From Candidatus Uhrbacteria bacterium (GTDB lineage Bacteria; Patescibacteriota; Patescibacteriia; UBA9934; GWF2-40-263), in assembly GCA_016206085.1 (NCBI GenBank), contig JACQSF010000009.1, forward strand, positions 9,412 to 73,411: a DNA stretch of 64,000 nt, in the 5' to 3' direction. Each line of letters opens with the position of its first letter. Within the stretch, counting starts at the first letter, position 1. Below, piece after piece: positions 1 through 64,000 of this stretch. The position numbers and the translations under genes were made by a program. Below the pieces are notes generated by a model, which saw nothing but the letters and a program-made list of their open reading frames with translations, ran no database searches and was not told where the DNA came from.

Positions 1-1160
1 AAGAACTCCACGGTCACATCGGTCGCGACGCCTTCGCCGACTAACAGCTCGCGCACCTCCTCTTCTGACATCCCCACGAATCGACCCACCTGGAGTGCCT
101 CACTCGTGCGTGACGTAATCGCTGGAACCGCGAGAGAGACAAGGATATTCGCCTGTCCTGCTTCTTCGTCGACTGCCTCGACCGTTACGACCATATTGCC
201 TGCATCTGCGTTCATGAATTCCTGTCCCTGCCCAAGACCCTCGTACAGCTTTGCCACGGCGATCTTGCCTAGAGCCTCTTGATCAAAGAATACCGCCGTA
301 ACCTTAAGTGTGAGCGTCACATCAAAACTTTGAGCTTCTGTATCTGGTTCAATGCTGAATGTCTTATCGACGACTTCGACATCATACGACTGACCCGTGA
401 ACGTTTCCCCTACTTCGGCGATCAGCATAGCCTTGGCGTCCTCAAGGAGACTCAGCTCGAGCTCTGAAGCGGCCGCATCAAGTTCCGCTTGCGAAACAAC
501 CGCAACGGAGTAGACGCCACCAGTAAACGCCTCGGCGCTGGTTGCGTACACAGACTCTTGTCGAGTCGCTGACAGACCTGGGATCGAGAACCGTGTGGGT
601 TGGATGTTTCCACTCTCCCCTGCGATATCTGCATACACCTGCGCCTCGACGGAGCCACCGGCCGGAACGGTTACGGCTGACTCCAATCGGAACAAGATAC
701 CAGTCTCAGACAACAATCGCGTTGTGGCGACCAGTGCTTGAGCAAACGTCAGGCTGTTGTAGATCGTTACCGTTCCACGAGCGGTATCCTCGACCGTCTT
801 TGCCGACTCACCCGTTGGTTCAAACGTTTGGGTCCGACCAAGCGTTCCAGAAACCACCGCACCGCGCACATCGGTTGCACGCGTTGGCACCTCATACACG
901 TTGACGACGAACTCCGTTGTAATCGGTTCCTCGGTGGAATCGACGTGAATCACGGCCTGGACGGTGGAGAGATACAACACTGCCAACAGCGCCGCCGCCA
1001 CAAGCACAATAAACGTGAGGGCTATGCGTCGATACATAATAAGTGGCACGGCCGCAGGTTGGGTGATCTCAAGATCCTCGATGTCGGTTACGGTAATCTT
1101 CTTGGCTCCTCCCTTTCTCACAGCCACCCGCTTCCTTGGTACAACGTTCTTGGTGGGCAT
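1..1160 (-). CDS. Membrane-anchored baseplate-J/gp47-like domain protein (CPR type), 3' end runs off the window
   Basis: Not in the ORF track because there is no stop in the window. Manual translation from ATG 1160 gives MPTKNVVPRKR...TM helix...ARGTVTIYN...LVATTRLLSETGILFRL...VTVPAGGSVEAQVYADIAGESGNI...FTGG, the pattern of CPR baseplate-J-like proteins. Confidence 0.65.
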   Translation of the reverse strand, partial: MPTKNVVPRKRVAVRKGGAKKITVTDIEDLEITQPAAVPLIMYRRIALTFIVLVAAALLAVLYLSTVQAVIHVDSTEEPITTEFVVNVYEVPTRATDVRGAVVSGTLGRTQTFEPTGESAKTVEDTARGTVTIYNSLTFAQALVATTRLLSETGILFRLESAVTVPAGGSVEAQVYADIAGESGNIQPTRFSIPGLSATRQESVYATSAEAFTGGVYSVAVVSQAELDAAASELELSLLEDAKAMLIAEVGETFTGQSYDVEVVDKTFSIEPDTEAQSFDVTLTLKVTAVFFDQEALGKIAVAKLYEGLGQGQEFMNADAGNMVVTVEAVDEEAGQANILVSLAVPAITSRTSEALQVGRFVGMSEEEVRELLVGEGVATDVTVEF

Positions 1161-1199
1161 ATGAGTCTATTATAAATCATTCACTGTGTTTAGCCAAAA

Positions 1200-1217
1200 G
1201 ATGCCCACTCAGTGGGT
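1200..1217. repeat. Short hairpin repeat GATGCCCACTCAGTGGGT, copy 1
   Basis: Identical 18-mer at 31144-31161; CCCAC-TCA-GTGGG stem-loop. Confidence 0.6.
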
Positions 1218-1259
1218 CATGCTGTCGACGTCACAAAGTGACGATCTCAAGTCCATCAC

Positions 1260-1937
1260 TTATCTTTTTAACTGTTGCATGGCATTTCTTGCAAAAACAT
1301 CTGCAAATCTTTCTTTATCAAGTTGCCGATATGCGTTTTCTTGGAGAGTAACAAGCTGTCTCTCAGAGTGAACGTTCAGCTTACGACACAACTCTTTTCG
1401 TTTCTCATCTTGCGCAAGCCATTGGTCAAACCCCCCCCCATCAAAAATCTGTTCACGAAGTTCCGCAGGAGAAAGGCTCGGATATGGAAGTTGCCCAAGT
1501 TGGAACTCTGAATTAGCCATCCAGATCGACGCGGCTGATTCAAAATCCATATCCATTCCGAAGTTTGTAAGAAAATCATAGGCGTGTCCAATCTCATGAA
1601 AAAAAATGAATTGTCTAATCTGCTCCCCATCTATCTGGTCAAATGCCACACCAAGTTGTTCCGCCATCAAACGAACGGCTTGTTCACGCGTCTGCTTAAG
1701 ATTCTCAAAATCTCTTTCGCTCCCAAACGCCATGTGAATTCGTGACCCCTCCTCTTCAGATTCTGGAAGACAAAAACGTCCACCTTCAAAAGCGGGATCG
1801 TCCACTACTTCAATACTCAAACTCTCCAAGATCGGAAACCGTTCTTGTAACCTGACCAAATCGCGTCTAAAAGCCTCTGTCCCTTTTCTTTGATGTTCGA
1901 TTATGGTTGATTCTCTGTTAGCTGATATTTCTAACAT
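1260..1937 (-). CDS. Hypothetical protein with HExxH (zincin-like) motif
   Basis: 225-aa ORF containing FIFFHEIGHAYDF and a downstream E-x-x-A-D (KERFADVFA). Confidence 0.6.
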   Translation of the reverse strand: MLEISANRESTIIEHQRKGTEAFRRDLVRLQERFPILESLSIEVVDDPAFEGGRFCLPESEEEGSRIHMAFGSERDFENLKQTREQAVRLMAEQLGVAFDQIDGEQIRQFIFFHEIGHAYDFLTNFGMDMDFESAASIWMANSEFQLGQLPYPSLSPAELREQIFDGGGFDQWLAQDEKRKELCRKLNVHSERQLVTLQENAYRQLDKERFADVFARNAMQQLKR

Positions 1938-2009
1938 ATAGCCCTCTCAAAATCCGGCGAAAAATGCTTCGCCTCAAAAAAGCCTTGACGCTCTTCTTTT
2001 AGTTCTGAA

Positions 2010-2168
2010 TTAAAGATGCTCATAGGTTTCCAAAACCAATTCGAGAGCTTCCTCTAAATTCGACTCCACATCTGCCTGTGACCTACCCTGAGTATTAACT
2101 CCGGAAATCTCCTTTATCCAACCAATCCACCGACCATCACTTTGTTTTACTATTTTTGTGTATTGCAT
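2010..2168 (-). CDS. HicB-family antitoxin (short, N-terminal domain only)
   Basis: MQYTKIVKQSDGRWIGWIKEISGVNTQGRSQADVESNLEEALELVLE matches the HicB pattern (GxxTQGxTxxEAxxNLxEAxxL); ATG lies 5 nt after the dnaE stop. Confidence 0.75.
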   Translation of the reverse strand: MQYTKIVKQSDGRWIGWIKEISGVNTQGRSQADVESNLEEALELVLETYEHL

Positions 2169-2173
2169 ACTGC

Positions 2174-5100
2174 TTACTCCACACTCACATTCTGTCTCCC
2201 CACGAGTGCCGCGATCGCGCTTACGACCGAATCGGTAGCGGCGACGGAGTAGTCCGTCTGGATGCGACGCATTTGTCCTCCAGACTCCACCATCAGGCAC
2301 ACCGGCTTGGATCCAGGCGTCGACGTCAAAATTTCTCGCAGTCTCGCCACCATCTCCTGCGTGGGCTTGCCCTTGAGCGCGATCGAGAGTGAACCGCGAT
2401 GGAGAATCGCTGGCTCAGGATCAGGTTCATGTGCGGCTTCTTGCGTGCTGGGTATGGCCCATTGTTCCGATTGTAACATGCGTTGCACATCCGCAATGCT
2501 TGTCTCGTCAACAGGAATAAAGCTGTTGGCGAGGAGCTTTGCCTCTTCCCCATCGCGGATCGATACTTTCGCCGAAACAAGCACGATAGAATCCGACACC
2601 ATCATTGGCCTCGCCTCTTTGTACGTTCGGGGGAACACAATCACTTCTGTCGTGCCCGTGAGGTCTTCTAGTCCGACAAACGCCATCGGTTCACCTTTTT
2701 TTGTGATGATCTCTTTCACGCTTGTGATGATGCCCCCACAACGCACAAACTCTTTGTCTTTGCACTCGATCACCTTCCCACATCCAATCAGCGATCCTTC
2801 AAACGCATTCGCAAACGGCTCATACGGATGCCCGCTCACATACAATCCTAACAACTCCTTCTCCCATGCCAACGTTTCGCGCATGGTCGCTGGCGAACAA
2901 TCACGCAAAACAATCCCTTGGTTCATGACGGTCGAAGCACCGATAAACAGACTTTGCTGATTGCTGGCTTTTTCTTTTTGAATAGCCTTGTTGTGAAGCA
3001 AGATCCGATCCATGTTCTCCAGAAGTTGCTTGCGCTCGCCAAACCGATCCAGCGCACCTACTTTGATAAGTGCTTCCAGCGACTTCTTGTTAAACGCCCG
3101 ATGCGAAATGCGTCCCGCAAGATCGGCCAAGTCTTTGAATGGGCCGCTTGTTTTGCGCTCCGAGATAATGGATTCGATCACTTCCTCGCCGAGGTTCTTA
3201 ATCACCAACAACCCGAAACGAATCTGCGCGTCACTCATGAACGTAAAATCTTTGCGACTCTCATTGATGTCTGGCGAGAGTACCGCAATACCCATACGTG
3301 CACACTCCTTCACGGCCTCAGCGATCTTTTCCAAGTCACCGGACTCCGCGGTCATGAGTGCCGTCATATACTCAGCCGGATAATTGGCCTTCATGTACGC
3401 CGTCTGGTACGCGACCATACCGTAAGAAGCCGCATGCGCCTTGTTGAATCCATACGCGGCAAACGGTTCGATGAGTTTCCACAATTCCGTCGCGTGTGCC
3501 TTGGTCATGCCATGTTCCATGAACCCATCGACAAGTTTTACTTTTTGCAATGCCATCTCCTCGGGAATCTTTTTGCCCATGGCTTTGCGCAGCTTGTCGG
3601 CTTCCAGCCATGAGTAGCCGGCCAAATGAATGGCCGTCAACATCACGTCGTCTTGATACACAAGGAGCCCATACGACTTCTGCAAAAAACCCTCCATACG
3701 AGGATCCATAAACTGCACCAGGCTCGCGTCATGCTTGCGACGGATATACTCAGGGATCACTTCGATCGGTCCCGGGCGATACAACGCCACCATCGCCATG
3801 ATGTCCTCCACCCGCTCAGGACGCAGATCCATGAGGTACTTCGTCATACCGTCGCCGTTCAATTGAAACACCCCCATGGTGTGACCGGCCGCCAGAAGCT
3901 CGAACGTCTTTTTGTCGTCGACAGGGATATCTTGCGTCACCACCTCAATTCTCTTCACGGCGCGCACCAACGCCACCGCATCTCCCAAAATTGACAAGTT
4001 GCGAATCCCAAGAAAATCCATTTTCACGAGACCCGCGGATTCAACGGCATGCATCTCGTACTGCGTGATCATCTTTCCCTCCTTGGTATCAATCTGCAGT
4101 GGAGTGAAGTCCGTCAGATCGGTTGGTGAGATCACCGTTCCCGCCGCATGGATGGAAACATGACGTGCACAACCCTCGATACGCTGCGCCAGATCGATCA
4201 CCCGATGCACGTTTGCGTCGCCCTCGTATTTCTTTCTCAAATCAGGCGCCTCATTAAGCGCACGCTCAAGCGTCATGGGAAATCCCTGTGACCCCATCGG
4301 TACGAGTTTTGCGACCTCATCGATCATGCCATACGGAAACCCAAGCGCCCGACCCACGTCGCGCACGCTCCCGCGCGCCAACATCGTTCCAAAAGTACAA
4401 ATCTGCGCAACCTTCTCGTGTCCGTACTTACCTCGAACATAGTCGAGCACTTCGTCTCGACGGTTATCCGCAAAATCCGCATCGATATCCGGCGCCGAAG
4501 GACGCTCTGGATTCAAGAAGCGCTCAAACGGCAACTGGTACTGCAACGGGTCGATCGAAGAAATACCGATCGAATAACTCACCAGTGACCCGGCCGCCGA
4601 TCCTCGCGTAGTCGTGACAATCCCATGCTCGTTCGCCCAGGTGAGGAAGTCGGATACGATGAGCAGATAGGGACAAAACCCCTTCTTGTCGATGATATCG
4701 AGTTCGTAGGTGAGACGTTTCGTCTCAATCTCGTCGAGCTCCCGCGCCCGCCGCTCTTTGAGTTTTGCAAACGCTCGATCCGTAAGCACTTGTCGGAACG
4801 TCTTTCCTTCTTCAATTTCAAACTTCGGAAAGTTCCACTTGCCCAATTCCAGCGTCACCTCGCATCGATCGGCAATGAGTCGAGTATTCTCGATGGCTTC
4901 AGGACAATCGCGGAATCGCTCCTCCATGTACTCGCCTGTCACCATCGATGCGTCGTACTCATACTGGTTCATTCGGTCGAATTGTTCGAGGGTTCTCCCG
5001 CCCTTAATACAGTTCAAAATCTTCCACGCTTCCATGTCCTGTGGCTTGAGGTAAAACGTGTTCTTGGTCGCAACAACAGGAACACCGAGTTCTTTCCCAA

Positions 5101-5680
5101 GTGCCATGAGTCGCGTATTCGCCGCCTCTTGCTCTGCAATTTCCGGTCGATCCACAAGCTCGAGATAATAGTTTCCCTCACCAAAAACGTTCACATACCA
5201 ACGAATCATCTCACGCGCCTCAGCTTCCTTCTCAAGTTTCAACAACCCATCAATCTCCCCCATGTATCCACCTGAGAGCGCAATCAAGCCTTGACTGAAT
5301 TTCTGGATGAGCTCTTTGTCGATACGAGGCTTGTAGTAAAACCCTTCAAGGAACCCGAGACTCGAAAGTTGAATCAAATTCTTGTAGCCCTCATTATTTT
5401 GCGCCAGACACACCAGACGGTTTGGTCGCGTGTCGATACGCGCACGTTTCAAGTGTCGGCCATCTTGCGCCATATAAAAATCGACGCCAATGATGGGCTT
5501 CACGCCCGCGTCGATTGCCTTCTGATAAAACTCGATCGCTCCGTAGAGCGTCCCATTGTCGGTCAGCGCCACCGCCTTTTGTTCCAGCGCGCCTACATGC
5601 TTTAAGAGCTCCTTTACCTTTGGAAGAGCCTCAAGAAGCGAATAATGTGAGTGCGTGTGGAGATGGACAAAATTGGACAT
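2174..5680 (-). CDS. dnaE: DNA polymerase III subunit alpha
   Basis: PHP domain FVHLHTHSHYSLL, RGSAAGS, FERFLNPER, PDIDADF, KMDFLG, YGFNKAHAA, C-terminal OB fold; start placed at MSNFVHLH. Confidence 0.97.
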   Translation of the reverse strand: MSNFVHLHTHSHYSLLEALPKVKELLKHVGALEQKAVALTDNGTLYGAIEFYQKAIDAGVKPIIGVDFYMAQDGRHLKRARIDTRPNRLVCLAQNNEGYKNLIQLSSLGFLEGFYYKPRIDKELIQKFSQGLIALSGGYMGEIDGLLKLEKEAEAREMIRWYVNVFGEGNYYLELVDRPEIAEQEAANTRLMALGKELGVPVVATKNTFYLKPQDMEAWKILNCIKGGRTLEQFDRMNQYEYDASMVTGEYMEERFRDCPEAIENTRLIADRCEVTLELGKWNFPKFEIEEGKTFRQVLTDRAFAKLKERRARELDEIETKRLTYELDIIDKKGFCPYLLIVSDFLTWANEHGIVTTTRGSAAGSLVSYSIGISSIDPLQYQLPFERFLNPERPSAPDIDADFADNRRDEVLDYVRGKYGHEKVAQICTFGTMLARGSVRDVGRALGFPYGMIDEVAKLVPMGSQGFPMTLERALNEAPDLRKKYEGDANVHRVIDLAQRIEGCARHVSIHAAGTVISPTDLTDFTPLQIDTKEGKMITQYEMHAVESAGLVKMDFLGIRNLSILGDAVALVRAVKRIEVVTQDIPVDDKKTFELLAAGHTMGVFQLNGDGMTKYLMDLRPERVEDIMAMVALYRPGPIEVIPEYIRRKHDASLVQFMDPRMEGFLQKSYGLLVYQDDVMLTAIHLAGYSWLEADKLRKAMGKKIPEEMALQKVKLVDGFMEHGMTKAHATELWKLIEPFAAYGFNKAHAASYGMVAYQTAYMKANYPAEYMTALMTAESGDLEKIAEAVKECARMGIAVLSPDINESRKDFTFMSDAQIRFGLLVIKNLGEEVIESIISERKTSGPFKDLADLAGRISHRAFNKKSLEALIKVGALDRFGERKQLLENMDRILLHNKAIQKEKASNQQSLFIGASTVMNQGIVLRDCSPATMRETLAWEKELLGLYVSGHPYEPFANAFEGSLIGCGKVIECKDKEFVRCGGIITSVKEIITKKGEPMAFVGLEDLTGTTEVIVFPRTYKEARPMMVSDSIVLVSAKVSIRDGEEAKLLANSFIPVDETSIADVQRMLQSEQWAIPSTQEAAHEPDPEPAILHRGSLSIALKGKPTQEMVARLREILTSTPGSKPVCLMVESGGQMRRIQTDYSVAATDSVVSAIAALVGRQNVSVE

Positions 5681-5745
5681 ATCAGGACTCGAGCTTACCA
5701 TCTCGCGGCTGAATCTAAAAGCGGAGCCTGAACCCCGCTTTTGTC

Positions 5746-6078
5746 TTACGTTTCATCGTCCGCGACCACCTTTTTCTTCTTACTCGCCTTCTTGGAGGCA
5801 GGCGCGCTCTTGTTCAGTTTTCTCTCGATCATGTATTCAACCGCCTTGGTTGTGGTGTGCATGATCGCTCCTAGCGCCGTACCCGTGGAATCGAACTTAC
5901 GACGAATTCCATCAAGGGCTGCTTCCATCTTCGCAAGCGTCTCCTGCACAAGCGTGACCGTATCATTCGCACGCTTGAGAATACTCGCCACCTGCCACAA
6001 CAACCAGAACACAACGGCTGAAATCCATAGGACACAGAACGCGAGCACGATGTAGAGAATCTCAAGGGGTGTGAACAT
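5746..6078 (-). CDS. Small membrane protein (one TM helix plus coiled coil)
   Basis: 110-aa ORF with hydrophobic N-terminus and GGAG RBS, co-oriented between pheT and dnaE. Confidence 0.7.
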   Translation of the reverse strand: MFTPLEILYIVLAFCVLWISAVVFWLLWQVASILKRANDTVTLVQETLAKMEAALDGIRRKFDSTGTALGAIMHTTTKAVEYMIERKLNKSAPASKKASKKKKVVADDET

Positions 6079-6094
6079 ATCCTCCGTTTAGAAC

Positions 6095-8515
6095 TTATGA
6101 TCTCATTGTAGCACCAAATTCTTTTTCGAGCATCTGACGAATCTTGCGCATCTCTTCATCAACCTCCTGCGCCTCCAGCGTCTTCTCCAAGGAGCGGAAT
6201 GTTATGTGTGCGGCCATGGACTTCTGCCCTTCCTCTATCCCTTTACCGCGGTAGATGTCGAATAGGTCGTATTCGACCAATAAGGCCGACGCCTTCCGCA
6301 CCGCCTTCTCAAGTCCTTCCGCTGGTGTGCGCTCCGCGACGGTAAACGCGATGTCACGCTTGGCGTCCGGATACGGGGGGATTGGCGAAAAGACGCTCGG
6401 CGCTCGCCCAAGTGCCGCCAACATGCTGAGATTAAGCTCCGCTATGGCGACGCGTCGATCGATACCAAGAGCCTGTGCCACATCAGGACGCGCTTCCGCG
6501 AGGACACCGTGCTTTTTTCCGTTAACGAGAATCTCGGCCGCACGACTTGGATGCATCCACGCTCCCGGCTCTTCCATCTCGCGGAAGGTCACGTCAAAAC
6601 CTGCAATGTGAAGAGTCGTCTCAACTTGTCGACGGAGTTCCACGATCGGCGATTCATCGCCTTGGGCGCTATACGCTATTCCGAAATGATACGGCTGTGC
6701 GGGAAGCATGCCGCCTTGTCCATCCTCATCTCCCTTGAGTTTGCCAAAAAATACTCGATCAATCTCGAAGACGGATACAACCGGGAACGCCCGATGATTG
6801 ATTATGACGGTGTCAAACAAATTTGGAACAAGCGACTGACACAAGTACGGACGATCTTCTGCAAGCGGATTGGCGAGCTTGAGATGATCGCCCGGATCAA
6901 ACCCGAGCGTCTGCAGCATCTCAGGAGAAACGAACGCATAGCGGTACACCTCTGTTGCGCCCAGTCCCAGCGACATCGTTTTGCGTACTCTTCGAGCAAA
7001 ATCACGTACAGGATCCTGGACAGGCGGCTTGATCGAAAATGACGGGAGAGACGATTCAATCTGGTCGTATCCCCATATGCGAGCAATCTCTTCGACGACA
7101 TCTTCGACAATCGATACGTCCTTGGTGGCGCGCCAGCTTGGAATCGTTACAGCGAACACTTCTTTCTTCATGCGTACTTCAAATCCCAGTCGCGTCAGAA
7201 TATCCTCCACATCCTTTGCAGGAATCTCTGTTCCGAGCCGCTCATTTACCAAGTCGGCTGTCAACGAGACCGTTATCGATTTTGGTGGTCGTGGATATTC
7301 GTCAATGACCTTCGACGCGACTCGCGCGCCAGGATTCAATTCGCTCATCAGTTCCACCGCACGGCGCAGAGCCAGCTCGCACAAATTCGGATCCAACGAC
7401 TTTTCAAAACGAGCCGACGACTCTGATCGCAATGCGAGCTTCGTCGACGTCTTGCGCACGCTCACGGGATTGAAGTTTGCCGACTCAAATATAATCCTCG
7501 TCGTCTTCTCACTCACGCCACTCCCCTCACCTCCCATCACGCCCGCAATCGCCATCGGCTTTTGTCCGTCGGTGATAAGAAGCATCGACAAATCGAGTTG
7601 ATATGTCTTCTCAGCAAGCGTGGTTATTTTCTCTTTTGGATATGCAGCGCGCACCGCAATCTTATCGCCTAGAATATCCGCATCAAACGCATGCATCGGC
7701 TGGCCAAGCTCAAGCATCACATAATTCGTGACGTCGACCACATTGTTGATTGATCGCACCCCGCAGGCTTCAAGCCGACGCTTTATCCATTCCGGGGACG
7801 CTCCCACGACGATTCCATCCATGGCAACCGCCATGTAGCGCGGACAAGCTTCCTCGTCTTCAACCTTTACGGAAAGACCAATCCCTTTCCCGACGGGAAT
7901 CTTCTTTGGCTCGTAACTCTTAAGTTTCGACTTCGTGAGCGCCGCCACTTCCCGCGCCATGCCGTAATGCCCCATGAGGTCAGGACGGTTCGTGAGCGAT
8001 TTGTGTTCGATATCAAAAATAACATCGTCGAGTCCAAGCACTGTGGCAAGAGGCGTACCGGCTTTTGCGTCGACGTTGCCCAGATCGCGAATCTCGTGAT
8101 CGCCTTCTGTCTGTGAGAGCCCAATCTCGTTGCTTGAACAAATCATGCCTTCACTGTCTTCACCCCGAAGCTTTGTTTTCTTGATCTCCACAAGCTCCCC
8201 TTCCCCATGCCATTTCACCCACGCCCCAGGAAGCGCAACCGCAACCTTCATGCCAGAAGTGACGTTGGTTCCTCCACAGACAATTTGGGTCTTGCGTGTA
8301 CCGACATCGACATGACAGATGCGAAGTTTATCCGCGCTTGGGTGCGCAGAAACCGACTTGATCATTCCCACGACAATCTGCTCAAGCGCCGCCGCCTGAT
8401 CCTTCATACTCTCCACCTCAACGGTCGAAAGCGTAATCTTCTGCGCAAGCTCCGTGTCGGTGAGACTCTTGGGAGTCGCGACAAATTCCTGTAGCCATTT
8501 TTTTGAAATCAACAT
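6095..8515 (-). CDS. pheT: Phenylalanine--tRNA ligase beta subunit
   Basis: MLISKKWLQEFV start, HPSADKL/IVCGGTNV tRNA-binding domain, NRPDL, B3/4 and B5 domains, FDX-ACB C-terminus (RDIAF...LFDIYRG). Confidence 0.97.
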   Translation of the reverse strand: MLISKKWLQEFVATPKSLTDTELAQKITLSTVEVESMKDQAAALEQIVVGMIKSVSAHPSADKLRICHVDVGTRKTQIVCGGTNVTSGMKVAVALPGAWVKWHGEGELVEIKKTKLRGEDSEGMICSSNEIGLSQTEGDHEIRDLGNVDAKAGTPLATVLGLDDVIFDIEHKSLTNRPDLMGHYGMAREVAALTKSKLKSYEPKKIPVGKGIGLSVKVEDEEACPRYMAVAMDGIVVGASPEWIKRRLEACGVRSINNVVDVTNYVMLELGQPMHAFDADILGDKIAVRAAYPKEKITTLAEKTYQLDLSMLLITDGQKPMAIAGVMGGEGSGVSEKTTRIIFESANFNPVSVRKTSTKLALRSESSARFEKSLDPNLCELALRRAVELMSELNPGARVASKVIDEYPRPPKSITVSLTADLVNERLGTEIPAKDVEDILTRLGFEVRMKKEVFAVTIPSWRATKDVSIVEDVVEEIARIWGYDQIESSLPSFSIKPPVQDPVRDFARRVRKTMSLGLGATEVYRYAFVSPEMLQTLGFDPGDHLKLANPLAEDRPYLCQSLVPNLFDTVIINHRAFPVVSVFEIDRVFFGKLKGDEDGQGGMLPAQPYHFGIAYSAQGDESPIVELRRQVETTLHIAGFDVTFREMEEPGAWMHPSRAAEILVNGKKHGVLAEARPDVAQALGIDRRVAIAELNLSMLAALGRAPSVFSPIPPYPDAKRDIAFTVAERTPAEGLEKAVRKASALLVEYDLFDIYRGKGIEEGQKSMAAHITFRSLEKTLEAQEVDEEMRKIRQMLEKEFGATMRS

Positions 8516-8523
8516 GTGTGTGG

Positions 8524-8598
8524 GGATCAGGTTGTATAAGAAAAAATTTATTGGCTCGGCTTTGCCAGCAAGAAATTTTTCCTTATACAACCTGATCC
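8524..8598. repeat. Long intergenic palindrome with conserved core, copy 1
   Basis: Arms GGATCAGGTTGTATAAG / CTTATACAACCTGATCC; core TTGGCTCGGCTTTGCCAGCAAGAAATTTT shared with 38645-38725. Confidence 0.85.
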
Positions 8599-8603
8599 TG
8601 GTA

Positions 8604-9665
8604 TTAAAACTGATTAAGGAATCTCAAGTCTCCGCTCTCTAAATGCCTAATATCGTCTATCCCGTACTTGAGCATGACCAACCTCGTAAGACCAAAGCCG
8701 AAGGCAAATCCAGAATACTTCTCTGGATCGATGCCCGCCTGGCGCAAAACGTTTGGATGAATCATGCCGCCGGGCATGGCCTCGAGCCACCCACTCTGTT
8801 TGCACACACGGCATCCTTTTCCTTTACACAAGAAACACTCAAGCTCTCCGCGGACACCTGGTTCAACGAATGGATAAAACTTTGGTGAGAGGCGAATCTT
8901 TGTGCCCTTCCCGTAAAGATGATCCGCGACGGCTTGGAACACCCCCTTCATATGCGCAAACGAAATCCCCTCGCCTACCACCACGCCTTCCAACTGATGG
9001 AACGTGTGCTCATGGCGTGCGTCCGTCGCCTCGTTACGGAAACATCGGCCAGGGACAATCGCGCGCAAAGGAACGCCGTGCTCTCGCATGGCACGAACCT
9101 GGAAGGAGGAGGTGTGCGTGCGCATGACCCATCCGGTTTCTTCTGATCCAGCTTTTCCGGCCGCACCTGTCTTCCCTTCGATGTAAAACGTATCCTGCAT
9201 GTCGCGCGCGGGATGCGATGGCGGAATGTTCAACGCGGTAAAATTGTAATAATCACTTTCAAGCTCTGGTCCATCCAGAACCATGAACCCCATGGACGTG
9301 AACAACTCTTCGAGCTCTTGCTGAACCTGCGTAACGGGATGGAGCGTTCCATGAGGCCGGGCGTGAAACGTGGGCTCAGTTACATCGATCCATTCCTTTG
9401 CCGCAGTCGCTGACCATGAGGCTTTCGAGACTTTTTGTTCCGCCTCACCAAACGCGGCCTCAATTGCTTCTTTGACCTCATTGGCCACCGCGCCAACAAG
9501 CTTGCGCTCCCCGTCCGCCAAGCTCGCCATCTCTTTCATGAGACCACTGAGTTTTCCTTTGCGACCCAGGAACTGAGTTTTTAATTCCTCAAGCGCCTCG
9601 CGACTGGCAACCTTGTCAACGAGCTCAACAAATTCTTTTTTCAGTTGTTCAAGCTGTCCTTTCAT
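8604..9665 (-). CDS. pheS: Phenylalanine--tRNA ligase alpha subunit
   Basis: HPARDMQDTFY, RTHTS, FHQLEG, YPFVEP, GFAFGFGLTRL. Confidence 0.97.
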   Translation of the reverse strand: MKGQLEQLKKEFVELVDKVASREALEELKTQFLGRKGKLSGLMKEMASLADGERKLVGAVANEVKEAIEAAFGEAEQKVSKASWSATAAKEWIDVTEPTFHARPHGTLHPVTQVQQELEELFTSMGFMVLDGPELESDYYNFTALNIPPSHPARDMQDTFYIEGKTGAAGKAGSEETGWVMRTHTSSFQVRAMREHGVPLRAIVPGRCFRNEATDARHEHTFHQLEGVVVGEGISFAHMKGVFQAVADHLYGKGTKIRLSPKFYPFVEPGVRGELECFLCKGKGCRVCKQSGWLEAMPGGMIHPNVLRQAGIDPEKYSGFAFGFGLTRLVMLKYGIDDIRHLESGDLRFLNQF

Positions 9666-9678
9666 AATCGAAAAAACG

Positions 9679-10047
9679 TTATGGCCTCAGTACACTAATA
9701 TCGCGAATTTTCTTGAAGACAACATCTCTCGTCGCTACGGGAGACTGTAGCAAAACAGCCGTGGCTGCAATCACACTATCAGAAACGGTAAGCTTTAATT
9801 CTCGTCGAATACGCGCGGCTTCCCTGGCAATTGACCCATCAACGTCCACTACCAGGACGTACTGAAGCCATGACTCAATCAGAAATATCTCGTCGTGTGA
9901 AATATTCTGAAAACCTAAAAGCTCTACCACGGTAATGGTAGAGACACAAAATCGTTCACCTTTCGATCGTTGTCGATTGATCCATTCAACAATAACCGGA
10001 TCCTTCTTGATGAAAAAAATGACAACGTTCGTATCAAGTACAATCAT
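9679..10047 (-). CDS. PIN-domain toxin (VapC family)
   Basis: MIVLDTNVVI...STITVVELL...DSVIAATA...TRD PIN motifs. Confidence 0.88.
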   Translation of the reverse strand: MIVLDTNVVIFFIKKDPVIVEWINRQRSKGERFCVSTITVVELLGFQNISHDEIFLIESWLQYVLVVDVDGSIAREAARIRRELKLTVSDSVIAATAVLLQSPVATRDVVFKKIRDISVLRP

Positions 10048-10220
10048 ACTCGGACATGATCCGCCTCTTTGCGTATCTTCCGTTGATATGCAACCGGATC
10101 GATTCGCTTCTTTTCCCACATTCCACAAATGGCGCTCCATGCATCATCCTCCGCCGATCGCATGACTCGATTCTTAGTACAGGACATTTTCACTCGATTT
10201 TTTGCAACAGCAATAGTCAT
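10044..10220 (-). CDS. Putative antitoxin of the PIN toxin (58 aa, not in ORF track)
   Basis: Manual translation MTIAVAKNRVKMSCTKNRVMRSAEDDAWSAICGMWEKKRIDPVAYQRKIRKEADHVRV*; GxW...D...YQRK.R.E tail; ATGA overlap with the toxin start. Confidence 0.7.
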   Translation of the reverse strand: MTIAVAKNRVKMSCTKNRVMRSAEDDAWSAICGMWEKKRIDPVAYQRKIRKEADHVRV

Positions 10221-10261
10221 ACATGGTTACTATGCCACAAAAACAAACCTAAAACAACAAC

Positions 10262-11377
10262 TTAAATCGCCACCATCGACTTAATCGCGCCCCAGATTTG
10301 GTCGCCGAAGGTCACGAAATCTTTGTAGGTGACCAGCACCACCAACACCATCAGAAGCATGAACCCTAGGTTGTGCACCGTTACTTCCACTTTCTGATTT
10401 ACGGCACGTCCGCGGACTTTCTCGATAAGCAAGAACAAGATCCGTCCGCCATCGAGCGCCGGGAATGGCAACACGTTGATGATCGCAAGATTAATCGAAA
10501 GCACAGCCGTAAACTGAAGAAGATAGATGAGCCCCATGGCCGCCACTTGGCCGGTCATGACCGCAATGCCAACCGGACCAGAAAGATCAACAGCGACTTC
10601 TTGACGCACTACCAAATCCGCAATAAGTCCACCGAACGCTTTCAAAATCTCGATGGTGAACTGGTACGTCGTATAGATTCCCTGGCCGATCGCTTGAAAG
10701 AATGGATAGGACACAAGGCCGGTAGAGACGAATGCGATTCCCACGCCGGTTGTATCTACGGACTCGAGGTACGCACTCGTCAATGTATAGGTCGAGTAGG
10801 ATCCATCCTCCTTCTGAACAAGCACGTCAACGCCGTCCGCGGCGTGCTGGGCAAAATAGTCGCGCGCTTCCGCGTCGCTCGTTACCACCGCCCCATCAAG
10901 GGACTCGATCACGTCGCCGCTCACCACGCCGGCTTGTGCCGCAGGTGAACCCTCCACAACTTGCATCACCGTAATCTCCTGGGACTCCACACGTGCAGAG
11001 GCGGGCAGTGAGTCGTCGATGATGCTCGGAAGTCCGGCCATGTACCCAATCGAGAACAACACCGCCGCGAGTACGAGGTTCATCGCCACACCGGCGATCA
11101 ACACCACAAATCGTTTCCAGGCTTTCTTTGAGGCAAAACTATCCGGGTCATGCGCCTGCTCGCCGCTCTCGCCCTTAATCTTCACGAATCCGCCAAGTGG
11201 AATCCAGTTGATCGAGTAAACCGTCTCGCCACGTTTCACGCCCCATAATCGAGGAGGAAACCCAAATCCAAACTCCTCCACCTTCATGCCCATGCGCTTG
11301 GCCATCACAAAGTGACCAAGTTCATGTGCAAACACAAGGAGCGAGAGGACGATGATAAACAATAAAAGTGTTCCCAT
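10262..11377 (-). CDS. rseP: RIP metalloprotease RseP (site-2 protease with PDZ domain)
   Basis: HELGHF, NWIPLGGFVKI, PDZ (GSPAAQAG), NVLPFPALDGG. Confidence 0.93.
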   Translation of the reverse strand: MGTLLLFIIVLSLLVFAHELGHFVMAKRMGMKVEEFGFGFPPRLWGVKRGETVYSINWIPLGGFVKIKGESGEQAHDPDSFASKKAWKRFVVLIAGVAMNLVLAAVLFSIGYMAGLPSIIDDSLPASARVESQEITVMQVVEGSPAAQAGVVSGDVIESLDGAVVTSDAEARDYFAQHAADGVDVLVQKEDGSYSTYTLTSAYLESVDTTGVGIAFVSTGLVSYPFFQAIGQGIYTTYQFTIEILKAFGGLIADLVVRQEVAVDLSGPVGIAVMTGQVAAMGLIYLLQFTAVLSINLAIINVLPFPALDGGRILFLLIEKVRGRAVNQKVEVTVHNLGFMLLMVLVVLVTYKDFVTFGDQIWGAIKSMVAI

Positions 11378-11488
11378 AAATCGCGTCAATCATAACGATT
11401 TTCTGGATTGCAAGCAATATCTTAGCACATGGAATGCTCTACGAACCATTTCTAATCTCAGTATTATAAAAAAGTGACCTACGAGGGG

Positions 11489-12526
11489 TCACAGCAGATT
11501 GGCACGTTCGCGGCCAATGGTGCGGAAATCGCGGCCGAGGAGTGCCGAGATGAGCGTGATTTCCGCGCTCACGATCGGTGTCGGGATGCTGGTCAGCTCT
11601 CCGATGCGCTCCCAGCACACGAGACCGGCGGCCGTGTCCTCGGTGAGGTAGCGGTGCTCGAGGACGTTCGGCCCCTTGAACCCGGCCGCGCGGCCGCACG
11701 CGAGGAACTCGAGATCCTGTCGCTCGGGCTCGGCCATGGAGCCGGACTTGGAGAACAACCCGCGCAGTTCGTTCCATGCGAGCCCGCGGCCCTCCACCTC
11801 CGCGAGCAGCGTCATGCGCTCCGCATCCTTGCGCCCGAGGAGCGCGCGCACCCCGGGGGTGACCCCGTGCTCGTACATCCGGAAGTCTGGGTCGAGCTCG
11901 ATGCGGCTCGCGGAGAGCAGGCAGGGCGTGGTGTGGAAGAGCGGGTTCGGGTTCGAGAGCAACACGGACTGGACTGTGCCGCCGAACACCGGGTTCGGGG
12001 TCAGGATCGCGAGCATCTCCGCGAGTTCCGGCACGGACGACGGATCGCCCGAGTAGAGCACCGACGGGGTGAGCACGGTAACGCGCGCGACCTCTGCGTC
12101 GTGCGGGGAGATCCGACACCCGTAAGGGAGGGTATTGGCCTCCACGAGCAGCGGCACCCGCGCCTGCGAGCCGAGCCGCCGGAGCAGGAACAGCGAGCCG
12201 AGGTTGCCCGGGAAGTACAGCACCGCGCGGACGGCATCAACGACGGGCGCGAGCATGTCCGCGACCGCCTTGTGCGCGTCGGCCACCGTGGTGACGACCA
12301 CGAAGTCGACACCTTCCACCTGCGAGAGATCGGCCGCGAACGCGACGAACCCCTCGGCACGCAACATCCCGTAGATCCGAACCCCCTTCCCCGCGGCACG
12401 GATATTGTCGAGGCGGTCGATAAATCCTGGCACTTCCGAGAGCGTGACGCGGTACCCGTTGGAAGACAGATGGGCCGCGATGGTGGTGCCGGCGGCGCCA
12501 GCACCGATGATAAGAATGTGAGGCAT
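11489..12526 (-). CDS. NAD/NADP octopine/nopaline (opine) dehydrogenase family protein
   Basis: Rossmann GAGAAG; EANTLPYGCR; LSNPNPLFH; HRYLTED...GL...PTP, the opine dehydrogenase C-terminal domain. Confidence 0.88.
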   Translation of the reverse strand: MPHILIIGAGAAGTTIAAHLSSNGYRVTLSEVPGFIDRLDNIRAAGKGVRIYGMLRAEGFVAFAADLSQVEGVDFVVVTTVADAHKAVADMLAPVVDAVRAVLYFPGNLGSLFLLRRLGSQARVPLLVEANTLPYGCRISPHDAEVARVTVLTPSVLYSGDPSSVPELAEMLAILTPNPVFGGTVQSVLLSNPNPLFHTTPCLLSASRIELDPDFRMYEHGVTPGVRALLGRKDAERMTLLAEVEGRGLAWNELRGLFSKSGSMAEPERQDLEFLACGRAAGFKGPNVLEHRYLTEDTAAGLVCWERIGELTSIPTPIVSAEITLISALLGRDFRTIGRERANLL

Positions 12527-12550
12527 CTACTAACTCCAATCAGCAACGGA

Positions 12551-12579
12551 ACCGTATCCATTTTTTGAATAAATGTCAA
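12551..12579 (-). promoter_or_regulatory. Putative sigma70 promoter of the opine dehydrogenase gene
   Basis: TTGACA-17 nt-TACGGT on the minus strand. Confidence 0.5.
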
Positions 12580-12604
12580 GGGAATATGAAAAAACCGCCC
12601 GGGA

Positions 12605-12745
12605 TTAGCCGAGCGGGACGAGGATGGCGCAGATCGCCTGCGCGTCCGGGATCACGGTGCGTCCCGCGCAGTTGGGTCGGATCTTCAGCCCGCGCTCGAC
12701 GAGCACCTTGGCGATGGCGAGCGTGTCCGCCCATACCGTGCATGT
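12605..12745 (-). pseudogene. 3' fragment of a GC-rich gene truncated by the IS remnant
   Basis: Reads ...TVWADTLAIAKVLVERGLKIRPNCAGRTVIPDAQAICAILVPLG* with island-type codon usage and no start. Confidence 0.4.
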
Positions 12746-12943
12746 TATCTCCATCCAGAACTTCGTCTACCAGCGACGACCAATGCTGTTGAGAATACGA
12801 ATGGGCGGATTCGCTCTGTCCTCAATCGTGCTCGTGGGTGTCGGACTCCTGAATCACTCATTCACTGGATCACGGCGTTTCTCTGGTTCCATCCGACAGT
12901 GAAATGTCGACCAAAATTACCAACAGAAATTCGGCGTGTATCC
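12746..12943 (+). mobile_element. IS256-family transposase C-terminal remnant with probable right end
   Basis: Manual frame gives YLHPELRLPATTNAVENTNGRIRSVLNRARG..., the IS256 TTNxxExxN motif; ends at ...CAGAAATTCGGCGTGTATCC. Confidence 0.6.
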
Positions 12944-13284
12944 CACATATGCCCGAGCCATTCGGACACTGCCAAAGGAACTCGCGAAGTCACTCACCTA
13001 CGACCAAGGGAAAGAAATGAGTGACCACAAAGCGTTTACATTTTCTACCGGCATGAAGGTATACTTCGCTCATCCAAGCAGTCCATGGGAACGTGGCACA
13101 AACGAAAATACCAACGGACTTATTCGTCAGTATTTTCCAAAGGGCACGGACTTCCGTACAGTCTCAACAAAAGAGATTAAGCGGGTACAGCGTCAGTTGA
13201 ATCAACGACCAAGAAAGACGCTCGGCCACCTCACGCCAGAAGAAACCATTAACAATATCGTTGCGTTAAAAGTTGGAAACTAAG
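12944..13284 (+). mobile_element. IS30-family transposase C-terminal remnant with right end
   Basis: TYDQGKEM...YFAHPSSPWERGTNENTNGLIRQYFPKG...LNQRPRKTLG; ends in GTTGCGTTAAAAGTTGGAAACTAAG; N-terminal part missing. Confidence 0.9.
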
Positions 13285-13287
13285 TAT

Positions 13288-13315
13288 CAAAAAACCTCCC
13301 CGTTACGAGGAGGTT
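13288..13315 (-). terminator. Intrinsic terminator overlapping the ychF-like stop
   Basis: Minus strand AACCTCCTCG-TAA-CGGGGAGGTT followed by a T-run. Confidence 0.55.
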
Positions 13316-14376
13316 ACGATCCAGAGGACGTCGCCGTCCTGAACCGCGTAGTCGCGGCCGACCGTTTGGAAGGTACCGCGGGCGCGGATGGCCTGTTCGC
13401 CGACCTCGCAGATTTGGTCGAGCGAGAACACCTGCGCCTTCAGAAAGGTGCCGAGGAAGTCCGTGTGGATCATTCCGGCGGCCTCGTGCGCCGTGGTTCC
13501 GCAGCGGATGGGCCACGCACGGGTCACGCCCTTGCCGAACGTGTAGAAGGTGACGAGGCCAAGCGTGTCGTAGCAGCCGCGAACCACCTCGTCGACGGAC
13601 CCGTCGACGCCGAGCGATGTACGTAGCTCCGCGCGCTCCGCCACGTCGTCGATGTCCGAGAGTTCGCGCTCGGCGCGGATGCTGAGCGGAATCGCCGGGT
13701 GGCCGAGTGCCTTCTCCCAGTGCGCGCGGTCGAATGGGCCGTTCTCGCCGACGTTCATGACCACGAGCACGGGCTTGAGCGTGAGGAACTCGTAGACGCG
13801 CAGGCGCTCGAGCTCGTCGGGGGTTAGTCCGGCCTCGCGCGCGGTCTTGCGCTCGTCGCGCATGGCGCGCCAGAGCTTCTCGAGCGCGGCGTGCTTCGCG
13901 ATCGAATCCTTGTCGTTGGTGTTGCGCGCGCGGGATTTCTCCGCGATGCGGTACTTGTTGACGAGTGCGAGGTCGGCCATGACCAGCTCCTCGTCGATGA
14001 TCCGGAGGTCGCGCGACGGGTCGACCGAATCCTCCACGTGCGTCACGTCGCCGTCCTCGAAGGCGCGAACCACGTGCAGGATCATGTCCACGCCGCGCAC
14101 GTGCGCGAGGAACTCGTTGCCGAGCCCCACGCCCTGATGCGCGTTGCGAACCAGCCCCGCGATGTCCACGAACTCGATCTGGCTTGCCATGAGCTCCGCG
14201 CAGCCGGTGGCTCGAGCCAGGCGGTCGAGCCGCTCGTCCGGAATCGTGACGATGGAGACGTTCGGTTCGATCGTGCAGAACGCAAAATTCTCCGCGGGCA
14301 CGTTCCGGCGGGTCAGGGCGTTGAAGAGGGTGGACTTCCCGACGTTCGGGAGTCCGACGATTCCGACTCGAAGCAT
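13303..14376 (-). CDS. ychF: YchF/Obg-family ATPase (divergent, island-encoded)
   Basis: GIVGLPNVGKSTLFNALT, FCTIEPN, FVDIAGLV, GLGNEFL, NVGE G4 variant, TGS domain AAGMIHTDF...QDGDV. Confidence 0.88.
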   Translation of the reverse strand: MLRVGIVGLPNVGKSTLFNALTRRNVPAENFAFCTIEPNVSIVTIPDERLDRLARATGCAELMASQIEFVDIAGLVRNAHQGVGLGNEFLAHVRGVDMILHVVRAFEDGDVTHVEDSVDPSRDLRIIDEELVMADLALVNKYRIAEKSRARNTNDKDSIAKHAALEKLWRAMRDERKTAREAGLTPDELERLRVYEFLTLKPVLVVMNVGENGPFDRAHWEKALGHPAIPLSIRAERELSDIDDVAERAELRTSLGVDGSVDEVVRGCYDTLGLVTFYTFGKGVTRAWPIRCGTTAHEAAGMIHTDFLGTFLKAQVFSLDQICEVGEQAIRARGTFQTVGRDYAVQDGDVLWIVTSS

Positions 14377-14403
14377 AGGGATTCTCCAGGAAACCGAACT
14401 GAC

Positions 14404-14432
14404 AGTGTAGCCAAACCGCGCGACGTTGGCAA
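14404..14432 (-). promoter_or_regulatory. Putative sigma70 promoter of the ychF-like gene
   Basis: TTGCCA-17 nt-TACACT. Confidence 0.55.
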
Positions 14433-14453
14433 GAAAAAAGCCCGAGCTAGCGC

Positions 14454-15104
14454 TCAGGCCGTGATGGCATCGAAGAAAAACCGGCTCGCAAACGCCGCCG
14501 CGGGACCGGGATCCGGGAAGCGGTCGTTGTGGAGCTCGGACGGCGCGAGGCCCGCGCCACGGTAGATGCGCTCCGCGTCCGCGGGGCCGATCTCCGGGTG
14601 GTAGGCCGTCGCGAGGATACGATCCCCGACCGCAAACGCCTCCACTGCGTCACGTGGCGAGTCCGCAAGCAGGCGCGCCCCTGGCGGCAGCCGCACGATG
14701 TGGTTGCTGTGGAACTCAAACTGCACGTAACGGGTGCACAGCGGGAACATTCGATGATCCGCGAGCTGACGGATCTCGTTCCACCCGCGCACGGTCTCGC
14801 CGCGCACCACATCTCCTCCGAGCGCGAGCACAATGAGCTGCGCACCGAGGCAGATGCCCACCAGCATGGGCGCGGCCGGATCCGAGGCGAGCGCGCGGAC
14901 GCGGTCAAATTCCTCCTGGATGAACGGATGTCTAGCCCGATCCTCCTCGTTGGCGGACATGGGCCCGCCGCCGAGCATGAGGACATCAAACGACTCCGGA
15001 ACCGTCTCGCCGAGATAGCGCCGGACCACCCTGGAACCGGGAAGCCAGTTCATGAAGGCCGAGCCGCGTTCCGGGGCGAACTCGCAGACAATGATCCGCC
15101 TCAT
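14454..15104 (-). CDS. Class I glutamine amidotransferase-like protein (possible gamma-glutamyl hydrolase)
   Basis: GGGPMS, GICLGAQL (catalytic Cys), YHPE (His-Glu); AAGGAG RBS; ATGA overlap with the upstream gene. Confidence 0.85.
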   Translation of the reverse strand: MRRIIVCEFAPERGSAFMNWLPGSRVVRRYLGETVPESFDVLMLGGGPMSANEEDRARHPFIQEEFDRVRALASDPAAPMLVGICLGAQLIVLALGGDVVRGETVRGWNEIRQLADHRMFPLCTRYVQFEFHSNHIVRLPPGARLLADSPRDAVEAFAVGDRILATAYHPEIGPADAERIYRGAGLAPSELHNDRFPDPGPAAAFASRFFFDAITA

Positions 15105-16411
15105 GATGCACTCCTTTGTACGATGTTCCACCAAGGCGAGCGACCTGTGAGCCGCTCGTACATCTCGGGATACCCTTCACCCCCGCGCTCGATGGTGAGG
15201 TGTCGGCCACTTCCGGTCGTGCGGATCATCCCATACTCATCCTCCGGATCCGGCACCCGGAGGGCGACGATTTTCTCCCAGTCCGGCTCGGCGCCGAGCC
15301 CCTCGCCCGCGAATGCGACAGACCGGCCGTCCTCGGCCGTCTGAAACGCGCCGTGGATCAGGTGTCGCGCACCCGTGAACCAGTCTGACGCCGGCTGCCA
15401 TCCGTCGCACGGGAGCGAGACAGTGCGGAGCACCGACGCGGCGTGCTGGTCGTAGCAGCGACCGATCGCTGTCGGGAAGGTCCCGCCGACGAGGCTTCGC
15501 ACCGGCTGGTCAACGGTGGCCTCGACCGCCAGACGCTCGAGCTCGAGTGACCGACGGATCCCGCCGAGCTTCTGGATCTTCATGTTGAGCCAGACGCCCG
15601 AGCGCGCGAGAACGCGTGCGTCAGACTCGTTGAGGAACGACTCGTCCGCAACCACATGCAGGCCGAATGCATTCCGTGCGATTCGGTGCGCGTACACGAT
15701 TCCCTCGGCGCCGAAGCGCTCGCCAATAGGCTGCTCGCTGAACGCCCAGGTCTCGATCCATGGGATGTCCCGCGCCCACGCGATTACACCCTCCCACTCC
15801 TCCGGTCCGAGCGAGCCGTTGAAGTCCGTGGAAAAGGTGCCCTGCGTCTCGTGTGCGACCTCGGCGGCCGCGTGCAGGACGGTGCTGGTATATTCCATGT
15901 CCGTGCCGCACTTAAACTTGGGCGTGCGCCCGACGGCGAGGATGCGCCCGACGGCCGCGCGGATCGCGGGCTCATTGGCGAGGATACCGACGCTCTCGAG
16001 CACACACCCGCTTCCCGGCCGATGGCCGTACAGGTTGCAGACGTTGGTACCGGTCATGCGCGCGGCGGCTGCATCGAGTGCCATGTTGATGGCCGCCTGC
16101 GTCGCGTATACACCGTCACGCTCGCGCTCGACCCACGCCTCGTCGAGTAGCGTCTCGCGATCCCCGATGCGGCGGCCAACGAGCAGCGCGGAGTGGAGCG
16201 CGAAAATGATGTCCCACGCGTCGTAGTGCGAGAACGGGAAATCGATCGACGCTTCGCCGACGACGGTGAACGGTGCACCCGCGTCCGGCTCCACCGTGAG
16301 GCGGAGCAACACGCGCGGCAGGTCACGTAACGTCCCGAACCCGAGCCGAAACGGCTGGGAAAGCGGGATCGCGAGCAGCAGGATGTCTCTGCTAATGATC
16401 GTAGCGTTCAT
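15101..16411 (-). CDS. Enolase-superfamily enzyme, MLE subgroup (racemase/dipeptide epimerase/OSBS-like)
   Basis: IPLSQPF cap, AINMALD, KFK, metal ligands DFN / EQP / DES, second Lys in NMKIQKLGG. Confidence 0.82.
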   Translation of the reverse strand: MNATIISRDILLLAIPLSQPFRLGFGTLRDLPRVLLRLTVEPDAGAPFTVVGEASIDFPFSHYDAWDIIFALHSALLVGRRIGDRETLLDEAWVERERDGVYATQAAINMALDAAAARMTGTNVCNLYGHRPGSGCVLESVGILANEPAIRAAVGRILAVGRTPKFKCGTDMEYTSTVLHAAAEVAHETQGTFSTDFNGSLGPEEWEGVIAWARDIPWIETWAFSEQPIGERFGAEGIVYAHRIARNAFGLHVVADESFLNESDARVLARSGVWLNMKIQKLGGIRRSLELERLAVEATVDQPVRSLVGGTFPTAIGRCYDQHAASVLRTVSLPCDGWQPASDWFTGARHLIHGAFQTAEDGRSVAFAGEGLGAEPDWEKIVALRVPDPEDEYGMIRTTGSGRHLTIERGGEGYPEMYERLTGRSPWWNIVQRSAS

Positions 16412-16452
16412 CGATCCCTCCTTGATATCTGGAAATATAAAGAGCCACTCCG

Positions 16453-16481
16453 ATCTTGGGACGTCTTGAACGTCCTGTCAA
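16453..16481 (-). promoter_or_regulatory. Putative promoter with palindromic spacer upstream of the enolase-family gene
   Basis: TTGACA-17 nt-CAAGAT; the spacer is GGACGT-TCAAG-ACGTCC. Confidence 0.4.
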
Positions 16482-16498
16482 GGAGTGGCCGTTGACTT

Positions 16499-17380
16499 CT
16501 ATGCGAGGATCTGATCGATGAGTGCTTGGACGCGCACGAACACGTCCGTCCCGTGCTGAGGCTGCGATCCGGTGAGCCGGTCCCAGAGACGGAGAATACC
16601 ACCCAAGTGACGCACCAACCCACCCATGGTCTTGTCGGCACCCCAACTAGGCAAAGCTTGCTCGATCTTAGCACGAACATCCTCACCGGGCTTGAACAAG
16701 ATCCGTCGCTCGTCGGCGACCGCGATGTACGGGGACGCCCGCATGCGTTTCGGATCGAGCGTCCGTCCCGCGACCACGTAGGCGAAGGACATGTGCTCGT
16801 CGCAGCGCACGCGGAACTCCCGGTCGTACAGCCGTTCGTCGAAGCCAAGCTCCGACTCGCCCGCCTGGAGGAGCCAGCCGAGCTTCAGACGCACGCTGTG
16901 CGTCTCGCGGTACCAGAGCATGTCCGCGAGCTCGCGGCGCACGTACTCGGCCTTGTCGGTGTGCACGCGCGCGAGGAGCGCCTCGTACTCGTCCGAGCGG
17001 TCGAAGTCACTCGAGAGGCGGACGTCTACCGGGATGTCGGCGGCCCTCGCGATCTTGCCGATCACGTCCCGGTACTCCGCCGCCATGGCCGCGACCACTT
17101 CCGGCGTGCAGAAGGGGTTAGTCAGCGCGTGCGTGTCTGCGATGTGGTGGTAGATGCGGTCGAGCCCCATCAGCCTGCGAAGTCGCTCGGCTCCAAGGAT
17201 GAAGATGAGGATGTCAAACGGAAGCCCGATCGACGGCGAACGCGGGGTGGTCAGACCTGTCCCGTAGTAAACCGATCCGAAGGGTTTCGTGAGAAACGCC
17301 GGATCGATCATGGCGAGCGATGGTTCCGAGTGGAACAGGGGCTCGTTCTGCAAAAAAATCCTGAGTTGATCTTCAGTCAT
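16499..17380 (-). CDS. Class Ic aaRS-like Rossmann-fold protein without HIGH/KMSKS (CDPS-like)
   Basis: VYYGTGLTTP, HHIADTHA (compare TyrRS/TrpRS IADxHA), EYVRRELAD (compare CDPS YVxxE), LKLGW; 293 aa with no anticodon-binding domain; ATGA-coupled to the upstream ligase. Confidence 0.55.
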   Translation of the reverse strand: MTEDQLRIFLQNEPLFHSEPSLAMIDPAFLTKPFGSVYYGTGLTTPRSPSIGLPFDILIFILGAERLRRLMGLDRIYHHIADTHALTNPFCTPEVVAAMAAEYRDVIGKIARAADIPVDVRLSSDFDRSDEYEALLARVHTDKAEYVRRELADMLWYRETHSVRLKLGWLLQAGESELGFDERLYDREFRVRCDEHMSFAYVVAGRTLDPKRMRASPYIAVADERRILFKPGEDVRAKIEQALPSWGADKTMGGLVRHLGGILRLWDRLTGSQPQHGTDVFVRVQALIDQILA

Positions 17381-18801
17381 ATGTCTTCGTCCTTGTAGGT
17401 GAGGAAATACTGCCGAAACAAATCACGATCGATCGGTTTATTGCCGATGCTACGCTCTCCCCACATCTGTCGCAAGCTCCGAAACGCGATGTCCGACGGG
17501 CTGCCGAACACGCTGCGGTCTTTCCAAATCTCGCGAACCTGGTCGATCTCCTCGGACGAGGCACCGAGCTCACACATACCATTCTCGGCGAGCTGGGTCT
17601 GCCGTTTCATGACGTCGCGCGCCGACAGACGGACAGGTTCGCCTTCCGTCATCTGCCAGAGCTTGCCGTCCATGCCGAGCGTCATCGCAGACCACCGATT
17701 GTCATGCAGGAGCGGCATGGGCAGGAGCGGGATATCCGCGGCTCGCGCACCAATGACGTGTCCGACGGCGAAGGCGACCATCGCATAGTCCTCGAGCGAG
17801 GTCGGCTGTATGGAAAGCGGCCGAAACTCGAGTACGATCTGCGGATCGGATTCCCCGATGCGAAGAAATTTAATCCGCGCGTCGCGCCAGTACAAGCCGG
17901 TCGCGAGCGGGAACGCCGCCTCCGGGATGTGCAGGATCGACGGCTGGTCGTGGAGATCCTCGAAGTACGCCTCGAGGGTGTGGAAATAGCCCGTCGGGAG
18001 CCCCGTGCGTCCACTCAGGCCACGCGACACCTCCCCAGGAGTACGAATGTCATGACTGAACTCCCACACGATCCCGCGGATGTCCGCGTAACCACTGTCC
18101 ACACCGTCAACGAAGCGCGCGTTTGCACCCATCGCCACGGCGTATGGCCCGGAGACCAACGCCAGATTCAGGAGCTGGAGCGCCTCCTCGGAGGAGTGAC
18201 AATCAAGGTTGTACTGCACGCTCGACATCATCCCCAGTCCGGCTGCGTGGTCGCAACGAATGAGTCCCCCGTCCCGACCGATGAAGGTCGGGAGTCCGTC
18301 TCGACGGTGGCGGCGGTGGAAGTCGGGGACGAGGACGTAGCGATCCTTCGCGCGCTTGGAGCGGCCGCGTTGGTCTGCGTGGACGAGCGGATCGGATCCG
18401 AGGCGCACGATGGAAGCTCCAACCGCGCCAACCCGACTCCGGAGGAGCGAGGTTTCGGAACGGATGGCATTGCGCAACTGACCAAACCCGCCCGCGACCG
18501 TGATGTCGATTGGAGGGGTCATGATCTCAATCTGGGCGGCACCAAGCTCGTATTGGTAGGACGGATACTTCTGAACTAACGCGTTGCGCGTGTCCTCGTC
18601 GAGCGGCTCACCCTCCCGTGTCATACAGGAGAACTCGAGCTCGACGCCGACGCGTCTACCGGTCTTGTTGGATCCGGTGTCGACCGTGCGGTCGAGAATA
18701 GACTCCGCCGTCTCACGGAAGAGCGCACGCATCTCTGGGAAGAACGGATAGAGCGCATCAAAGCGCTCCGCACGACTGGTGGAAAATCGCCGGAACATCA
18801 T
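17377..18801 (-). CDS. Glutamate--cysteine ligase family 2 (GCS2)-type carboxylate-amine ligase
   Basis: VGVELEF, YELGAAQIEI, SSVQYNL, ANARF, LEFR; start taken at MMFRRF (ATGA overlap with the tyrS stop). Confidence 0.8.
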   Translation of the reverse strand: MMFRRFSTSRAERFDALYPFFPEMRALFRETAESILDRTVDTGSNKTGRRVGVELEFSCMTREGEPLDEDTRNALVQKYPSYQYELGAAQIEIMTPPIDITVAGGFGQLRNAIRSETSLLRSRVGAVGASIVRLGSDPLVHADQRGRSKRAKDRYVLVPDFHRRHRRDGLPTFIGRDGGLIRCDHAAGLGMMSSVQYNLDCHSSEEALQLLNLALVSGPYAVAMGANARFVDGVDSGYADIRGIVWEFSHDIRTPGEVSRGLSGRTGLPTGYFHTLEAYFEDLHDQPSILHIPEAAFPLATGLYWRDARIKFLRIGESDPQIVLEFRPLSIQPTSLEDYAMVAFAVGHVIGARAADIPLLPMPLLHDNRWSAMTLGMDGKLWQMTEGEPVRLSARDVMKRQTQLAENGMCELGASSEEIDQVREIWKDRSVFGSPSDIAFRSLRQMWGERSIGNKPIDRDLFRQYFLTYKDEDI

Positions 18802-20084
18802 GCACCCTCCTGAGCGTTGATAATGAAACGGACGAACGTGCGCTTGCCGACGCGCACGTCCTGCTGCGTCCCGGGAGCCGGAACGGGATCGGACTGCTTC
18901 ATCACCTGATCCGCACCCGCGGTCACCAGGTGGACGCCGCCGCCGTCGAGCAGTCGGCGCGCGTCGGAGTTGCTCGCGGCCTGCGTGATGCCGAGCGCCC
19001 GCAGGAGGGTGATCCAGGTGGCTGCCTTGCCCGCGGGAACCTGCACGACCGGAAGGTCGGCAGGCACTTCCTTCTCGACGATGCGCCGACGGAAGTCCTC
19101 GTCGGCCGCGTCGGCCGCCGCGAGACCGTTGAGATCCGCGACGACGACTCGCGCGAGTAATCGCTTCGCGTTGCGCGGATGTACAGAGCCGTTCACGATG
19201 GCCGCGGCGAGTTCGTCCCACTGAGCGTCGCGCATGTCTGTGAGCAACTTGAAGTACGACTCCACCTGCGCGTCCGGGATGGACATAATCTTGCCGAACA
19301 TGTCCACCGGGTCGGCGGTGACTGGGATGTAGTTGCCTAGCGACTTCGACATCTTGTGCCCGTCACCCGTGGTGCCTAGCAGAATGTCGGTTGTGATCGC
19401 GGACTCCGGCGATAATCCCTCGTTCTCCATCACACGCTCGGTGGTGTAAAAGTTGAGAAGTTGATCGTCACCGCCGAGCTCGATCTCACTCTTGAGTTCG
19501 ACCGAGTCGATGGCCATGAGGAGCGCGTAGAGCATCTCGGCGACCGTGACGGACTCACGCTTGCGGAAGTCGTCGCGTTGCATCGCCATCGAGACGTTGA
19601 TGCCGCGACACACGGTAAAAAACCGCGCCAGCTTGAACACATCGAGCCACTCGCTGTTGAACCGAACCTCGGTGCGCTTCAGGTCGAGGATCTTCCCCGC
19701 CTGCGCTGCGAAGAGCTCCGCGTTGGCGCGAATCTCGGCGGACGAGAGCACAGGACGGGTCGACACGCGACCGGTCGGATCCCCTACCTGGGCGGTGAAG
19801 TCGCCGATGAGTAGCACAACGTGGTGGCCCATGTTCTGCAGGCGGCGCAGCACGAACAGCGGAACCGCATGGCCGAGATGAATGTCCTTGGCCGTGGCGT
19901 CGATGCCGTACTTCACGCGTAGCCCGCGTCCTTCCTTGCGGGCGATCACGAGGGTTGCGCGTAGACGATCCTCGCCGACGATGTGCTTAGCGCGCTCCTT
20001 AAGCAGCGCGAGCTGTTCGTCCGGCGTCAATCCGGAAAGGTTCGGATGCTCGAGCAACGAGCGTTCCAGTGCCTGAATGTCCAT
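18798..20084 (-). CDS. tyrS: Tyrosine--tRNA ligase (divergent, island-encoded)
   Basis: VKYGIDATAKDIHLGH (HIGH), IGDFTAQVGDPTGR, NSEWL, ELGGDDQ, KMSKS, S4-like C-terminus (VGKR). Confidence 0.9.
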   Translation of the reverse strand: MDIQALERSLLEHPNLSGLTPDEQLALLKERAKHIVGEDRLRATLVIARKEGRGLRVKYGIDATAKDIHLGHAVPLFVLRRLQNMGHHVVLLIGDFTAQVGDPTGRVSTRPVLSSAEIRANAELFAAQAGKILDLKRTEVRFNSEWLDVFKLARFFTVCRGINVSMAMQRDDFRKRESVTVAEMLYALLMAIDSVELKSEIELGGDDQLLNFYTTERVMENEGLSPESAITTDILLGTTGDGHKMSKSLGNYIPVTADPVDMFGKIMSIPDAQVESYFKLLTDMRDAQWDELAAAIVNGSVHPRNAKRLLARVVVADLNGLAAADAADEDFRRRIVEKEVPADLPVVQVPAGKAATWITLLRALGITQAASNSDARRLLDGGGVHLVTAGADQVMKQSDPVPAPGTQQDVRVGKRTFVRFIINAQEGA

Positions 20085-20132
20085 GTTGTTTTTCCTTTTC
20101 ATAAAAAACAAATTGTGAAAGAACGACAAAAA

Positions 20133-20161
20133 ACGCTATCAATTTCCTCAAAAAGTGTCAA
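20133..20161 (-). promoter_or_regulatory. Putative sigma70 promoter of the tyrS-like operon
   Basis: TTGACA-17 nt-TAGCGT with an extended -10 TG. Confidence 0.55.
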
Positions 20162-20249
20162 CAAAGTAAATCGAGACCGCTGAAATATGCTCTCCATACC
20201 TGATTCGGAATGTTCCTCAATTTTTTTCTGATCGGTTGATACGGACATA

Positions 20250-21662
20250 TTATTCTGGCTTCATTGTGCCAACTTCTGGGTACTTGGCAATGAGTTCGAC
20301 AAATTCATTCATAATCTCGTCCATCCGCTCCTGTGTCTTTGCCTCGAACACGAGCACGAGCTTGGGGAGGTTTGACGAGGCCCGGACAAGGCCCCAGCCG
20401 TCATCAAACTCAACGCGCGCCCCATTTACATCTATGACTTTCTCTGAACCGTACTTCTCTTTCACATCCTGTACGAGCTTATCGACAATTCCATACTTCA
20501 CTTCATCCGCACAATGTGCCTCGTAGGTCGGAGACGTGGCATACGTACTCACTTCGTCATGAAGCTCCGCAACTGATTTCTCCTGCGAGGTCACATACTC
20601 AAGGAATTTCATCGAAGCAAACAGACCATCGTCATAGCCAAAATAGTCTCGACGAATAAAAATATGTCCACTCCGTTCACCAGCGACAGGAGCATCCACC
20701 TCTCGGGACTTTGCTTTGATATGCGAGTGCCCTGTTTTCCAGATCACGGGTTTCCCTCCATGAGCGATCACGTCATCCGAAATCGCACGTGTCGCTTTTA
20801 CGTCATATACAATGGAAGCTCCGGGCTCCTTGGCGAGCGCAAGACGTGCAAGAAAGATTAAAATCTTGTCCGGATACATGGTTCGACCACGTTCATCAAC
20901 CACTCCAAGGCGATCCCCATCGGCGTCGTAACCCAATCCACAATCCGCTCCAACCTCCATCACCTTTGCTTCCAATGCTTTTTGAAATCCAACAGAACTG
21001 GGGTTGGGTTCATGGTTTGGAAATGTCGCATCGGGTGTTGTGTTTTGTTCTATAACTTCGCACCCAAACGCTTTGAGCGCCGGAACGTTAATCGGCCCAG
21101 CAGCCCCGTTACCCGTATTCACCACAACTTTCAAAGGTCGATGGAGCGTTGCGCGACTCGTGAGATCTTTGATATATGCCTGAACGATCTCACCCATCGA
21201 CACGTCTTCACAAGACCCCTCACCGCTCAAAAAATCTTCACGCACAATCCGATTATAGAGTTCGTCGAACCCCTGAAGCGTACTGGACTTATCCATTCCA
21301 AGTTTTAGACCAAACCAACCGTTGGGATTGTGCGAGGCCGTACCCATACAAATTCCTTTCACATCTAAGTGGTACTGCGCCCAATAGGCAACCGGGACCG
21401 TCACCTGACCCACATTCTTTACGTGAACTCCCGTAGAAACCAAACCTTCAATGGCTGCCTCCGCCAGTCCTTTCGAGTAAGAACGGTTGTCATACCCGAC
21501 CACACACTGGTTCACACCCACCTCGATCAAGGTCGATCCAAAGGCCTTTGCGATCAATTTTACGGAGGTTTCGTTTAACTCCTCAGGACCAACTTGTCCT
21601 CGAATGTCATACTCCCGAAACATGGTTCGTTTTAGCTCTGGCATATTTTTGACGGATATCAA
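20250..21662 (-). CDS. Phosphomannomutase/phosphoglucomutase
   Basis: FREYDIRG, TASHNP, DADGDR, GERSGH, VRASSN; the start may be 21644 (MPELK). Confidence 0.93.
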   Translation of the reverse strand: MISVKNMPELKRTMFREYDIRGQVGPEELNETSVKLIAKAFGSTLIEVGVNQCVVGYDNRSYSKGLAEAAIEGLVSTGVHVKNVGQVTVPVAYWAQYHLDVKGICMGTASHNPNGWFGLKLGMDKSSTLQGFDELYNRIVREDFLSGEGSCEDVSMGEIVQAYIKDLTSRATLHRPLKVVVNTGNGAAGPINVPALKAFGCEVIEQNTTPDATFPNHEPNPSSVGFQKALEAKVMEVGADCGLGYDADGDRLGVVDERGRTMYPDKILIFLARLALAKEPGASIVYDVKATRAISDDVIAHGGKPVIWKTGHSHIKAKSREVDAPVAGERSGHIFIRRDYFGYDDGLFASMKFLEYVTSQEKSVAELHDEVSTYATSPTYEAHCADEVKYGIVDKLVQDVKEKYGSEKVIDVNGARVEFDDGWGLVRASSNLPKLVLVFEAKTQERMDEIMNEFVELIAKYPEVGTMKPE

Positions 21663-21710
21663 GAAATTTCGTACTATTTTAGAAGAAATCTCATAAAATT
21701 GAAACCATCT

Positions 21711-22262
21711 ATGGAACTCATTTGGATCCTCGTCATTATCCTTATCCTTGTTTCGCTGTGGCTCATTCTAACATACAACGGCCTCATCACCTCCCGAAAC
21801 CGCGTGGATGAATCTTGGTCGGATATTGAGGTTCAACTCAAGCGCCGCTATGACCTCATCCCCAACATCGTAAACACGGTGAAAGGCTATGCCAAGCATG
21901 AAGATTCCGTGTTCACAAAAGTCACGGAAGCGCGCACAGCCGCCATGGGAGCTAAGACCATGCAGGAACATGCCAAGGCGGAAAATATGTTGAGCGAGAC
22001 GCTCAAGTCGCTCTTTGCCGTCTCCGAGGCCTATCCTGCGCTCCAAGCCTCAACGAACTTCCTTCAGCTCCAGCACGAGCTTACCGATGCCGAAGACAAA
22101 ATCATGGCATCCCGACGTTTTTACAACGCCAACGTCCGCGACTTCAACACCAAGCTCCAGGTCTTCCCAACCAATCTCATCGCTGGAATGTTCGGTTTCG
22201 TGAAACGCGAATTCTTTGACGCCCCCGACGTTGCTCTTGAAGCCCCACAAGTCACCTTCTAA
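21711..22262 (+). CDS. lemA: LemA family protein
   Basis: TM then YNGL...WSDIEVQLKRRYDLIPN...EAYPAL...RRFYN. Confidence 0.95.
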   Translation: MELIWILVIILILVSLWLILTYNGLITSRNRVDESWSDIEVQLKRRYDLIPNIVNTVKGYAKHEDSVFTKVTEARTAAMGAKTMQEHAKAENMLSETLKSLFAVSEAYPALQASTNFLQLQHELTDAEDKIMASRRFYNANVRDFNTKLQVFPTNLIAGMFGFVKREFFDAPDVALEAPQVTF

Positions 22263-22268
22263 TTGACT

Positions 22269-23150
22269 ATGTATTCCCAGATCACGGCGAACAAGCACAA
22301 GACATGGTTTCTGATCGTGATCTTTACGATCGTCATCGTGGGCTTAGGTTGGACACTTGGGGAATACACCAACACTGGAAACATCGGGCTCATCGTGGCT
22401 GTGATGTTCGCCACCGGCATGAACCTCATCGGCTACTTCCATGGCGACAAAGTTGCGTTGGCGACTTCCGGAGCGAAATCGATCCAGAAGGTCGACAATC
22501 CGCGGCTGTATCGCATGGTCGAAAACCTTGTGATCACCGCTGGCATGCAGACCCCAAAGATTTATCTCATCAATGACCCCGCGGGAAACGCCTTTGCGAC
22601 CGGTCGTGATCCGGAGCATGCATCGATCGCGGTGACGACGGGTCTCATGGATATGCTGGACGACCAAGAATTGCAGGGCGTGCTTTCCCATGAGCTCTCT
22701 CACATCAAGAACTACGACATTCGCGTGATGACGATCGTCATCGTGTTGGTCGGCGTGATCCTGCTTCTCTCCGACATGCTGATGCGATCGATGTTCTGGG
22801 GTGGCCGTGATAGCGACAACAAAGGCGGCGGCATTCTACTCCTCATCGGTCTCGTGCTCGCGATCCTTTCTCCCCTCTTTGCTGAGCTCATCAAACTCGC
22901 GGTCTCACGTTCTCGTGAATACCTCGCGGACGCCGACGGAGCGCTTCTCACTCGCTATCCAGAAGGACTGGCTCGTGCGCTTGAAAAAATCGCAGGCCAG
23001 GACAGACCCCTCAAGCGCGCGAACCATGCGACCGCGCATTTGTTCCTTGCCAACCCGTTTGACCCGCACGTGACCAAAAAATTTGAACACCTATTCAGCA
23101 CACACCCACCGATTGAGGAACGCATCAAAAAACTCAGAAACATGCTATGA
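22269..23150 (+). CDS. htpX: Zinc metalloprotease HtpX (M48)
   Basis: NAFATG, HELSHIKNYD, SRSREYLAD, FSTHPP. Confidence 0.93.
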   Translation: MYSQITANKHKTWFLIVIFTIVIVGLGWTLGEYTNTGNIGLIVAVMFATGMNLIGYFHGDKVALATSGAKSIQKVDNPRLYRMVENLVITAGMQTPKIYLINDPAGNAFATGRDPEHASIAVTTGLMDMLDDQELQGVLSHELSHIKNYDIRVMTIVIVLVGVILLLSDMLMRSMFWGGRDSDNKGGGILLLIGLVLAILSPLFAELIKLAVSRSREYLADADGALLTRYPEGLARALEKIAGQDRPLKRANHATAHLFLANPFDPHVTKKFEHLFSTHPPIEERIKKLRNML

Positions 23151-25630
23151 GCCACGACATCGTCGATAAATTTTCTACACACCTCAAAAATGTCCTCACA
23201 CGGGCGCTGTGCTTTGTTGTTGAACAAGACCAAAAGACCATCCAGCCTGAGCACCTCTTGTGGGCTTTGGGGACACAAAAAGGCTGTATCGCTGCCGAAA
23301 TCCTGAAAAAAAATGGCGTGAAAGCAATGGATCTAAAAAAATTGGCCGGCACGGGACAGACCACACGAGTCCTGTGCGACGCATCTGGCCTCACGCTTCA
23401 TTTGTCTAATGATGCCAAACGCATTGTTGAAAAAGCCGTACTCACAGCCAACGTCTATGGCCACCGTTACATTGGCACCGAACACCTCTTATCAGGACTC
23501 ATCCAAATCAATCCCAGGGTGACCGAATCGTTCTTTACTGAAATACAACTGGATCTCAAAGAACTGAAGTCCCAACTTGCCGTTGTGCTCAAGAGTACTT
23601 CCAAATTTCCAAATCTCACCGGCACAAGTACCGTAGAATCTCTTTCGACCGTACAAGCCCAACCTCAAAAGCCGGAAGGACAAATCAACGAAGAAAAAAA
23701 AGTTTCCGCACTTGAATATTTTGCGATGGAACTCACGAGTCTTGAATCACAGAAAAAAATTGACCCGGTCATCGGTCGCGAAACAGAAATCGAGCGCATT
23801 ATGGAAGTTCTCTGTCGACGCACAAAGAATAATCCCTTGCTCCTGGGCGAACCGGGCGTAGGAAAGACGGCGATCGTGGAAGGCCTTGCCAAGCAGATTA
23901 CCCAAGGACGCGTTCCACCGGTGCTTGCGAACAAGCGCATTTTTTCCATCGACATGGCGCTTCTCATTGCGGGAACGATGTATCGAGGAGAGTTCGAGGG
24001 GCGTTTGCGACAGATCGTGGATGAAGTAAGGAACAACCCCGAAATCATTCTCTTCATCGATGAGATTCATTCGATCGTCGGCGCCGGAGCCGCATCTGGT
24101 TCCATGGATGCAGCACATATTTTGAAACCTGCTCTTGCCCGTGGCGAGATCCGCTGCATCGGGGCAACAACCCCAGGAGAATTTAAAAAACACATTGAAA
24201 CTGACGCGGCTCTTGAGCGTCGCTTCCAAACGATTCTCGTCGACGAGCCCTCTCAAGAAAAAACCGTTGAAATTCTTGAAGGAATCGCCCCCTACTACGA
24301 ACAGTTCCACCGCGTACGAATCAGTCATGACGCCCTGACACAAGCGGTAGCGCTTTCCAGTCGCTACCTCCAGGATCGTCAACTTCCGGATAAGGCGATT
24401 GACTTGATTGACGAAGCCGCCGCCTCCGTGCGTGTTCATACTCTCACACCTGGTCCCATTGAACGCGAACGTGAACTGCAAGATACACTCGTAGCCCTCA
24501 AAGAAACCAAGCGTCAAGCGGTGATCGAAGAACGGTTTGATGAAGCTATGCGTCTCAAAGAAGAAGAGGAACGACTTTCCGTGCACCTTCATGTCATGAC
24601 CAATCAAGAGGATCTCTCTCCCATCCCCGCGATTACCACGCAAGATATCGCCCGCGTCGTCTCACGTACCACTGGCATTCCGTTTGAGGATCTTGTGGCA
24701 TCAGACAAGAGTCAACTCTTAAAACTGGAGGAACAGCTGCGTACGAACATCCTTGGCCAAGACCGTGTCATCGACACCGTTGCCGGTGCACTGCGACGTG
24801 CAAAAACCGGTATTGCCCATCCGAACCGACCGCTTGCGTCCCTGCTGTTCCTTGGTCCGTCGGGCGTGGGCAAGACGGAACTCGCTAAAACGATTGCTCA
24901 AATCCTCTTCCACACCAAACAGCATTTCATTCGATTGGACATGAGCGAGTACGCCGAAGGGTTCACCATGTCAAAACTCATCGGAGCGCCGGCGGGATAT
25001 GTCGGGTACAAGGAAGGCGCGAACCTCACCGACCGCGTGAAGCAACGACCGTACTGCGTCGTCCTCTTTGATGAAATAGAAAAAGCACACCGAGATGTGC
25101 AGAATTTGCTTTTACAAATTCTTGAGGAAGGAGAACTCACGGATGCGACGGGGCGCACCATCAACTTCAAAAACGCCATTATCGTTCTCACGTCCAATGT
25201 CGGGCTTGAGCGATTTGAGCGTGGAGATATGGGGTTCCTGGGCTCACAGATCGATCGAACAATCGCGATGAACCAAGATCTCCGAAAAGAACTCGAGGAT
25301 CGTTTCCGCCCTGAACTGCTTAATCGCCTGGATCACACTTGTATCTTCCAACCACTCGAAGAAACTATTCTCGAGCGCATCGTTGAGAAACAACTTGGCG
25401 AGCTTGTGGAACGCATGCAGACACAGGGACTCACTCTGAACCTTCATAAAAACCTCACGAGCCACATTAGTGCAAAACTTGAACCAAAGTTCGGCGCTCG
25501 TCATGTGCGTACGGTCATCCAGAATGAAATCGAACACAAAATCGCGGAACGCCTCAGTAAAAAAGATCAACCCACATCGCTCACCGTCTCTCTCAAAGGC
25601 AAAGCCGTGTGCGTGACAAAAGGACGCTAG
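23147..25630 (+). CDS. clpC: ATP-dependent Clp protease ATP-binding subunit (ClpC/ClpA-type)
   Basis: Clp N repeats, two AAA+ modules ([14 protein letters not shown]; [17 protein letters not shown]), UVR-like linker. Confidence 0.88.
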
Positions 25631-25636
25631 TCCCCT

Positions 25637-26476
25637 ATGGCCACTCCGGAGGAACAAAAATCAACACTCCTCGCCAATCGACGTCTTCCGTCGACCTCCT
25701 TTGCCCCCCCAAAAACTCCCCCTATCAGGGGCGACATAGAGTCGAGTCGCCGATCAGCATTTGTTTCAAATCGTCTGCAAGCGTTCGCCTTGTCCTCCGC
25801 TCCTGCATTTCAAACATCGCCCACAACTCAACAAACCGAGGATGAATCCTTTGCACAGACGCAACAGGCTGTTCAAGAGGAACACCTTGAGGAAGTTCAA
25901 CAAGCACAAAAGACTCAGCTTCTCGCCAGTATTCAGGGGGCTCTTATCGCTCAAACAGCACAACAAACGCAAGCAAAAAAATCTGAACAAGCAAATGCAC
26001 AGACCATCCAACAGCGCCAGGAGATAAAACAGACAGCAAAAGCCGCGATGAAACGTGGAGCTATTTTTGTCACGGATTCCATCGCCGCCGCATTTGATCT
26101 GGGGTCTAGCGGACTTTCCCTCATCATCGACATCTTTATTTATCTGTTCACGTTGGGATGGTTGAACCTCGAGATGATTTATGGAAAATACTTTGCAAAA
26201 GGAAAAAGCAAATTCATTGGCCCCATTTCTTGGGATCCGATTCCGATGCCACTGGATAAAGACGCGATCATCCTTTCAGGATTTGTGGTTGCCGCAGACA
26301 TTGCTCTTTGTGTTGTCGGAGTCATCCTCGCCTTCACCGGATTTTGTTTCCTTCATGATATGGTCAAAATCACCAATTCTGTGACAGGAGCGTTCGCCAT
26401 TGGCGCCTCCCTTGCCCAGGGGGACACAGCGGGATTGTGTTTGGGTGGTATACTTACTTCAGCTTTCGGTTTGTAA
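25637..26476 (+). CDS. Hypothetical membrane protein
   Basis: 279-aa ORF with a Gln-rich coiled coil followed by TM segments, in operon context. Confidence 0.65.
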   Translation: MATPEEQKSTLLANRRLPSTSFAPPKTPPIRGDIESSRRSAFVSNRLQAFALSSAPAFQTSPTTQQTEDESFAQTQQAVQEEHLEEVQQAQKTQLLASIQGALIAQTAQQTQAKKSEQANAQTIQQRQEIKQTAKAAMKRGAIFVTDSIAAAFDLGSSGLSLIIDIFIYLFTLGWLNLEMIYGKYFAKGKSKFIGPISWDPIPMPLDKDAIILSGFVVAADIALCVVGVILAFTGFCFLHDMVKITNSVTGAFAIGASLAQGDTAGLCLGGILTSAFGL

Positions 26477-26478
26477 CA

Positions 26479-26608
26479 GAGACCTCTGCAAAAGTCGCGA
26501 TCTTGCGGCTTACGGGCACCCGCCGACCCCACTCTCCCTATGTGGCATAGGGTTCGTGGGGCTCGGCAGCCCGTGCACCACAATCTCATCGACTTTTGCA
26601 GAGGTCCC
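26479..26608. mobile_element. 130-bp MITE with IS5-like TIRs and a 4-bp TSD (AACA)
   Basis: TIRs GAGACCTCTGCAAAAGTCG / CGACTTTTGCAGAGGTCCC; AACA at 26475-26478 and 26609-26612; largely self-complementary interior. Confidence 0.85.
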
Positions 26609-26619
26609 AACAATCTTCT

Positions 26620-27846
26620 ATGTCCGAGCGTACAAAAAAACTTTTACTCGTTGGCGGATTTATCCTATCCGTATTTGTCATCGCGTTTCTTCTCTACCGA
26701 CTTTTCTTTCAAGCCGCTCCTCCTGAACCGACCGTAGAAGACCAAGTCGAAATTTCAACAGGAATCCTTCCCAGTGCCATCGAGGCAGACCTTCGAGCTC
26801 GCCAGGAAGCGCAACGTGAAGCAGCATCAGGGCGACTTGAAGGGTCAGATGACGTTGCGCGTGGAGGCATCACACAAACAACAGAACTCACAACCGGAGC
26901 GGTCTATCACGTTGTGATCGGGGCTGATGGAACATCGATGAATTACTACAACGCGTCGGACGGTCGGTTCTACACCATCGACAAAGACGGGAATGTCGTT
27001 GCGCTGTCTGATACGCAATTCCCTGATGCAGAAACGGTTGCATGGAACAAAGACTCCAACAAGGCGCTCGTCGAGTTTCCTGATGGTTCAAATATTATTT
27101 ACAACTTTGATACCCAGAAACAGGTGACCCTTCCTGCTCACTGGAAGGATTTTGACTTCTCTCCTGTCTCTGACGAAGTTATCGCAAAATCGATCGCCCT
27201 GGATCCAAACAATCGCTGGCTTGTCGTGACAAGTGACGATGGATCCAAAACAACAAGCATCCAAGCGCTGGGTGAACATGAAGATTCCGTGCAAGTCAAC
27301 TGGTCTCCTAATAACCAAGTCGTTGCTTTCGCTGATACCTCAGATGCCATCCAAGGAGGCGTGGATCGAAATGTCATCTATCCCGTTGGAAAGAATAAAG
27401 AAAATTTCAAAGGATTGGTGGTGGAGGGACTTGGATTTGATTCCCTCTGGTCTCCCAACGGAAAACAATTGCTGTACTCGGTCGCGGGAAGCTACAGCAG
27501 TAACAAGCCGCTCTTATGGATTGTTGATGCGACGTCCGCCACCATGGGAGACAATCGACAGTCCTTGGGGCTGTATACGTGGGTCGATAAATGCACCTGG
27601 AGCTCTGCCTCCGTTGTGTACTGTGCCGTTCCACTTGAACTTCCGGCAAACGCGGGACTCCAACGATCCCTCTACGAAAATGAACCTGACGCCTTGTACA
27701 AACTCAATCTATCGACGGGAACTTCCACCCTCATCGCCATCCCCACAGAAGAAACGTCCATGAACAATCTCCAGGTTTCAGACGATGAATCCGTGATCTA
27801 CTTCACCAACACCTCCGGTCAGCTTGAACTCATGCGACTCAAATAA
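26620..27846 (+). CDS. Membrane-anchored beta-propeller (WD40/TolB-like) protein
   Basis: N-terminal TM; repeated WSP/FSP motifs (WSPNNQ, WSPNGK, FSPVSD). Confidence 0.75.
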   Translation: MSERTKKLLLVGGFILSVFVIAFLLYRLFFQAAPPEPTVEDQVEISTGILPSAIEADLRARQEAQREAASGRLEGSDDVARGGITQTTELTTGAVYHVVIGADGTSMNYYNASDGRFYTIDKDGNVVALSDTQFPDAETVAWNKDSNKALVEFPDGSNIIYNFDTQKQVTLPAHWKDFDFSPVSDEVIAKSIALDPNNRWLVVTSDDGSKTTSIQALGEHEDSVQVNWSPNNQVVAFADTSDAIQGGVDRNVIYPVGKNKENFKGLVVEGLGFDSLWSPNGKQLLYSVAGSYSSNKPLLWIVDATSATMGDNRQSLGLYTWVDKCTWSSASVVYCAVPLELPANAGLQRSLYENEPDALYKLNLSTGTSTLIAIPTEETSMNNLQVSDDESVIYFTNTSGQLELMRLK

Positions 27847-27848
27847 GT

Positions 27849-28505
27849 ATGGAACACCGATGGTTAGGATTTTTGTCGATTGGCGCGTTGGGTCTGATGG
27901 TCTTTGTCTTTTTTTGGTATCGAAATCAGCCCGTGGAAATCACCATTCCTGAATCAACAGTCGAGGTCGGCTCCATCACCCAACCGACAGTTACGTTTGT
28001 GAACCCAGCAAAGGGCGCGGAAGAACCTACCGTCACGATTGTAGAGTTTGGAGATTTTGAGTGCGAACCGTGTCAAACACTCGCCAGCTCGTTAGAGGTC
28101 TTAGTCAAGACCTTTCCCGATGATGTACAGGTCGTCTGGAAGGACATGCCAAACGAATCCATTCATGAGCTTGCAACACCGGCGGCGATTGCAGCGCATT
28201 GCGCGGATCGACAAGGAGCTTTCTGGACCTATCATGACGCCTTGTTTGATCGCCAAGCCTATTTGAACGAATCTCAATTTACGCAGATCGCCCAAGATCT
28301 CCAGTTGGATGTAGAAAAATTTCAGAGTTGCTACGACGAGCGGGACACACTCCCGATTGTGAAAAAAGACTACGAGGAAGGTCTGGCTCTGGGGATCACA
28401 TCAACACCAACCTTATTTATCGGCGATCAAACGCTTGTCGGAGCCGTGACGACGCAGGATCTCACGACACTGGTAACCGAATTACTACAGGACTCATCTA
28501 AATAG
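27849..28505 (+). CDS. DsbA-family thioredoxin-fold oxidoreductase
   Basis: EFGDFECEPC (CxxC), GITSTPTLFIG cis-Pro loop, N-terminal TM. Confidence 0.9.
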   Translation: MEHRWLGFLSIGALGLMVFVFFWYRNQPVEITIPESTVEVGSITQPTVTFVNPAKGAEEPTVTIVEFGDFECEPCQTLASSLEVLVKTFPDDVQVVWKDMPNESIHELATPAAIAAHCADRQGAFWTYHDALFDRQAYLNESQFTQIAQDLQLDVEKFQSCYDERDTLPIVKKDYEEGLALGITSTPTLFIGDQTLVGAVTTQDLTTLVTELLQDSSK

Positions 28506-28509
28506 ACGT

Positions 28510-29784
28510 ATGAGGATTGCGTTACACATAGGAATAGGGGTATTCATACTTCTTTTATCATTTCCCACTCATGTCGAAGCGGCAAGTGTCTGCACCTGTA
28601 CGTACACAAGAACATCTATCTCCTCAGGAACCACCTCAAGTGAAAACACCTACGACGTTTCAACCTACGAAGGGGCAACCATCACCAGTGACACGAGCTG
28701 TCAACTGGGATGTAGCGCATGGGCTGATGGAAAAACCACAGACTCAGGAGGAACGCTCCTGTACACCATTACGAACACATCCTACGCCGCTACTACCACA
28801 ACCACACCTGCACCCACGACGACATCCACTCCGACAGTAACCAGCCGACCCTTGCTCACACCAACTCTCTCAGTTGATATTCCCACGGTGACGTTTACTG
28901 ATGCCTTTATCAAAAATGATGTTCTCAATATAAACTACTTGGGCGATTACATCGCTGGCGTCTATAAGTACCTCTTAGGCATTGCGACTACGATTGCGAT
29001 TGTCATGATCATGGTGAGCGGATTGCAGTGGACGTTGGGGGGAACCACTCCGGAAGCCATCGGCAAAGCACAAACACGAATCAAGAATGCGGTAACGGGA
29101 CTTGTTCTTTTACTTTGCACATACCTTATTCTTTCCATCGTCAATCCTAATCTTATCAATCTTCAATTCCCGACACTTGAAATCATTCAATACGAAGCCC
29201 TGGTGGCAGACTCTGGAGATGCGACAGGAACGACATCCACAGAAAACCTTGCTGCTGCCGGTATTGATTGTCCTGGATCGGGTGATGTGGCCACCATTGC
29301 AAAATCATTTCTTGGGAAAACAACCTATCGAACCGGAGGAAAGGGTGGTGGAGCCCCATATAGTGCCGAGAAAAAAATCGATTCTTCTGGGAGACCTTAT
29401 TCGGAATATTGTCCGGAAGGGACGGTGTGCTTAGATTGTTCCGGGTTTGTTGGAATCGTTGCTCAGTGTGCAGGACTCGCATCCAAAAATGAAAGTAGTG
29501 GAACCGCTGGAATTTTTGCTTCCGCTCCCCGTATCACCTCGTGTGGAACAGATATAGTCACACTTGAAAGTGGTAACACATTCACTCTTACGGCTGGCGA
29601 CCTTGTTGGATTTAAGGCAGGTGAGTATTCAAAAAATCCTAAAAATGGACATGTCTGGATGTATATTGGTAATGGAACTCTCATCAATAGTGTTGGTTCA
29701 GGACGTATCTCGGGAACAGCCGTTATCACGCAGTCCCTCGAATCCGCCTGCCAAACATTCCCTTTACGGTTTATTGCTCGTTAA
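28510..29784 (+). CDS. CPR pilin-like (VirB2/TrbC-type) domain fused to an NlpC/P60 peptidase
   Basis: YIAGVYKYLLGIA...IMVSGLQW...AQTRIKNAVTGLVLLL...NP pilin motif; LDCSGFV and GHVWMYIGNG NlpC/P60 Cys/His motifs. Confidence 0.8.
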   Translation: MRIALHIGIGVFILLLSFPTHVEAASVCTCTYTRTSISSGTTSSENTYDVSTYEGATITSDTSCQLGCSAWADGKTTDSGGTLLYTITNTSYAATTTTTPAPTTTSTPTVTSRPLLTPTLSVDIPTVTFTDAFIKNDVLNINYLGDYIAGVYKYLLGIATTIAIVMIMVSGLQWTLGGTTPEAIGKAQTRIKNAVTGLVLLLCTYLILSIVNPNLINLQFPTLEIIQYEALVADSGDATGTTSTENLAAAGIDCPGSGDVATIAKSFLGKTTYRTGGKGGGAPYSAEKKIDSSGRPYSEYCPEGTVCLDCSGFVGIVAQCAGLASKNESSGTAGIFASAPRITSCGTDIVTLESGNTFTLTAGDLVGFKAGEYSKNPKNGHVWMYIGNGTLINSVGSGRISGTAVITQSLESACQTFPLRFIAR

Positions 29785-29826
29785 TCATTTTTCAACCTAA
29801 CCTTCAACCACTTCTACTTGATAATT

Positions 29827-31137
29827 ATGTTCATTTGTACGCATTGTGATGCCCAGTCGTCGAAGTGGTCAGGCAAATGCCTCACCTGCGACAAGTGGGG
29901 GACGATCGTAGAGGAACAAGCCGAACGCAGGCTAAAGCCTGCGGCTACCGGTGCCAAAGCCAAGGCCGCGCAAAGTACGCCCCTGCGAGATGTCATGAAA
30001 CAAAACGAAACCGACAGACTCAGCACGCTGGACGCGGAAGTGGATCGAGTACTTGGCGGCGGGATCGTGAAAGGATCGCTTGTGTTGTTATCTGGTGAGC
30101 CTGGGATTGGAAAATCGACGCTGGTCGCGGCGATCGCAGGTTCAATCAAAGGAAACGTCTTGTACATCTCCGGCGAGGAGTCCCCCACCCAACTGGCAGC
30201 GCGGTTTGAACGACTCAAGAAGAATACAGACTCAGTGCGTTTCCTTGAGCCTTATCCTGTTGAGACATTAGTCGCAACGATGGAAAAAGAGGCGCCCGTC
30301 TTAGCCGTGATCGACTCTGTCCAAACGCTTACCTCTTCAGAACTGGACTCCACCGCCGGGACACCGACGCTTGTCCGCTACGCCACCTCACTCTTGCTTG
30401 ACCTTGCCAAGCGTACAAACGTCTCAATCCTGCTGGTCGGCCAGGTTACGAAGGACGGTTCAATCGCGGGTCCCAAGACACTTGAACATCTTGTCGATGT
30501 CGTTGTGAACCTCGAAGGTGATCCAGTCCACAGCTACCGCATGCTACGCGCGGCTAAAAACCGATTTGGGGCCACGGATGAGATAGGCGTATTTGAAATG
30601 ACCGAGGGTGGACTTGTGGCCGTTGCGAACCCATCCGAAAGATTCCTTGCAGAACGTTCAGCGACTCCTGGATCGGTTATTGCTGCGACGATTGAGGGGT
30701 CTCGCGTATTTCTTGTAGAGGTACAGGCACTCGTTGAAACGGCATTCTATGGAACACCTGTTCGTCGAGCCTCTGGTTTTGATCCAAACCGATTGCAGAT
30801 GCTCGTGGCGATTCTGTCTAAACGAGCGGGATTGAAGCTCGGCGACAAAGATGTATTTGTAAACGTGGTCGGTGGCATGAGTCTCGCTGAACCCGCGGCT
30901 GATCTCGCCATCTGTGCCGCCATCACCGGCGCATTCAAAAACCGCGCAGACGAATCCGCAACGGTGTATATGGGAGAAGTGGGTCTGGGTGGCGAAGTGC
31001 GCTCTGTTCCTCTGGTCGACCGACGACTCATGGAAACATCTCGACTTGGTCTCTCAAACGCCGTCATTCCGTCAAAGTCAAAAGCGAAAAAAGTAGAGCT
31101 CGTCGTGAAACAGGTAGGAAATATTAGCGAACTTTAG
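29827..31137 (+). CDS. radA: DNA repair protein RadA/Sms
   Basis: C4 zinc finger, GEPGIGKST, KNRFG, GEVGLGGEVR. Confidence 0.96.
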   Translation: MFICTHCDAQSSKWSGKCLTCDKWGTIVEEQAERRLKPAATGAKAKAAQSTPLRDVMKQNETDRLSTLDAEVDRVLGGGIVKGSLVLLSGEPGIGKSTLVAAIAGSIKGNVLYISGEESPTQLAARFERLKKNTDSVRFLEPYPVETLVATMEKEAPVLAVIDSVQTLTSSELDSTAGTPTLVRYATSLLLDLAKRTNVSILLVGQVTKDGSIAGPKTLEHLVDVVVNLEGDPVHSYRMLRAAKNRFGATDEIGVFEMTEGGLVAVANPSERFLAERSATPGSVIAATIEGSRVFLVEVQALVETAFYGTPVRRASGFDPNRLQMLVAILSKRAGLKLGDKDVFVNVVGGMSLAEPAADLAICAAITGAFKNRADESATVYMGEVGLGGEVRSVPLVDRRLMETSRLGLSNAVIPSKSKAKKVELVVKQVGNISEL

Positions 31138-31143
31138 CAAATG

Positions 31144-31164
31144 GATGCCCACTCAGTGGGTATC
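31144..31164. terminator. Hairpin between convergent radA and recG (repeat copy 2)
   Basis: GATGCCCAC-TCA-GTGGGTATC; same 18-mer as 1200-1217. Confidence 0.5.
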
Positions 31165-33241
31165 ACTCCAAATGCACCATTTCAAACTGATGCTCGATTC
31201 GTGCTTTGATCAACGGATGAAAATCGAGGTCAGGATCCTGGACAAGAAGCTCCGTGGCGTAGTCACGGGCTTTTTTCATAATGTCTGTATCGGCCGGCGT
31301 AGCAAGTTGGAAATCGGCAAACCCAGATTGGGCATTTCCGAACACATTTCCAGCTCCGCGAAGCCCAAGGTCGATCTGAGCCAGTCTGAACCCATCGATT
31401 GTTTCCTCCATCGCCCGCAATCGTGCTTCGCTTGTACTCGAAAGTTGCTCAGGGAGAAGATAGCAGTACGATTGGATGTCGCTGCGTCCGACTCGACCGC
31501 GCAATTGATGAAGCTGTGCGAGCCCAAACCGCTCGGCGCCGACGATCACCATGACGCTTGCGTTTGGGATATCAACCCCAACCTCCACGACAGTGGTTGA
31601 GACAAGGACATCGATCTTCCCTGTGCGAAACTTCTCGATTACTTTTTCCTTCTCATCTGTTTTGAGTCGTCCATGAAGCATCTCGATCTTTGCGTCCTTG
31701 AGTGTTCCTTTTTTGAGTTCGCGTGCGACTTCCGCCACGGACTTCACCCCAAGCTTGTCGCTTGGATCAATGAGCGGACACACCACAAAGACCTGTCTTC
31801 CTTGTTCGATCTGCTCGCGGACATGCTTCCACATTCCCGCCTGTTGTGATTCTGGTACAACCGCAGTCGCCAGCGGTTTTCGGCCAGGCGGCATCTCATT
31901 CAAAATCGAAAGCTCGAGGTCGCCAAAGATCGTCAACGCGAGTGTGCGAGGAATCGGTGTCGCACTCATCGAGAGTAGATGTGGGGCAGGCCCCTCATCG
32001 GTGTGCAACAGGGCATGGCGCTGTTCCACGCCAAATCGGTGCTGTTCGTCCACGATCACAAGCCGAAAATCGCTCAATTTTAGACGATCCTGAAGAAGCG
32101 CATGGGTTCCAACAATACATCCGATCCCCCTTCTTTTTAAGGAGGGGCTAGGGGTGGTTAAGAGTTGTAGCGACTCGAGGAGTTCGTCGCGAGTGATGTC
32201 CTTGTCGCCTATCTTGCACATGGTCCGTGTGAGCAGCCCAACAGGTTCATCCAGAAACCGTGATAACGCCGCGTGCTGCTGAGCCGCCAGAATCTCGGTC
32301 GGTGCCAAGTACACAACCCGTGAACCCGCGTGGAGCACACTCGCCGCTGCCGCTGCCGCGACGACCGTCTTTCCGCTTCCCACATCTCCTTCCAACAGTC
32401 GATTCATCGGGTGTGGCTTTTCCAGATCCTGAACAACCTCCCAGATCGCCTTGCGTTGTGCGACTGTAAGCTCAAAAGGCAGACTCGCAACAAACGATTT
32501 GAGGAACGCCTCGTCCAGGTGAATCACGGTTGCGGCCTTTCTTTCTCTGTCTACGCGGACGCGGGCGAACATGAGCTGGTGTAAAAAGAGCTCATCAAAC
32601 TTCAAACGCTGTACCGCCTCATCTAATTCTCGTTGCGACTCAGGAAAATGAACCCCTTGAAGTGCCTGCGCAAGACTTGGATACGATTCGTGTTCAACGA
32701 TGTGGTTCGGAAGCCAATCTGGAAACTCAGCCGCTGCCGGAAGTGCGGCACGCATGGCATCACGCAGCCGACGCATGGTAAGTGAGCCTGTGAGTCCGTA
32801 GACTGGTACGATCCTACCCGTGTGGGTCTGTTCCCCGGCCCGTTCAATGATTGGATTAGTGAGGCATCGTCCGAAGCGACCATCAATACGACCTGCGAGC
32901 GAGACCCTCGATCCAACCAGAAGGGTTTTCTCGAGATACGACTGATTAAACCAAACCACTTTCAACTCTCCTGTTTCGTCGCCTACGACTGCCTCAACAA
33001 TCTTCAAATGTCGGTTCCTTGCCGGTCGTGACTGGATCGACTGAATCGTCCCAGTCACGGTCACCGTGTCCCCGCTTCTGGCCTTCCCTGCCCCAACGAC
33101 ACGAGAAAAGTCGTCATAACGAAATGGCACATACCACAAAAGGTCTCGCACAGACGTAATGTCTAGGCTACGTAAATCCGCCACTGCTTTGGCTCCAAGA
33201 CCAGGTAAGTCAGAAACCGGCGAGCTTAAATGAATGGCCAT
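31163..33241 (-). CDS. recG: ATP-dependent DNA helicase RecG
   Basis: Wedge OB fold, GDVGSGKT, DEQHRFG, MSATPIPRT, QLRGRVGR, TRG-like motif. Confidence 0.96.
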   Translation of the reverse strand: MAIHLSSPVSDLPGLGAKAVADLRSLDITSVRDLLWYVPFRYDDFSRVVGAGKARSGDTVTVTGTIQSIQSRPARNRHLKIVEAVVGDETGELKVVWFNQSYLEKTLLVGSRVSLAGRIDGRFGRCLTNPIIERAGEQTHTGRIVPVYGLTGSLTMRRLRDAMRAALPAAAEFPDWLPNHIVEHESYPSLAQALQGVHFPESQRELDEAVQRLKFDELFLHQLMFARVRVDRERKAATVIHLDEAFLKSFVASLPFELTVAQRKAIWEVVQDLEKPHPMNRLLEGDVGSGKTVVAAAAAASVLHAGSRVVYLAPTEILAAQQHAALSRFLDEPVGLLTRTMCKIGDKDITRDELLESLQLLTTPSPSLKRRGIGCIVGTHALLQDRLKLSDFRLVIVDEQHRFGVEQRHALLHTDEGPAPHLLSMSATPIPRTLALTIFGDLELSILNEMPPGRKPLATAVVPESQQAGMWKHVREQIEQGRQVFVVCPLIDPSDKLGVKSVAEVARELKKGTLKDAKIEMLHGRLKTDEKEKVIEKFRTGKIDVLVSTTVVEVGVDIPNASVMVIVGAERFGLAQLHQLRGRVGRSDIQSYCYLLPEQLSSTSEARLRAMEETIDGFRLAQIDLGLRGAGNVFGNAQSGFADFQLATPADTDIMKKARDYATELLVQDPDLDFHPLIKARIEHQFEMVHLE
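32125..32159. repeat. REP-like palindrome inserted in frame in recG
   Basis: CCCCTTCTT-TTT-AAGGAGGGG-CTAGGGGTGGTT encodes the extra peptide TTPSPSLKRRG just before IVGTHAL. Confidence 0.65.
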
Positions 33242-33295
33242 ATTGAGAAAATAGTAGCACAAACAAAATGACCCCACTTGAGTGGAGTCCTTTTG

Positions 33296-33372
33296 TGGTG
33301 CACCCGGCAGGACTTGAACCTACGACCCTCAGCTCCGCAAGCTGATGCTCTATCCAACTGAGCTACGGGTGC
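33296..33372 (-). tRNA. tRNA-Arg(GCG)
   Basis: GCACCCG acceptor stem, anticodon arm TCAGC-TTGCGGA-GCTGA, GGTTCAAGTCC T arm, encoded CCA. Confidence 0.95.
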
Positions 33373-33378
33373 AAAAGC

Positions 33379-33876
33379 TCAGAGTTTATACAGTCTTCGG
33401 AGCACATCCGTCAAGTTCTCTTCCACCCGCTGTAAGTTCTCCAAACAGTAAGGAAGAAGCAGCTCACGCACCTCATTTGGATCGATATCCTCAAGTGGGA
33501 CGGTCAGAAGTGGTTGCCAAGGAGAGTGGAACTCAAAGTAGAGATTCTTTACCTGTGGTGGGTCGTAGGCAATCGAAAAATCTTTAATGGCTTGGAAATC
33601 ATAGTACATGTCCGAGACAACCACGCCCGTATTGGTGATCACAACCGGGACACGGTCAGGGGGCACAAAACTCGACAACAGCGTGATCACGCCGATCATA
33701 AGGATGATGACGGCAAACAAAAAATTCGCTGTCGCGATGGCATAGATGATGAGCGCCACACCAAGAACGGCTGCGATTATGTACCAAAGCCGTGAGCGCT
33801 GGTGCATCGGATACTCATTCACCTCCCACTCAAGCTGCGGGGCACCGATATTGATTTGTCCTTCCTCTTGCTCCAT
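33379..33876 (-). CDS. Conserved hypothetical membrane protein (CPR type)
   Basis: LEW...EY...RSRLWY, two TM helices, PH-like C-terminus. Confidence 0.75.
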   Translation of the reverse strand: MEQEEGQINIGAPQLEWEVNEYPMHQRSRLWYIIAAVLGVALIIYAIATANFLFAVIILMIGVITLLSSFVPPDRVPVVITNTGVVVSDMYYDFQAIKDFSIAYDPPQVKNLYFEFHSPWQPLLTVPLEDIDPNEVRELLLPYCLENLQRVEENLTDVLRRLYKL

Positions 33877-34016
33877 AGCCCTTCTATTTTATCACGATCC
33901 AGAACTTAATTCACGAATTTTGTCCTCAAGCTCGGGGAAAAACCCATCGTTTCATACGGTCTATTATCCTTGATCTTTTGAATATCTTCCAGTATTCTAT
34001 CCCCGTAATTGAATAC

Positions 34017-34105
34017 GGAGAGGTACCCAAGTGGTTGAAGGGGACGGTTTGCTAAATCGTTAGGGGCGAAAGCCCGCGAGGGTTCGAATCCCTCCCTCTC
34101 CGCCA
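34017..34105 (+). tRNA. tRNA-Ser(GCT)
   Basis: GGAGAGG acceptor, ACGGT-TTGCTAA-ATCGT anticodon arm, long variable arm, CCA. Confidence 0.96.
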
Positions 34106-34131
34106 GTAGACATTTACATACATTTTATATT

Positions 34132-34220
34132 GGAGAGGTGGCCGAGTGGTTGAAGGCAACAGTCTTGAAAACTGTCGAGGTGAATAGCCTCCGTGAGTTC
34201 GAATCTCACCCTCTCCGCCA
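34132..34220 (+). tRNA. tRNA-Ser(TGA)
   Basis: ACAGT-CTTGAAA-ACTGT anticodon arm, long variable arm, CCA. Confidence 0.96.
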
Positions 34221-34253
34221 CAAAAACACCGCCTCGTGCGATGTTTTTGTTTT
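34221..34253. terminator. Putative bidirectional terminator after the tRNAs and comF
   Basis: AAAAACACCGC-CTCGT-GCGATGTTTTT. Confidence 0.55.
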
Positions 34254-34951
34254 TACGAACTCCCCTTAGCCAAGGTAAACCCCCACACAGTCTTGGCGCC
34301 GTTCTCTTTCAGCAATCGCGCGACTGCGTCCATCGTGGTGCCGCTGGTGAAAACGTCATCACATAAGAGAACATGCCCTGGCACACTCATTCCTGGCGCA
34401 ATCTCAAAGACATGATCCATCTCCCCCACCCGACGCTGACCATGGAACGTCCGTGACTGTTGGGCGGTTTTTTTCGCTCGACGCACAAGCATCTCCACTG
34501 GAAGTCCAAACAGCTCCCCGACCCACGTCGCGACGAGTTGAGCCTGATCGAACCCACGAGATCGAAGACGCGACTCATGCAAGGGCACATGTGTCACCCA
34601 ATACGGGGCGAGCGGTGGCTGCATCCTGGGTGCGGCGCGGCGCAAACTTTTCACAAACACGTCTTCGACGGATCTATCGCCATGGAACTTCCAACTTGCG
34701 ATGAGCTCACGCATGAGTGCGTTTCCATATGGAACAAAATACGTCAGCCCGTCGAGGTACCGATCCTCGCAGCACTCTGTGCAGGTTCGCGGTGATCCAC
34801 CCCGTCCACAAAATGCACAAGACACCTGTGGGGGCACAGGTGTCCAGAAGTCTAGACACGGTCGGCACAGAAGCGCTCCCTCGCGCTTGCATGAAACGCA
34901 AAATCGCGGGAACAGCGCCTCTATTGCCAGATCGCAGAGTCGACTTTCCAT
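34253..34951 (-). CDS. comF: ComF family protein (double zinc ribbon plus PRTase)
   Basis: LFPRFCVSC...CxxC repeats, VPLH...RGFDQA, LLCDDVFTSGTT. Confidence 0.9.
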   Translation of the reverse strand: MESRLCDLAIEALFPRFCVSCKREGALLCRPCLDFWTPVPPQVSCAFCGRGGSPRTCTECCEDRYLDGLTYFVPYGNALMRELIASWKFHGDRSVEDVFVKSLRRAAPRMQPPLAPYWVTHVPLHESRLRSRGFDQAQLVATWVGELFGLPVEMLVRRAKKTAQQSRTFHGQRRVGEMDHVFEIAPGMSVPGHVLLCDDVFTSGTTMDAVARLLKENGAKTVWGFTLAKGSS

Positions 34952-35502
34952 GTGTCTACCTCCTTCACAAAAGTTAAGATGATGTCCTGGTACTTTACCG
35001 TCACGTTTTGGGTCGATCCAATCGCTTCTTCACGCTGAGTCGTAACCGTCACCAAAGCCGTGCCTGCCGTCTCATCTTCTTGTTGAACCTTCACGGTCAC
35101 AATGCTTGTGGTCACGCCATAGTATTCCTCGGGTGCCTTCTGGGTATCAACAATGTTTTGAAGCTGTGCGGCAAATGAGGCACTCGTCAGTGGAATCACG
35201 TCTGCAAGGTTGGCAAAATGTGCCTCATTTGAATAACTCCCATACCGTGTCACAAATGACTTAGAAAGGGAAACAACTTCCGCGGACGTCGTGCGCGTTT
35301 CCCGTTCTTCCTCCAACTCCTGCTCGGAAATTGTGGGTCGCGTCGGGAGAACCTCTTGTCCCTGCGGCGCCTGCACCACCTCTTCCACTTGCGGCTCCTC
35401 TTCGCCCCCAGAAAAAAGGATCCACAAAAACCAGATCAACAACAAGAAAAGAGCCAAGAGAATAAGGGCAATAATCGTCAATCGTTTTCTTCGAGTCATC
35501 AT
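34921..35502 (-). CDS. Bitopic membrane protein of the T4SS-like locus (possible VirB8/NTF2-like fold)
   Basis: N-terminal TM, FVTRYGSYS, C-terminal WKVDSA; overlaps both neighbours. Confidence 0.65.
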   Translation of the reverse strand: MMTRRKRLTIIALILLALFLLLIWFLWILFSGGEEEPQVEEVVQAPQGQEVLPTRPTISEQELEEERETRTTSAEVVSLSKSFVTRYGSYSNEAHFANLADVIPLTSASFAAQLQNIVDTQKAPEEYYGVTTSIVTVKVQQEDETAGTALVTVTTQREEAIGSTQNVTVKYQDIILTFVKEVDTWKVDSAIWQ

Positions 35503-37505
35503 ACAAAAAGCGAGTCACGAATCTTCTCTGCCTGCGCTTTCCCCTGCGTCTGGTTTGCAAGGACACTTGCCGTCGCGTTTGCCTGCTGAGCTTCTTCTTG
35601 AACCTGCTGCGCCGCAACCGACGCTTCCTTCTTCACCCGTTCCTGTTCAAGAAGCTGTTGGGGATTCGTTGTCACGATTTGATCTTCCGTATAAGACGCA
35701 ACGACTTTAATAGCCGCATGCTTGTTTCCAGCAAAGAAAATTCCTTCGCCCACGCCCGACTCAAGTAATAAGTATTTTTCTCCGTCGGTAAGGTGAAATG
35801 TATTTTGCACAACGTCCACGGCCGAGGGAGCTTGCTTCAAAAGAATCTGCATGGCCGAGTTGGTCACAATCGCCTGACCATATTGACTCCGCAGAAAGTC
35901 GTTCACGTCCTGGGTGATGGTGGTAACCCCCAAATAATATTTTCGCGCACGTTTTACCAGAGCAAAAATAAACTTCGCGGAGTCCTCATTTTGCATGAGC
36001 CACCATGCCTCATCCACAACCAGGATGCGCTTCTTGCGCTCACTGCGTGTCACGTTCCAAATGTAGTTGATGATCGTATAGATGGCCGTAGGACGTAACT
36101 CATCTTCCAAATCTCGCACCGAAAATACCACAAGTTGATTCTTCATCTCAACGTTGGTCGGTGAATCGAGAAGTCCAGAAAATGTGCCATTGGTATACTT
36201 CTGAAGTCGCGCCACAAGATCCGCGGAGCCATCCATCCCTTCCAAAACGTCTTGAAAATCTGTCAGAGTCGGCGGTTCCACATCCGCAAGACTCAATAGG
36301 TCTGGGGTGATGTCTTTCTTCGCGTACGTTTCAATGAGAGCTCGATCCAAAAGTGAATCCTCCTCAGGAGTAAACCCAAGCTTCCCCCCCTCACCAATGG
36401 GCTGGCCGATCATGATACGCAATAACCCTTTGAGCGTAATAACGGCGGACCGAATAATATCATCCACCTTCGTGCCCTCGCCAATCCCGCGAGGCAAATC
36501 AAACGGGTTGACCTTCGCTTCTGACGCAAGTGAAACATTGATGAATGTTCCACCGACGGCATCGGACAAATCCTTGTACTCGTACTCCGGATCAATGACA
36601 ATCACGTCCGTTCCCATCATGAGGGAGCGCAAGATCTCAAGCTTAATGGCGTAGGACTTTCCCGCTCCGGAAGTCGCAAACACCACGGAGTTCGCGTTTT
36701 GCAAACTGAATCGATCAAACAAAATGAGCGAATTATTGTGGCGGTTGATGCCGTAGAGAATGCCGTTGTCAGACGTCAGATCAGAACTAATAAACGGGAA
36801 CGATGCCGCAATCGGACTTGTGTTCATGTTATACGAAATCTGAAGTTCGTCGTTTCCTAATGGGGTGGTCGAATTGAAACCCTGTTCGGCCTGATAAAAG
36901 CCACTCTTGGTATAGATGAGCTTGCTGCCAAACAATGACTCGACTTCTTCTGTGTACTTCTCAAGTTCCTGTTCGTTCTTAGCGTAGATCGTAACGTAGA
37001 ACGAAAATTGAAAAAAATGTTCAATCCCTTGCGTAAGCGCATCTCGAAGAGATTCGGTGTCCCGCAGAGCCGTTTCAGCAATCGGATCGCGCGGGGCTCC
37101 CTTCTCCGCGTCCCCCAAAATCTTCGCTTCAAAAATTCCGACTTTCTTTTGGAGCTGCTTTAAAATAATTCTGGCCTTGAGCGGATAGAAAAACATCCCC
37201 ACATCAAATGTCTTGTTGAGATTAATGAGGGCAGAGGACCAGCCAAGACCAATATGACGGGGGTACGTGATGATAAACAGTGTCCGAACATAGAGCCCGG
37301 AAAGCAACAAAAACGTCGGCTTCACCTCAAATGAGGCAGGAGCAATAATATCCTTTACCGTGACAACTCCACGCCGATAAATGCGTTCCTCCTCCAAGAC
37401 CTCCCGCTCCTGGCGCGTCTTTACCACTTCCTCGTTGATCTTCTGTGGCTTTTCAGGCGCCGGCATGGGCATGGCCTGTTTTATTTTTCTTATCTCAATG
37501 GCCAT
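35499..37505 (-). CDS. VirB4-like ATPase
   Basis: YGIN...LFDRF, ATSGAGKS, VIDPEYEY, VVDEAW, RARKY...TQ. Confidence 0.9.
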   Translation of the reverse strand: MAIEIRKIKQAMPMPAPEKPQKINEEVVKTRQEREVLEEERIYRRGVVTVKDIIAPASFEVKPTFLLLSGLYVRTLFIITYPRHIGLGWSSALINLNKTFDVGMFFYPLKARIILKQLQKKVGIFEAKILGDAEKGAPRDPIAETALRDTESLRDALTQGIEHFFQFSFYVTIYAKNEQELEKYTEEVESLFGSKLIYTKSGFYQAEQGFNSTTPLGNDELQISYNMNTSPIAASFPFISSDLTSDNGILYGINRHNNSLILFDRFSLQNANSVVFATSGAGKSYAIKLEILRSLMMGTDVIVIDPEYEYKDLSDAVGGTFINVSLASEAKVNPFDLPRGIGEGTKVDDIIRSAVITLKGLLRIMIGQPIGEGGKLGFTPEEDSLLDRALIETYAKKDITPDLLSLADVEPPTLTDFQDVLEGMDGSADLVARLQKYTNGTFSGLLDSPTNVEMKNQLVVFSVRDLEDELRPTAIYTIINYIWNVTRSERKKRILVVDEAWWLMQNEDSAKFIFALVKRARKYYLGVTTITQDVNDFLRSQYGQAIVTNSAMQILLKQAPSAVDVVQNTFHLTDGEKYLLLESGVGEGIFFAGNKHAAIKVVASYTEDQIVTTNPQQLLEQERVKKEASVAAQQVQEEAQQANATASVLANQTQGKAQAEKIRDSLFV

Positions 37506-37507
37506 AC

Positions 37508-38206
37508 CTATTTTTCAGAAACGAATGATGATTCTTCAAACTGTACCTGACGTATATCCACAAGCTTCTGTGTATCAAACACATTGGGATTATAGACCGT
37601 ATAATAGAGTTCAATGAGTCCTTGGGTATCCAAACGTGCGGAAGAAAGACCCATACTATTGAGTTGCCCTTGAGTGATTTCAAGTCGACGAGAGAGCTGT
37701 TCCATGCGATCCGCCAGCTGTTTCTTGTTCAGTTTAGCAGCCGCCGCTGGAGAAAGGGCTTCGGTGAATCTTGTCCAAAAATTTTTCTTCTTGTTTGTGA
37801 GCGGGTCGTATGGCACAACAAGATAAAACATTTTCTGCATGATCTGACCTAGCTCGACTAACTCCGTTACGAACGCCCGATAATCGAAAATCTGATTACG
37901 CAGAAGGTCATTTTCCACGACTCGTTCGCGTTCACGCAATCGATTCATATACGCATCAATATTCATGCGGCGTGACTGAATCACAATCTGGATGGGATAC
38001 GCCAGGGAATTCAGAAACGTCATGTAGGCCTGAATGATGGCTTCCTGTTCGTCCGCGGATTTAAGCGCGAAGTTAATGCTTGAAACCAAAAGCACGGCGC
38101 GCACCGTCCCGTCATTGAGAAGTACCATGTCATCACGAATCTCGGCGATGTCCAAAAATCGTTCCGTTGATGATCCTGGTTTTGGCTTGGCAAGTTTATG
38201 GGCCAT
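37508..38206 (-). CDS. Conserved T4SS-locus protein (VirB4/TraC N-terminal-like)
   Basis: SSINFALKS..EQ..I...FLNSL..PIQI motif, located between PrgI and VirB4. Confidence 0.75.
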   Translation of the reverse strand: MAHKLAKPKPGSSTERFLDIAEIRDDMVLLNDGTVRAVLLVSSINFALKSADEQEAIIQAYMTFLNSLAYPIQIVIQSRRMNIDAYMNRLRERERVVENDLLRNQIFDYRAFVTELVELGQIMQKMFYLVVPYDPLTNKKKNFWTRFTEALSPAAAAKLNKKQLADRMEQLSRRLEITQGQLNSMGLSSARLDTQGLIELYYTVYNPNVFDTQKLVDIRQVQFEESSFVSEK

Positions 38207-38639
38207 ACGATTCCTCGGGCTTGTACACACCGCCGGTATTCACGACGAGCGTCAATTCTTGCAAACGAGACGTGCCAGCAAAGGTTTTTCGGATATAGGG
38301 CGTGGAGGGTGATGGCAAAGAAGTTTTCATGAGCTCTTTGAGTTCCCTATCCGTATATTCTCGACTCCAGACCCGCAGTCGTGGCTTCTTCAATGTCTGG
38401 ATGAGATTCAAGAAAAAATAATGAAACGGAGCGCCGTTGATCCTCAGAAAGGCGACCGTTCCGCCCACCGCGAACAACGGAATCCCCAAAAGAAGAAACT
38501 GAACAAATGGGAGGAGTCGAAACAAGATGAACTCGACCAAAAAAACCACCATAAGAATAATAAACTGCCTCGCTGTGATGGGGCCGAAAATTTTGTCCTC
38601 TGCGTCGATGAATTGTGGCACTACGAATTGGTCGGGCAT
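38196..38639 (-). CDS. PrgI family protein
   Basis: QFVVPQFIDAEDKIFGPITARQF followed by two TM helices. Confidence 0.85.
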   Translation of the reverse strand: MPDQFVVPQFIDAEDKIFGPITARQFIILMVVFLVEFILFRLLPFVQFLLLGIPLFAVGGTVAFLRINGAPFHYFFLNLIQTLKKPRLRVWSREYTDRELKELMKTSLPSPSTPYIRKTFAGTSRLQELTLVVNTGGVYKPEESYGP

Positions 38640-38644
38640 AAGCT

Positions 38645-38725
38645 CAGAGATGAGACTATACGGAAGAAAATTTCTTGGCCCGACTTTGCCAGCAAGAAAT
38701 TTTCTTCCGTATAGTCTCATCTCTG
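38645..38725. repeat. Long intergenic palindrome with conserved core, copy 2
   Basis: Perfect 33-bp arms CAGAGATGAGACTATACGGAAGAAAATTTCTTG; core shared with 8524-8598. Confidence 0.88.
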
Positions 38726-38732
38726 TAGTGTA

Positions 38733-40043
38733 TCAGAAACGCAGGTCGGCGTTTAACTTCATCACCGCCTTGAGCTCTTCATCAGAAAGCGTTTCCTCTC
38801 CTGCTGTCCGTTTCTTCCCCAAAACCTCGGCCACCGGAATTCCCGTCAACACAGCCTCTCGCGTAATCCCGACGTACATTTGGTTCAACGGAGAACTTCG
38901 CCACGCCTGAACGGCTTCCACTTTCTTTTCATATCCCTGTTCTTCCATGAGATCGACTTTATCTTTCACCTTTGTCGCTGCCTGAGTCGGATCTTTGGAG
39001 AGACGATGGAAGTCTGTGAGCGTCAGCGACCGCAACTCATCAATAGGACCAGAGAGACGTTTTTCAAATGTGACTTCCTGCATGCTTGCAACCGTCTTGG
39101 GTCGTGGTTCCGTGCTCGTCTCTCGCGCGGCCATGACTGCATCCTTCACTTTGGAGGCATCGATTTTCCCCTCACGTGAGAGCTGTTCATGATGAGCCGA
39201 GATGGCCACGCTTGTGCGTGAGACAGATGGCGCAACGGGCGCGACATGTTCTCCCGGAACTTTTCCGGTGAGCTCGACGTAGCGCTTTGTGAGAAGTGTT
39301 TCTTCATTCTTTGCAAGTTCTCCCTTGTCTGGAATAGCCGCGAGCTTCTCAACCCTTTTGCGCTGTTCCTCTTGATTCACGTTCCCTTGAAAGGCCGAGA
39401 TGCGTCCCTCGATCATGGCCAGCATGTCTGAGAGTCGGCGACCTGTGACGCCCAATCCACCACTCTCGACAGCCTTTTCAAGCTGAGCCCGTGTCTGCTC
39501 CGGTGTACGGACATCACGTACTCGCGACTCGATGAGCTTCGCACAGCGTTCTTGTAACTGCGCGTCCTCAAACGTAAACATTGGGTTCGTACAGATTTCT
39601 TTGATGATTTCCGGGATGTCGAGTGGTCCCTTCGTCTCAAGAATGGAGGACTTCTCTTGAGCGATACTCGCCGCTTCGGCTTCTTCCTTTGAAAAATCTG
39701 GCTCAACGGAAATCCCTGGATTCCCTTTTAGCTCAAAAAGTGAAAACGGCAGATCATTCTGAAGCGGAGTCAGAACACGCTCGACAACCCCCCTTACGAT
39801 CTGCTTGGCAACATCCTGCGTCACGCGAAATTCGGATAGGATCACCCCAACAAAATCCTGAGGCTCAAGAACACGACTCACAAGGCGCATCACATAGAAC
39901 CCCAGAAGAGATTCATCCGCATCCTTCAAGCCAGCCTGAGACAAAATTTCACTGTATGTCTCATACGTGGATTCCTGCTGCAACGCAGCATCAACCCGTT
40001 CTTCTTGGGCTTGCTGTGGTGTGGATTGAGAAACCTCCGCCAT
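38733..40043 (-). CDS. Hypothetical protein of the T4SS-like locus
   Basis: 436-aa ORF in operon; C-terminal GPIDEL...DFHRL...AWRSSPL motif. Confidence 0.7.
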   Translation of the reverse strand: MAEVSQSTPQQAQEERVDAALQQESTYETYSEILSQAGLKDADESLLGFYVMRLVSRVLEPQDFVGVILSEFRVTQDVAKQIVRGVVERVLTPLQNDLPFSLFELKGNPGISVEPDFSKEEAEAASIAQEKSSILETKGPLDIPEIIKEICTNPMFTFEDAQLQERCAKLIESRVRDVRTPEQTRAQLEKAVESGGLGVTGRRLSDMLAMIEGRISAFQGNVNQEEQRKRVEKLAAIPDKGELAKNEETLLTKRYVELTGKVPGEHVAPVAPSVSRTSVAISAHHEQLSREGKIDASKVKDAVMAARETSTEPRPKTVASMQEVTFEKRLSGPIDELRSLTLTDFHRLSKDPTQAATKVKDKVDLMEEQGYEKKVEAVQAWRSSPLNQMYVGITREAVLTGIPVAEVLGKKRTAGEETLSDEELKAVMKLNADLRF

Positions 40044-40046
40044 ACA

Positions 40047-42815
40047 CTATGTTGTTCGCTTGTTTCGCTCTTGTACCAATCGTACCCTTGTCTTTTCCAA
40101 TCGATCTGCCTGTTCCTGAAGTTCTTGGAGTCGTCGACTCTTTTCCTTCGCCGCCTCAAGGCCGGCTTTGCCACCAGCATCATCAATCATCTTCTTTACC
40201 TCGGCCTCAAGCGACGTAATATCTGGACTTCCCTTCATCTCTTCATCCCCTTCCTGTACGACCTTGTCATAGGATGCCTGGAACTTATCTAGTTCTTTTT
40301 GTGCACGAGCAATTTCATTCGCATTTCCTTTTTGTTGCGCAACGGCCAAATTCTTTCGTGCTCTTCGTAATGGCTGGTAGGCTTGCTTACGATCACCTTC
40401 AACAGACTGCTGGATTCTCTTACGAACATCCGCGATCTGCTTCTCTTTATCCGCAATCGTCTTTTCAACCCCTCTGAGTGCCTGAACCTCACCCTCAAGT
40501 GCGGCCACCGCTCCTTGGGCAGCGGTCTTCTCAGATTCGATCTGACTCATGGCTGCATCAATACGCTCACCACTGGACTGGCCGAAATTCTCATCGACAT
40601 AGGTATCAGCCCCTTGTCCGGCAGCTGGAGCTGGAGGCAAGCCAAAGCCTGCTTGTGTTTCCATCGCTGTTCGTGCCGTATCAAAGGCTGTAAGTGAATC
40701 AACAGCCGTCGCATTTCCACCCTTACCCATCTTGTCAGCCGCCGCACGCATACGATCCATCGAGAGCGCCATCTTTTGACGATCTTGGTCAGAAGTTCCA
40801 GCATCCGTGTATTTTGCACGCATCTGCGCGATGACCGCGTCTGCGCTGTCCCTATCATTCATTTGCAGAGCCGCTTCAAATTGTCCTTCCACCTGCGTTC
40901 CAATGTCGAGCTTCGTGACATCCGTTCCCTTCACAGCCGCCTGTTGTGCCTCTATCCCATAATGACCTGCGCGTGCGGCTTCCAGAGCGTTGAGATTCTT
41001 CCCGTCCTTATCCCTAAACGTCGTCCTGATACCAGCGGCACGCCCTTGAACAGCCGAGTCTTCCCAGGCTCCTGCGGCAAGAGCCTTTGTATCATCGGCA
41101 TCCTTAATCCTATCTGTCGAACCAGTAATGTGTGCGTATTTCTTTTTGAAGCTATCAAGCTCAGCCGTCTTGGCAACATTCCCGTTGGACATCTCTGTAT
41201 AGCCTTTTCCTTGAATCGCCCAAAGCTTCTTCATCGCCTCTGGATCTTTCCTCAAAAGATCTTTTTGGAGTCGGCCATCGGCCATCGTCTCTTCAAACAA
41301 TGCGGCCATCTTGTCCTTTCCGGCTTGCGTCTTAGGAGGACTCTTGAGCATGGCTTCAAGCTGACCCTGCTTCCAGTTGCGGTCTTTGTTTTTCATGGCC
41401 TCCTTCTCTTTGTTTACACCGTCAAACTTTGTCGCACGAATCCCTTGTTGAATATCCGCTTGTTTGCCTTTAAAAAAACGACCTATAGCGCCCTCACCCG
41501 CCATATCGGCAACTCGACCAGCCACCGCCGCCTTAGCTCGTGAAGGAATGTTCTGAAAGGCTGCAGGGGCTGGTGGGAGGTATCGAGAAGCTGCTGCAGC
41601 GGCTCCAGGTGTACCAGCAATAGCGCGACCACCAAGTCGTGCTACATATCCACCAGCTTTCAAACCCACGCCAGCCCCAAACCTCGCGACTTTCTCAGGA
41701 CTGAAGGCTTTTGCTGTTTCTAAACGCTTGCCAATAAATCCACCCGCTATTCCCGCGCTACAAAATTGCGATGCGGCCTTAAAACCCGCAAACAACATTC
41801 CCATGCCAATGAGAAAACTCAGAAAGTTGTTCACTTCCAACCAAGAAGCCGTAAAATCGGCATTGTTCGAATTCGCGCTTACGTCAAAGCCTGAATTGGC
41901 CGCAATGTTTCCCGCCCCGGCAACGGCAAGAGTGAGCCATAAGAAAAAAGTAAGAACCGGCCCGATGCCGACAAGACACTTAAACTCTTTCCACCAATCT
42001 TCATACGCATTGGAGTCAATAATGCCTTTGGCTCCCTTCATAAACCACGCCAGAGGGGCGATCACAACCAGCACCCACAACATGATAATGCGAAAGAGTA
42101 AAATCGAAACCAAAATAAGGAGTGTCGCAAAAACCCAAATAGTCAATAAAACAGACAGAACGGCTGAACCAAAAAAATCAAACGCTTGCGAAGCCCCTTG
42201 GGCATTCACCTGCTCAACCCCATCAATAACTGAGCTTGCTTGACTCACTTGATATATTTTATTCAAACCCAACAATTGAATAAAGTTTCCAGCCGCAATC
42301 TCGCGAAGTGCATTGGCGAACGTCAACATGATGACTTGCCCAAAATCAATCATGATGCCGCAAAGGGTTTTAGAAAAATTCACGACGATGGCCATGACCA
42401 GAAGTCTTGGAACTTGCTGCTGCCACTTAAACCGTTCACTTCCAAAAATCGTACCAAACGCGATGATGATCAAGATGACCACAAAAAACATATTCACCGT
42501 GTCGCGCACGATCGCCCACCCGGCTCTCACCACCGGGTTCCCGACAAAATTGTTGTAGGTCATGATCGGTACCATCACATCGATAAGCAAAACGATCCCT
42601 TGCGTAATGGCAGCCGCTATCGTGAAGGCAATGTAGGCAAAACTTTGAACAATACTCTCCACCCATAATGGAGCGGCGTGAACGGGAGTCGGATGCAACA
42701 GCAACGAAAAAACAAACACAATAATTCCAACACGGGCTCGTTTGGTTACGAGATTCTTCGTGCGACTCGAAAGCCACGATTTGAGCGCGAGCAATCGAAG
42801 GACAATCCAAGGCAT
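40047..42815 (-). CDS. VirB6/TrbL-like polytopic membrane protein with a long coiled-coil tail
   Basis: GWAIVRDTVN, VNFS, RIIMLW...APLAW...WW multi-TM motifs; charged helical C-terminus. Confidence 0.75.
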   Translation of the reverse strand: MPWIVLRLLALKSWLSSRTKNLVTKRARVGIIVFVFSLLLHPTPVHAAPLWVESIVQSFAYIAFTIAAAITQGIVLLIDVMVPIMTYNNFVGNPVVRAGWAIVRDTVNMFFVVILIIIAFGTIFGSERFKWQQQVPRLLVMAIVVNFSKTLCGIMIDFGQVIMLTFANALREIAAGNFIQLLGLNKIYQVSQASSVIDGVEQVNAQGASQAFDFFGSAVLSVLLTIWVFATLLILVSILLFRIIMLWVLVVIAPLAWFMKGAKGIIDSNAYEDWWKEFKCLVGIGPVLTFFLWLTLAVAGAGNIAANSGFDVSANSNNADFTASWLEVNNFLSFLIGMGMLFAGFKAASQFCSAGIAGGFIGKRLETAKAFSPEKVARFGAGVGLKAGGYVARLGGRAIAGTPGAAAAASRYLPPAPAAFQNIPSRAKAAVAGRVADMAGEGAIGRFFKGKQADIQQGIRATKFDGVNKEKEAMKNKDRNWKQGQLEAMLKSPPKTQAGKDKMAALFEETMADGRLQKDLLRKDPEAMKKLWAIQGKGYTEMSNGNVAKTAELDSFKKKYAHITGSTDRIKDADDTKALAAGAWEDSAVQGRAAGIRTTFRDKDGKNLNALEAARAGHYGIEAQQAAVKGTDVTKLDIGTQVEGQFEAALQMNDRDSADAVIAQMRAKYTDAGTSDQDRQKMALSMDRMRAAADKMGKGGNATAVDSLTAFDTARTAMETQAGFGLPPAPAAGQGADTYVDENFGQSSGERIDAAMSQIESEKTAAQGAVAALEGEVQALRGVEKTIADKEKQIADVRKRIQQSVEGDRKQAYQPLRRARKNLAVAQQKGNANEIARAQKELDKFQASYDKVVQEGDEEMKGSPDITSLEAEVKKMIDDAGGKAGLEAAKEKSRRLQELQEQADRLEKTRVRLVQERNKRTT

Positions 42816-42962
42816 AACTGATGAAAGTATAGCATGAAAATGGCCTTCTGCCGCTGATAAATGGGGATAAGAAACTTTGAATTACGAAACAAGATCGCGA
42901 ATTTTATAATTCAAGATAAGAAAAACCCTCAACCGTATGTCAAGGGTCTGTATCGTGGTCGC

Positions 42963-44822
42963 CTAGTAGACGGCGCCCACCGAGATGCTGGTCGTGTTCC
43001 CAAACCACAGCAGTGCGCTGCAGCCCAGGTTCGTGTCGCTCTCGGATCCGGGACTCCAGGTCACGAGATCGTTCTCGTCCCAAGAGTTGCTGTCCAGGGT
43101 GATGTCCACCGCCACCCCGTACTCCAGGAAAGCACTACTGTAGTGGCCGTAGCAGTACCAGTCATCATACGTGCCATCGCCGTCGCTATCGACGTCGACG
43201 TTGAAGCGTACACCCAGAAGTCCTGAGTAGTCGCCTTCATCACTCCAGCTCACCTCGTCATCCTCGGTCACACTGGTTTCGACCAACCAGTAATCGCCCA
43301 GGCTCGAGATGGCATAGACGGGCTGAACCGTGAGCGTGAGCTCGGGGGAGTTGGCCGGATAGTCCACTTCGACCGTGAGTGTGCTCACGTCGCTGGTCTC
43401 TTCCTCTTCCTCCTGCTCGACTTCCTCCTCGGACTCCTCTTGCTCCTGCTCGACCTCGTCGGCGGGATCATCCTGCTCCTCATCGGGATCATCGTAGTCG
43501 TCTTGGTTCAAGTCTCCACCCTCACCAGGACCATCGCTGAGCTCCAGACCGCCTCCGCAGGTCGTGACCGCCTCGTAGTCCAAACACATCTGATCGGTTG
43601 TGCAGCTGCCGATCTGGTGGAGTTCTCCCACGATCCCGTCGTCAACCGTGAGGATGTCACGACGATAGTGATTCATGAGCAAGTAGACGTCCCAGGTCTT
43701 CACCGGGAGCGCAAACCCGCCGGAGATGATGTACACATCTGAGGCATCGGACTCCTTGACGATGGTGCCGTCGCGCATGCTGACATAGCTCGCGCTGGGC
43801 GGCCAGTTGGTCATGTAGGAGCTGGTGTCCCCGTACGTGTCAGGCTCGTTGCTCCTGTCGTAGGAAAGACCCCAGGAACTCAGAACGTCCTCCCAACCCG
43901 TCCCTCGCACTCGCGCGCGGTACCGGTTGGAGTCGCTTGCGGCGCCCACGATGAGCCAAAGCTCCTCCTCTGTGTCGAAGGCGGCATCGATGAACGTCTC
44001 GCCGACGATGTCCGACCCATCGCCGTAGCAATCAAGTTCCGACTCAGAGACAAGCGTGACGTCGTCGAAATCGTACTCGAGTCCCCAGAAGGTGGACTCG
44101 TTCTGGATCCATCGCGTCTTGCCGTCTTGAAGCACGTACACGCGCGCGTTGTCCGGGGTCATCACGAGCGCCCCGTCGGGGTGCCAGAGGTTGATCAAGA
44201 GATCGGACTTGTAGAAGTCACCGTCCTGGGGATCTCCCTGGCTGCGGATGCCGCAGGAGAACTCCTCCGAGGAGATTGTGGTCACCTCGGTTCCATCGCT
44301 CTGGTTCCCCGTCCAGTAGGTCGCGGGAATCGAGGTGCCGTTGTCAGCCGTGAGCGAAGCATCGCCTTGGTGCAGACCGATGTGCACATGCTCACCGGTG
44401 GCGTTTCCGGTCTTGCCTTCGTAGCCCAGGAGGCTTCCGACCGACACCTCGTCCCCATCGGAGATGAAGATGTCGGAGAGGTGTGCAATCACGACGTAGG
44501 TTCCGTCACCCAGATCGATGTTCACATGGTAGCCGAAACCCGAGGTCGCGGACTCCATGTGCACGTAGGCCACACCCGTGACCGACGCGAACACTTCCTC
44601 GTCGGCGTAGTCATTCGTGTCCAGATCGATGTCGTAGCGGGTCGAAATACCCGTGTGGCTGTGGGTGCCACCCGCGCCCTGGGTGCAGAGCTTCTCGGTA
44701 CCCGCGGAGAACGGGAGCTCGATCACGAGTCCAGCTCCGCCCTGATTGCTCTGGTTGGAACCATCGTACTGAGGAATGAACAGAGAACCGCAACCCGTGA
44801 GGGTGAAAAAGACGAGGGACAT
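42963..44822 (-). CDS. M23-family peptidase lipoprotein with acidic C-terminal domains
   Basis: MSLVFFTLTGC lipobox, GGAG RBS; H...YDIDL, AHLS, GKTGNATGEHVH; more GC-rich than its flanks. Confidence 0.8.
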   Translation of the reverse strand: MSLVFFTLTGCGSLFIPQYDGSNQSNQGGAGLVIELPFSAGTEKLCTQGAGGTHSHTGISTRYDIDLDTNDYADEEVFASVTGVAYVHMESATSGFGYHVNIDLGDGTYVVIAHLSDIFISDGDEVSVGSLLGYEGKTGNATGEHVHIGLHQGDASLTADNGTSIPATYWTGNQSDGTEVTTISSEEFSCGIRSQGDPQDGDFYKSDLLINLWHPDGALVMTPDNARVYVLQDGKTRWIQNESTFWGLEYDFDDVTLVSESELDCYGDGSDIVGETFIDAAFDTEEELWLIVGAASDSNRYRARVRGTGWEDVLSSWGLSYDRSNEPDTYGDTSSYMTNWPPSASYVSMRDGTIVKESDASDVYIISGGFALPVKTWDVYLLMNHYRRDILTVDDGIVGELHQIGSCTTDQMCLDYEAVTTCGGGLELSDGPGEGGDLNQDDYDDPDEEQDDPADEVEQEQEESEEEVEQEEEEETSDVSTLTVEVDYPANSPELTLTVQPVYAISSLGDYWLVETSVTEDDEVSWSDEGDYSGLLGVRFNVDVDSDGDGTYDDWYCYGHYSSAFLEYGVAVDITLDSNSWDENDLVTWSPGSESDTNLGCSALLWFGNTTSISVGAVY

Positions 44823-45253
44823 GACATGCTCCGTTGAGCTGGTCGTTGATGGGTTGGCGCCAGAATGGTGAACCTTCCCGGGCGACGCGCCAGATCTTGC
44901 GCGTCGACCCGTGCGGGTCAACCAAGCATGGTCATCACCCCACTTCCTGCCCCTCTCTCCAGGAACTTTTGTCTATTGATCGTCTAGTCCGACATGACCC
45001 CGGCGGGGTCTTTGGCAAACGGCTTCTGTTACGGGTGTCTGCCACAGGCCAGTCGAGAGAGTGATGTGGATGTCGATCTATCTTTACAACACCAAAAAAC
45101 CGCTTGAAGGTCAAGCAGTTTTTGGCTAAATTTAGTGCCTTTTTTGTACACGACCGTTTTACAGTCCGCTTACAGTTAACAACATTTTTTCTCAAACACA
45201 TTGATTTTTCTGTTCACTGCCCAGAACAACACAACAGTGTGAATACCAACGCA

Positions 45254-46522
45254 TCATGTACGCTTCACGATTCGATCCTTGCCAACCCAAGGACGCAAAA
45301 TATCCGGAACCAACACACAACCATCTGCTTGTTGATAATTCTCCAAGATCGCGACAATCACACGACCGATCGCAAACGCCGTGCCATTGAGGGCATGAGC
45401 AAATTCATTTTTGCCTTCAAATCTCACTCGCGTATTAAGACGTCGTGTTTGAAAATCTGTTGTGTTGGAAGTAGAACTGGTCTCGCGATACGTTTTTTGA
45501 GACGGAATCCAGGTTTCGATATCGTACGTGCGCGCACTTGGCGCCCCCGTGTCCCCACTACACAGTTTCATCACTCGGTGAGGGAGTTTGAGTCCTTGCA
45601 TAAGACGCTCTTGAATCGAAAGGAAAAGATGGTGTTCCTCGTCTGATCTCTCCGGCGTTGTGAAACTAAACATCTCAATCTTATCAAACTGGTGCACGCG
45701 AATAATGCCATGTGTATCTTTCCCGTAGGATCCAGCCTCACGACGATAACAGGGCGAAAATCCGAGATATCGCAAAGGGATATTTTCTGCATCGATAATC
45801 TCGTCCATACGCATGGGTCCAATAGATTGTTCACTTGTCCCGATCAACACGAGGTCATCGTTTTTCAGATGGTAAATCTCTTCTTCCCCTCCATGTTCAA
45901 GGTACCCCATCGCGCTCATTGCCGCGGTTGAAATCATGTGCGGTGGGATAATGGGAACAAAACCTTCCCTGAGCGTCTCTTGAAACGCATACTGGATGAG
46001 CGCAAACTGCAGAAGAACGGCGTCCCCCTTGAGATAGGCAAAACGCGCTCCAGAAACTTTTGCCGCCCGATCCATGTCGATAAGATCCAAATCTATCCCA
46101 ATGGCAAGATGATCTTTTGGTTCAAAATCAAACGTTGTCGGTTCACCGAATGTCCGCAATAATTCATTTCCCGTCTCGTCTTTTCCAATCGGAACATCAG
46201 AACGCAAGATGTTTGGATACCGTTTGAGTTCTGTGAAAAGCTCGATCTCTACATGGGAAAGTTCTGCTTCCTTTTCTTTGACCTGCTCCTTAATCGTCTT
46301 TCCTTCTTCTACCAGGGCTTTGCGCTCAACAGGTGAGGAAACCGAGGGAATCTTGGCGGCAATTTCGTTTCCGCGGGTACGAAGGGTCTGCACAGATTCA
46401 ATCAACTCCACACGTTGGGCGTGCCACGCGATGGCCGCCTGTGGGTCCATAGATTTTCCCCGATTTTTATTGTTTTGCGCCACGCGCTCTGGTTCCTCCA
46501 AAAGACGTTTGATATCGATCAT
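45254..46522 (-). CDS. serS: Serine--tRNA ligase
   Basis: MIDIK start, coiled arm, GTSEQ, CYRREAGSYG, RVHQFDKIE, NGTAFA. Confidence 0.97.
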   Translation of the reverse strand: MIDIKRLLEEPERVAQNNKNRGKSMDPQAAIAWHAQRVELIESVQTLRTRGNEIAAKIPSVSSPVERKALVEEGKTIKEQVKEKEAELSHVEIELFTELKRYPNILRSDVPIGKDETGNELLRTFGEPTTFDFEPKDHLAIGIDLDLIDMDRAAKVSGARFAYLKGDAVLLQFALIQYAFQETLREGFVPIIPPHMISTAAMSAMGYLEHGGEEEIYHLKNDDLVLIGTSEQSIGPMRMDEIIDAENIPLRYLGFSPCYRREAGSYGKDTHGIIRVHQFDKIEMFSFTTPERSDEEHHLFLSIQERLMQGLKLPHRVMKLCSGDTGAPSARTYDIETWIPSQKTYRETSSTSNTTDFQTRRLNTRVRFEGKNEFAHALNGTAFAIGRVIVAILENYQQADGCVLVPDILRPWVGKDRIVKRT

Positions 46523-46554
46523 ACGTCGATCATCATGCCTCATTTTGCAAAAAA

Positions 46555-46582
46555 GAAGAAGACCCCCATTTGGGGATCTTCT
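46555..46582 (-). terminator. Intrinsic terminator upstream of serS
   Basis: AAGAAGACCCCC-ATTT-GGGGATCTTCTT with an adjacent A-run (U-tract on the minus strand). Confidence 0.6.
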
Positions 46583-46584
46583 TG

Positions 46585-46947
46585 TTAAAACCCAGATTCA
46601 CCAGCGATCATCCCACCAAGGAGGTCGTCGACCTCATCTGCAAGATCTTGGAGATCGGCTGTGGAGGATGAGGAACTTGCGTCTACAGAACTATTCACAT
46701 CGTATTGTGCTTCCACACCTTCTGTCTCTTGATTCTCATCGGACTCTGCTTGTGTCTCTTCCTCTTCCACTTCGTTTTCGTCCTCCTCTTCTTGGTCTGA
46801 CTGATTCGAACGGCCAGAACGGTCTTGTCGGGTCTCCCCAGAGATATCCGCATCGACGTCCGCCTGCGTTTGTGCGCAGCCAGCTCCTAACAAAATGAGT
46901 ACAGACAAGAGTGGAAGAATGAGGGTCGGGGTGTAACGATTACGCAT
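46585..46947 (-). CDS. Acidic low-complexity lipoprotein
   Basis: Signal peptide ending LGAGC; E/D/S-rich body. Confidence 0.7.
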   Translation of the reverse strand: MRNRYTPTLILPLLSVLILLGAGCAQTQADVDADISGETRQDRSGRSNQSDQEEEDENEVEEEETQAESDENQETEGVEAQYDVNSSVDASSSSSTADLQDLADEVDDLLGGMIAGESGF

Positions 46948-46953
46948 AGAAAC

Positions 46954-47481
46954 TTAGGATGAAGTTTCTGTATTGAGGGAGGATTGGATCGCGTCGAAAA
47001 TGACTTCTACATGTGACTTGATCGATTGTCGAATCTCCTTGATCACCGCGATATTTTCTTTGACCGCCTCAAAGAGCGTTTTTGCGGTGGCGATCTGGTT
47101 GTCGTATTCCTCAATGGTCATCGTTGTACAATCAACCTGCGTCATAGCGGTTAAATTATCTTGAACAGCCTGGTGATCCGCAGCAAGATCTACAAGAGCG
47201 GATTCAAGGGCGGCGATATCTCCCTCCAGAGTGGAGGTATCTGCCCCGAGAGTTTGTGCTTTCTCAACAAATTTCTTGAGTTTCTCAATGGATTTATTCA
47301 TGCGTTCGATGTTTTTCGCGTGGCGAGTTTCGTTCGCCGTCAATCGTTCCTGTGAACGCGTGACCATGGCCTCACACTGAGCGCTCACATCGAAAGAACT
47401 TTTTGGCGTTTCTTGGGCAAACACTGCGGCAGAAGGGACGAGCATAGCTCCCACAACCGCCAGGATAAGAAATTTCTTCAT
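46954..47481 (-). CDS. Secreted coiled-coil protein
   Basis: MKKFLILAVVGAMLVPSAAVFA signal peptide; heptad repeats. Confidence 0.75.
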   Translation of the reverse strand: MKKFLILAVVGAMLVPSAAVFAQETPKSSFDVSAQCEAMVTRSQERLTANETRHAKNIERMNKSIEKLKKFVEKAQTLGADTSTLEGDIAALESALVDLAADHQAVQDNLTAMTQVDCTTMTIEEYDNQIATAKTLFEAVKENIAVIKEIRQSIKSHVEVIFDAIQSSLNTETSS

Positions 47482-47632
47482 AGAGAGAAATGTAAAGATT
47501 TATTTTCTGTTTTACAGTAACCGAACGTCTCAAAAAGGTAACAAGACTATATCCTTGGACAGAAAACTTCAGATTCTGAGAGGTTTTGATTCAAACTTAA
47601 CCATGGAAATAAGGAAGAGTCAATGGACTGTA

Positions 47633-47673
47633 TTTTCTTCAAGCAGGTCGGAAGCGAAGCTCCCGACAAATGA
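47633..47673. repeat. 41-bp hairpin repeat (GCGAAGC loop), copy 1
   Basis: 39/41 identical to 50101-50141. Confidence 0.85.
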
Positions 47674-47691
47674 AGCCCTTGTCGGAAACTG

Positions 47692-48405
47692 TCACTTGAT
47701 CGTCCACGTCTTGGGAAGACTACATTGATACCGTTTCTTCAAATGCTGATAGATCTTTTTGACCAACTGCATTTGCTGACTAACCTCATGTGTCTGATAC
47801 ACAGCACGAACAGACCGAACGAATCCCGCATCGCGGTGACTCAGGACCTCAATAGTTTCATCGAATCGACGAAAATAGTCTCCATGTTTACGCAAAACAC
47901 ATTCGATGGCGTTGTTTATAAACAGCTGTAGGTTGCAGGCAAACAACAACCGATCGTCGTTTTTGGCACTTCTTTCAAGCTCTCCCAAAAAATCATGCAA
48001 GGAGTAAGCATGCATGAGATAGTCACTTTTGCTCGTACGAGTTTTCCCATTCAAATTTTGTTTCGCCAATCGTTGTAAGACACGCAACTGAGGCGTACGT
48101 TCAAAAATGATCTTTCCATTCGCCAGTATATGCGAGGTCGGACGACGTAATGCGTTTCGGTCTTGCTGTAAAAAAGCCGTTGCGGTTTCCACAGAGTCAA
48201 TGATTACATCGATCAATATCTCGCCAACAAAAAATCCTTTTCGTGTTACTGCTGTAGATGTGCGTGTCAGCACGTACACATCAACGTCAGAAAACTGATC
48301 TGCCTTCCCGTTCACCACCGAACCAAAAACCATAATACCAACAACATTCTGATCGCGACTAAAATGGGACAATAAACGATCTTCTATACTCTTCATGTTG
48401 ATCAT
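47692..48405 (-). CDS. Nucleotidyltransferase (Pol-beta superfamily, KNTase-like) protein
   Basis: VFGSVVNGKADQFSDVDVYV (GS...DxD), third Asp in IDV, helical C-terminal domain. Confidence 0.82.
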   Translation of the reverse strand: MINMKSIEDRLLSHFSRDQNVVGIMVFGSVVNGKADQFSDVDVYVLTRTSTAVTRKGFFVGEILIDVIIDSVETATAFLQQDRNALRRPTSHILANGKIIFERTPQLRVLQRLAKQNLNGKTRTSKSDYLMHAYSLHDFLGELERSAKNDDRLLFACNLQLFINNAIECVLRKHGDYFRRFDETIEVLSHRDAGFVRSVRAVYQTHEVSQQMQLVKKIYQHLKKRYQCSLPKTWTIK

Positions 48406-48519
48406 AAAATAAAAACAGGAGCCGCACAGATGTGTTGAGTATACATCCGACGACCCCAGTCGTCACGTGCCGACCCTCAGCCTACATTCATTTATTTCTT
48501 GACAACTAATGTTTCTACT

Positions 48520-48863
48520 TTAAAAAAGAGCTGAGTCCTTTCACAAAGAGTAAGCATCAAATAATCCAACAGTTTTTCTCTCTCTGGGCAATGCTGAACG
48601 CCAGGCAGGCAACATCTCAAAGGCTCTCTTTTGGTACCAACAATACATCGATGAAAATGGTGAGGACTGGAATGTCTTGTCAAATATCGCCCTTGCAAAA
48701 TCGGATCAAACCGATATTGAGGGAGCAAGGTTAGCTGCAAAAAGCTTTGAAACTGTTCCCAACGACGGAACATCCGGAGATGAAAACGCTTCGAGAGTCG
48801 CTTGAGTCCATTGCTGGGAAACCTATCCACATCTCACCCACAGGTTTAGTCAAAAATGGCTGA
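48520..48863 (+). pseudogene. Degenerate TPR-protein gene
   Basis: NPTVFLSLGNAERQAGNISKALFWYQQ...VLSNIALA...ARLAAK, then a frameshift in an A-run, then ALKLFP...; in-frame TAA at 48551; resembles 50150-50800. Confidence 0.6.
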
Positions 48864-48900
48864 TTTTGGCCTGTTTTTGAGGTCTGGGGGTTGACAAAAC
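48823..48900 (+). promoter_or_regulatory. 78-bp duplicated upstream element containing TTGACA, copy 1
   Basis: 66/78 identical (ungapped) to 51658-51735. Confidence 0.75.
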
Positions 48901-48951
48901 TTATTTTTTCTGAAACTATCGGTTGTCGCAACCTACAGCCAAGGAGGCACC

Positions 48952-49671
48952 ATGCGGCTCAATCAGACCCGATCCTTCACGCCAATGAATATGGTCATCA
49001 TGGCCGTAGTCGCCATTCTTCTGGGGATGGGAACCAAGACCTCTTCAGTTTCCGAAAGACCACTGGCTCCTGTCGTGAGCGAGCCACGTCCGAGGAACGC
49101 GCCGTCCGCACAGACGTCCCAACCCTCGCGTGGAGAGATCAAGGAATTCTTCCTCACCCATCCGCAGAAAGGGGTGCGTGATGACTTCCATCACTTGCTC
49201 ATCAGTGGGCAAATGTCATTCGTCTGGAATGCGGTCGGCACTCCGGTAGCCACATTCGGCTTGATCCAAGATGGGGATAGCGAGCCTGTTCTGGCACTGC
49301 TGGCGGATCCAGAGATCTTTCTGGAACGCAACCGCTCTCTCGCGCAGATCACCATCTACCACGAATACCTGCATTACCTGCAGTGGCGGGATGGAACCAT
49401 TCCCGAGTCCGCGTTCTACATTCGTGATTCCATGCCTCACGACGAGGTACACGACTGGTGCAAACAAAAATGGCACGCCGAGCGTCTGGCGTACCATGAA
49501 GCGTGCGCGTTCGGCCGAGAAGCCGGCCTGATAGGCGATCTGCGACCCGGAGGGCCGTTGTCAGTCGTCTGTACGGCTGATGAACCCCAGTTCATTCCGA
49601 TCCTGAAGCGTGTCCTCACGCTCGCGGATCCATCGGGCCCCATGTGTTCCCAGACGTGGAACACGATCTGA
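48952..49671 (+). CDS. Exported hypothetical protein with HExxH motif
   Basis: AGGAGG RBS; N-terminal hydrophobic segment; IYHEYLHY with a downstream E (HAERLAY). Confidence 0.7.
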   Translation: MRLNQTRSFTPMNMVIMAVVAILLGMGTKTSSVSERPLAPVVSEPRPRNAPSAQTSQPSRGEIKEFFLTHPQKGVRDDFHHLLISGQMSFVWNAVGTPVATFGLIQDGDSEPVLALLADPEIFLERNRSLAQITIYHEYLHYLQWRDGTIPESAFYIRDSMPHDEVHDWCKQKWHAERLAYHEACAFGREAGLIGDLRPGGPLSVVCTADEPQFIPILKRVLTLADPSGPMCSQTWNTI

Positions 49672-49689
49672 CCAGACTGACCGACATTG

Positions 49690-49938
49690 TCAGTCTTTTT
49701 TGTTCCAGGATTCTACCGTGAGGGTTTCAGGCGGATGAAAGGCTAGATGCCTAGCCAGAATCCGTTCCCAAACTCCAGGCGGACAATCGAATTCGATGGA
49801 ACGGTAGGGCGAGCTGTCTTCGGCCTCACGGATGACACATCCATCCTCATTTGGGTGATCCCTTTCGATTGACTGATCGTTACAACCGTTCAGCAACGGA
49901 AGGACGATGAACGAAAGAACGTACAGGAACTGACGCAT
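49690..49938 (-). CDS. Small lipoprotein
   Basis: MRQFLYVLSFIVLPLLNGC lipobox; GAGG RBS. Confidence 0.55.
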   Translation of the reverse strand: MRQFLYVLSFIVLPLLNGCNDQSIERDHPNEDGCVIREAEDSSPYRSIEFDCPPGVWERILARHLAFHPPETLTVESWNKKD

Positions 49939-50100
49939 GGGAACCTCGTTGGTAAGTTGTCCAAAAAAATAACCCCCAATCGTTATGATCTGGGGGATTA
50001 TTTTTCTACCTTCACTACATCAGAAATCTGAGCTCCCGTCAATGGTCATGTGTGGACAACTCACCTGAGATGCTCGAGTCGTCATCAGGCAAAAAGTGCA

Positions 50101-50141
50101 TTTTCTTCAAGCGGGTCGGAAGCGAAGCTTCCGACAAATGA
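50101..50141. repeat. 41-bp hairpin repeat (GCGAAGC loop), copy 2
   Basis: TTTTCTTCAAGCGGGTCGGAAGCGAAGCTTCCGACAAATGA. Confidence 0.85.
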
Positions 50142-50149
50142 GGAACTCT

Positions 50150-50800
50150 TTATCTCCTTGGATTTAATCCTGATGCGGGAAGATCTTGAACGATCTCCAT
50201 CATGGCCTTTTGAAATCGCCGTCCACCCTCACTACTCCGTTCCTTCCGTGGCTTAGACCTGAAAAGACGAAGAGCAACCTTCGCGTAATGACGGGCCTGT
50301 TTCTTGATTCCTCGAGCCACGTTTAGCTGGGCGAGATTGTAAACACACCCAAAGTCGGATGGGTCTCGTCGTCGCAATCGCTTAATAAGACATTCTGCTT
50401 CCTTAAATTTGCCCAACTGAAAATAGGCGTAGGCCAAAGAAAACTCAACTTTTGATCCCTTAGGATCAACCTGAAATGCTTTTCGATACCACTTGAGTGC
50501 ACGTGGATCCTTACGATTTATGAGAATACGACCTAACCCAATCATCGCCATCGTGCATTTTGGATTGAGTCGCAATGCCTGACGATACGCATGGCGTGCG
50601 GCGGCTTCCATTTCTTTTCGTATTTTCGGCCAGAGTGGATTCGCTAAATGATCATACATAAACCCAAGATAACACCACTTGAGCTCCTTTTCTTCTTTTG
50701 TCGCAGCTTTTATGTTCTTCAAGTTTCGTATCCCGCTTCTTGGATCCAAAGACCACGCTGCTTTGAGATATGCCTTAGACAATTGATCTGTTATAGACAT
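50150..50800 (-). CDS. Basic tetratricopeptide-repeat protein
   Basis: AYRQALRLNP...GLG, WYRKAFQVDP...SLAYAYFQLG TPR motifs; start placed at MSITDQ. Confidence 0.8.
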   Translation of the reverse strand: MSITDQLSKAYLKAAWSLDPRSGIRNLKNIKAATKEEKELKWCYLGFMYDHLANPLWPKIRKEMEAAARHAYRQALRLNPKCTMAMIGLGRILINRKDPRALKWYRKAFQVDPKGSKVEFSLAYAYFQLGKFKEAECLIKRLRRRDPSDFGCVYNLAQLNVARGIKKQARHYAKVALRLFRSKPRKERSSEGGRRFQKAMMEIVQDLPASGLNPRR

Positions 50801-50979
50801 AGTTCCTAAAAAAATGCGCACCATGCAATGGTACGCTACAGGGTGAGAGAAGGCTACTTCATATGTTGTATCCCCAACGACCCGTTGACGGTGAAAGAAA
50901 AACCTGTTGTGATGGTTATGTAAGAACCCCTTCATTGCCTGCTTGTCGGGCTGGGGGTTGTTTTTGTTCGACTTAATCA

Positions 50980-51015
50980 GGAACATAAAGTTCACGATCG
51001 AAAACTTTATGTTCC
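50980..51015. repeat. 36-bp palindromic repeat, left copy
   Basis: GGAACATAAAGTTCACGATCGAAAACTTTATGTTCC; ends 6 nt before the ATG. Confidence 0.88.
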
Positions 51016-51021
51016 ACACCT

Positions 51022-51546
51022 ATGGCACAAAACCAAAAATCCAATAAGGTAACCCAAGAAATCATCGATACACTGGTCGAAGCTAGCGACCTTACTATCG
51101 AGTGGATGAACAACCCGTACAAACAATACAGACGGATTCGAGGAATCATGGAGCCGGAAGAGTGGGATCAAATCTTTCGAGAGAAAAAGAAACGTCGGGC
51201 TCTGAAAGAACTCAAACGCAAGAAATGGCTTACTGAGCGACGGGAAGGGAACCAAATCGTTTTTGAATTAGCAGAATCAGTCGCCATCCAACGTCTTAAA
51301 ACAATGATCCGATCAACGATTGCCGTCCTACCGGAACCATCGATTATTTTAGTAGCGTTTGATTTTCCTGAAGCGGCGAGAAAGGCCCGCGACTCGTTTC
51401 GATTTTTTCTGAAATCGGTCGGTTTCGGACAGAAACAGCTCAGCGTCTGGTTCTCCAACAAATCTATTCTTGATGAAATGCAGGCTCTGGTTCGTATACT
51501 CAAGATTGAAAAGTGGGTTAACATTTACCTCACGAGCGGAACATAA
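51022..51546 (+). CDS. PaaX-like protein (wHTH plus Cas2-like ferredoxin domain)
   Basis: RRALKELKRKKWL...FEL wHTH; LVAFDFPE..RKARDSFRFFLKSVGF...QLSVW matches the PaaX-central/Cas2-like signature. Confidence 0.82.
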   Translation: MAQNQKSNKVTQEIIDTLVEASDLTIEWMNNPYKQYRRIRGIMEPEEWDQIFREKKKRRALKELKRKKWLTERREGNQIVFELAESVAIQRLKTMIRSTIAVLPEPSIILVAFDFPEAARKARDSFRFFLKSVGFGQKQLSVWFSNKSILDEMQALVRILKIEKWVNIYLTSGT

Positions 51547-51573
51547 ACTTCACGATCGTGAAAAGATTGTTCC
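51538..51573. repeat. 36-bp palindromic repeat, right copy (contains the gene's stop codon)
   Basis: GGAACATAAACTTCACGATCGTGAAAAGATTGTTCC; 28/36 identical to the left copy. Confidence 0.85.
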
Positions 51574-51657
51574 TTGGAAACTCTTGCTTTGGCGATGTTC
51601 AAGCGCGAAGATTCAAAAGTGAGCGTTCGATCTAAAGAACAGCGTTTCGGCCGAAAA

Positions 51658-51735
51658 CTATCCACATCTCACCCACAGATTTTGCCAAAAATGGCTAATT
51701 TTGTCTCATTTTTGAGGCAAAGGGGTTGACAAAAC
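51658..51735 (+). promoter_or_regulatory. 78-bp duplicated upstream element containing TTGACA, copy 2
   Basis: CTATCCACATCTCACCCACAG...GGGGTTGACAAAAC. Confidence 0.75.
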
Positions 51736-51775
51736 CCCAAAAATAGGATCAAATGTCAATAGATAGAGGTGAATT

Positions 51776-52402
51776 ATGTCCAGGTCCCTCCTGGTTTCTC
51801 TCCTGCCCCTCGCCTTCGTGGTGGGGTGCGGGAACAGCACCGGCGGCACCTGCGCCGGCGCCGAGTGCGACGCCACCGACGTCGACTCCGACTTCTCCGC
51901 GATGTTCCACAACGTCGCCCCCTACGGTTGGGTAGGTGACCACCTGGTGTGGCCGTACGACGAGAACTCGATGGGAATCGAGCCTCTGTGTTCCTCGGTC
52001 AACGAGTGCAACGCCGAACTCTCGGAGTTCGGGACCAGGATGGTCGACATCGACGGTGACACCTTCATGTGTGTCCCTCAGCTCCTCATCGTGGGCGAGG
52101 TCGACGACGGCACGACCGTCGACGCGACTTCTCCATGGCTAGGTGAGGGCATGTGTGGCCTCGCACCTGAGGGCGAAGACGATGGCTGGGAGGTACGTAC
52201 CGACATCCACGACCTCAACAGCGACGGGGATGACGAGGTGATCATTCACATCGCTTCCTGGACGGCGATCGTCACGGGCTCCGAATTCTTCTACGAGGAG
52301 GACGAGTACCTCCTCGAAGGCTGGATCTCGGAAGACCTCAGCCAGGTCTACTTCCACCGCGTCGTCGAGACAGGCGAGACAGAGCGGACACTCGACCTGT
52401 AG
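51776..52402 (+). CDS. Acidic Cys-containing lipoprotein
   Basis: GAGGTG RBS; MSRSLLVSLLPLAFVVGC lipobox; GC-rich codon usage. Confidence 0.72.
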   Translation: MSRSLLVSLLPLAFVVGCGNSTGGTCAGAECDATDVDSDFSAMFHNVAPYGWVGDHLVWPYDENSMGIEPLCSSVNECNAELSEFGTRMVDIDGDTFMCVPQLLIVGEVDDGTTVDATSPWLGEGMCGLAPEGEDDGWEVRTDIHDLNSDGDDEVIIHIASWTAIVTGSEFFYEEDEYLLEGWISEDLSQVYFHRVVETGETERTLDL

Positions 52403-52458
52403 GAACCACCGTCTCTGACGGTACGCGCGACTCACTCACACGGAGTCGCTATTTATTT

Positions 52459-52487
52459 AAAAGACGAGCTTCAGAAGCTCGTCTTTT
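52459..52487. terminator. Bidirectional intrinsic terminator
   Basis: AAAAGACGAGCTTC-A-GAAGCTCGTCTTTT between convergent genes. Confidence 0.75.
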
Positions 52488-52494
52488 TGTGAGC

Positions 52495-55400
52495 TTACTC
52501 AGTTAGAATTTTCACGACCCCATCGTAATTGATCCAAGGATTTACTATCCTACCACTAGAATCTTCACATATACTGTCAGAATTATTTTCAGATGGACAT
52601 TCCTCAATGTTACACTCATCCTGCGTACTACTTCCTATCACTCCCGTATAACACCCCTCGGTCCCATCATCACCTGCCGTACAGTATCCCGTGCACCAAC
52701 CCCAGTTGTCCATCACGTGTACACGGGGCTGGAAGACACAGAAGTCCCCACTCACGCAAGGCGAGTAGATTAGCCTTCCGTCTTCTTCATCAAAGATACA
52801 CTCACGACCTTCCAGCTGCGCCAACCGTCCTGTGGTACAAGTGTAATCATGCGTAAAGGCGATATAAGAACTGCTACAGGCGTTAGATGATTGGCCAAAT
52901 TCATCCGGATCATTGCTGCACTCCTGTGAATCTGAAACGGAATTGAGTCCTCTATAGTTTTTATAGAAATTATTTCGAGCAATTGATCCGCTATAAGAAC
53001 CAAACGGCCATGGATTGGAATTGCCACCAATCCCAGCCATATTATCCCCCCAATCAACAATCACACGCCGGATCGGCATTTGATCCGAGTCCGCATAGGC
53101 ATAAAACGCTACCGTTACATGCTTGGATCCCTCGCCTTCAATATCGGCACTATCAACTTCATTCACAGAGAACTTGTTTTTCACTCCCTCGTAGCAAAGC
53201 GTTCCCTCACACTCGCCAATGGAAACGATCGTTGGAGCCTTATCTTCTGGATTATCTTGAGCGCTTGCTCGTGTGTCCCAAATCCAATCAGAGAAACTTG
53301 TTTCAAAATTATCTGTGTCAAAATCAAATCGTTCGAAGTCTCCCAGCGGTTCACGATCCGTAAAGATTGTTTCGTTTGTCGGGATGACTCCGGTGTCCAC
53401 CTCCCCGTATCCGTCATCGGTAAACTCAACAATACCGTAAATGCGTCCGAAGATCTGAGAAAGAAGCCCTATGGCATCCCCTTTTGAACCAACGGATAAC
53501 GCATACACTGGGGCATCATCATTTGCAATACAGGTCGCGCCCGATAACTGACGACTCCCATCTGTCGAATACGAACCATGGCAATAGTTGACCCAGCAGG
53601 TCTGATCTCCTTCACATGCCAGTCCATCATAGGAACCCCCCACACAGGTCCCAGCGGCACAGGCTCCATCAACGCCTTCATCCTCACAGGTATCATCCAC
53701 CCCATCTTCATTCGCGTCGATAAACGAACAGCTAATACTGTTGTCATTCTCACAATACCCGCCGCCACAATACACAGCCGCACCCGAACTGCTGTTCCAA
53801 TTGCACCATTGCTCATTTTCTTCACCGCTATCATTGCAATCACAATCAACATTCAAACAATAGCTTGAAATCACATCCGTCTGTACTGTCAATGAAACAT
53901 CCCTATTGGCTCGTGCATCTTCCCCACTACTGCTCGTCACCACGTCTCCCGAATCGCAAACTAAATCGACAGGTGGTAGCTCCTGTCCATAACCCTCAAC
54001 AAGACACATGGCCAATACCCAGGGTTCTGGGTCTCTCTCTAATTTAAGCGAAAGATAATCCGTCGCAATCCCATAGGGGGACTGTAACGAGCCGAATTGG
54101 TAGCCTAAGAAACTTGGATTGGAACTTGAAAGAGGTTGCGTGTTACTTTCATGATCCCAGAGCTTGTTTGTCCATGCCGCATTATACGTATCAAACGGGA
54201 GAACCTGCTCATCTTGAGTGGATTTTGCAGACACTTGAACCACGCTTGTGCAAACAGCACCAGGAACAAAATTATTATTCAAATTCCGAAATCCTTTTCC
54301 CGAGAGAGCTCCTCCCGCATCATAGGTTGAAAGCAGAAAGTCAACACCCCCTCCTGTATATTCACTATAACTAAACGCTTCGGCTCCTTCACTGAGAACC
54401 CCCCGCGCTTCACAATCGTCATAATAATCAACCGCCGTATCAAAATCTGTCGGAGGCAAAACGTACACACGGATATTTGGTGCGGCTAATCCCGCCCAAT
54501 GATCGCCCACCGAATTCACATTTAGGTAGTAGGCTCCCGTGGGTGCATCCGCGTCATTGTTCGCAGTAAACGGGGACGACTCGACGGTGATCCCTAATGC
54601 GGCATCCGGGGTCAAACACGTATCTCCGGACACTCCTCTATCATCATCTTGAGTTTTATAGGAAAGTTTTGGAACACAGAAATAGGGACAGTCTTTATCA
54701 CCGGAAGCCGTACATTCATTGTTTGTGTCATTTGACCCACAACCCGTCATCACAGCGAAGAATCCATCAGGACACCAAACAGCGGCAACACAATCATCTT
54801 GAGAATCTCTTGAATTATCCGCTTCATTGCTGAAATGTTGCCAATCGGAACCGTCATTACAGTTGTTATCTTGTACTTCCGCACAGGCGATCTCACTTGT
54901 TCCAACGGTGTATCCTAACTCCACCTCCGCACAGTAATACGTGTCCTGTGGTTGGTATCCAGCGGACGTATACTTTGCGTAGAGGTCTGTGGCGCCCGTA
55001 AGCTGGTCAACAGGAAGCCACGTTAAACAGGCTTGATCCTCTGGCGCGGATGAACCAAGCGTTTGGATCGATGAATCTTTTTCAATACAGTAGCCATTCC
55101 ATCCGTACACGGAATCAACACGGCTCACATAGGAACAGATGCCGGATTGCGTCGTTTTTCCGTCGGTACTCGTAAAAGAACAGTCGTCATCATCTTGGCA
55201 GGGAATTCCATTCACAGGACCGCCTGAACAAATTCCCTCGGGAACATCGGCAACTCCTGTCCCTAGTTCAAAGTATCGATAGCCTGTCCCGTCTCCATAT
55301 TCCGCCTTATCATAAGAACAAATACAATCAACAGGATTGCCAGAAGCATCTATCGCACAAGTGGTTGAATCCTGGAACCCATTAACGTAGCTATAGGGAA

Positions 55401-58400
55401 GAGCCGCCTGGCTGGTTGGAGGATTGACCTTTGAGTTGGAGTCAGAAGAAACAGGACTTTCTCCATCTGCCTCAATGTTCTCCGCTGTGTATTGAATCCA
55501 GTACTGCACCACATCCGTCGGGAACGGCGAATCAATCTCTGGATAGGCCCGACAGGACTGTTCACGAGCATCATCCACCTCAAGACGATCCGCAAAACCG
55601 TCACCATTTACGTCCAGAATATCTGTCAAACAGCGATCGTTGAAACAAGAACCCGTTGTTGATGTTGAGGCTGGAACACAGGTGCGATTGGAGGAGTCTG
55701 TCACGCAGGCGTCACGATATAACACATTTGTCGTCAGCTCATCCACACAGACAAACCCAATAGGATCACAAATCAATGTCGAAATGCCGCTGGACGATGT
55801 CACGCCGGAGCAATCCGCATTTGTTCCGTTCCCTTCGTTTTCGTCAGGATTACAGGAACAATCTTCATCACAACCCACCGTCCCCGTTGCTTGCAAGTAT
55901 CCAACCACACAGGACTCTCCATCTGAACAGTCGTCATCACTTGCACAGGAGACCGCGGAATCCTCACAATGCCCGATCACACAAGATCCCCCGTTTCCGT
56001 CCCCAGACTCCGTCGAGTCACAGGGTCCCGCGTTATAGACCAGTCGGTAGTCTGTTTCATTTGAATTTTCGCAGGCGAAATAGCACTGCCCGCTTGCCCG
56101 GTCGCACACGCCAGAAGCGTGACCACTGTTGCTCGTACAATCTGAATCAGTCGAGCAGCGTGCGGAGCTATCCAATGGACAATCCGCATACGACCCGCAC
56201 GCGCGTGGAAGCGTCGTATCCCCTTGAGTAATATAAGCTGATCCGGTGAGTGCCACTCCTGATGAATTGACACACACTGACTGGGCGGCAATGTTGTACT
56301 GGTCGTACAACTCAACTGGGAGCTGGTTTGGAATCGCATTTCCCGAATACTCATACCCCGTCCAACTTACATCGCGGACGGAATAGTGATACGCAGAAAG
56401 AATCGATGGGTCACTCTGATCCCATTGAGAACAAATTGCACGGTCTCCCTGCTGTTGTCCTTCCACACACAAGTTAATCGAATCACAAATCGTGTCATAC
56501 GTGTTGGTTTGTGTGTTCCAACTGGTGCGCGAACTCTCGCAAGAAAGCCATGCCGCACAGCTACGATCACGATTCACTTTTATCACCTCATTGGTGTCGT
56601 CCTCCAGAGCATAGGCATCAACAACATCGGTACAGGTTCCGCTCACATCTTCTCCCTTATAGGTAGTGAGAAGGCCACAGTCGGAATCAACAAAGCAGGA
56701 GCCATTGTAATAGACTGTATCTACCGCCCCCTGCTCTGAACCTGTTGTTGTGAGCTGATCCCCACTCTCAACCGTGTAGGCACAACGCCTGGCACAAAGA
56801 TCAACTTCTGTTCCTGTCCCGGCAATCGCCGCGTCGGCATCGGAAATCGTGAATACCCCACCGTCTTGTGTCGTACAACTAATCGGATCCACGAGATCGT
56901 TCATTTCTGTTCCGTAGAACACATCCGCATGGGTCGAAAGTACGTAGCTGGCGGAGGCATGGTAGGTTAATTCTGAAACAGTCGTATTATTAAAAAGGGC
57001 ACATCCAAACTTCTGACTCACTTGGCCGTTACAACGTTGCGAGTCCGTGAGCGTGTCTTCACTCAACAGATCGTCGTTGGTGAAATAATAGGACTGGCCG
57101 TCTTCATTGAGGCCTCCACCCGTGTCAACGACATCAATAAACTCGGTACACAAATCATACTTACTGCTACAACTTGCAACCCATCCATCATAGAAATCCC
57201 AATAGTCTGTGTCGCCATCGTCCTGGTCTCCATTATTCCAAACCCCAAATTCCTCGCCCGCAATCAAGTACGCTTCATCCTCATCCTGATCATAGACCCC
57301 ATCCCCATCTTTATCTTCCCAGTAACACGGTTCGTTTGTTCCGGTTCGGAACCACCCGAAGTAGGAACGGTTGTTGATCGTCACGCTGGTCTTGTATTCA
57401 CATTCTTTATCAAGCGGATCTTTAAAATAGAAATTCCCGTCTTGTGTTGACGCCCACTCCTCGCAGAACAAGGCTTCTTGATCGCACAAAATACTGTCGT
57501 AATCCGCAGGTAAGTTGATGTAATACACCGACTCAAAACTCTCCACTTCACGTTGGTCTTGCGTGTAGGTTGGTTTACCAAGCTCCTGACACCCCATCGC
57601 GCTGGAAGCACATTGATCGCTCTCATCCGCAACAATGTACACAGGCGTATCACCCGGAACAATCACGGTCTCCGAACCATACACGACGGCATAATACTCG
57701 CTGGAACTTACCTCCTCCACAGGGAGATCTCCTGGGAACGCCTGATCGGCATCAAAAAGACAGTAACTCTCTCCCACGATAATCGTGCAGTATTCAATCT
57801 CGTTGATCTTACACGCGGTGTTTCTAGTGACCACATCATCGTCTGTAAAATCCGTGTCTGAGGAATACATGCACCTGGCGTTGTACACCTGCGTGTAAGG
57901 CGAATCTGAATTGGCCGTGTGATAAAACCCCTCGCATCCCACAACCTCTTCTGAACACAGATCTGAAAACTGATACAGATCAACCGCACTCCCGTTATGA
58001 TCCGTGTAGGCTTCACAACCCAGGTAGTATTGGTCTGAATCAACACCTTCTGGCGTTTGATCACAGGTCGACGGAACCACCCAGGAATTTTTTATGATCG
58101 TAATATTCTCTTCGACCTGCTTGAGGGTGACGTTATCAAGATAAAACTCCATTTCCGCATCCGTGGCAAAACGGACTACCGCATTCTCATCAAAATCTGC
58201 ATAGGCGGACGTATCCACGGGTCCAAGGGAATAGAGAACCCACGATCCATCCAGGGCAACAGGAGTGAGATCGGAAACACCGCTGTTTGGATCGACGAAG
58301 TCATGTACGTCTCCCGCTCCTCCTTGCTCCCCAAACGTCACGTAGAGATTCCCATTTCCCTTGGCCCAAAAATCCAACACAAACGTCTTTCCCGCCACAA

Positions 58401-61400
58401 GATACCCCGTCAGAGCCCCACAACTCTCTTGTCCATCCAAGACGGAACAATCTTCATCGTCTGAACCATCCCCATCAATATCATCGGCGATATCGCATCC
58501 GCTATCGCCAATGGTTCCTCCATTACTCGTACAGGTCGTCGAAGTTCCTGCTGCGTCTCCAGCTTCATCATAGATCTCCGTTGTCACGGTAGAATCAAGA
58601 TAGATCTGTGTCGTTTCAATTCCTGCCATTCCACTTGAAGGAGCAAGGACATACAAAGAATGTCCTTCAGTCGCGACAGACTCATTGCTGATCGAAATTT
58701 CATCCGGATAATTCCCAATTTCTGCCATGACAAAATCTTCGTAGGTCCCTCCTTCAAATGTTTCCGAAAGGATCGTGGTCGCGTTGCGACCGGTCCCTCC
58801 TGTATATTCGCGGCAGCCGTTTTGTTCGGCCGGACAATCAACGCTCTCCTCAGGTAGGACATAATAACGACAGAATCCTTGGTCAGTCCACCATCCACCT
58901 GAATCCTCACAATCCGTTTCTTCACTTTCATCTTTTCGATAGGCAGAACACGCGTCTGAAATAGAAATCGTGTCTGAGTACTGACGGTAATGGATATTCC
59001 CTTTCGTATCGAAAAACTCCCGACAATCTGGATTGTTAAAAATATCATCATGCTCATCGCAGTCCTCGTTTGTCCAGACATCTGCCGTCAAATTTGCAGA
59101 GGTATCATCACACACGACCACATTTTCAGACGTCATCTGACGATGGGTACACGGGGCAAGATCAATCGCAAGTTCGGTGTATCCACTTGAGACAAACGTC
59201 TGACTCCCGGATGCGCTATTTGACTGCAACAGAGACCATGTTTGCAACTGGTAGCCTTCGTTGTCTGATCCTTCCCAGGTGAAATACGTCGCGGGTGTTT
59301 TGTTGGTGGCTGTGGCGTCCGCAATGTCAGGGCTCAAACAGAATCGAAGATCTGTATAGTATTCAATCCCCTCACCTCCCGCGTCAACGGCTCCGAGGTT
59401 TGTATACGAATCACATCCTACGTACTGCGATGCGCACACGCTTGCGCTGTCGGCGATAAAGTAGAGTGGGAATGACTCACGTTCAAAATCCGTGGCTTCT
59501 TGTTTGTACGTTGTGTACCCAACACACTCACTTGGACACGTATCAAGATCCGAGATAATCGCCGGCACATTCGGATCTCCGTCCTCTGGTGTGTACAGAC
59601 GACACCCTACTTCCTGTGCGGTACACACCTGGGCATACGAGTCACATTCCTCTGGATCTGTATCGTTTCCCGTGCATCCCAAGTAGCTTGGGGCAACCTG
59701 GTAGTACACTTGTGTCGGAGTACCGCTGTACCCCTCCGCAAAGATATTTGCATCTTCCCCAAGTTCGAGTTGCACCGCATCGATGTACACTTCATCAGAA
59801 GAGTAGAACGAAGAATTTCCGACTCCCACGCGAATCTGAACCGTTCCTTCCGGCGCAGTCACAAGACACTCAAATCGTTCAAAATCAGCCGTATCTGGTT
59901 CTTCAACCATCAGATACAAGTTAAACACACTGCTCCACTCACAATCTCCAGAAGACGATGTCCCGGAAGCATCAATGGAATTTCCGTCTTCATCTAAAAA
60001 GAGGAGGAGACCCACACCGCTATCACCCGATGTCTGTGCCTGAAAATAGGTACTGAAGGTATAAAAATTATTCTCAGAGGCACTGATATCCTGATAGAGA
60101 TAATTCAGGGTGCCTGCAGAATAGAGAAGTGAAGTCGACCCAAACTCTGAATTGCTTGTATCAAGCGTGTATCCTCCTGCTGTCAACGGAACCCATCCAT
60201 CAGGCGTTCCATCCGCGTCCTCATCCTCCTCAAACGAAGGATTCTGCACGCTGTTGAGATACACCGTCTCATCGAACTCATACAATTGGGTACAACCGAC
60301 ATCATTCTCACTACATTGTGTCGCGTCATTGGTGAGATAGAGACGATCCTCATAGGCATACTGTTCATACGTATACGTTTCACCAGAATCAGAAGTATAG
60401 ACGTACGATGTTCGTCCCACTGATCCACTCCCATCCCAGTAATTCCAATCCACGTCTCGCTCTTCTAGAAGATACTCATCTCCTGTGGCAAGCCATTCAT
60501 ACGTATCATCTTCTGTGTCCGTCGTCCCCGCATCCTCAAGATACTTATTTGTACGGTACCAACGACACCCAGCATTATCCTGATCACAGACACTGTAGTT
60601 CACCGTACTCACAAGAAAATCTCCATCGTCCCCTGTTTGGGTATTCGTAAACGAAAGACAGGTGGCGTACTGTGCCGGACACTCGTCGCCACGGAACCGC
60701 CAGACGTTCTTCTCCTGGGTGCAGTACCCATAGCCATCAACACAATTTCCCTTGTTATCCTCCCCAATACAACTTGGTGAATCAACACACGTCGTGTTGC
60801 GCCCGCTGGAAAGCGTTGAAATACGGATCTCGCCGTTGCCCACAGCGCGACATTCTGTTTTTGGATATTTCAAGACCCAGTTTGGATCAATGAGATGACA
60901 CCACTTGCTGTCAGAATCCGACGTGCTTGCCGACCCAATGGTTCCCTCTTGCGTACAATCATTGAACCCATCGATCACTTCTTGGAGCGTGGCGGGATTG
61001 GATTCACTGTTGCGACTTGCAGCCAACTCCCATCCAATCGGGAGCACGCGCGCTTTGCGCAGCTTCACAAGGTTTCCGTAGCAATACCCGTAGGTATAAC
61101 AAAACGGATCTTGGTTGGCGGCTTCGTTGTCAGGCGCAATGAGTGGCCAATCTCCATCAAGCAACCCCTCATCAATCGCCTCTTGCACCGTTAACGGGAC
61201 ACCGGCAGTTCCACGATTCACGGCTGCCAAAAAGTTCACGTCCATGACACAGTTATAGAGTCCTCGGTTGATCGTTCCTTGTGCTGTACACACAACAAAC
61301 TCGGAAAGCGCATCATACTCGGTCGTGGCGATTGGATTTGTTGTGATGATCGACGCAAATCGTTCCTGCGCCGCCTCCCTGTCCCCGGCTCCGACCGCTT

Positions 61401-62460
61401 CCAGGTCAAACGGATCGACGACCTCAGTATCAAACAATCCGGTATAAATTCGGTTAAGAAGCTGGGACAACAAGACGTTTGTAAAGGTCGACGCGGTCGA
61501 AAGGGCAAGACCCCCAATGAGATCTCCGGCGTTAGCAAGCTCGCCAACACGAATTTGAGAATCATCCCCTTTTGCTTTCTTGAGTGCCTCCTCAAAATCC
61601 GCTTGGAGCGTTTCAGAAGGTGTTTTAACCGTTCCCGTAATAAAGTCCTTTACGTTTTTATAGGTACTCTCGTTGCGCTCCAAAAACTGAAGCAATTTCT
61701 GTTCGTGAACTTTCTGGTCAATGGCGATATTAATACGTAACGTCGCTGTCAATTCGTTTTGACCCGGTTTAAGAGCACTGGCAAATGTTTTTAGAATTGC
61801 TTCCTGTCTTCCTTCTGGATCGAGATATTTCTGATAAATATCTGCTCCAAATTTCTCCCAATTACCCAGAACCTCCATGAAGTCACATTTGGGCTCGCTG
61901 GGTTGATACTTTTGTTTGATTCCCAATGAAAGAGCAAGTTGAAGGCTCTGGGAGGATGGTTGACACAGATCAAATTCAATTCCTAATTTGCTGGAAGAAA
62001 GTTGAGACATACTCCCAATCGCCTCTCCTGCGACTTCCAACCCCAACTGACCAAACGCTTCCGATGGAGTCTGATTGTAAAACAACGAGTCCTCACCAGG
62101 ACCACCCGAAGCAATCGCCACGGCTGCCTCGTAAGCAAGGCGGTTGAGCACAAACTGAGAAAGATTCAGCAGAGCCTGAATGAGCGCAATACGAAATGTC
62201 GGAGACAAAATCTTTTCTCCGACAATCTGCAAACTCTGTTTGATTCCTTTTTGTGGACACGGGACGGGGGAGGGACCACCAGACGTACATCCTCCTTCCG
62301 CGGCACCAGCTGCCAACTCCCCAGCCGCAATGGCCGCGGAATCCACGGCGTAGACCGGTTGCACAAAAGAAAAAATACCGACAACCAAAAATACTCCTAC
62401 ACACAAAGACAAAACTCCGGCCACGAACCATCGTTTGTGTTTGTGCCAGAACAGTCTCAT
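52495..62460 (-). CDS. Giant (3321 aa) Cys-rich acidic surface protein
   Basis: Uninterrupted 9966-nt ORF; N-terminal signal/TM; many Cys clusters (CxxDxDC), CBM-like segment (NPSFE...PDGW), DxDGDG Ca-binding motifs. Confidence 0.9.
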   Translation of the reverse strand: MRLFWHKHKRWFVAGVLSLCVGVFLVVGIFSFVQPVYAVDSAAIAAGELAAGAAEGGCTSGGPSPVPCPQKGIKQSLQIVGEKILSPTFRIALIQALLNLSQFVLNRLAYEAAVAIASGGPGEDSLFYNQTPSEAFGQLGLEVAGEAIGSMSQLSSSKLGIEFDLCQPSSQSLQLALSLGIKQKYQPSEPKCDFMEVLGNWEKFGADIYQKYLDPEGRQEAILKTFASALKPGQNELTATLRINIAIDQKVHEQKLLQFLERNESTYKNVKDFITGTVKTPSETLQADFEEALKKAKGDDSQIRVGELANAGDLIGGLALSTASTFTNVLLSQLLNRIYTGLFDTEVVDPFDLEAVGAGDREAAQERFASIITTNPIATTEYDALSEFVVCTAQGTINRGLYNCVMDVNFLAAVNRGTAGVPLTVQEAIDEGLLDGDWPLIAPDNEAANQDPFCYTYGYCYGNLVKLRKARVLPIGWELAASRNSESNPATLQEVIDGFNDCTQEGTIGSASTSDSDSKWCHLIDPNWVLKYPKTECRAVGNGEIRISTLSSGRNTTCVDSPSCIGEDNKGNCVDGYGYCTQEKNVWRFRGDECPAQYATCLSFTNTQTGDDGDFLVSTVNYSVCDQDNAGCRWYRTNKYLEDAGTTDTEDDTYEWLATGDEYLLEERDVDWNYWDGSGSVGRTSYVYTSDSGETYTYEQYAYEDRLYLTNDATQCSENDVGCTQLYEFDETVYLNSVQNPSFEEDEDADGTPDGWVPLTAGGYTLDTSNSEFGSTSLLYSAGTLNYLYQDISASENNFYTFSTYFQAQTSGDSGVGLLLFLDEDGNSIDASGTSSSGDCEWSSVFNLYLMVEEPDTADFERFECLVTAPEGTVQIRVGVGNSSFYSSDEVYIDAVQLELGEDANIFAEGYSGTPTQVYYQVAPSYLGCTGNDTDPEECDSYAQVCTAQEVGCRLYTPEDGDPNVPAIISDLDTCPSECVGYTTYKQEATDFERESFPLYFIADSASVCASQYVGCDSYTNLGAVDAGGEGIEYYTDLRFCLSPDIADATATNKTPATYFTWEGSDNEGYQLQTWSLLQSNSASGSQTFVSSGYTELAIDLAPCTHRQMTSENVVVCDDTSANLTADVWTNEDCDEHDDIFNNPDCREFFDTKGNIHYRQYSDTISISDACSAYRKDESEETDCEDSGGWWTDQGFCRYYVLPEESVDCPAEQNGCREYTGGTGRNATTILSETFEGGTYEDFVMAEIGNYPDEISISNESVATEGHSLYVLAPSSGMAGIETTQIYLDSTVTTEIYDEAGDAAGTSTTCTSNGGTIGDSGCDIADDIDGDGSDDEDCSVLDGQESCGALTGYLVAGKTFVLDFWAKGNGNLYVTFGEQGGAGDVHDFVDPNSGVSDLTPVALDGSWVLYSLGPVDTSAYADFDENAVVRFATDAEMEFYLDNVTLKQVEENITIIKNSWVVPSTCDQTPEGVDSDQYYLGCEAYTDHNGSAVDLYQFSDLCSEEVVGCEGFYHTANSDSPYTQVYNARCMYSSDTDFTDDDVVTRNTACKINEIEYCTIIVGESYCLFDADQAFPGDLPVEEVSSSEYYAVVYGSETVIVPGDTPVYIVADESDQCASSAMGCQELGKPTYTQDQREVESFESVYYINLPADYDSILCDQEALFCEEWASTQDGNFYFKDPLDKECEYKTSVTINNRSYFGWFRTGTNEPCYWEDKDGDGVYDQDEDEAYLIAGEEFGVWNNGDQDDGDTDYWDFYDGWVASCSSKYDLCTEFIDVVDTGGGLNEDGQSYYFTNDDLLSEDTLTDSQRCNGQVSQKFGCALFNNTTVSELTYHASASYVLSTHADVFYGTEMNDLVDPISCTTQDGGVFTISDADAAIAGTGTEVDLCARRCAYTVESGDQLTTTGSEQGAVDTVYYNGSCFVDSDCGLLTTYKGEDVSGTCTDVVDAYALEDDTNEVIKVNRDRSCAAWLSCESSRTSWNTQTNTYDTICDSINLCVEGQQQGDRAICSQWDQSDPSILSAYHYSVRDVSWTGYEYSGNAIPNQLPVELYDQYNIAAQSVCVNSSGVALTGSAYITQGDTTLPRACGSYADCPLDSSARCSTDSDCTSNSGHASGVCDRASGQCYFACENSNETDYRLVYNAGPCDSTESGDGNGGSCVIGHCEDSAVSCASDDDCSDGESCVVGYLQATGTVGCDEDCSCNPDENEGNGTNADCSGVTSSSGISTLICDPIGFVCVDELTTNVLYRDACVTDSSNRTCVPASTSTTGSCFNDRCLTDILDVNGDGFADRLEVDDAREQSCRAYPEIDSPFPTDVVQYWIQYTAENIEADGESPVSSDSNSKVNPPTSQAALPYSYVNGFQDSTTCAIDASGNPVDCICSYDKAEYGDGTGYRYFELGTGVADVPEGICSGGPVNGIPCQDDDDCSFTSTDGKTTQSGICSYVSRVDSVYGWNGYCIEKDSSIQTLGSSAPEDQACLTWLPVDQLTGATDLYAKYTSAGYQPQDTYYCAEVELGYTVGTSEIACAEVQDNNCNDGSDWQHFSNEADNSRDSQDDCVAAVWCPDGFFAVMTGCGSNDTNNECTASGDKDCPYFCVPKLSYKTQDDDRGVSGDTCLTPDAALGITVESSPFTANNDADAPTGAYYLNVNSVGDHWAGLAAPNIRVYVLPPTDFDTAVDYYDDCEARGVLSEGAEAFSYSEYTGGGVDFLLSTYDAGGALSGKGFRNLNNNFVPGAVCTSVVQVSAKSTQDEQVLPFDTYNAAWTNKLWDHESNTQPLSSSNPSFLGYQFGSLQSPYGIATDYLSLKLERDPEPWVLAMCLVEGYGQELPPVDLVCDSGDVVTSSSGEDARANRDVSLTVQTDVISSYCLNVDCDCNDSGEENEQWCNWNSSSGAAVYCGGGYCENDNSISCSFIDANEDGVDDTCEDEGVDGACAAGTCVGGSYDGLACEGDQTCWVNYCHGSYSTDGSRQLSGATCIANDDAPVYALSVGSKGDAIGLLSQIFGRIYGIVEFTDDGYGEVDTGVIPTNETIFTDREPLGDFERFDFDTDNFETSFSDWIWDTRASAQDNPEDKAPTIVSIGECEGTLCYEGVKNKFSVNEVDSADIEGEGSKHVTVAFYAYADSDQMPIRRVIVDWGDNMAGIGGNSNPWPFGSYSGSIARNNFYKNYRGLNSVSDSQECSNDPDEFGQSSNACSSSYIAFTHDYTCTTGRLAQLEGRECIFDEEDGRLIYSPCVSGDFCVFQPRVHVMDNWGWCTGYCTAGDDGTEGCYTGVIGSSTQDECNIEECPSENNSDSICEDSSGRIVNPWINYDGVVKILTE

Positions 62461-62462
62461 AC

Positions 62463-63155
62463 CTACGGTGATGTTGTTAGATATTCATCCAGGAGTCCAG
62501 ACTCGGAAGCTTCCCCAAGTGCCCCGTAAAAAAATGCTTTGAGTGTTTCATCATCGATCTGGTCAAGTTCTTCCTGGGTCATTCCAGACTCCAGAAGCGC
62601 GGCGCGGATCTGATCCATGGTTGCCTGTTGAAAAAAGTTCGCCACGTCTTCTTCTGATTCAAATGTCACGCTTCCCGCATCCAACAGATCGCCCTCCCCC
62701 ACCAGTCCTTCAATGAACGCATCGGCAGCGGACGTTTCAGCCACGGCCTCTGCCGATCCAGAAATACGTCCACAATTTTGTCCAGTAGGACAGTTCGGAT
62801 TGTTCCCTGAGTACACTTCTTCCTGATCGCTAAAACCATCGGAATCAGAGTCGACAATATAGGGCGATGTTTTGTACACGTAGAGTTCGTCGTAATCGAC
62901 AAGCCCATCTTGATCCGTATCATTTGTTTTGGACTCCTCCAGTTCCCGTGCCTCGCGCGCGTCGGAGGTTAAAAATTCTTCCCCGGTGTAGAACGCCGCA
63001 ATTTGTTCTTGAATTGGTCTCATCATGTTGATGCCAAACGACTGAGCGCCAAATGCCACACCGCCCAGACCCAAAAACATCAAAAGACCAAAAGCAACCT
63101 TTTGCTCAGTCGATAGAGGCGAGGCTGGCTTAAGTCTCAACCGTTGTGTAGCCAT
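62463..63155 (-). CDS. Membrane protein with thrombospondin type-3-like Ca-binding repeats
   Basis: DTDQDGLVDYDE...TSPY..DSDSDGFSD.EEV..G.NP. Confidence 0.8.
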   Translation of the reverse strand: MATQRLRLKPASPLSTEQKVAFGLLMFLGLGGVAFGAQSFGINMMRPIQEQIAAFYTGEEFLTSDAREARELEESKTNDTDQDGLVDYDELYVYKTSPYIVDSDSDGFSDQEEVYSGNNPNCPTGQNCGRISGSAEAVAETSAADAFIEGLVGEGDLLDAGSVTFESEEDVANFFQQATMDQIRAALLESGMTQEELDQIDDETLKAFFYGALGEASESGLLDEYLTTSP

Positions 63156-63182
63156 GAGACTATTATAGCAAAACACCTGAGG

Positions 63183-63986
63183 TTAACCCAGGTGTTTTTT
63201 ACTCTTTTCGTTGAGGATGTGGGTAAGTGCGATCCAGTTTTCCACAGAAAGCTCCTGGGCACGAGCCGAGGGAGAAAGCCCAAGACTCTTGAGAGCTTGT
63301 TTTATCTGTTCTGAATTATGTGCAAAGGACTTCAAATTCCCATGAAGTTGTTTGCGGCGTGAACAAAATCCACGCTTGACTAGAGCGATCACGTCTTCTG
63401 GATCGATTCCCCAAGACGATGAATCGAACACTTCAAATTGAACGACCGTTGAATCCACCTTTGGTATGGGTCGAAACGCTCCAGCGGGAACCTTGGCGAC
63501 GTGCTTGCATTTCGCATACAGCTGACACATGACGGACAAGAGACTCATGTCAGGGGGCACGGCCGTGATGCGGTCAGCGACTTCTTTCTGAACCATGAGG
63601 ATCATGCGAGAAGGTTTGGGATCAGTCGTCAAAAAACGTCTAAGAAGGTCGGAGGTGATGTTGTAAGGGATGTTGGCAATGAGCTTGTAGCGGTAGCCGC
63701 AGGCTTTAGCCTGCGCGGGAGTGAACCCCCAAGAGAGAACATCCCCTTCGATCAGTTCGATCGAATCGCCAAATCTTTCTCGCAGGGGGGCGATGAGCGA
63801 CGTGTCCGCTTCAACCGCGATGACGTGAGCACCCGCATCAACAAGCGCCTGCGTCAGAACACCTGTCCCAGGACCAACCTCAAGGACGGTTTCGCCAGGA
63901 GTAATCTGTGCAGCCTTGACAATCTTCTTCACGACCGTCTTGTCCATCAACCAATTCTGCCCAAATGATTTTTTCGCACGAGTCAT
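63183..63986 (-). CDS. rsmA: 16S rRNA dimethyladenosine transferase RsmA/KsgA
   Basis: AKKSFGQNWL, VLEVGPGTG, IANIPYNIT, MVQKEVA, PKVDS. Confidence 0.96.
   Translation of the reverse strand: MTRAKKSFGQNWLMDKTVVKKIVKAAQITPGETVLEVGPGTGVLTQALVDAGAHVIAVEADTSLIAPLRERFGDSIELIEGDVLSWGFTPAQAKACGYRYKLIANIPYNITSDLLRRFLTTDPKPSRMILMVQKEVADRITAVPPDMSLLSVMCQLYAKCKHVAKVPAGAFRPIPKVDSTVVQFEVFDSSSWGIDPEDVIALVKRGFCSRRKQLHGNLKSFAHNSEQIKQALKSLGLSPSARAQELSVENWIALTHILNEKSKKHLG
63693..63715 (+). repeat. GTAG-type REP-like hairpin inserted in frame in rsmA
   Basis: GTAG-C-CGCAGGCT-TT-AGCCTGCG; encodes AQAKACGY on the coding strand. Confidence 0.7.
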
Positions 63987-64000
63987 ACGTCGATCTCGAT

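Follow-up and report, generated by a model that had tools for sequence, protein, structure and literature searches.

A recurrent tyrosyl-tRNA synthetase cassette built around a class Ic pseudo-synthetase in Patescibacteria, possibly serving D-tyrosine proofreading and salvage

The window analysed here, a stretch of 64,000 nucleotides from a Candidatus Uhrbacteria contig (JACQSF010000009.1), carries an island that recurs across Patescibacteria and whose constant core is a gene named aarsL. Judged from its alignments, aarsL is a whole protein of the TyrRS fold (class Ic synthetases) that lacks the HIGH motif. As the best explanation, we tentatively propose that the cassette is a mobile D-tyrosine proofreading and salvage system for tRNA-Tyr charging.

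All seven co-oriented genes reported in the initial annotation were found on the minus strand, with matches to profiles of the named families except for aarsL, which had no Pfam or NCBIfam match (Table 1). The reported ATGA overlaps (tyrS/GCS2, GCS2/aarsL, and MLE/GATase) were also verified; gaps of 87 nt and 77 nt separate aarsL from the MLE gene and the GATase gene from ychF, respectively. The island-type composition was confirmed in 1-kb bins, with 59-66% GC across 11.0-20.0 kb vs 45-56% at 1-11 kb and 48-55% at 20-27 kb, and GC3 is 0.75-0.89 in the seven genes. An IS30 fragment and a LeuA-like remnant, both between ychF and the opine dehydrogenase gene, had been overlooked. The remnant matches (42-46% over 34-39 aa) an intact gene of 414-420 aa at two other loci (L038 and L042), and the LeuA-like gene is an eighth gene of the island, destroyed here by the IS30 fragment. 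Terminator-like hairpins follow the GATase gene, ychF, the remnant, and the opine dehydrogenase gene (4 of the 8 detected, with 6.9 expected in shuffled sequences, hence only their placement is informative). Because of this placement, the island probably comprises several predicted transcription units, and ychF has its own promoter-like and terminator-like sites.

Table 1. Features of the island and its borders, in window coordinates.
Feature	Position	Strand	Remarks
rseP, native downstream flank	10262-11389	-	78-91% to same-genus relatives
Opine dehydrogenase	11489-12526	-	PF02317
LeuA/homocitrate-synthase-like (HMGL) gene remnant	12608-12739	-	Similarity to the intact gene in L038 and L042
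IS30 transposase fragment	12936-13283	+	Last (C-terminal) third of the profile; GC 47%
ychF (YchF paralogue)	13303-14376	-	TIGR00092 above cut-off
Stand-alone class I GATase fold	14454-15104	-	PF00117; 216 aa
MLE-subgroup enolase-superfamily racemase/epimerase	15101-16411	-	PF13378; 436 aa
aarsL ("aaRS/CDPS-like" gene of the initial annotation)	16499-17380	-	293 aa; class Ic synthetase fold, from alignments
GCS2-family carboxylate-amine (gamma-glutamyl) ligase	17377-18801	-	PF04107 above cut-off, no equivalog; 474 aa
tyrS	18798-20084	-	TIGR00234 above cut-off; cassette TyrRS, 428 aa
Phosphoglucomutase-family gene (pgm), upstream border	20250-21662	-	

A chance cluster or a misassembly would fit the GC contrast and the drop in depth from 36 to 23.5 at 20220-20249 in run X1, which is possibly the source sample, but the probability of either is negligible: a single unitig of this run leads from rseP across the left border into the island (11282-14344), other genera show the same order, and the gene set is conserved in differing orders. 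A second X1 unitig spans 14315-20249, and 30 of 30 bins are covered in all four runs of one study. In a different genus, G010 holds the same genes, adjoining pgm and lemA. The unitigs, the read coverage, and the G010 locus all speak against the misassembly that the initial annotation had allowed for. The pgm at the upstream border has a host-like GC content and was exchanged as well, being just 31-33% identical to the pgm of relatives at the same site.

The island tyrS (250.6 bits against TIGR00234, cut-off 113.8) encodes a bacterial-type TyrRS with intact HIGH (HLGH) and KMSKS motifs. Met replaces the conserved Gln of the YxxxQxxD helix, as it does in 10 relatives of the same clade and in four short TyrRSs. 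The gene occupies the site that the native tyrS has in same-genus relatives and is the sole TyrRS found in the assembly, as in three more complete genomes; gene content shows that it has replaced the native tyrosine-charging enzyme. The lack of a separate housekeeping tyrS goes against the initial proposal of a metabolite cluster. For ychF the outcome is mixed: the assembly, which is 83% complete, has only one copy, but in G010 a native ychF exists in addition to the cassette gene. The island YchF is 45-47% identical to the native YchF of relatives.

Alignments with TyrRS and TrpRS span residues 1-293 of aarsL, covering the whole class Ic synthetase fold, and most alignments with cyclodipeptide synthases (CDPSs) end at about residue 206. 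At the HIGH site, aarsL has S-x-G-L and no His; R-P-K-A-S-P-Y aligns at the place of KMSKS, with basic residues that vary among distant members. Because the profile alignment to archaeal-type TyrRS is weak (probability 8.7), the pocket was mapped by motifs and secondary structure. The putative pocket residues G40, Y146, and E150 are present in 97/97 close members, with E or Q at position 150 in 90/90 distant ones, and the motif Y146-x3-[E/Q]150-x2-D153 matches the Tyr/Gln/Asp residues of TyrRS as well as the Tyr/Glu residues of CDPSs. Ten residues, mostly around the pocket, are invariant across 90 diverse members, and W169 is invariant.

The initial annotation had considered aarsL CDPS-like. 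With AlbC and other CDPSs, as described in PMC3105412, aarsL shares a Rossmann fold derived from class Ic synthetases and the lack of HIGH, and it has Gly/Tyr/Glu counterparts, placed by motif and secondary structure, of the AlbC pocket residues G35, Y178, and E182. In CDPSs, however, the pocket Gly is followed two positions later by the catalytic Ser and the Glu likewise by a Pro, and the catalytic domain makes up the whole protein. In aarsL, position 42 is Gly in 97/97 close and 90/90 distant members, Pro is never among the top residues at position 152, and the C-terminal synthetase domain is retained. We therefore rejected the CDPS identity.

The neighborhood of aarsL was compared at 31 dereplicated loci with at least 3 kb of flank on each side. 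TyrRS lies within 6.5 kb in 27/31 loci, with none nearby in 4/31, and tRNA-Tyr within 3 kb in 13/31; the tRNA identity agrees with the TyrRS type. The partner can be a bacterial K-type, bacterial Y-type, or archaeal-type TyrRS. Nine proteins are aarsL-TyrRS fusions, in both orders and with three TyrRS types, and one is a GNAT-aarsL fusion. YbaK-type tRNA deacylases adjoin aarsL in 7/65 groups. Counting the genome studied here, aarsL is present in 3/72 genomes of the family, 3/401 of the class, and 3/401 of the phylum.

A Trp counterpart exists. ORF1, an uncharacterised TrpRS partner described in 2017 (PMC5370408), was recognised by its operon, by the homologue from the organism named in that paper, and by its Trp-free sequence, and is homologous to aarsL (profile-profile probability 95.9, E 6e-9, 213 columns). 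The absence of Trp from 116/120 ORF1 proteins links the superfamily to translation under amino-acid shortage. The mark of the ORF1 superfamily, a cognate tRNA and a class Ic synthetase close by, is matched by the TyrRS in 27/31 and the tRNA-Tyr in 13/31 aarsL loci; the island studied here holds no tRNA. Genome G326 has both the Tyr and the Trp versions, and its ORF1 operon contains no tailoring enzyme. Membership of aarsL in the ORF1 family proper was rejected, as its partner is a TyrRS and W169 is invariant, whereas ORF1 is Trp-free.

Enzyme modules accompany the core. One module is present in 27/31 loci, and two together in 0/31: module A (GCS2, MLE, and GATase, as here) in 11/31, module B (GNAT, MLE, and a VanX-like M15 peptidase) in 11/31, and module C (a single Asp/Glu-family racemase) in 5/31. 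Among annotated features, GNAT is found in module B alone. The closest relatives of the island aarsL come from three module-A loci (56-67%), followed by three racemase loci (50-52%). Such an exchange of modules points to D/L inversion of an amino acid, here via a gamma-glutamyl intermediate. Modules are absent from 3/31 loci, which hold only tRNA, aarsL, TyrRS, and at most YbaK. Other neighbors are opine dehydrogenase (3/31), ychF (8/31), EamA transporters (3/31), a LeuA-like gene (two loci), and prephenate dehydratase/dehydrogenase or DAHP synthase of the aromatic pathway (12/31). The initial view of a conserved, horizontally moved, tRNA-tied unit, unexpected in this lineage, is upheld, and the expected co-occurrence was seen for the aarsL core with TyrRS. 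The seven genes do not travel as one set, with ychF and opine dehydrogenase optional and some loci devoid of a module, and they probably do not form a single metabolite pathway.

Two further readings can be weighed here. A non-catalytic aarsL, as one half of a heterodimer or pseudo-dimer, might stabilise or retune the second TyrRS under tyrosine shortage, with the module supplying L-Tyr from scavenged D-forms. Trypanosomatids have a double-length pseudo-dimeric TyrRS with two TyrRS-fold units per chain, one without catalytic motifs; aarsL differs in being mostly a separate gene, in keeping its conserved pocket, and in having several TyrRS types as partners. This role is improbable in view of the invariant residues around the pocket, of the three partner types, which are unlikely to have one common interface, and of the loci with no TyrRS nearby. 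Still less probable, and hardly to be expected, is the inversion of a non-aromatic amino acid (cell-wall Glu or Ala, for instance) with a hitch-hiking link to Tyr. In its favor, Asp/Glu-family racemases and the VanX-like fold are best known in wall metabolism, and G010 and G326 lack a PF01177 racemase. Nevertheless, one and the same Tyr cassette would have had to acquire three unrelated modules separately, the genome studied here encodes a PF01177 racemase anyway, on a different contig, and the module C enzyme scores as TIGR00035, a broad amino-acid racemase subfamily, not as glutamate racemase.

Among 17 homologues of GCS2, the proposed acylating enzyme, Glu and Arg residues are at least 90% conserved. 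In the MLE enzyme (K165-x-K167, D196, E226, D256, K278, and P-x-D336), the two catalytic Lys and the three metal-binding residues are at least 90% conserved among 32 homologues; the enzyme scores below every curated cut-off. The GATase, a putative gamma-glutamyl hydrolase, retains its Cys-His-Glu triad. The earlier idea that GCS2 and GATase add and remove a gamma-glutamyl group around the epimerisation is plausible; we found no description of such an inversion route in the literature. The nearest solved relative of the opine dehydrogenase is N-(1-D-carboxyethyl)-L-norvaline dehydrogenase.

In the proofreading and salvage reading, the cassette TyrRS would charge tRNA-Tyr and could stand in for the native enzyme. 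The partner aarsL, TyrRS-derived and having lost the adenylation motif while keeping the tyrosyl pocket, would work on tRNA that is already charged; most likely it hydrolyses D-Tyr-tRNA, making up for the absence of DTD. GCS2 might then spend ATP to gamma-glutamylate the D-amino acid, whether set free in this way or imported, after which the MLE enzyme would epimerise it and the GATase-fold hydrolase would release the L-form; the chemistry follows family knowledge, with substrate and direction presumed. Within this reading, ychF and the genes for opine dehydrogenase and the LeuA-like protein would be optional additions found in one sub-lineage. According to PMC6765224, D-Tyr is charged by TyrRS, an enzyme that lacks an editing domain. 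Also in favor of this reading are the module exchange, the ties of aarsL to tRNA-Tyr charging, its pocket motif without a Ser nucleophile, the Trp-free ORF1 proteins, and the acylate-racemise-deacylate routes described for D-to-L conversion. DTD (PF02580) was found neither in the genome studied here (G000) nor in five other cassette genomes; it is present in 2/40 relatives, and cassette lineages mostly lack it. That most relatives have neither DTD nor the cassette counts against proofreading, as do the Tyr content of cassette TyrRSs, which is not depleted (2.2%, n=27, vs 2.4% in native ones, n=12; p = 0.47), and the absence of tRNA-Tyr from the island and the assembly. Proofreading alone also leaves opine dehydrogenase, the LeuA-like gene, EamA, and the aromatic-pathway genes unaccounted for.

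Deliberate production of D-Tyr or another inverted amino acid is the main alternative, though a rather unlikely one, and keeps the tRNA-dependent product idea of the initial annotation with a different core. Here aarsL, acting like a CDPS, would form an amide from this amino acid or from Tyr-tRNA, as a small product or cell-wall part, with the variant TyrRS, YbaK, and YchF protecting the producer. The CDPS-like Tyr/Glu pair, the lost HIGH, the GNAT-aarsL fusion, the altered amino-binding residue of the cassette TyrRS clade, and the occurrence of aromatic-pathway, EamA, opine dehydrogenase, and LeuA-like genes would all agree with this, and the racemase and VanX-like modules suit the L-to-D direction. 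A reversible racemase (module C) would generate D-Tyr where there is none, and M15 peptidases usually cleave ahead of D-residues; both fit L-to-D better. Against a product stand the missing CDPS Ser and Pro and the retained C-terminal domain of aarsL, the 3/31 loci reduced to the core, the ORF1 operon of G326, and tailoring genes that are not conserved, the LeuA-like one being destroyed here.

Returning to proofreading, a bolder form is conceivable, though with considerable doubt: aarsL and ORF1 could be an unrecognised class of chiral proofreaders derived from class Ic synthetases, hydrolysing D-aminoacyl-tRNA or epimerising it (through an invariant pocket Lys), coupled to a new ATP-driven gamma-glutamyl deracemisation, and able to take the place of the housekeeping tyrS, as a mobile upgrade for symbionts that lack DTD. 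A Tyr counterpart that occurs fused to TyrRS, and that is accompanied by racemisation modules of three kinds which substitute for one another, offers the first concrete lead on the function of ORF1, a pseudo-synthetase that has been an orphan since 2017. If correct, the proposal would add a new mechanism keeping translation homochiral and a gamma-glutamyl inversion route useful in biocatalysis, and TyrRS variants from nature, together with orthogonal TyrRS/tRNA pairs, would be of interest for genetic code engineering. A D-Tyr product would instead mean a tRNA-dependent D-amino-acid product in a lineage believed to produce next to nothing.

Among known systems, DTD shares the proposed purpose of keeping D-Tyr off tRNA-Tyr, but the cassette has no DTD fold. 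Bacillus subtilis TyrZ, as cited in PMC11005379, is a second TyrRS that discriminates against D-Tyr; the cassette likewise brings a TyrRS, with the Gln-to-Met change. Acylate-racemise-deacylate routes are described for D-to-L conversion in PMC12006748 (NSAR, citing Sakai et al. 2006 for D-amino-acid conversion) and PMC12363236 (DgcN). In these routes, too, an MLE-subgroup racemase with two lysines stands between the enzyme that acylates and the one that deacylates, a layout that module B equals. They use a CoA-dependent GNAT or DgcN acyltransferase with a matching deacylase, whereas the island has GCS2 and a class I GATase with a proposed gamma-glutamyl group, and is linked to tRNA charging. 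In the ORF1 system (PMC5370408), tRNA, pseudo-synthetase, and class Ic synthetase are arranged in the same way. The partner of ORF1 is TrpRS-A, that of aarsL is TyrRS with tRNA-Tyr, and the aarsL side differs further in its natural fusions, its attached racemisation modules, a cognate amino acid that is not depleted, and a cassette synthetase that can be the sole copy.

The initial annotation proposed one seven-gene unit for the GC-rich island. Gene, domain and composition checks confirmed all seven genes, their three ATGA overlaps and the raised GC of the island; an IS30 transposase fragment and a LeuA-like remnant had been missed, the latter having an intact counterpart in loci L038 and L042. 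Hairpins resembling terminators were found 3' of GATase, ychF, the LeuA-like remnant and the dehydrogenase. By this criterion the tight unit is predicted to be tyrS-GCS2-aarsL-MLE-GATase (aarsL being the aaRS/CDPS-like gene), with ychF and the dehydrogenase set off from it. Contiguity was also confirmed: in each of four sequencing runs of a single study, contigs cover 30/30 bins. In run X1, possibly the source sample, one unitig bridges the left border, and the right unitig extends to 20249. The island is a real, mobile, partly decayed cassette.

Coordinates of features in the window and at other loci with aarsL homologues or related genes (L handles)
Location	Feature	Observation
11489-20084 (seven genes on - strand)	Island
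16499-17380	aarsL
12936-13283	IS30 transposase fragment
12608-12739	LeuA-like gene remnant
20250-21662	pgm	31-33% identity to same-site pgm of relatives vs 78-94% for lemA and rseP
20220-20249	Depth drop in X1	36 to 23.5; hints at strain variation
9679-10140	153-aa ORF between rseP and pheS	From its motif, taken by us to be PIN-like; no counterpart among fetched same-genus regions
43001-45000	Second, short GC-rich stretch	60% GC
L115:4976-9882 (G326)	tRNA-Trp, ORF1, TrpRS-A	Two further ORFs: one of 160 aa and unknown, one a YbaK-TrpRS-tRNA-binding fusion of 780 aa
L112:5875-6573 (G801)	Distant aarsL homologue	E 1e-17; cassette genes absent nearby
L087:57-3643	aarsL and two tRNA-Tyr genes whose first-pair identities are opposite, in 3.6 kb	Two TyrRSs alongside, one short and bacterial, one archaeal and fused to YbaK; apparently two orthogonal TyrRS/tRNA pairs
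L074:3162-3236	tRNA gene, CUA anticodon	ARAGORN call tRNA-Pyl
L088:1766-3556; L096	PheS-like ORFs, 596 and 654 aa	Usual length 350
L085:1-8345	Upstream of cassette, a set of four related ORFs, 434-568 aa long	One unannotated family

The initial annotation's reading implied housekeeping copies of tyrS and ychF elsewhere. No separate tyrS was found in the own genome (877 kb, 34 contigs, 83% complete), where the island enzyme is the sole TyrRS; ychF is also single-copy here, while G010, a genome of another genus, has a native ychF elsewhere. In same-genus relatives the native tyrS shares 33% identity with the island gene product; it adjoins lemA/pgm in 4/4 fetched regions and is followed by rseP in all three long enough to show it. 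The island holds exactly this interval between lemA/pgm and rseP, and therefore replaced native tyrS in place. G010 (99% complete) also has these genes following pgm, without a further TyrRS, and the cassette enzyme is also the sole TyrRS found in G836 (98% complete) and G265 (97%); G544 has a second. In five more cassette genomes, whose completeness is unknown, there were three class Ic matches (3/5; judged from their sizes to be a TrpRS and two TyrRS) or two (2/5). Counting the own genome, aarsL was found in 3/72 family genomes, spanning three genera, and in 3/401 class and 3/401 phylum genomes, a rare and patchy distribution as expected from horizontal transfer.

The proposed CDPS-type cluster was not borne out. 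aarsL is homologous to ORF1, the protein of unknown function encoded in CPR operons with tRNA-Trp and TrpRS-A (PMC5370408). Profile-profile alignment of the two gives a probability of 95.9 (E 6e-9) over 213 columns, and on this alignment aarsL is identified as the tyrosine counterpart of ORF1. Genome G326 has one tRNA-Trp/ORF1/TrpRS-A operon and one tRNA-Tyr/aarsL/TyrRS operon; a homologue of its ORF is present in the organism named in PMC5370408, and Trp is absent from 116 of 120 homologues, in agreement with that paper. We regard the island as a new form of the ORF1 system, dedicated to tyrosine.

We grouped 77 loci at 90% identity into 65, 31 of them with flanks of 3 kb or more on each side. 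In these 31, aarsL has a TyrRS within 6.5 kb in 27 loci and a tRNA-Tyr no more than 3 kb away in 13; three of the tRNA genes lie about 30 nt upstream of it. tRNAs whose partner TyrRS is archaeal-type carry C1-G72. All five longer homologues of one search are aarsL-TyrRS fusions. A second search had five long proteins in its top 150; four are likewise aarsL-TyrRS fusions and the fifth is a GNAT fusion. Among the TyrRS fusions both orders occur, and the TyrRS part may be of bacterial K-type, bacterial Y-type or archaeal type. That aarsL is a partner subunit without catalysis seems to us quite unlikely. In a quick tree the island TyrRS falls in an 11-member clade (SH-aLRT 98) where Met stands at the position of the otherwise conserved Gln in the YxxxQxxD helix.

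Three modules were found, labelled from clusters with one to three scanned representatives each. Module A (GCS2, MLE enzyme, GATase) occurs in 11/31 loci: a script assigned 10, and L042 was added after tblastn located its GATase. Module B, also in 11/31, combines a protein labelled GNAT-like from Atlas features only, an MLE enzyme closest to the OSBS/NSAR model and a VanX-like M15 peptidase whose metal motifs are intact. Module C, a two-Cys Asp/Glu-family racemase, occurs in 5/31, and replaces module A in close relatives of the island aarsL. The remaining loci have a GATase fragment only (one), YbaK only (two) or nothing (one). No two modules share a locus among the 31, a 552-aa GATase-cluster protein of L027 being left out of this count. 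Given the few representatives behind the labels, and because related loci are not independent of one another, no p-value is given. The simplest common denominator would be inversion at the amino acid alpha carbon.

According to PMC6765224, TyrRS, which has no editing domain, charges D-Tyr, and DTD (D-Tyr-tRNA deacylase) normally removes it; PMC11005379 describes a second, D-discriminating TyrRS in B. subtilis. DTD was found in 2/40 relatives and 0/5 other cassette genomes. Because of this unedited charging and the mostly missing DTD, we tentatively favour a cassette for defence against, and salvage of, D-Tyr: its TyrRS would charge tRNA-Tyr, aarsL would strip D-Tyr off, and the module would convert D-Tyr to L-Tyr, preventing recharging. 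Of this picture, the gene content, the fold, the homology and the displacement of native tyrS are shown, and substrate, direction and what aarsL does are inferred. However, the reversible racemase and VanX-like peptidase suit D-production at least equally, and aromatic supply genes (12/31 loci), EamA (3), opine dehydrogenase (3) and a LeuA-like gene (2) are in keeping with a product pathway; deliberate D-Tyr production plus self-protection is a reading we consider less probable. Moreover, cassette TyrRSs show no Tyr depletion, and most relatives live without DTD and without the cassette. Our confidence in D-Tyr defence is therefore held somewhat short of even.

The enzymes of the NSAR route follow an acylate-racemise-deacylate layout. 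Such routes are described in PMC12006748 and PMC12363236. In module A, the two Lys and every metal ligand of the MLE enzyme are in place, as is the GATase triad. We found no description of gamma-glutamyl racemisation in the openly accessible literature, including the available part of PMC7431475. Module B shares the layout of the known routes; module A would be their gamma-glutamyl version. The route suggested by module A is probably new.

Follow-up and report, generated by a model that had tools for sequence, protein, structure and literature searches.

At positions 50,980 to 51,573 of the 64,000-nucleotide stretch of Candidatus Uhrbacteria DNA analysed here (the window), a small gene lies between two palindromic repeats, a layout that raises the question of what the pair of repeats does. 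The original prediction had offered two answers: a minimal mobile cassette whose protein recognises its own palindromic ends, in analogy to REP/RAYT systems or attC cassettes, or a double-operator autoregulatory unit. Our preferred answer, to which we give about an even chance, is a REP/RAYT-like system in which the protein would bind its double-stranded site and promote the copying of that site; double-operator autoregulation and spreading may also hold together.

The gene, its product and its two palindromes

The features of the locus are the following.
50869-50979 (+): upstream stretch conserved with the nearest relative, in which the adjoining gene differs
50980-51015 (no strand): left palindrome, 36 bp, 16/18 arm pairs, centre CGATCG, ending 6 nt before the ATG
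51022-51546 (+): gene of 174 aa, with N-terminal helices, a winged helix and a Cas2/VapD-like (PaaX_M) domain
51184-51315 (+): winged-helix region, approximately residues 55-98 (AlphaFold2 H55-66, E70-75, E78-83, H85-98; ArsR-type wHTH profile matches)
51343-51534 (+): Cas2-like domain, approximately residues 108-171 (PF20803; profile and Foldseek matches to type II Cas2 and VapD HP0315)
51361-51372 (+): codons D114-F-P-E117, with the invariant Cas2-type Asp and with E117, which co-varies with the palindrome centre
51442-51444 (+): codon S141, the invariant Ser of the QxSVW motif
51538-51573 (no strand): right palindrome, 36 bp, 13/18 arm pairs, centre CGATCG

Both repeats were confirmed to the nucleotide, as dyads that are 28/36 identical to each other (in direct and in reverse-complement comparison alike), the right copy supplying the last two codons of the gene together with its TAA stop (51544-51546). 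The pair score of the locus was 57 as against a maximum of 42 in shuffled flanks, and the scan for further copies in the genome that contains the window (G000, 877 kb, 83% complete) returned two positions besides the pair with at least 25/36 matches to either palindrome, the background ending at 24; a chance repeat was rejected on these grounds. The left palindrome, a putative binding site of the encoded protein, folded into a stable hairpin (z -5.4) and the right one folded weakly (z -2.2). In the nearest relative (G001) the left palindrome is flipped relative to that of the window, matching it at 33/36 positions as reverse complement vs 29/36 in direct orientation. As for the claim that the unit is repeat-gene-repeat with almost nothing else, the layout stood, with one qualification: approximately 110 bp 5' of the left palindrome are also common to G001 though the next gene differs, so that the arriving unit may be larger than repeat-gene-repeat. 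This stretch likely holds the promoter of the gene; a consensus promoter and terminator scan, which overall performed at chance level, found none in 50869-50979.

The predicted PaaX/Cas2-like identity was borne out, since the protein had PF20803 (PaaX_M) as its sole Pfam match (residues 110-169, E 4.3e-13), passed the TIGR01573 cas2 model narrowly (25.4 bits, cut-off 24.5) and was modelled by AlphaFold2 (pLDDT 91.8) as helices, a winged helix and a ferredoxin-like C-terminal domain. It scored 19.1 bits with the TIGR02277 PaaX model (cut-off 264.55) and 17.5 with the VapD model NF041506 (cut-off 100). Foldseek ranked PaaX 8a39 at the top (E 1.9e-4), followed by type II Cas2 chains and, lower, by VapD HP0315, and a single-sequence search of the PDB gave one weak match. 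A profile built from 139 family sequences matched Cas2 across the FD...QxSV motif as well as ArsR-type winged helices, and listed no PaaX at E values up to 0.5; the PF20803 search returned no control-genome sequence. Prediction of a homodimer of the 174-aa protein scored 0.02 (mark 0.42) and carries no weight for or against a dimer. The family comprises 719 representatives (clusters at 50% identity) at E values up to 0.001, with members in 23/40 genomes of the order and, by Pfam, in 28/121 genomes of the phylum.

PaaX (PDB 8a39, 3l09) shares with the window protein a winged helix followed by a Cas2-like domain, and a long palindromic site; the E. coli study describes binding to a 39-bp palindrome and repression of PaaX's own promoter (PMC9493321). 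The window protein differs in its length (174 aa vs a 279-position model and a 305-residue chain), ends 5 residues past the PaaX_M match and lacks the C-terminal phenylacetyl-CoA-sensing domain, and here the sites lie at both gene ends, spread into coding sequence and have their specificity signal in the Cas2-like loop. The neighbours examined at the locus encode TPR, nucleotidyltransferase and unknown proteins, with no paa genes among them. PaaX identity was rejected on the missing sensing domain and on a TIGR02277 score far below the cut-off.

With type II Cas2 and VapD the protein shares the motif FD...R...R...GF..Q.SVW with its invariant Asp and Ser, and a DNA span of approximately 36 bp. 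D114 was invariant in 139/139 family sequences and in the 58/58 paired loci analysed below, S141 was invariant too, and P116, R123, R127, L130, F135 and W143 were conserved in at least 90% of the 139 sequences. According to the study of VapD HP0315, the exchanges D7A and S43A lower its RNase activity (PMC3351183); judging by motif position, D114 and S141 would be the equivalents of D7 and S43. The invariance of the Asp fits catalysis but does not prove it, because in a type V-A Cas2, as reported in PMC13034035, this residue acts in metal binding and dimer behaviour, a non-nucleolytic role. Catalysis by the protein itself is the weakest step of our reading, and a doubtful one.

These likenesses invite the suggestion of a degenerate CRISPR or toxin module, whether as an orphan Cas2/VapD RNase left between two relic repeats or as an RNase whose target is its own hairpin-bearing transcript, which the 36-bp palindromic repeats, the cas2 score barely above cut-off, the conserved VapD-type Asp and Ser and the hairpin of the left copy would suit. 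We consider this highly improbable in view of the winged-helix fusion, a protein standing alone between its own sites with no Cas1, array or antitoxin partner found, repeats that vary by locus and track the protein, and a right copy that folds weakly. No Cas1 was detected in 5/5 genomes searched (83-100% complete), and no antitoxin gene lies between the two repeats. A CRISPR relic was rejected for the lack of Cas1 in these five genomes and of any spacer array, and for its two repeat copies with a gene between them.

Palindrome pairs across the family and their co-variation with the protein

Consistently with the expectation of flanking palindromes at homologues across Patescibacteria, pair scores exceeded the shuffled-flank maximum in 61 of 72 homologue loci of the order (the other 11 having no pair) and a pair was present in 14 of 30 loci outside the order set (28 from a phylum sample and two from a separate search for protein relatives), with none in 16. 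The two flanks were at least 24/36 identical in 56/72 loci of the order, while flanks taken from mismatched loci averaged approximately 16/36. L234 was omitted, the family HMM having given no gene there. All three family genes of G000 were bracketed, each of the two paralogues by its own, different palindrome pair. The flanks mostly abut or overlap the start and stop codons, with the left copy at the start codon in most loci; they are direct or inverted depending on the locus, their half-sites are AT-rich and their ends vary freely between loci. Four loci of the phylum sample (L338, L339, L342 and L345), which belong to one family and of which three have 161-aa open frames, carry no flanking pair and possibly represent a fixed, domesticated branch.

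Co-variation was analysed in 58 loci, after exclusion of the 14/72 without a confident pair. Protein identity correlated with half-site identity (Mantel rho 0.36, with 0/300 permutations as high, the loci including kin that are not independent). The strongest single association linked residue 117, which lies three positions C-terminal to D114, to the base two positions away from the palindrome centre: CG at -3/-2 was found in 36 of the 38 loci with Glu at this position and in none of the 20 others. On a quick-search tree the CG label changed four times, three of these changes being forced by strong branches, and since the label thus recurs in separate clades the association is not one inherited coincidence, even though kin are not independent. 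The palindromes had been expected to co-vary with the helix of the wHTH; co-variation with the protein was found, with its strongest signal in the Cas2-like loop rather than in the wHTH.

This co-variation strongly implies that each protein binds its cognate site, which we regard as very probable. Numerous flanks have poor self-complementarity but are close matches to the flank at the other gene end (in L026, 10 and 8 of 18 pairs at 32/36 identity), which argues that double-stranded DNA rather than a hairpin would be recognised; hairpin-dependent recognition as a general rule was rejected, since many flanks are poor hairpins.

Single copies outside the pair and inside housekeeping genes

Beyond the pairs, the proposed search for more copies found the flanking repeats as dispersed singles in several genomes. 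G000 contains 15 singles of a type named B, approximately three of each of its two paralogue types and two weaker window-type copies, and none of four palindrome types whose gene was not found in it, with 0-1 in reversed controls. The two window-type singles match at 27/36 (vs one in the reversed control), and one of them is common to G001; across 40 genomes the window-type pattern was present in two, exactly those with a close orthologue. The core of a further type, B', was found at 10 sites in G001, 11 in G013 and three in G008, each of which carries a B'-flanked homologue, at one site in G010 and in none of the remaining 36 genomes, and a third core was almost confined to gene flanks. B sites were also found where no B-flanked gene was detected, in G000 (15), G001 (7) and G002 (3); the locus at which G004 carries its B gene is absent from the G000 assembly; in G001 it is occupied by a B'-type gene and in G002 it is vacant. 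A scan of viral contigs for the window-type pattern gave no match, and a metagenome scan gave one contig (1,493 bp) with a single copy after a gene end and no family gene.

Composite and unrelated repeats were noted alongside. In G001 (L081:1700-2650, contig C9) a duplicated 449-bp unit is a mosaic of the window type, B, B' and another type and carries diverged small ORFs, a likeness to composite REP clusters. G000 also holds a second dispersed palindrome family, with arms containing GAAGCAATC and many copies unrelated to the 36-bp types (C2:10133, C8:42399, C10:16050, C23:41594, C27:29699, C29:7911 and others).

Single copies often lie mid-gene or between converging genes, and some at gene starts; the housekeeping genes hit are unrelated and differ between sister species. 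We compared orthologues codon by codon in 16 gene-by-type cases from 11 genes, picked for follow-up rather than as a census (gene names being labels for matched Pfam families). Six cases are net insertions, nine are same-length replacements and one is shorter by 3 nt (rlmD), the reading frame is kept in all 16, and the in-gene copies mostly match the palindrome type of a gene in the same genome. Filled sites and their empty counterparts, which the cassette idea predicted, were found in hflX (+30 nt in G000; in G004 +39 nt, of a different type that matches the paralogue L092 of that genome; three empty orthologues), in uppP (+24 in G004 and +33 in G001; five empty orthologues) and in miaA (+93 in G000; four empty orthologues). 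The miaA insert, a composite that includes a second hairpin, matches the right end of a cassette in G004 and lies mid-site, the empty form in G001 being already B-arm-like; a further insertion, in a coupling-protein gene of G004, was compared with G000 only.

Same-length replacements affect rdgB, queA (twice), a pseudouridine synthase gene, rlmD (twice), cobO and one unnamed gene, and the ninth is a window-type copy in a membrane-protein gene, common to G000 and G001. In four genes the same spot holds different palindrome types in different genomes, and the type that G001 carries in queA is shifted by one base, hence in a different reading frame, and encodes a wholly different peptide. Such block gains and frame-shifted replacements are beyond point mutation, and the blocks need a copying step. 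In G004, rdgB (L075:2030-2100, contig C9) has lost everything from the start codon up to the left edge of its in-gene palindrome; what is left is the palindrome and a 3' remnant.

The layout of these genomes fits the REP/RAYT analogy of the original prediction. Two RAYT studies describe genes flanked by two REPs, with a GT(A/G)G head, that co-evolve with them (PMC2817692) and that are mostly inherited vertically and persist in place (PMC5581495). Two cognate palindromes around a gene, dispersed copies, protein-repeat co-evolution, composite clusters and a vertical gene recur here. The window protein differs in being a winged-helix, Cas2-like protein instead of an IS200/Y1 one (PF01797, whose matches in its own genome lie elsewhere), and the palindromes differ in having AT-rich, often poorly paired arms in place of a GT(A/G)G head with a GC-rich hairpin, in being direct or inverted around the gene, in numbering approximately 1-16 per genome instead of hundreds, and in lying in many cases within genes, often replacing coding sequence at equal length. 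RAYT identity was rejected, there being neither a Y1 domain nor a GT(A/G)G head.

In-frame palindromic inserts in protein genes are also known from Rickettsia palindromic elements, which add peptide segments and measure approximately 100-150 bp; to our knowledge these have no known cognate protein. Here the element is 36 bp long, belongs to a cognate flanked gene and often replaces sequence rather than adding to it.

Another enzyme might mobilise the palindromes, a RAYT/IS200-type Y1 transposase or a XerC/D-type recombinase acting on a 6-bp core, with the small protein as accessory or guard. Y1_Tnp matches in 4/5 genomes (one of them in the same island of G001), tyrosine recombinases in 4/5 genomes, the composite miaA insert with its second hairpin and the resemblance of arms around a 6-bp centre to recombinase sites speak for it. 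We find it improbable, given that a genome with 16 B cores, G004, gave no Y1_Tnp match, that flanks such as those of L026 are poor hairpins matching their partner, unlike hairpin substrates, and that dozens of gene-tied arm sequences would be ill-suited to one host recombinase.

A more serious competitor, which we nevertheless place below an even chance, is a protein that binds and does nothing more, either a minimal repressor of the PaaX kind or a chromosome-binding protein, its gene having an operator at each end for autorepression and perhaps looping; extra operators would arise through host recombination or template switching between palindromes and be kept where useful or harmless. Its best structural match is PaaX, which binds a palindrome of similar span and represses itself (PMC9493321), in most loci the left copy lies against or across the start codon, some single copies stand at gene starts and the genes are syntenic within the genus. 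Several in-gene sites are moreover common to species at approximately 50% synonymous divergence, and this is as compatible with selection for binding as with rewriting. Within the in-gene cores that persist across species, synonymous codons were identical at 24/25 positions against a background of 577/1149, a comparison biased by the choice of sites by the same pattern and discounted for this reason and for an rlmD row in the wrong frame. Unlike a regulon, though, many copies lie mid-gene or between converging genes and vary between sister species; the block insertions and frame-shifted replacements go beyond the reach of point mutation; a passive process alone leaves the match of new copies to the resident gene type unexplained; and the ligand-binding C-terminal domain of PaaX is missing.

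Movement of gene and repeats, proposed mechanism and the surrounding island

The window-type gene was found in 2/8 genomes of the genus. In G002, whose corresponding region lies on one contig, there is neither gene nor repeat: an empty site retaining one repeat had been envisaged in relatives, this gene-free locus has no single-repeat scar, and single-scar excision was rejected for the window locus. The paralogue beside yifB occurs in G001, G003, G004 and G006, is broken in G012 and is absent from G002, G005 and G007, and the yifB site of G011 has a palindrome and a candidate gene that the family HMM does not recognise. The paralogue on C28 is syntenic in three species, and on the quick tree the paralogues of a genome, though at different loci, often group as sisters, as five in G013 do. 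A homologue in G012 (L233:3400-4000, contig C9) has an internal stop, no upstream palindrome and several degenerate downstream copies. Judged by these comparisons, the genes are gained, lost and occasionally copied, yet persist in place over genus-level time, and it is the repeats, more than the gene, that appear to move. The mobile-cassette proposal thus survives in part: repeats spread, and cargo lies between duplicated repeats, but the genes are syntenic within the genus, at odds with frequent hopping of the whole repeat-gene-repeat unit.

The cargo was found in G001, which is syntenic with the window from serS to a 3,300-residue gene and whose orthologue is 80% identical. There the right repeat is present as two copies that share a 40-bp identical stretch and are separated by 1,369 bp, with approximately 1.3 kb of cargo between them; the window has one right copy, after which its sequence continues like that following the second G001 copy. 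Since the two G001 copies are alike and differ from the right copy of the window at 4/36 positions, the duplication, or its homogenisation, post-dates the split.

Contigs assembled from four runs of one study, one of them possibly the source, branch at the same right repeat, the shared 37-letter piece having a depth of 40.3 vs 21.7 and 29.1 alongside; three of the runs have alternative flanks past 51576 and one has them ahead of 51537 (weak). This branching fits a filled variant in the population, or another locus or organism. Among the joints listed for the contigs of these runs, in which rare forms are dropped, there was neither the circular junction envisaged for a cassette nor one marking deletion of the gene from between its repeats. 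In run X1 a contig over 51136-51420 has approximately half the depth of its neighbours, which suggests a strain variant inside the gene, and all four runs contain an unexplained joint from 50835 to 47988 with 13 letters between.

In integrons, an adjacent IntI integrase and the core boxes of attC define cassettes, and the G001 cargo resembles attC and pdif arrangements in lying between copies of a short palindromic site. The analogy did not hold further, as there is no integrase at the locus, the tyrosine recombinases of G000 are all on other contigs, the bracketed gene encodes a DNA-binding protein of another fold, the palindrome type changes with the gene, sites lie inside genes and the repeat ends vary freely; an attC cassette was rejected on the location of the recombinases and the absence of constant repeat ends.

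In the REP/RAYT-like reading that we prefer, a dimer would cover the 36-bp site, its winged helices lying on the arms and its Cas2-like domains on the central 6 bp, a placement suggested by residue 117, which tracks the central bases. The Asp/Ser centre might then introduce a nick or cut at or close to the midpoint of a site, cognate or near-cognate, which is the least certain step, and host repair templated on another copy would write the palindrome into the cut site. Such cut-and-repair would explain same-length replacement, type-for-type replacement, matching flank changes and cargo capture between duplicates. The gene would be mostly vertical and rarely move, as RAYT genes do, and the left copy would probably also repress the gene's own expression.

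A stronger version, which we think unlikely, makes the Cas2-fold protein itself the enzyme that, in a new class of mobile element, acts site-specifically: it would cut centrally, overwrite sites and capture cargo. Two winged helices would measure the 36-bp palindrome and the Cas2 active site would cut its centre; near-matching chromosomal sequence, coding sequence included, would be overwritten with protein length kept; and there would be dozens of orthogonal protein-site pairs, with central specificity set partly by one loop residue. This would give Cas2 a Cas1-free, transposase-like role.

A literature search at abstract level, covering few subscription journals, found no description of such a gene-palindrome system, though supplements of CPR family surveys may mention the family. 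Since it lacks the defining traits of RAYT, PaaX, CRISPR and attC systems yet behaves as a mobile-repeat system, we class it as a new kind; should the protein merely bind, it would instead be a variant of the repressor-plus-operator theme. If our preferred reading is true, it assigns a function to an orphan "Cas2/PaaX" family that is common in Patescibacteria, shows how short selfish DNA can rewrite the sequence of housekeeping proteins, in frame and often at equal length, and bears on the origin of Cas2 and on the question whether a Cas2 fold is able to act at a defined DNA site with no Cas1. The natural protein-site pairs and the candidate specificity residue make it directly testable, and might provide orthogonal DNA-binding parts.

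The locus belongs to a variable island between serS and the giant gene (46543-52495), whose gene content differs in G001, G002 and G007; a Y1 transposase-like gene adjoins serS in G001, G003 and G006. Within the island, a 45-nt direct repeat with an internal palindrome (47629-47673 and 50097-50141, 93% identical) brackets approximately 2.4 kb of variable genes; it belongs to another repeat family, is a second case of cargo between duplicated palindromes and has copies with other flanks in the run contigs. An 83-nt direct repeat (48818-48900 and 51653-51735, 84% identical) stands ahead of two variable genes, and similar modules are present at the island in G001 and G002; with its DnaA-box-like motif and TTGACA, it is presumably a reusable promoter module. 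On the minus strand, 47692-48405 encodes a Polbeta-type nucleotidyltransferase whose matches to MntA and Lnu/ANT are weak and all far below cut-off, and 52495-62460 is a 3,321-aa Cys/Asp-rich ORF with a predicted N-terminal membrane segment and a similar length in relatives of the genus.
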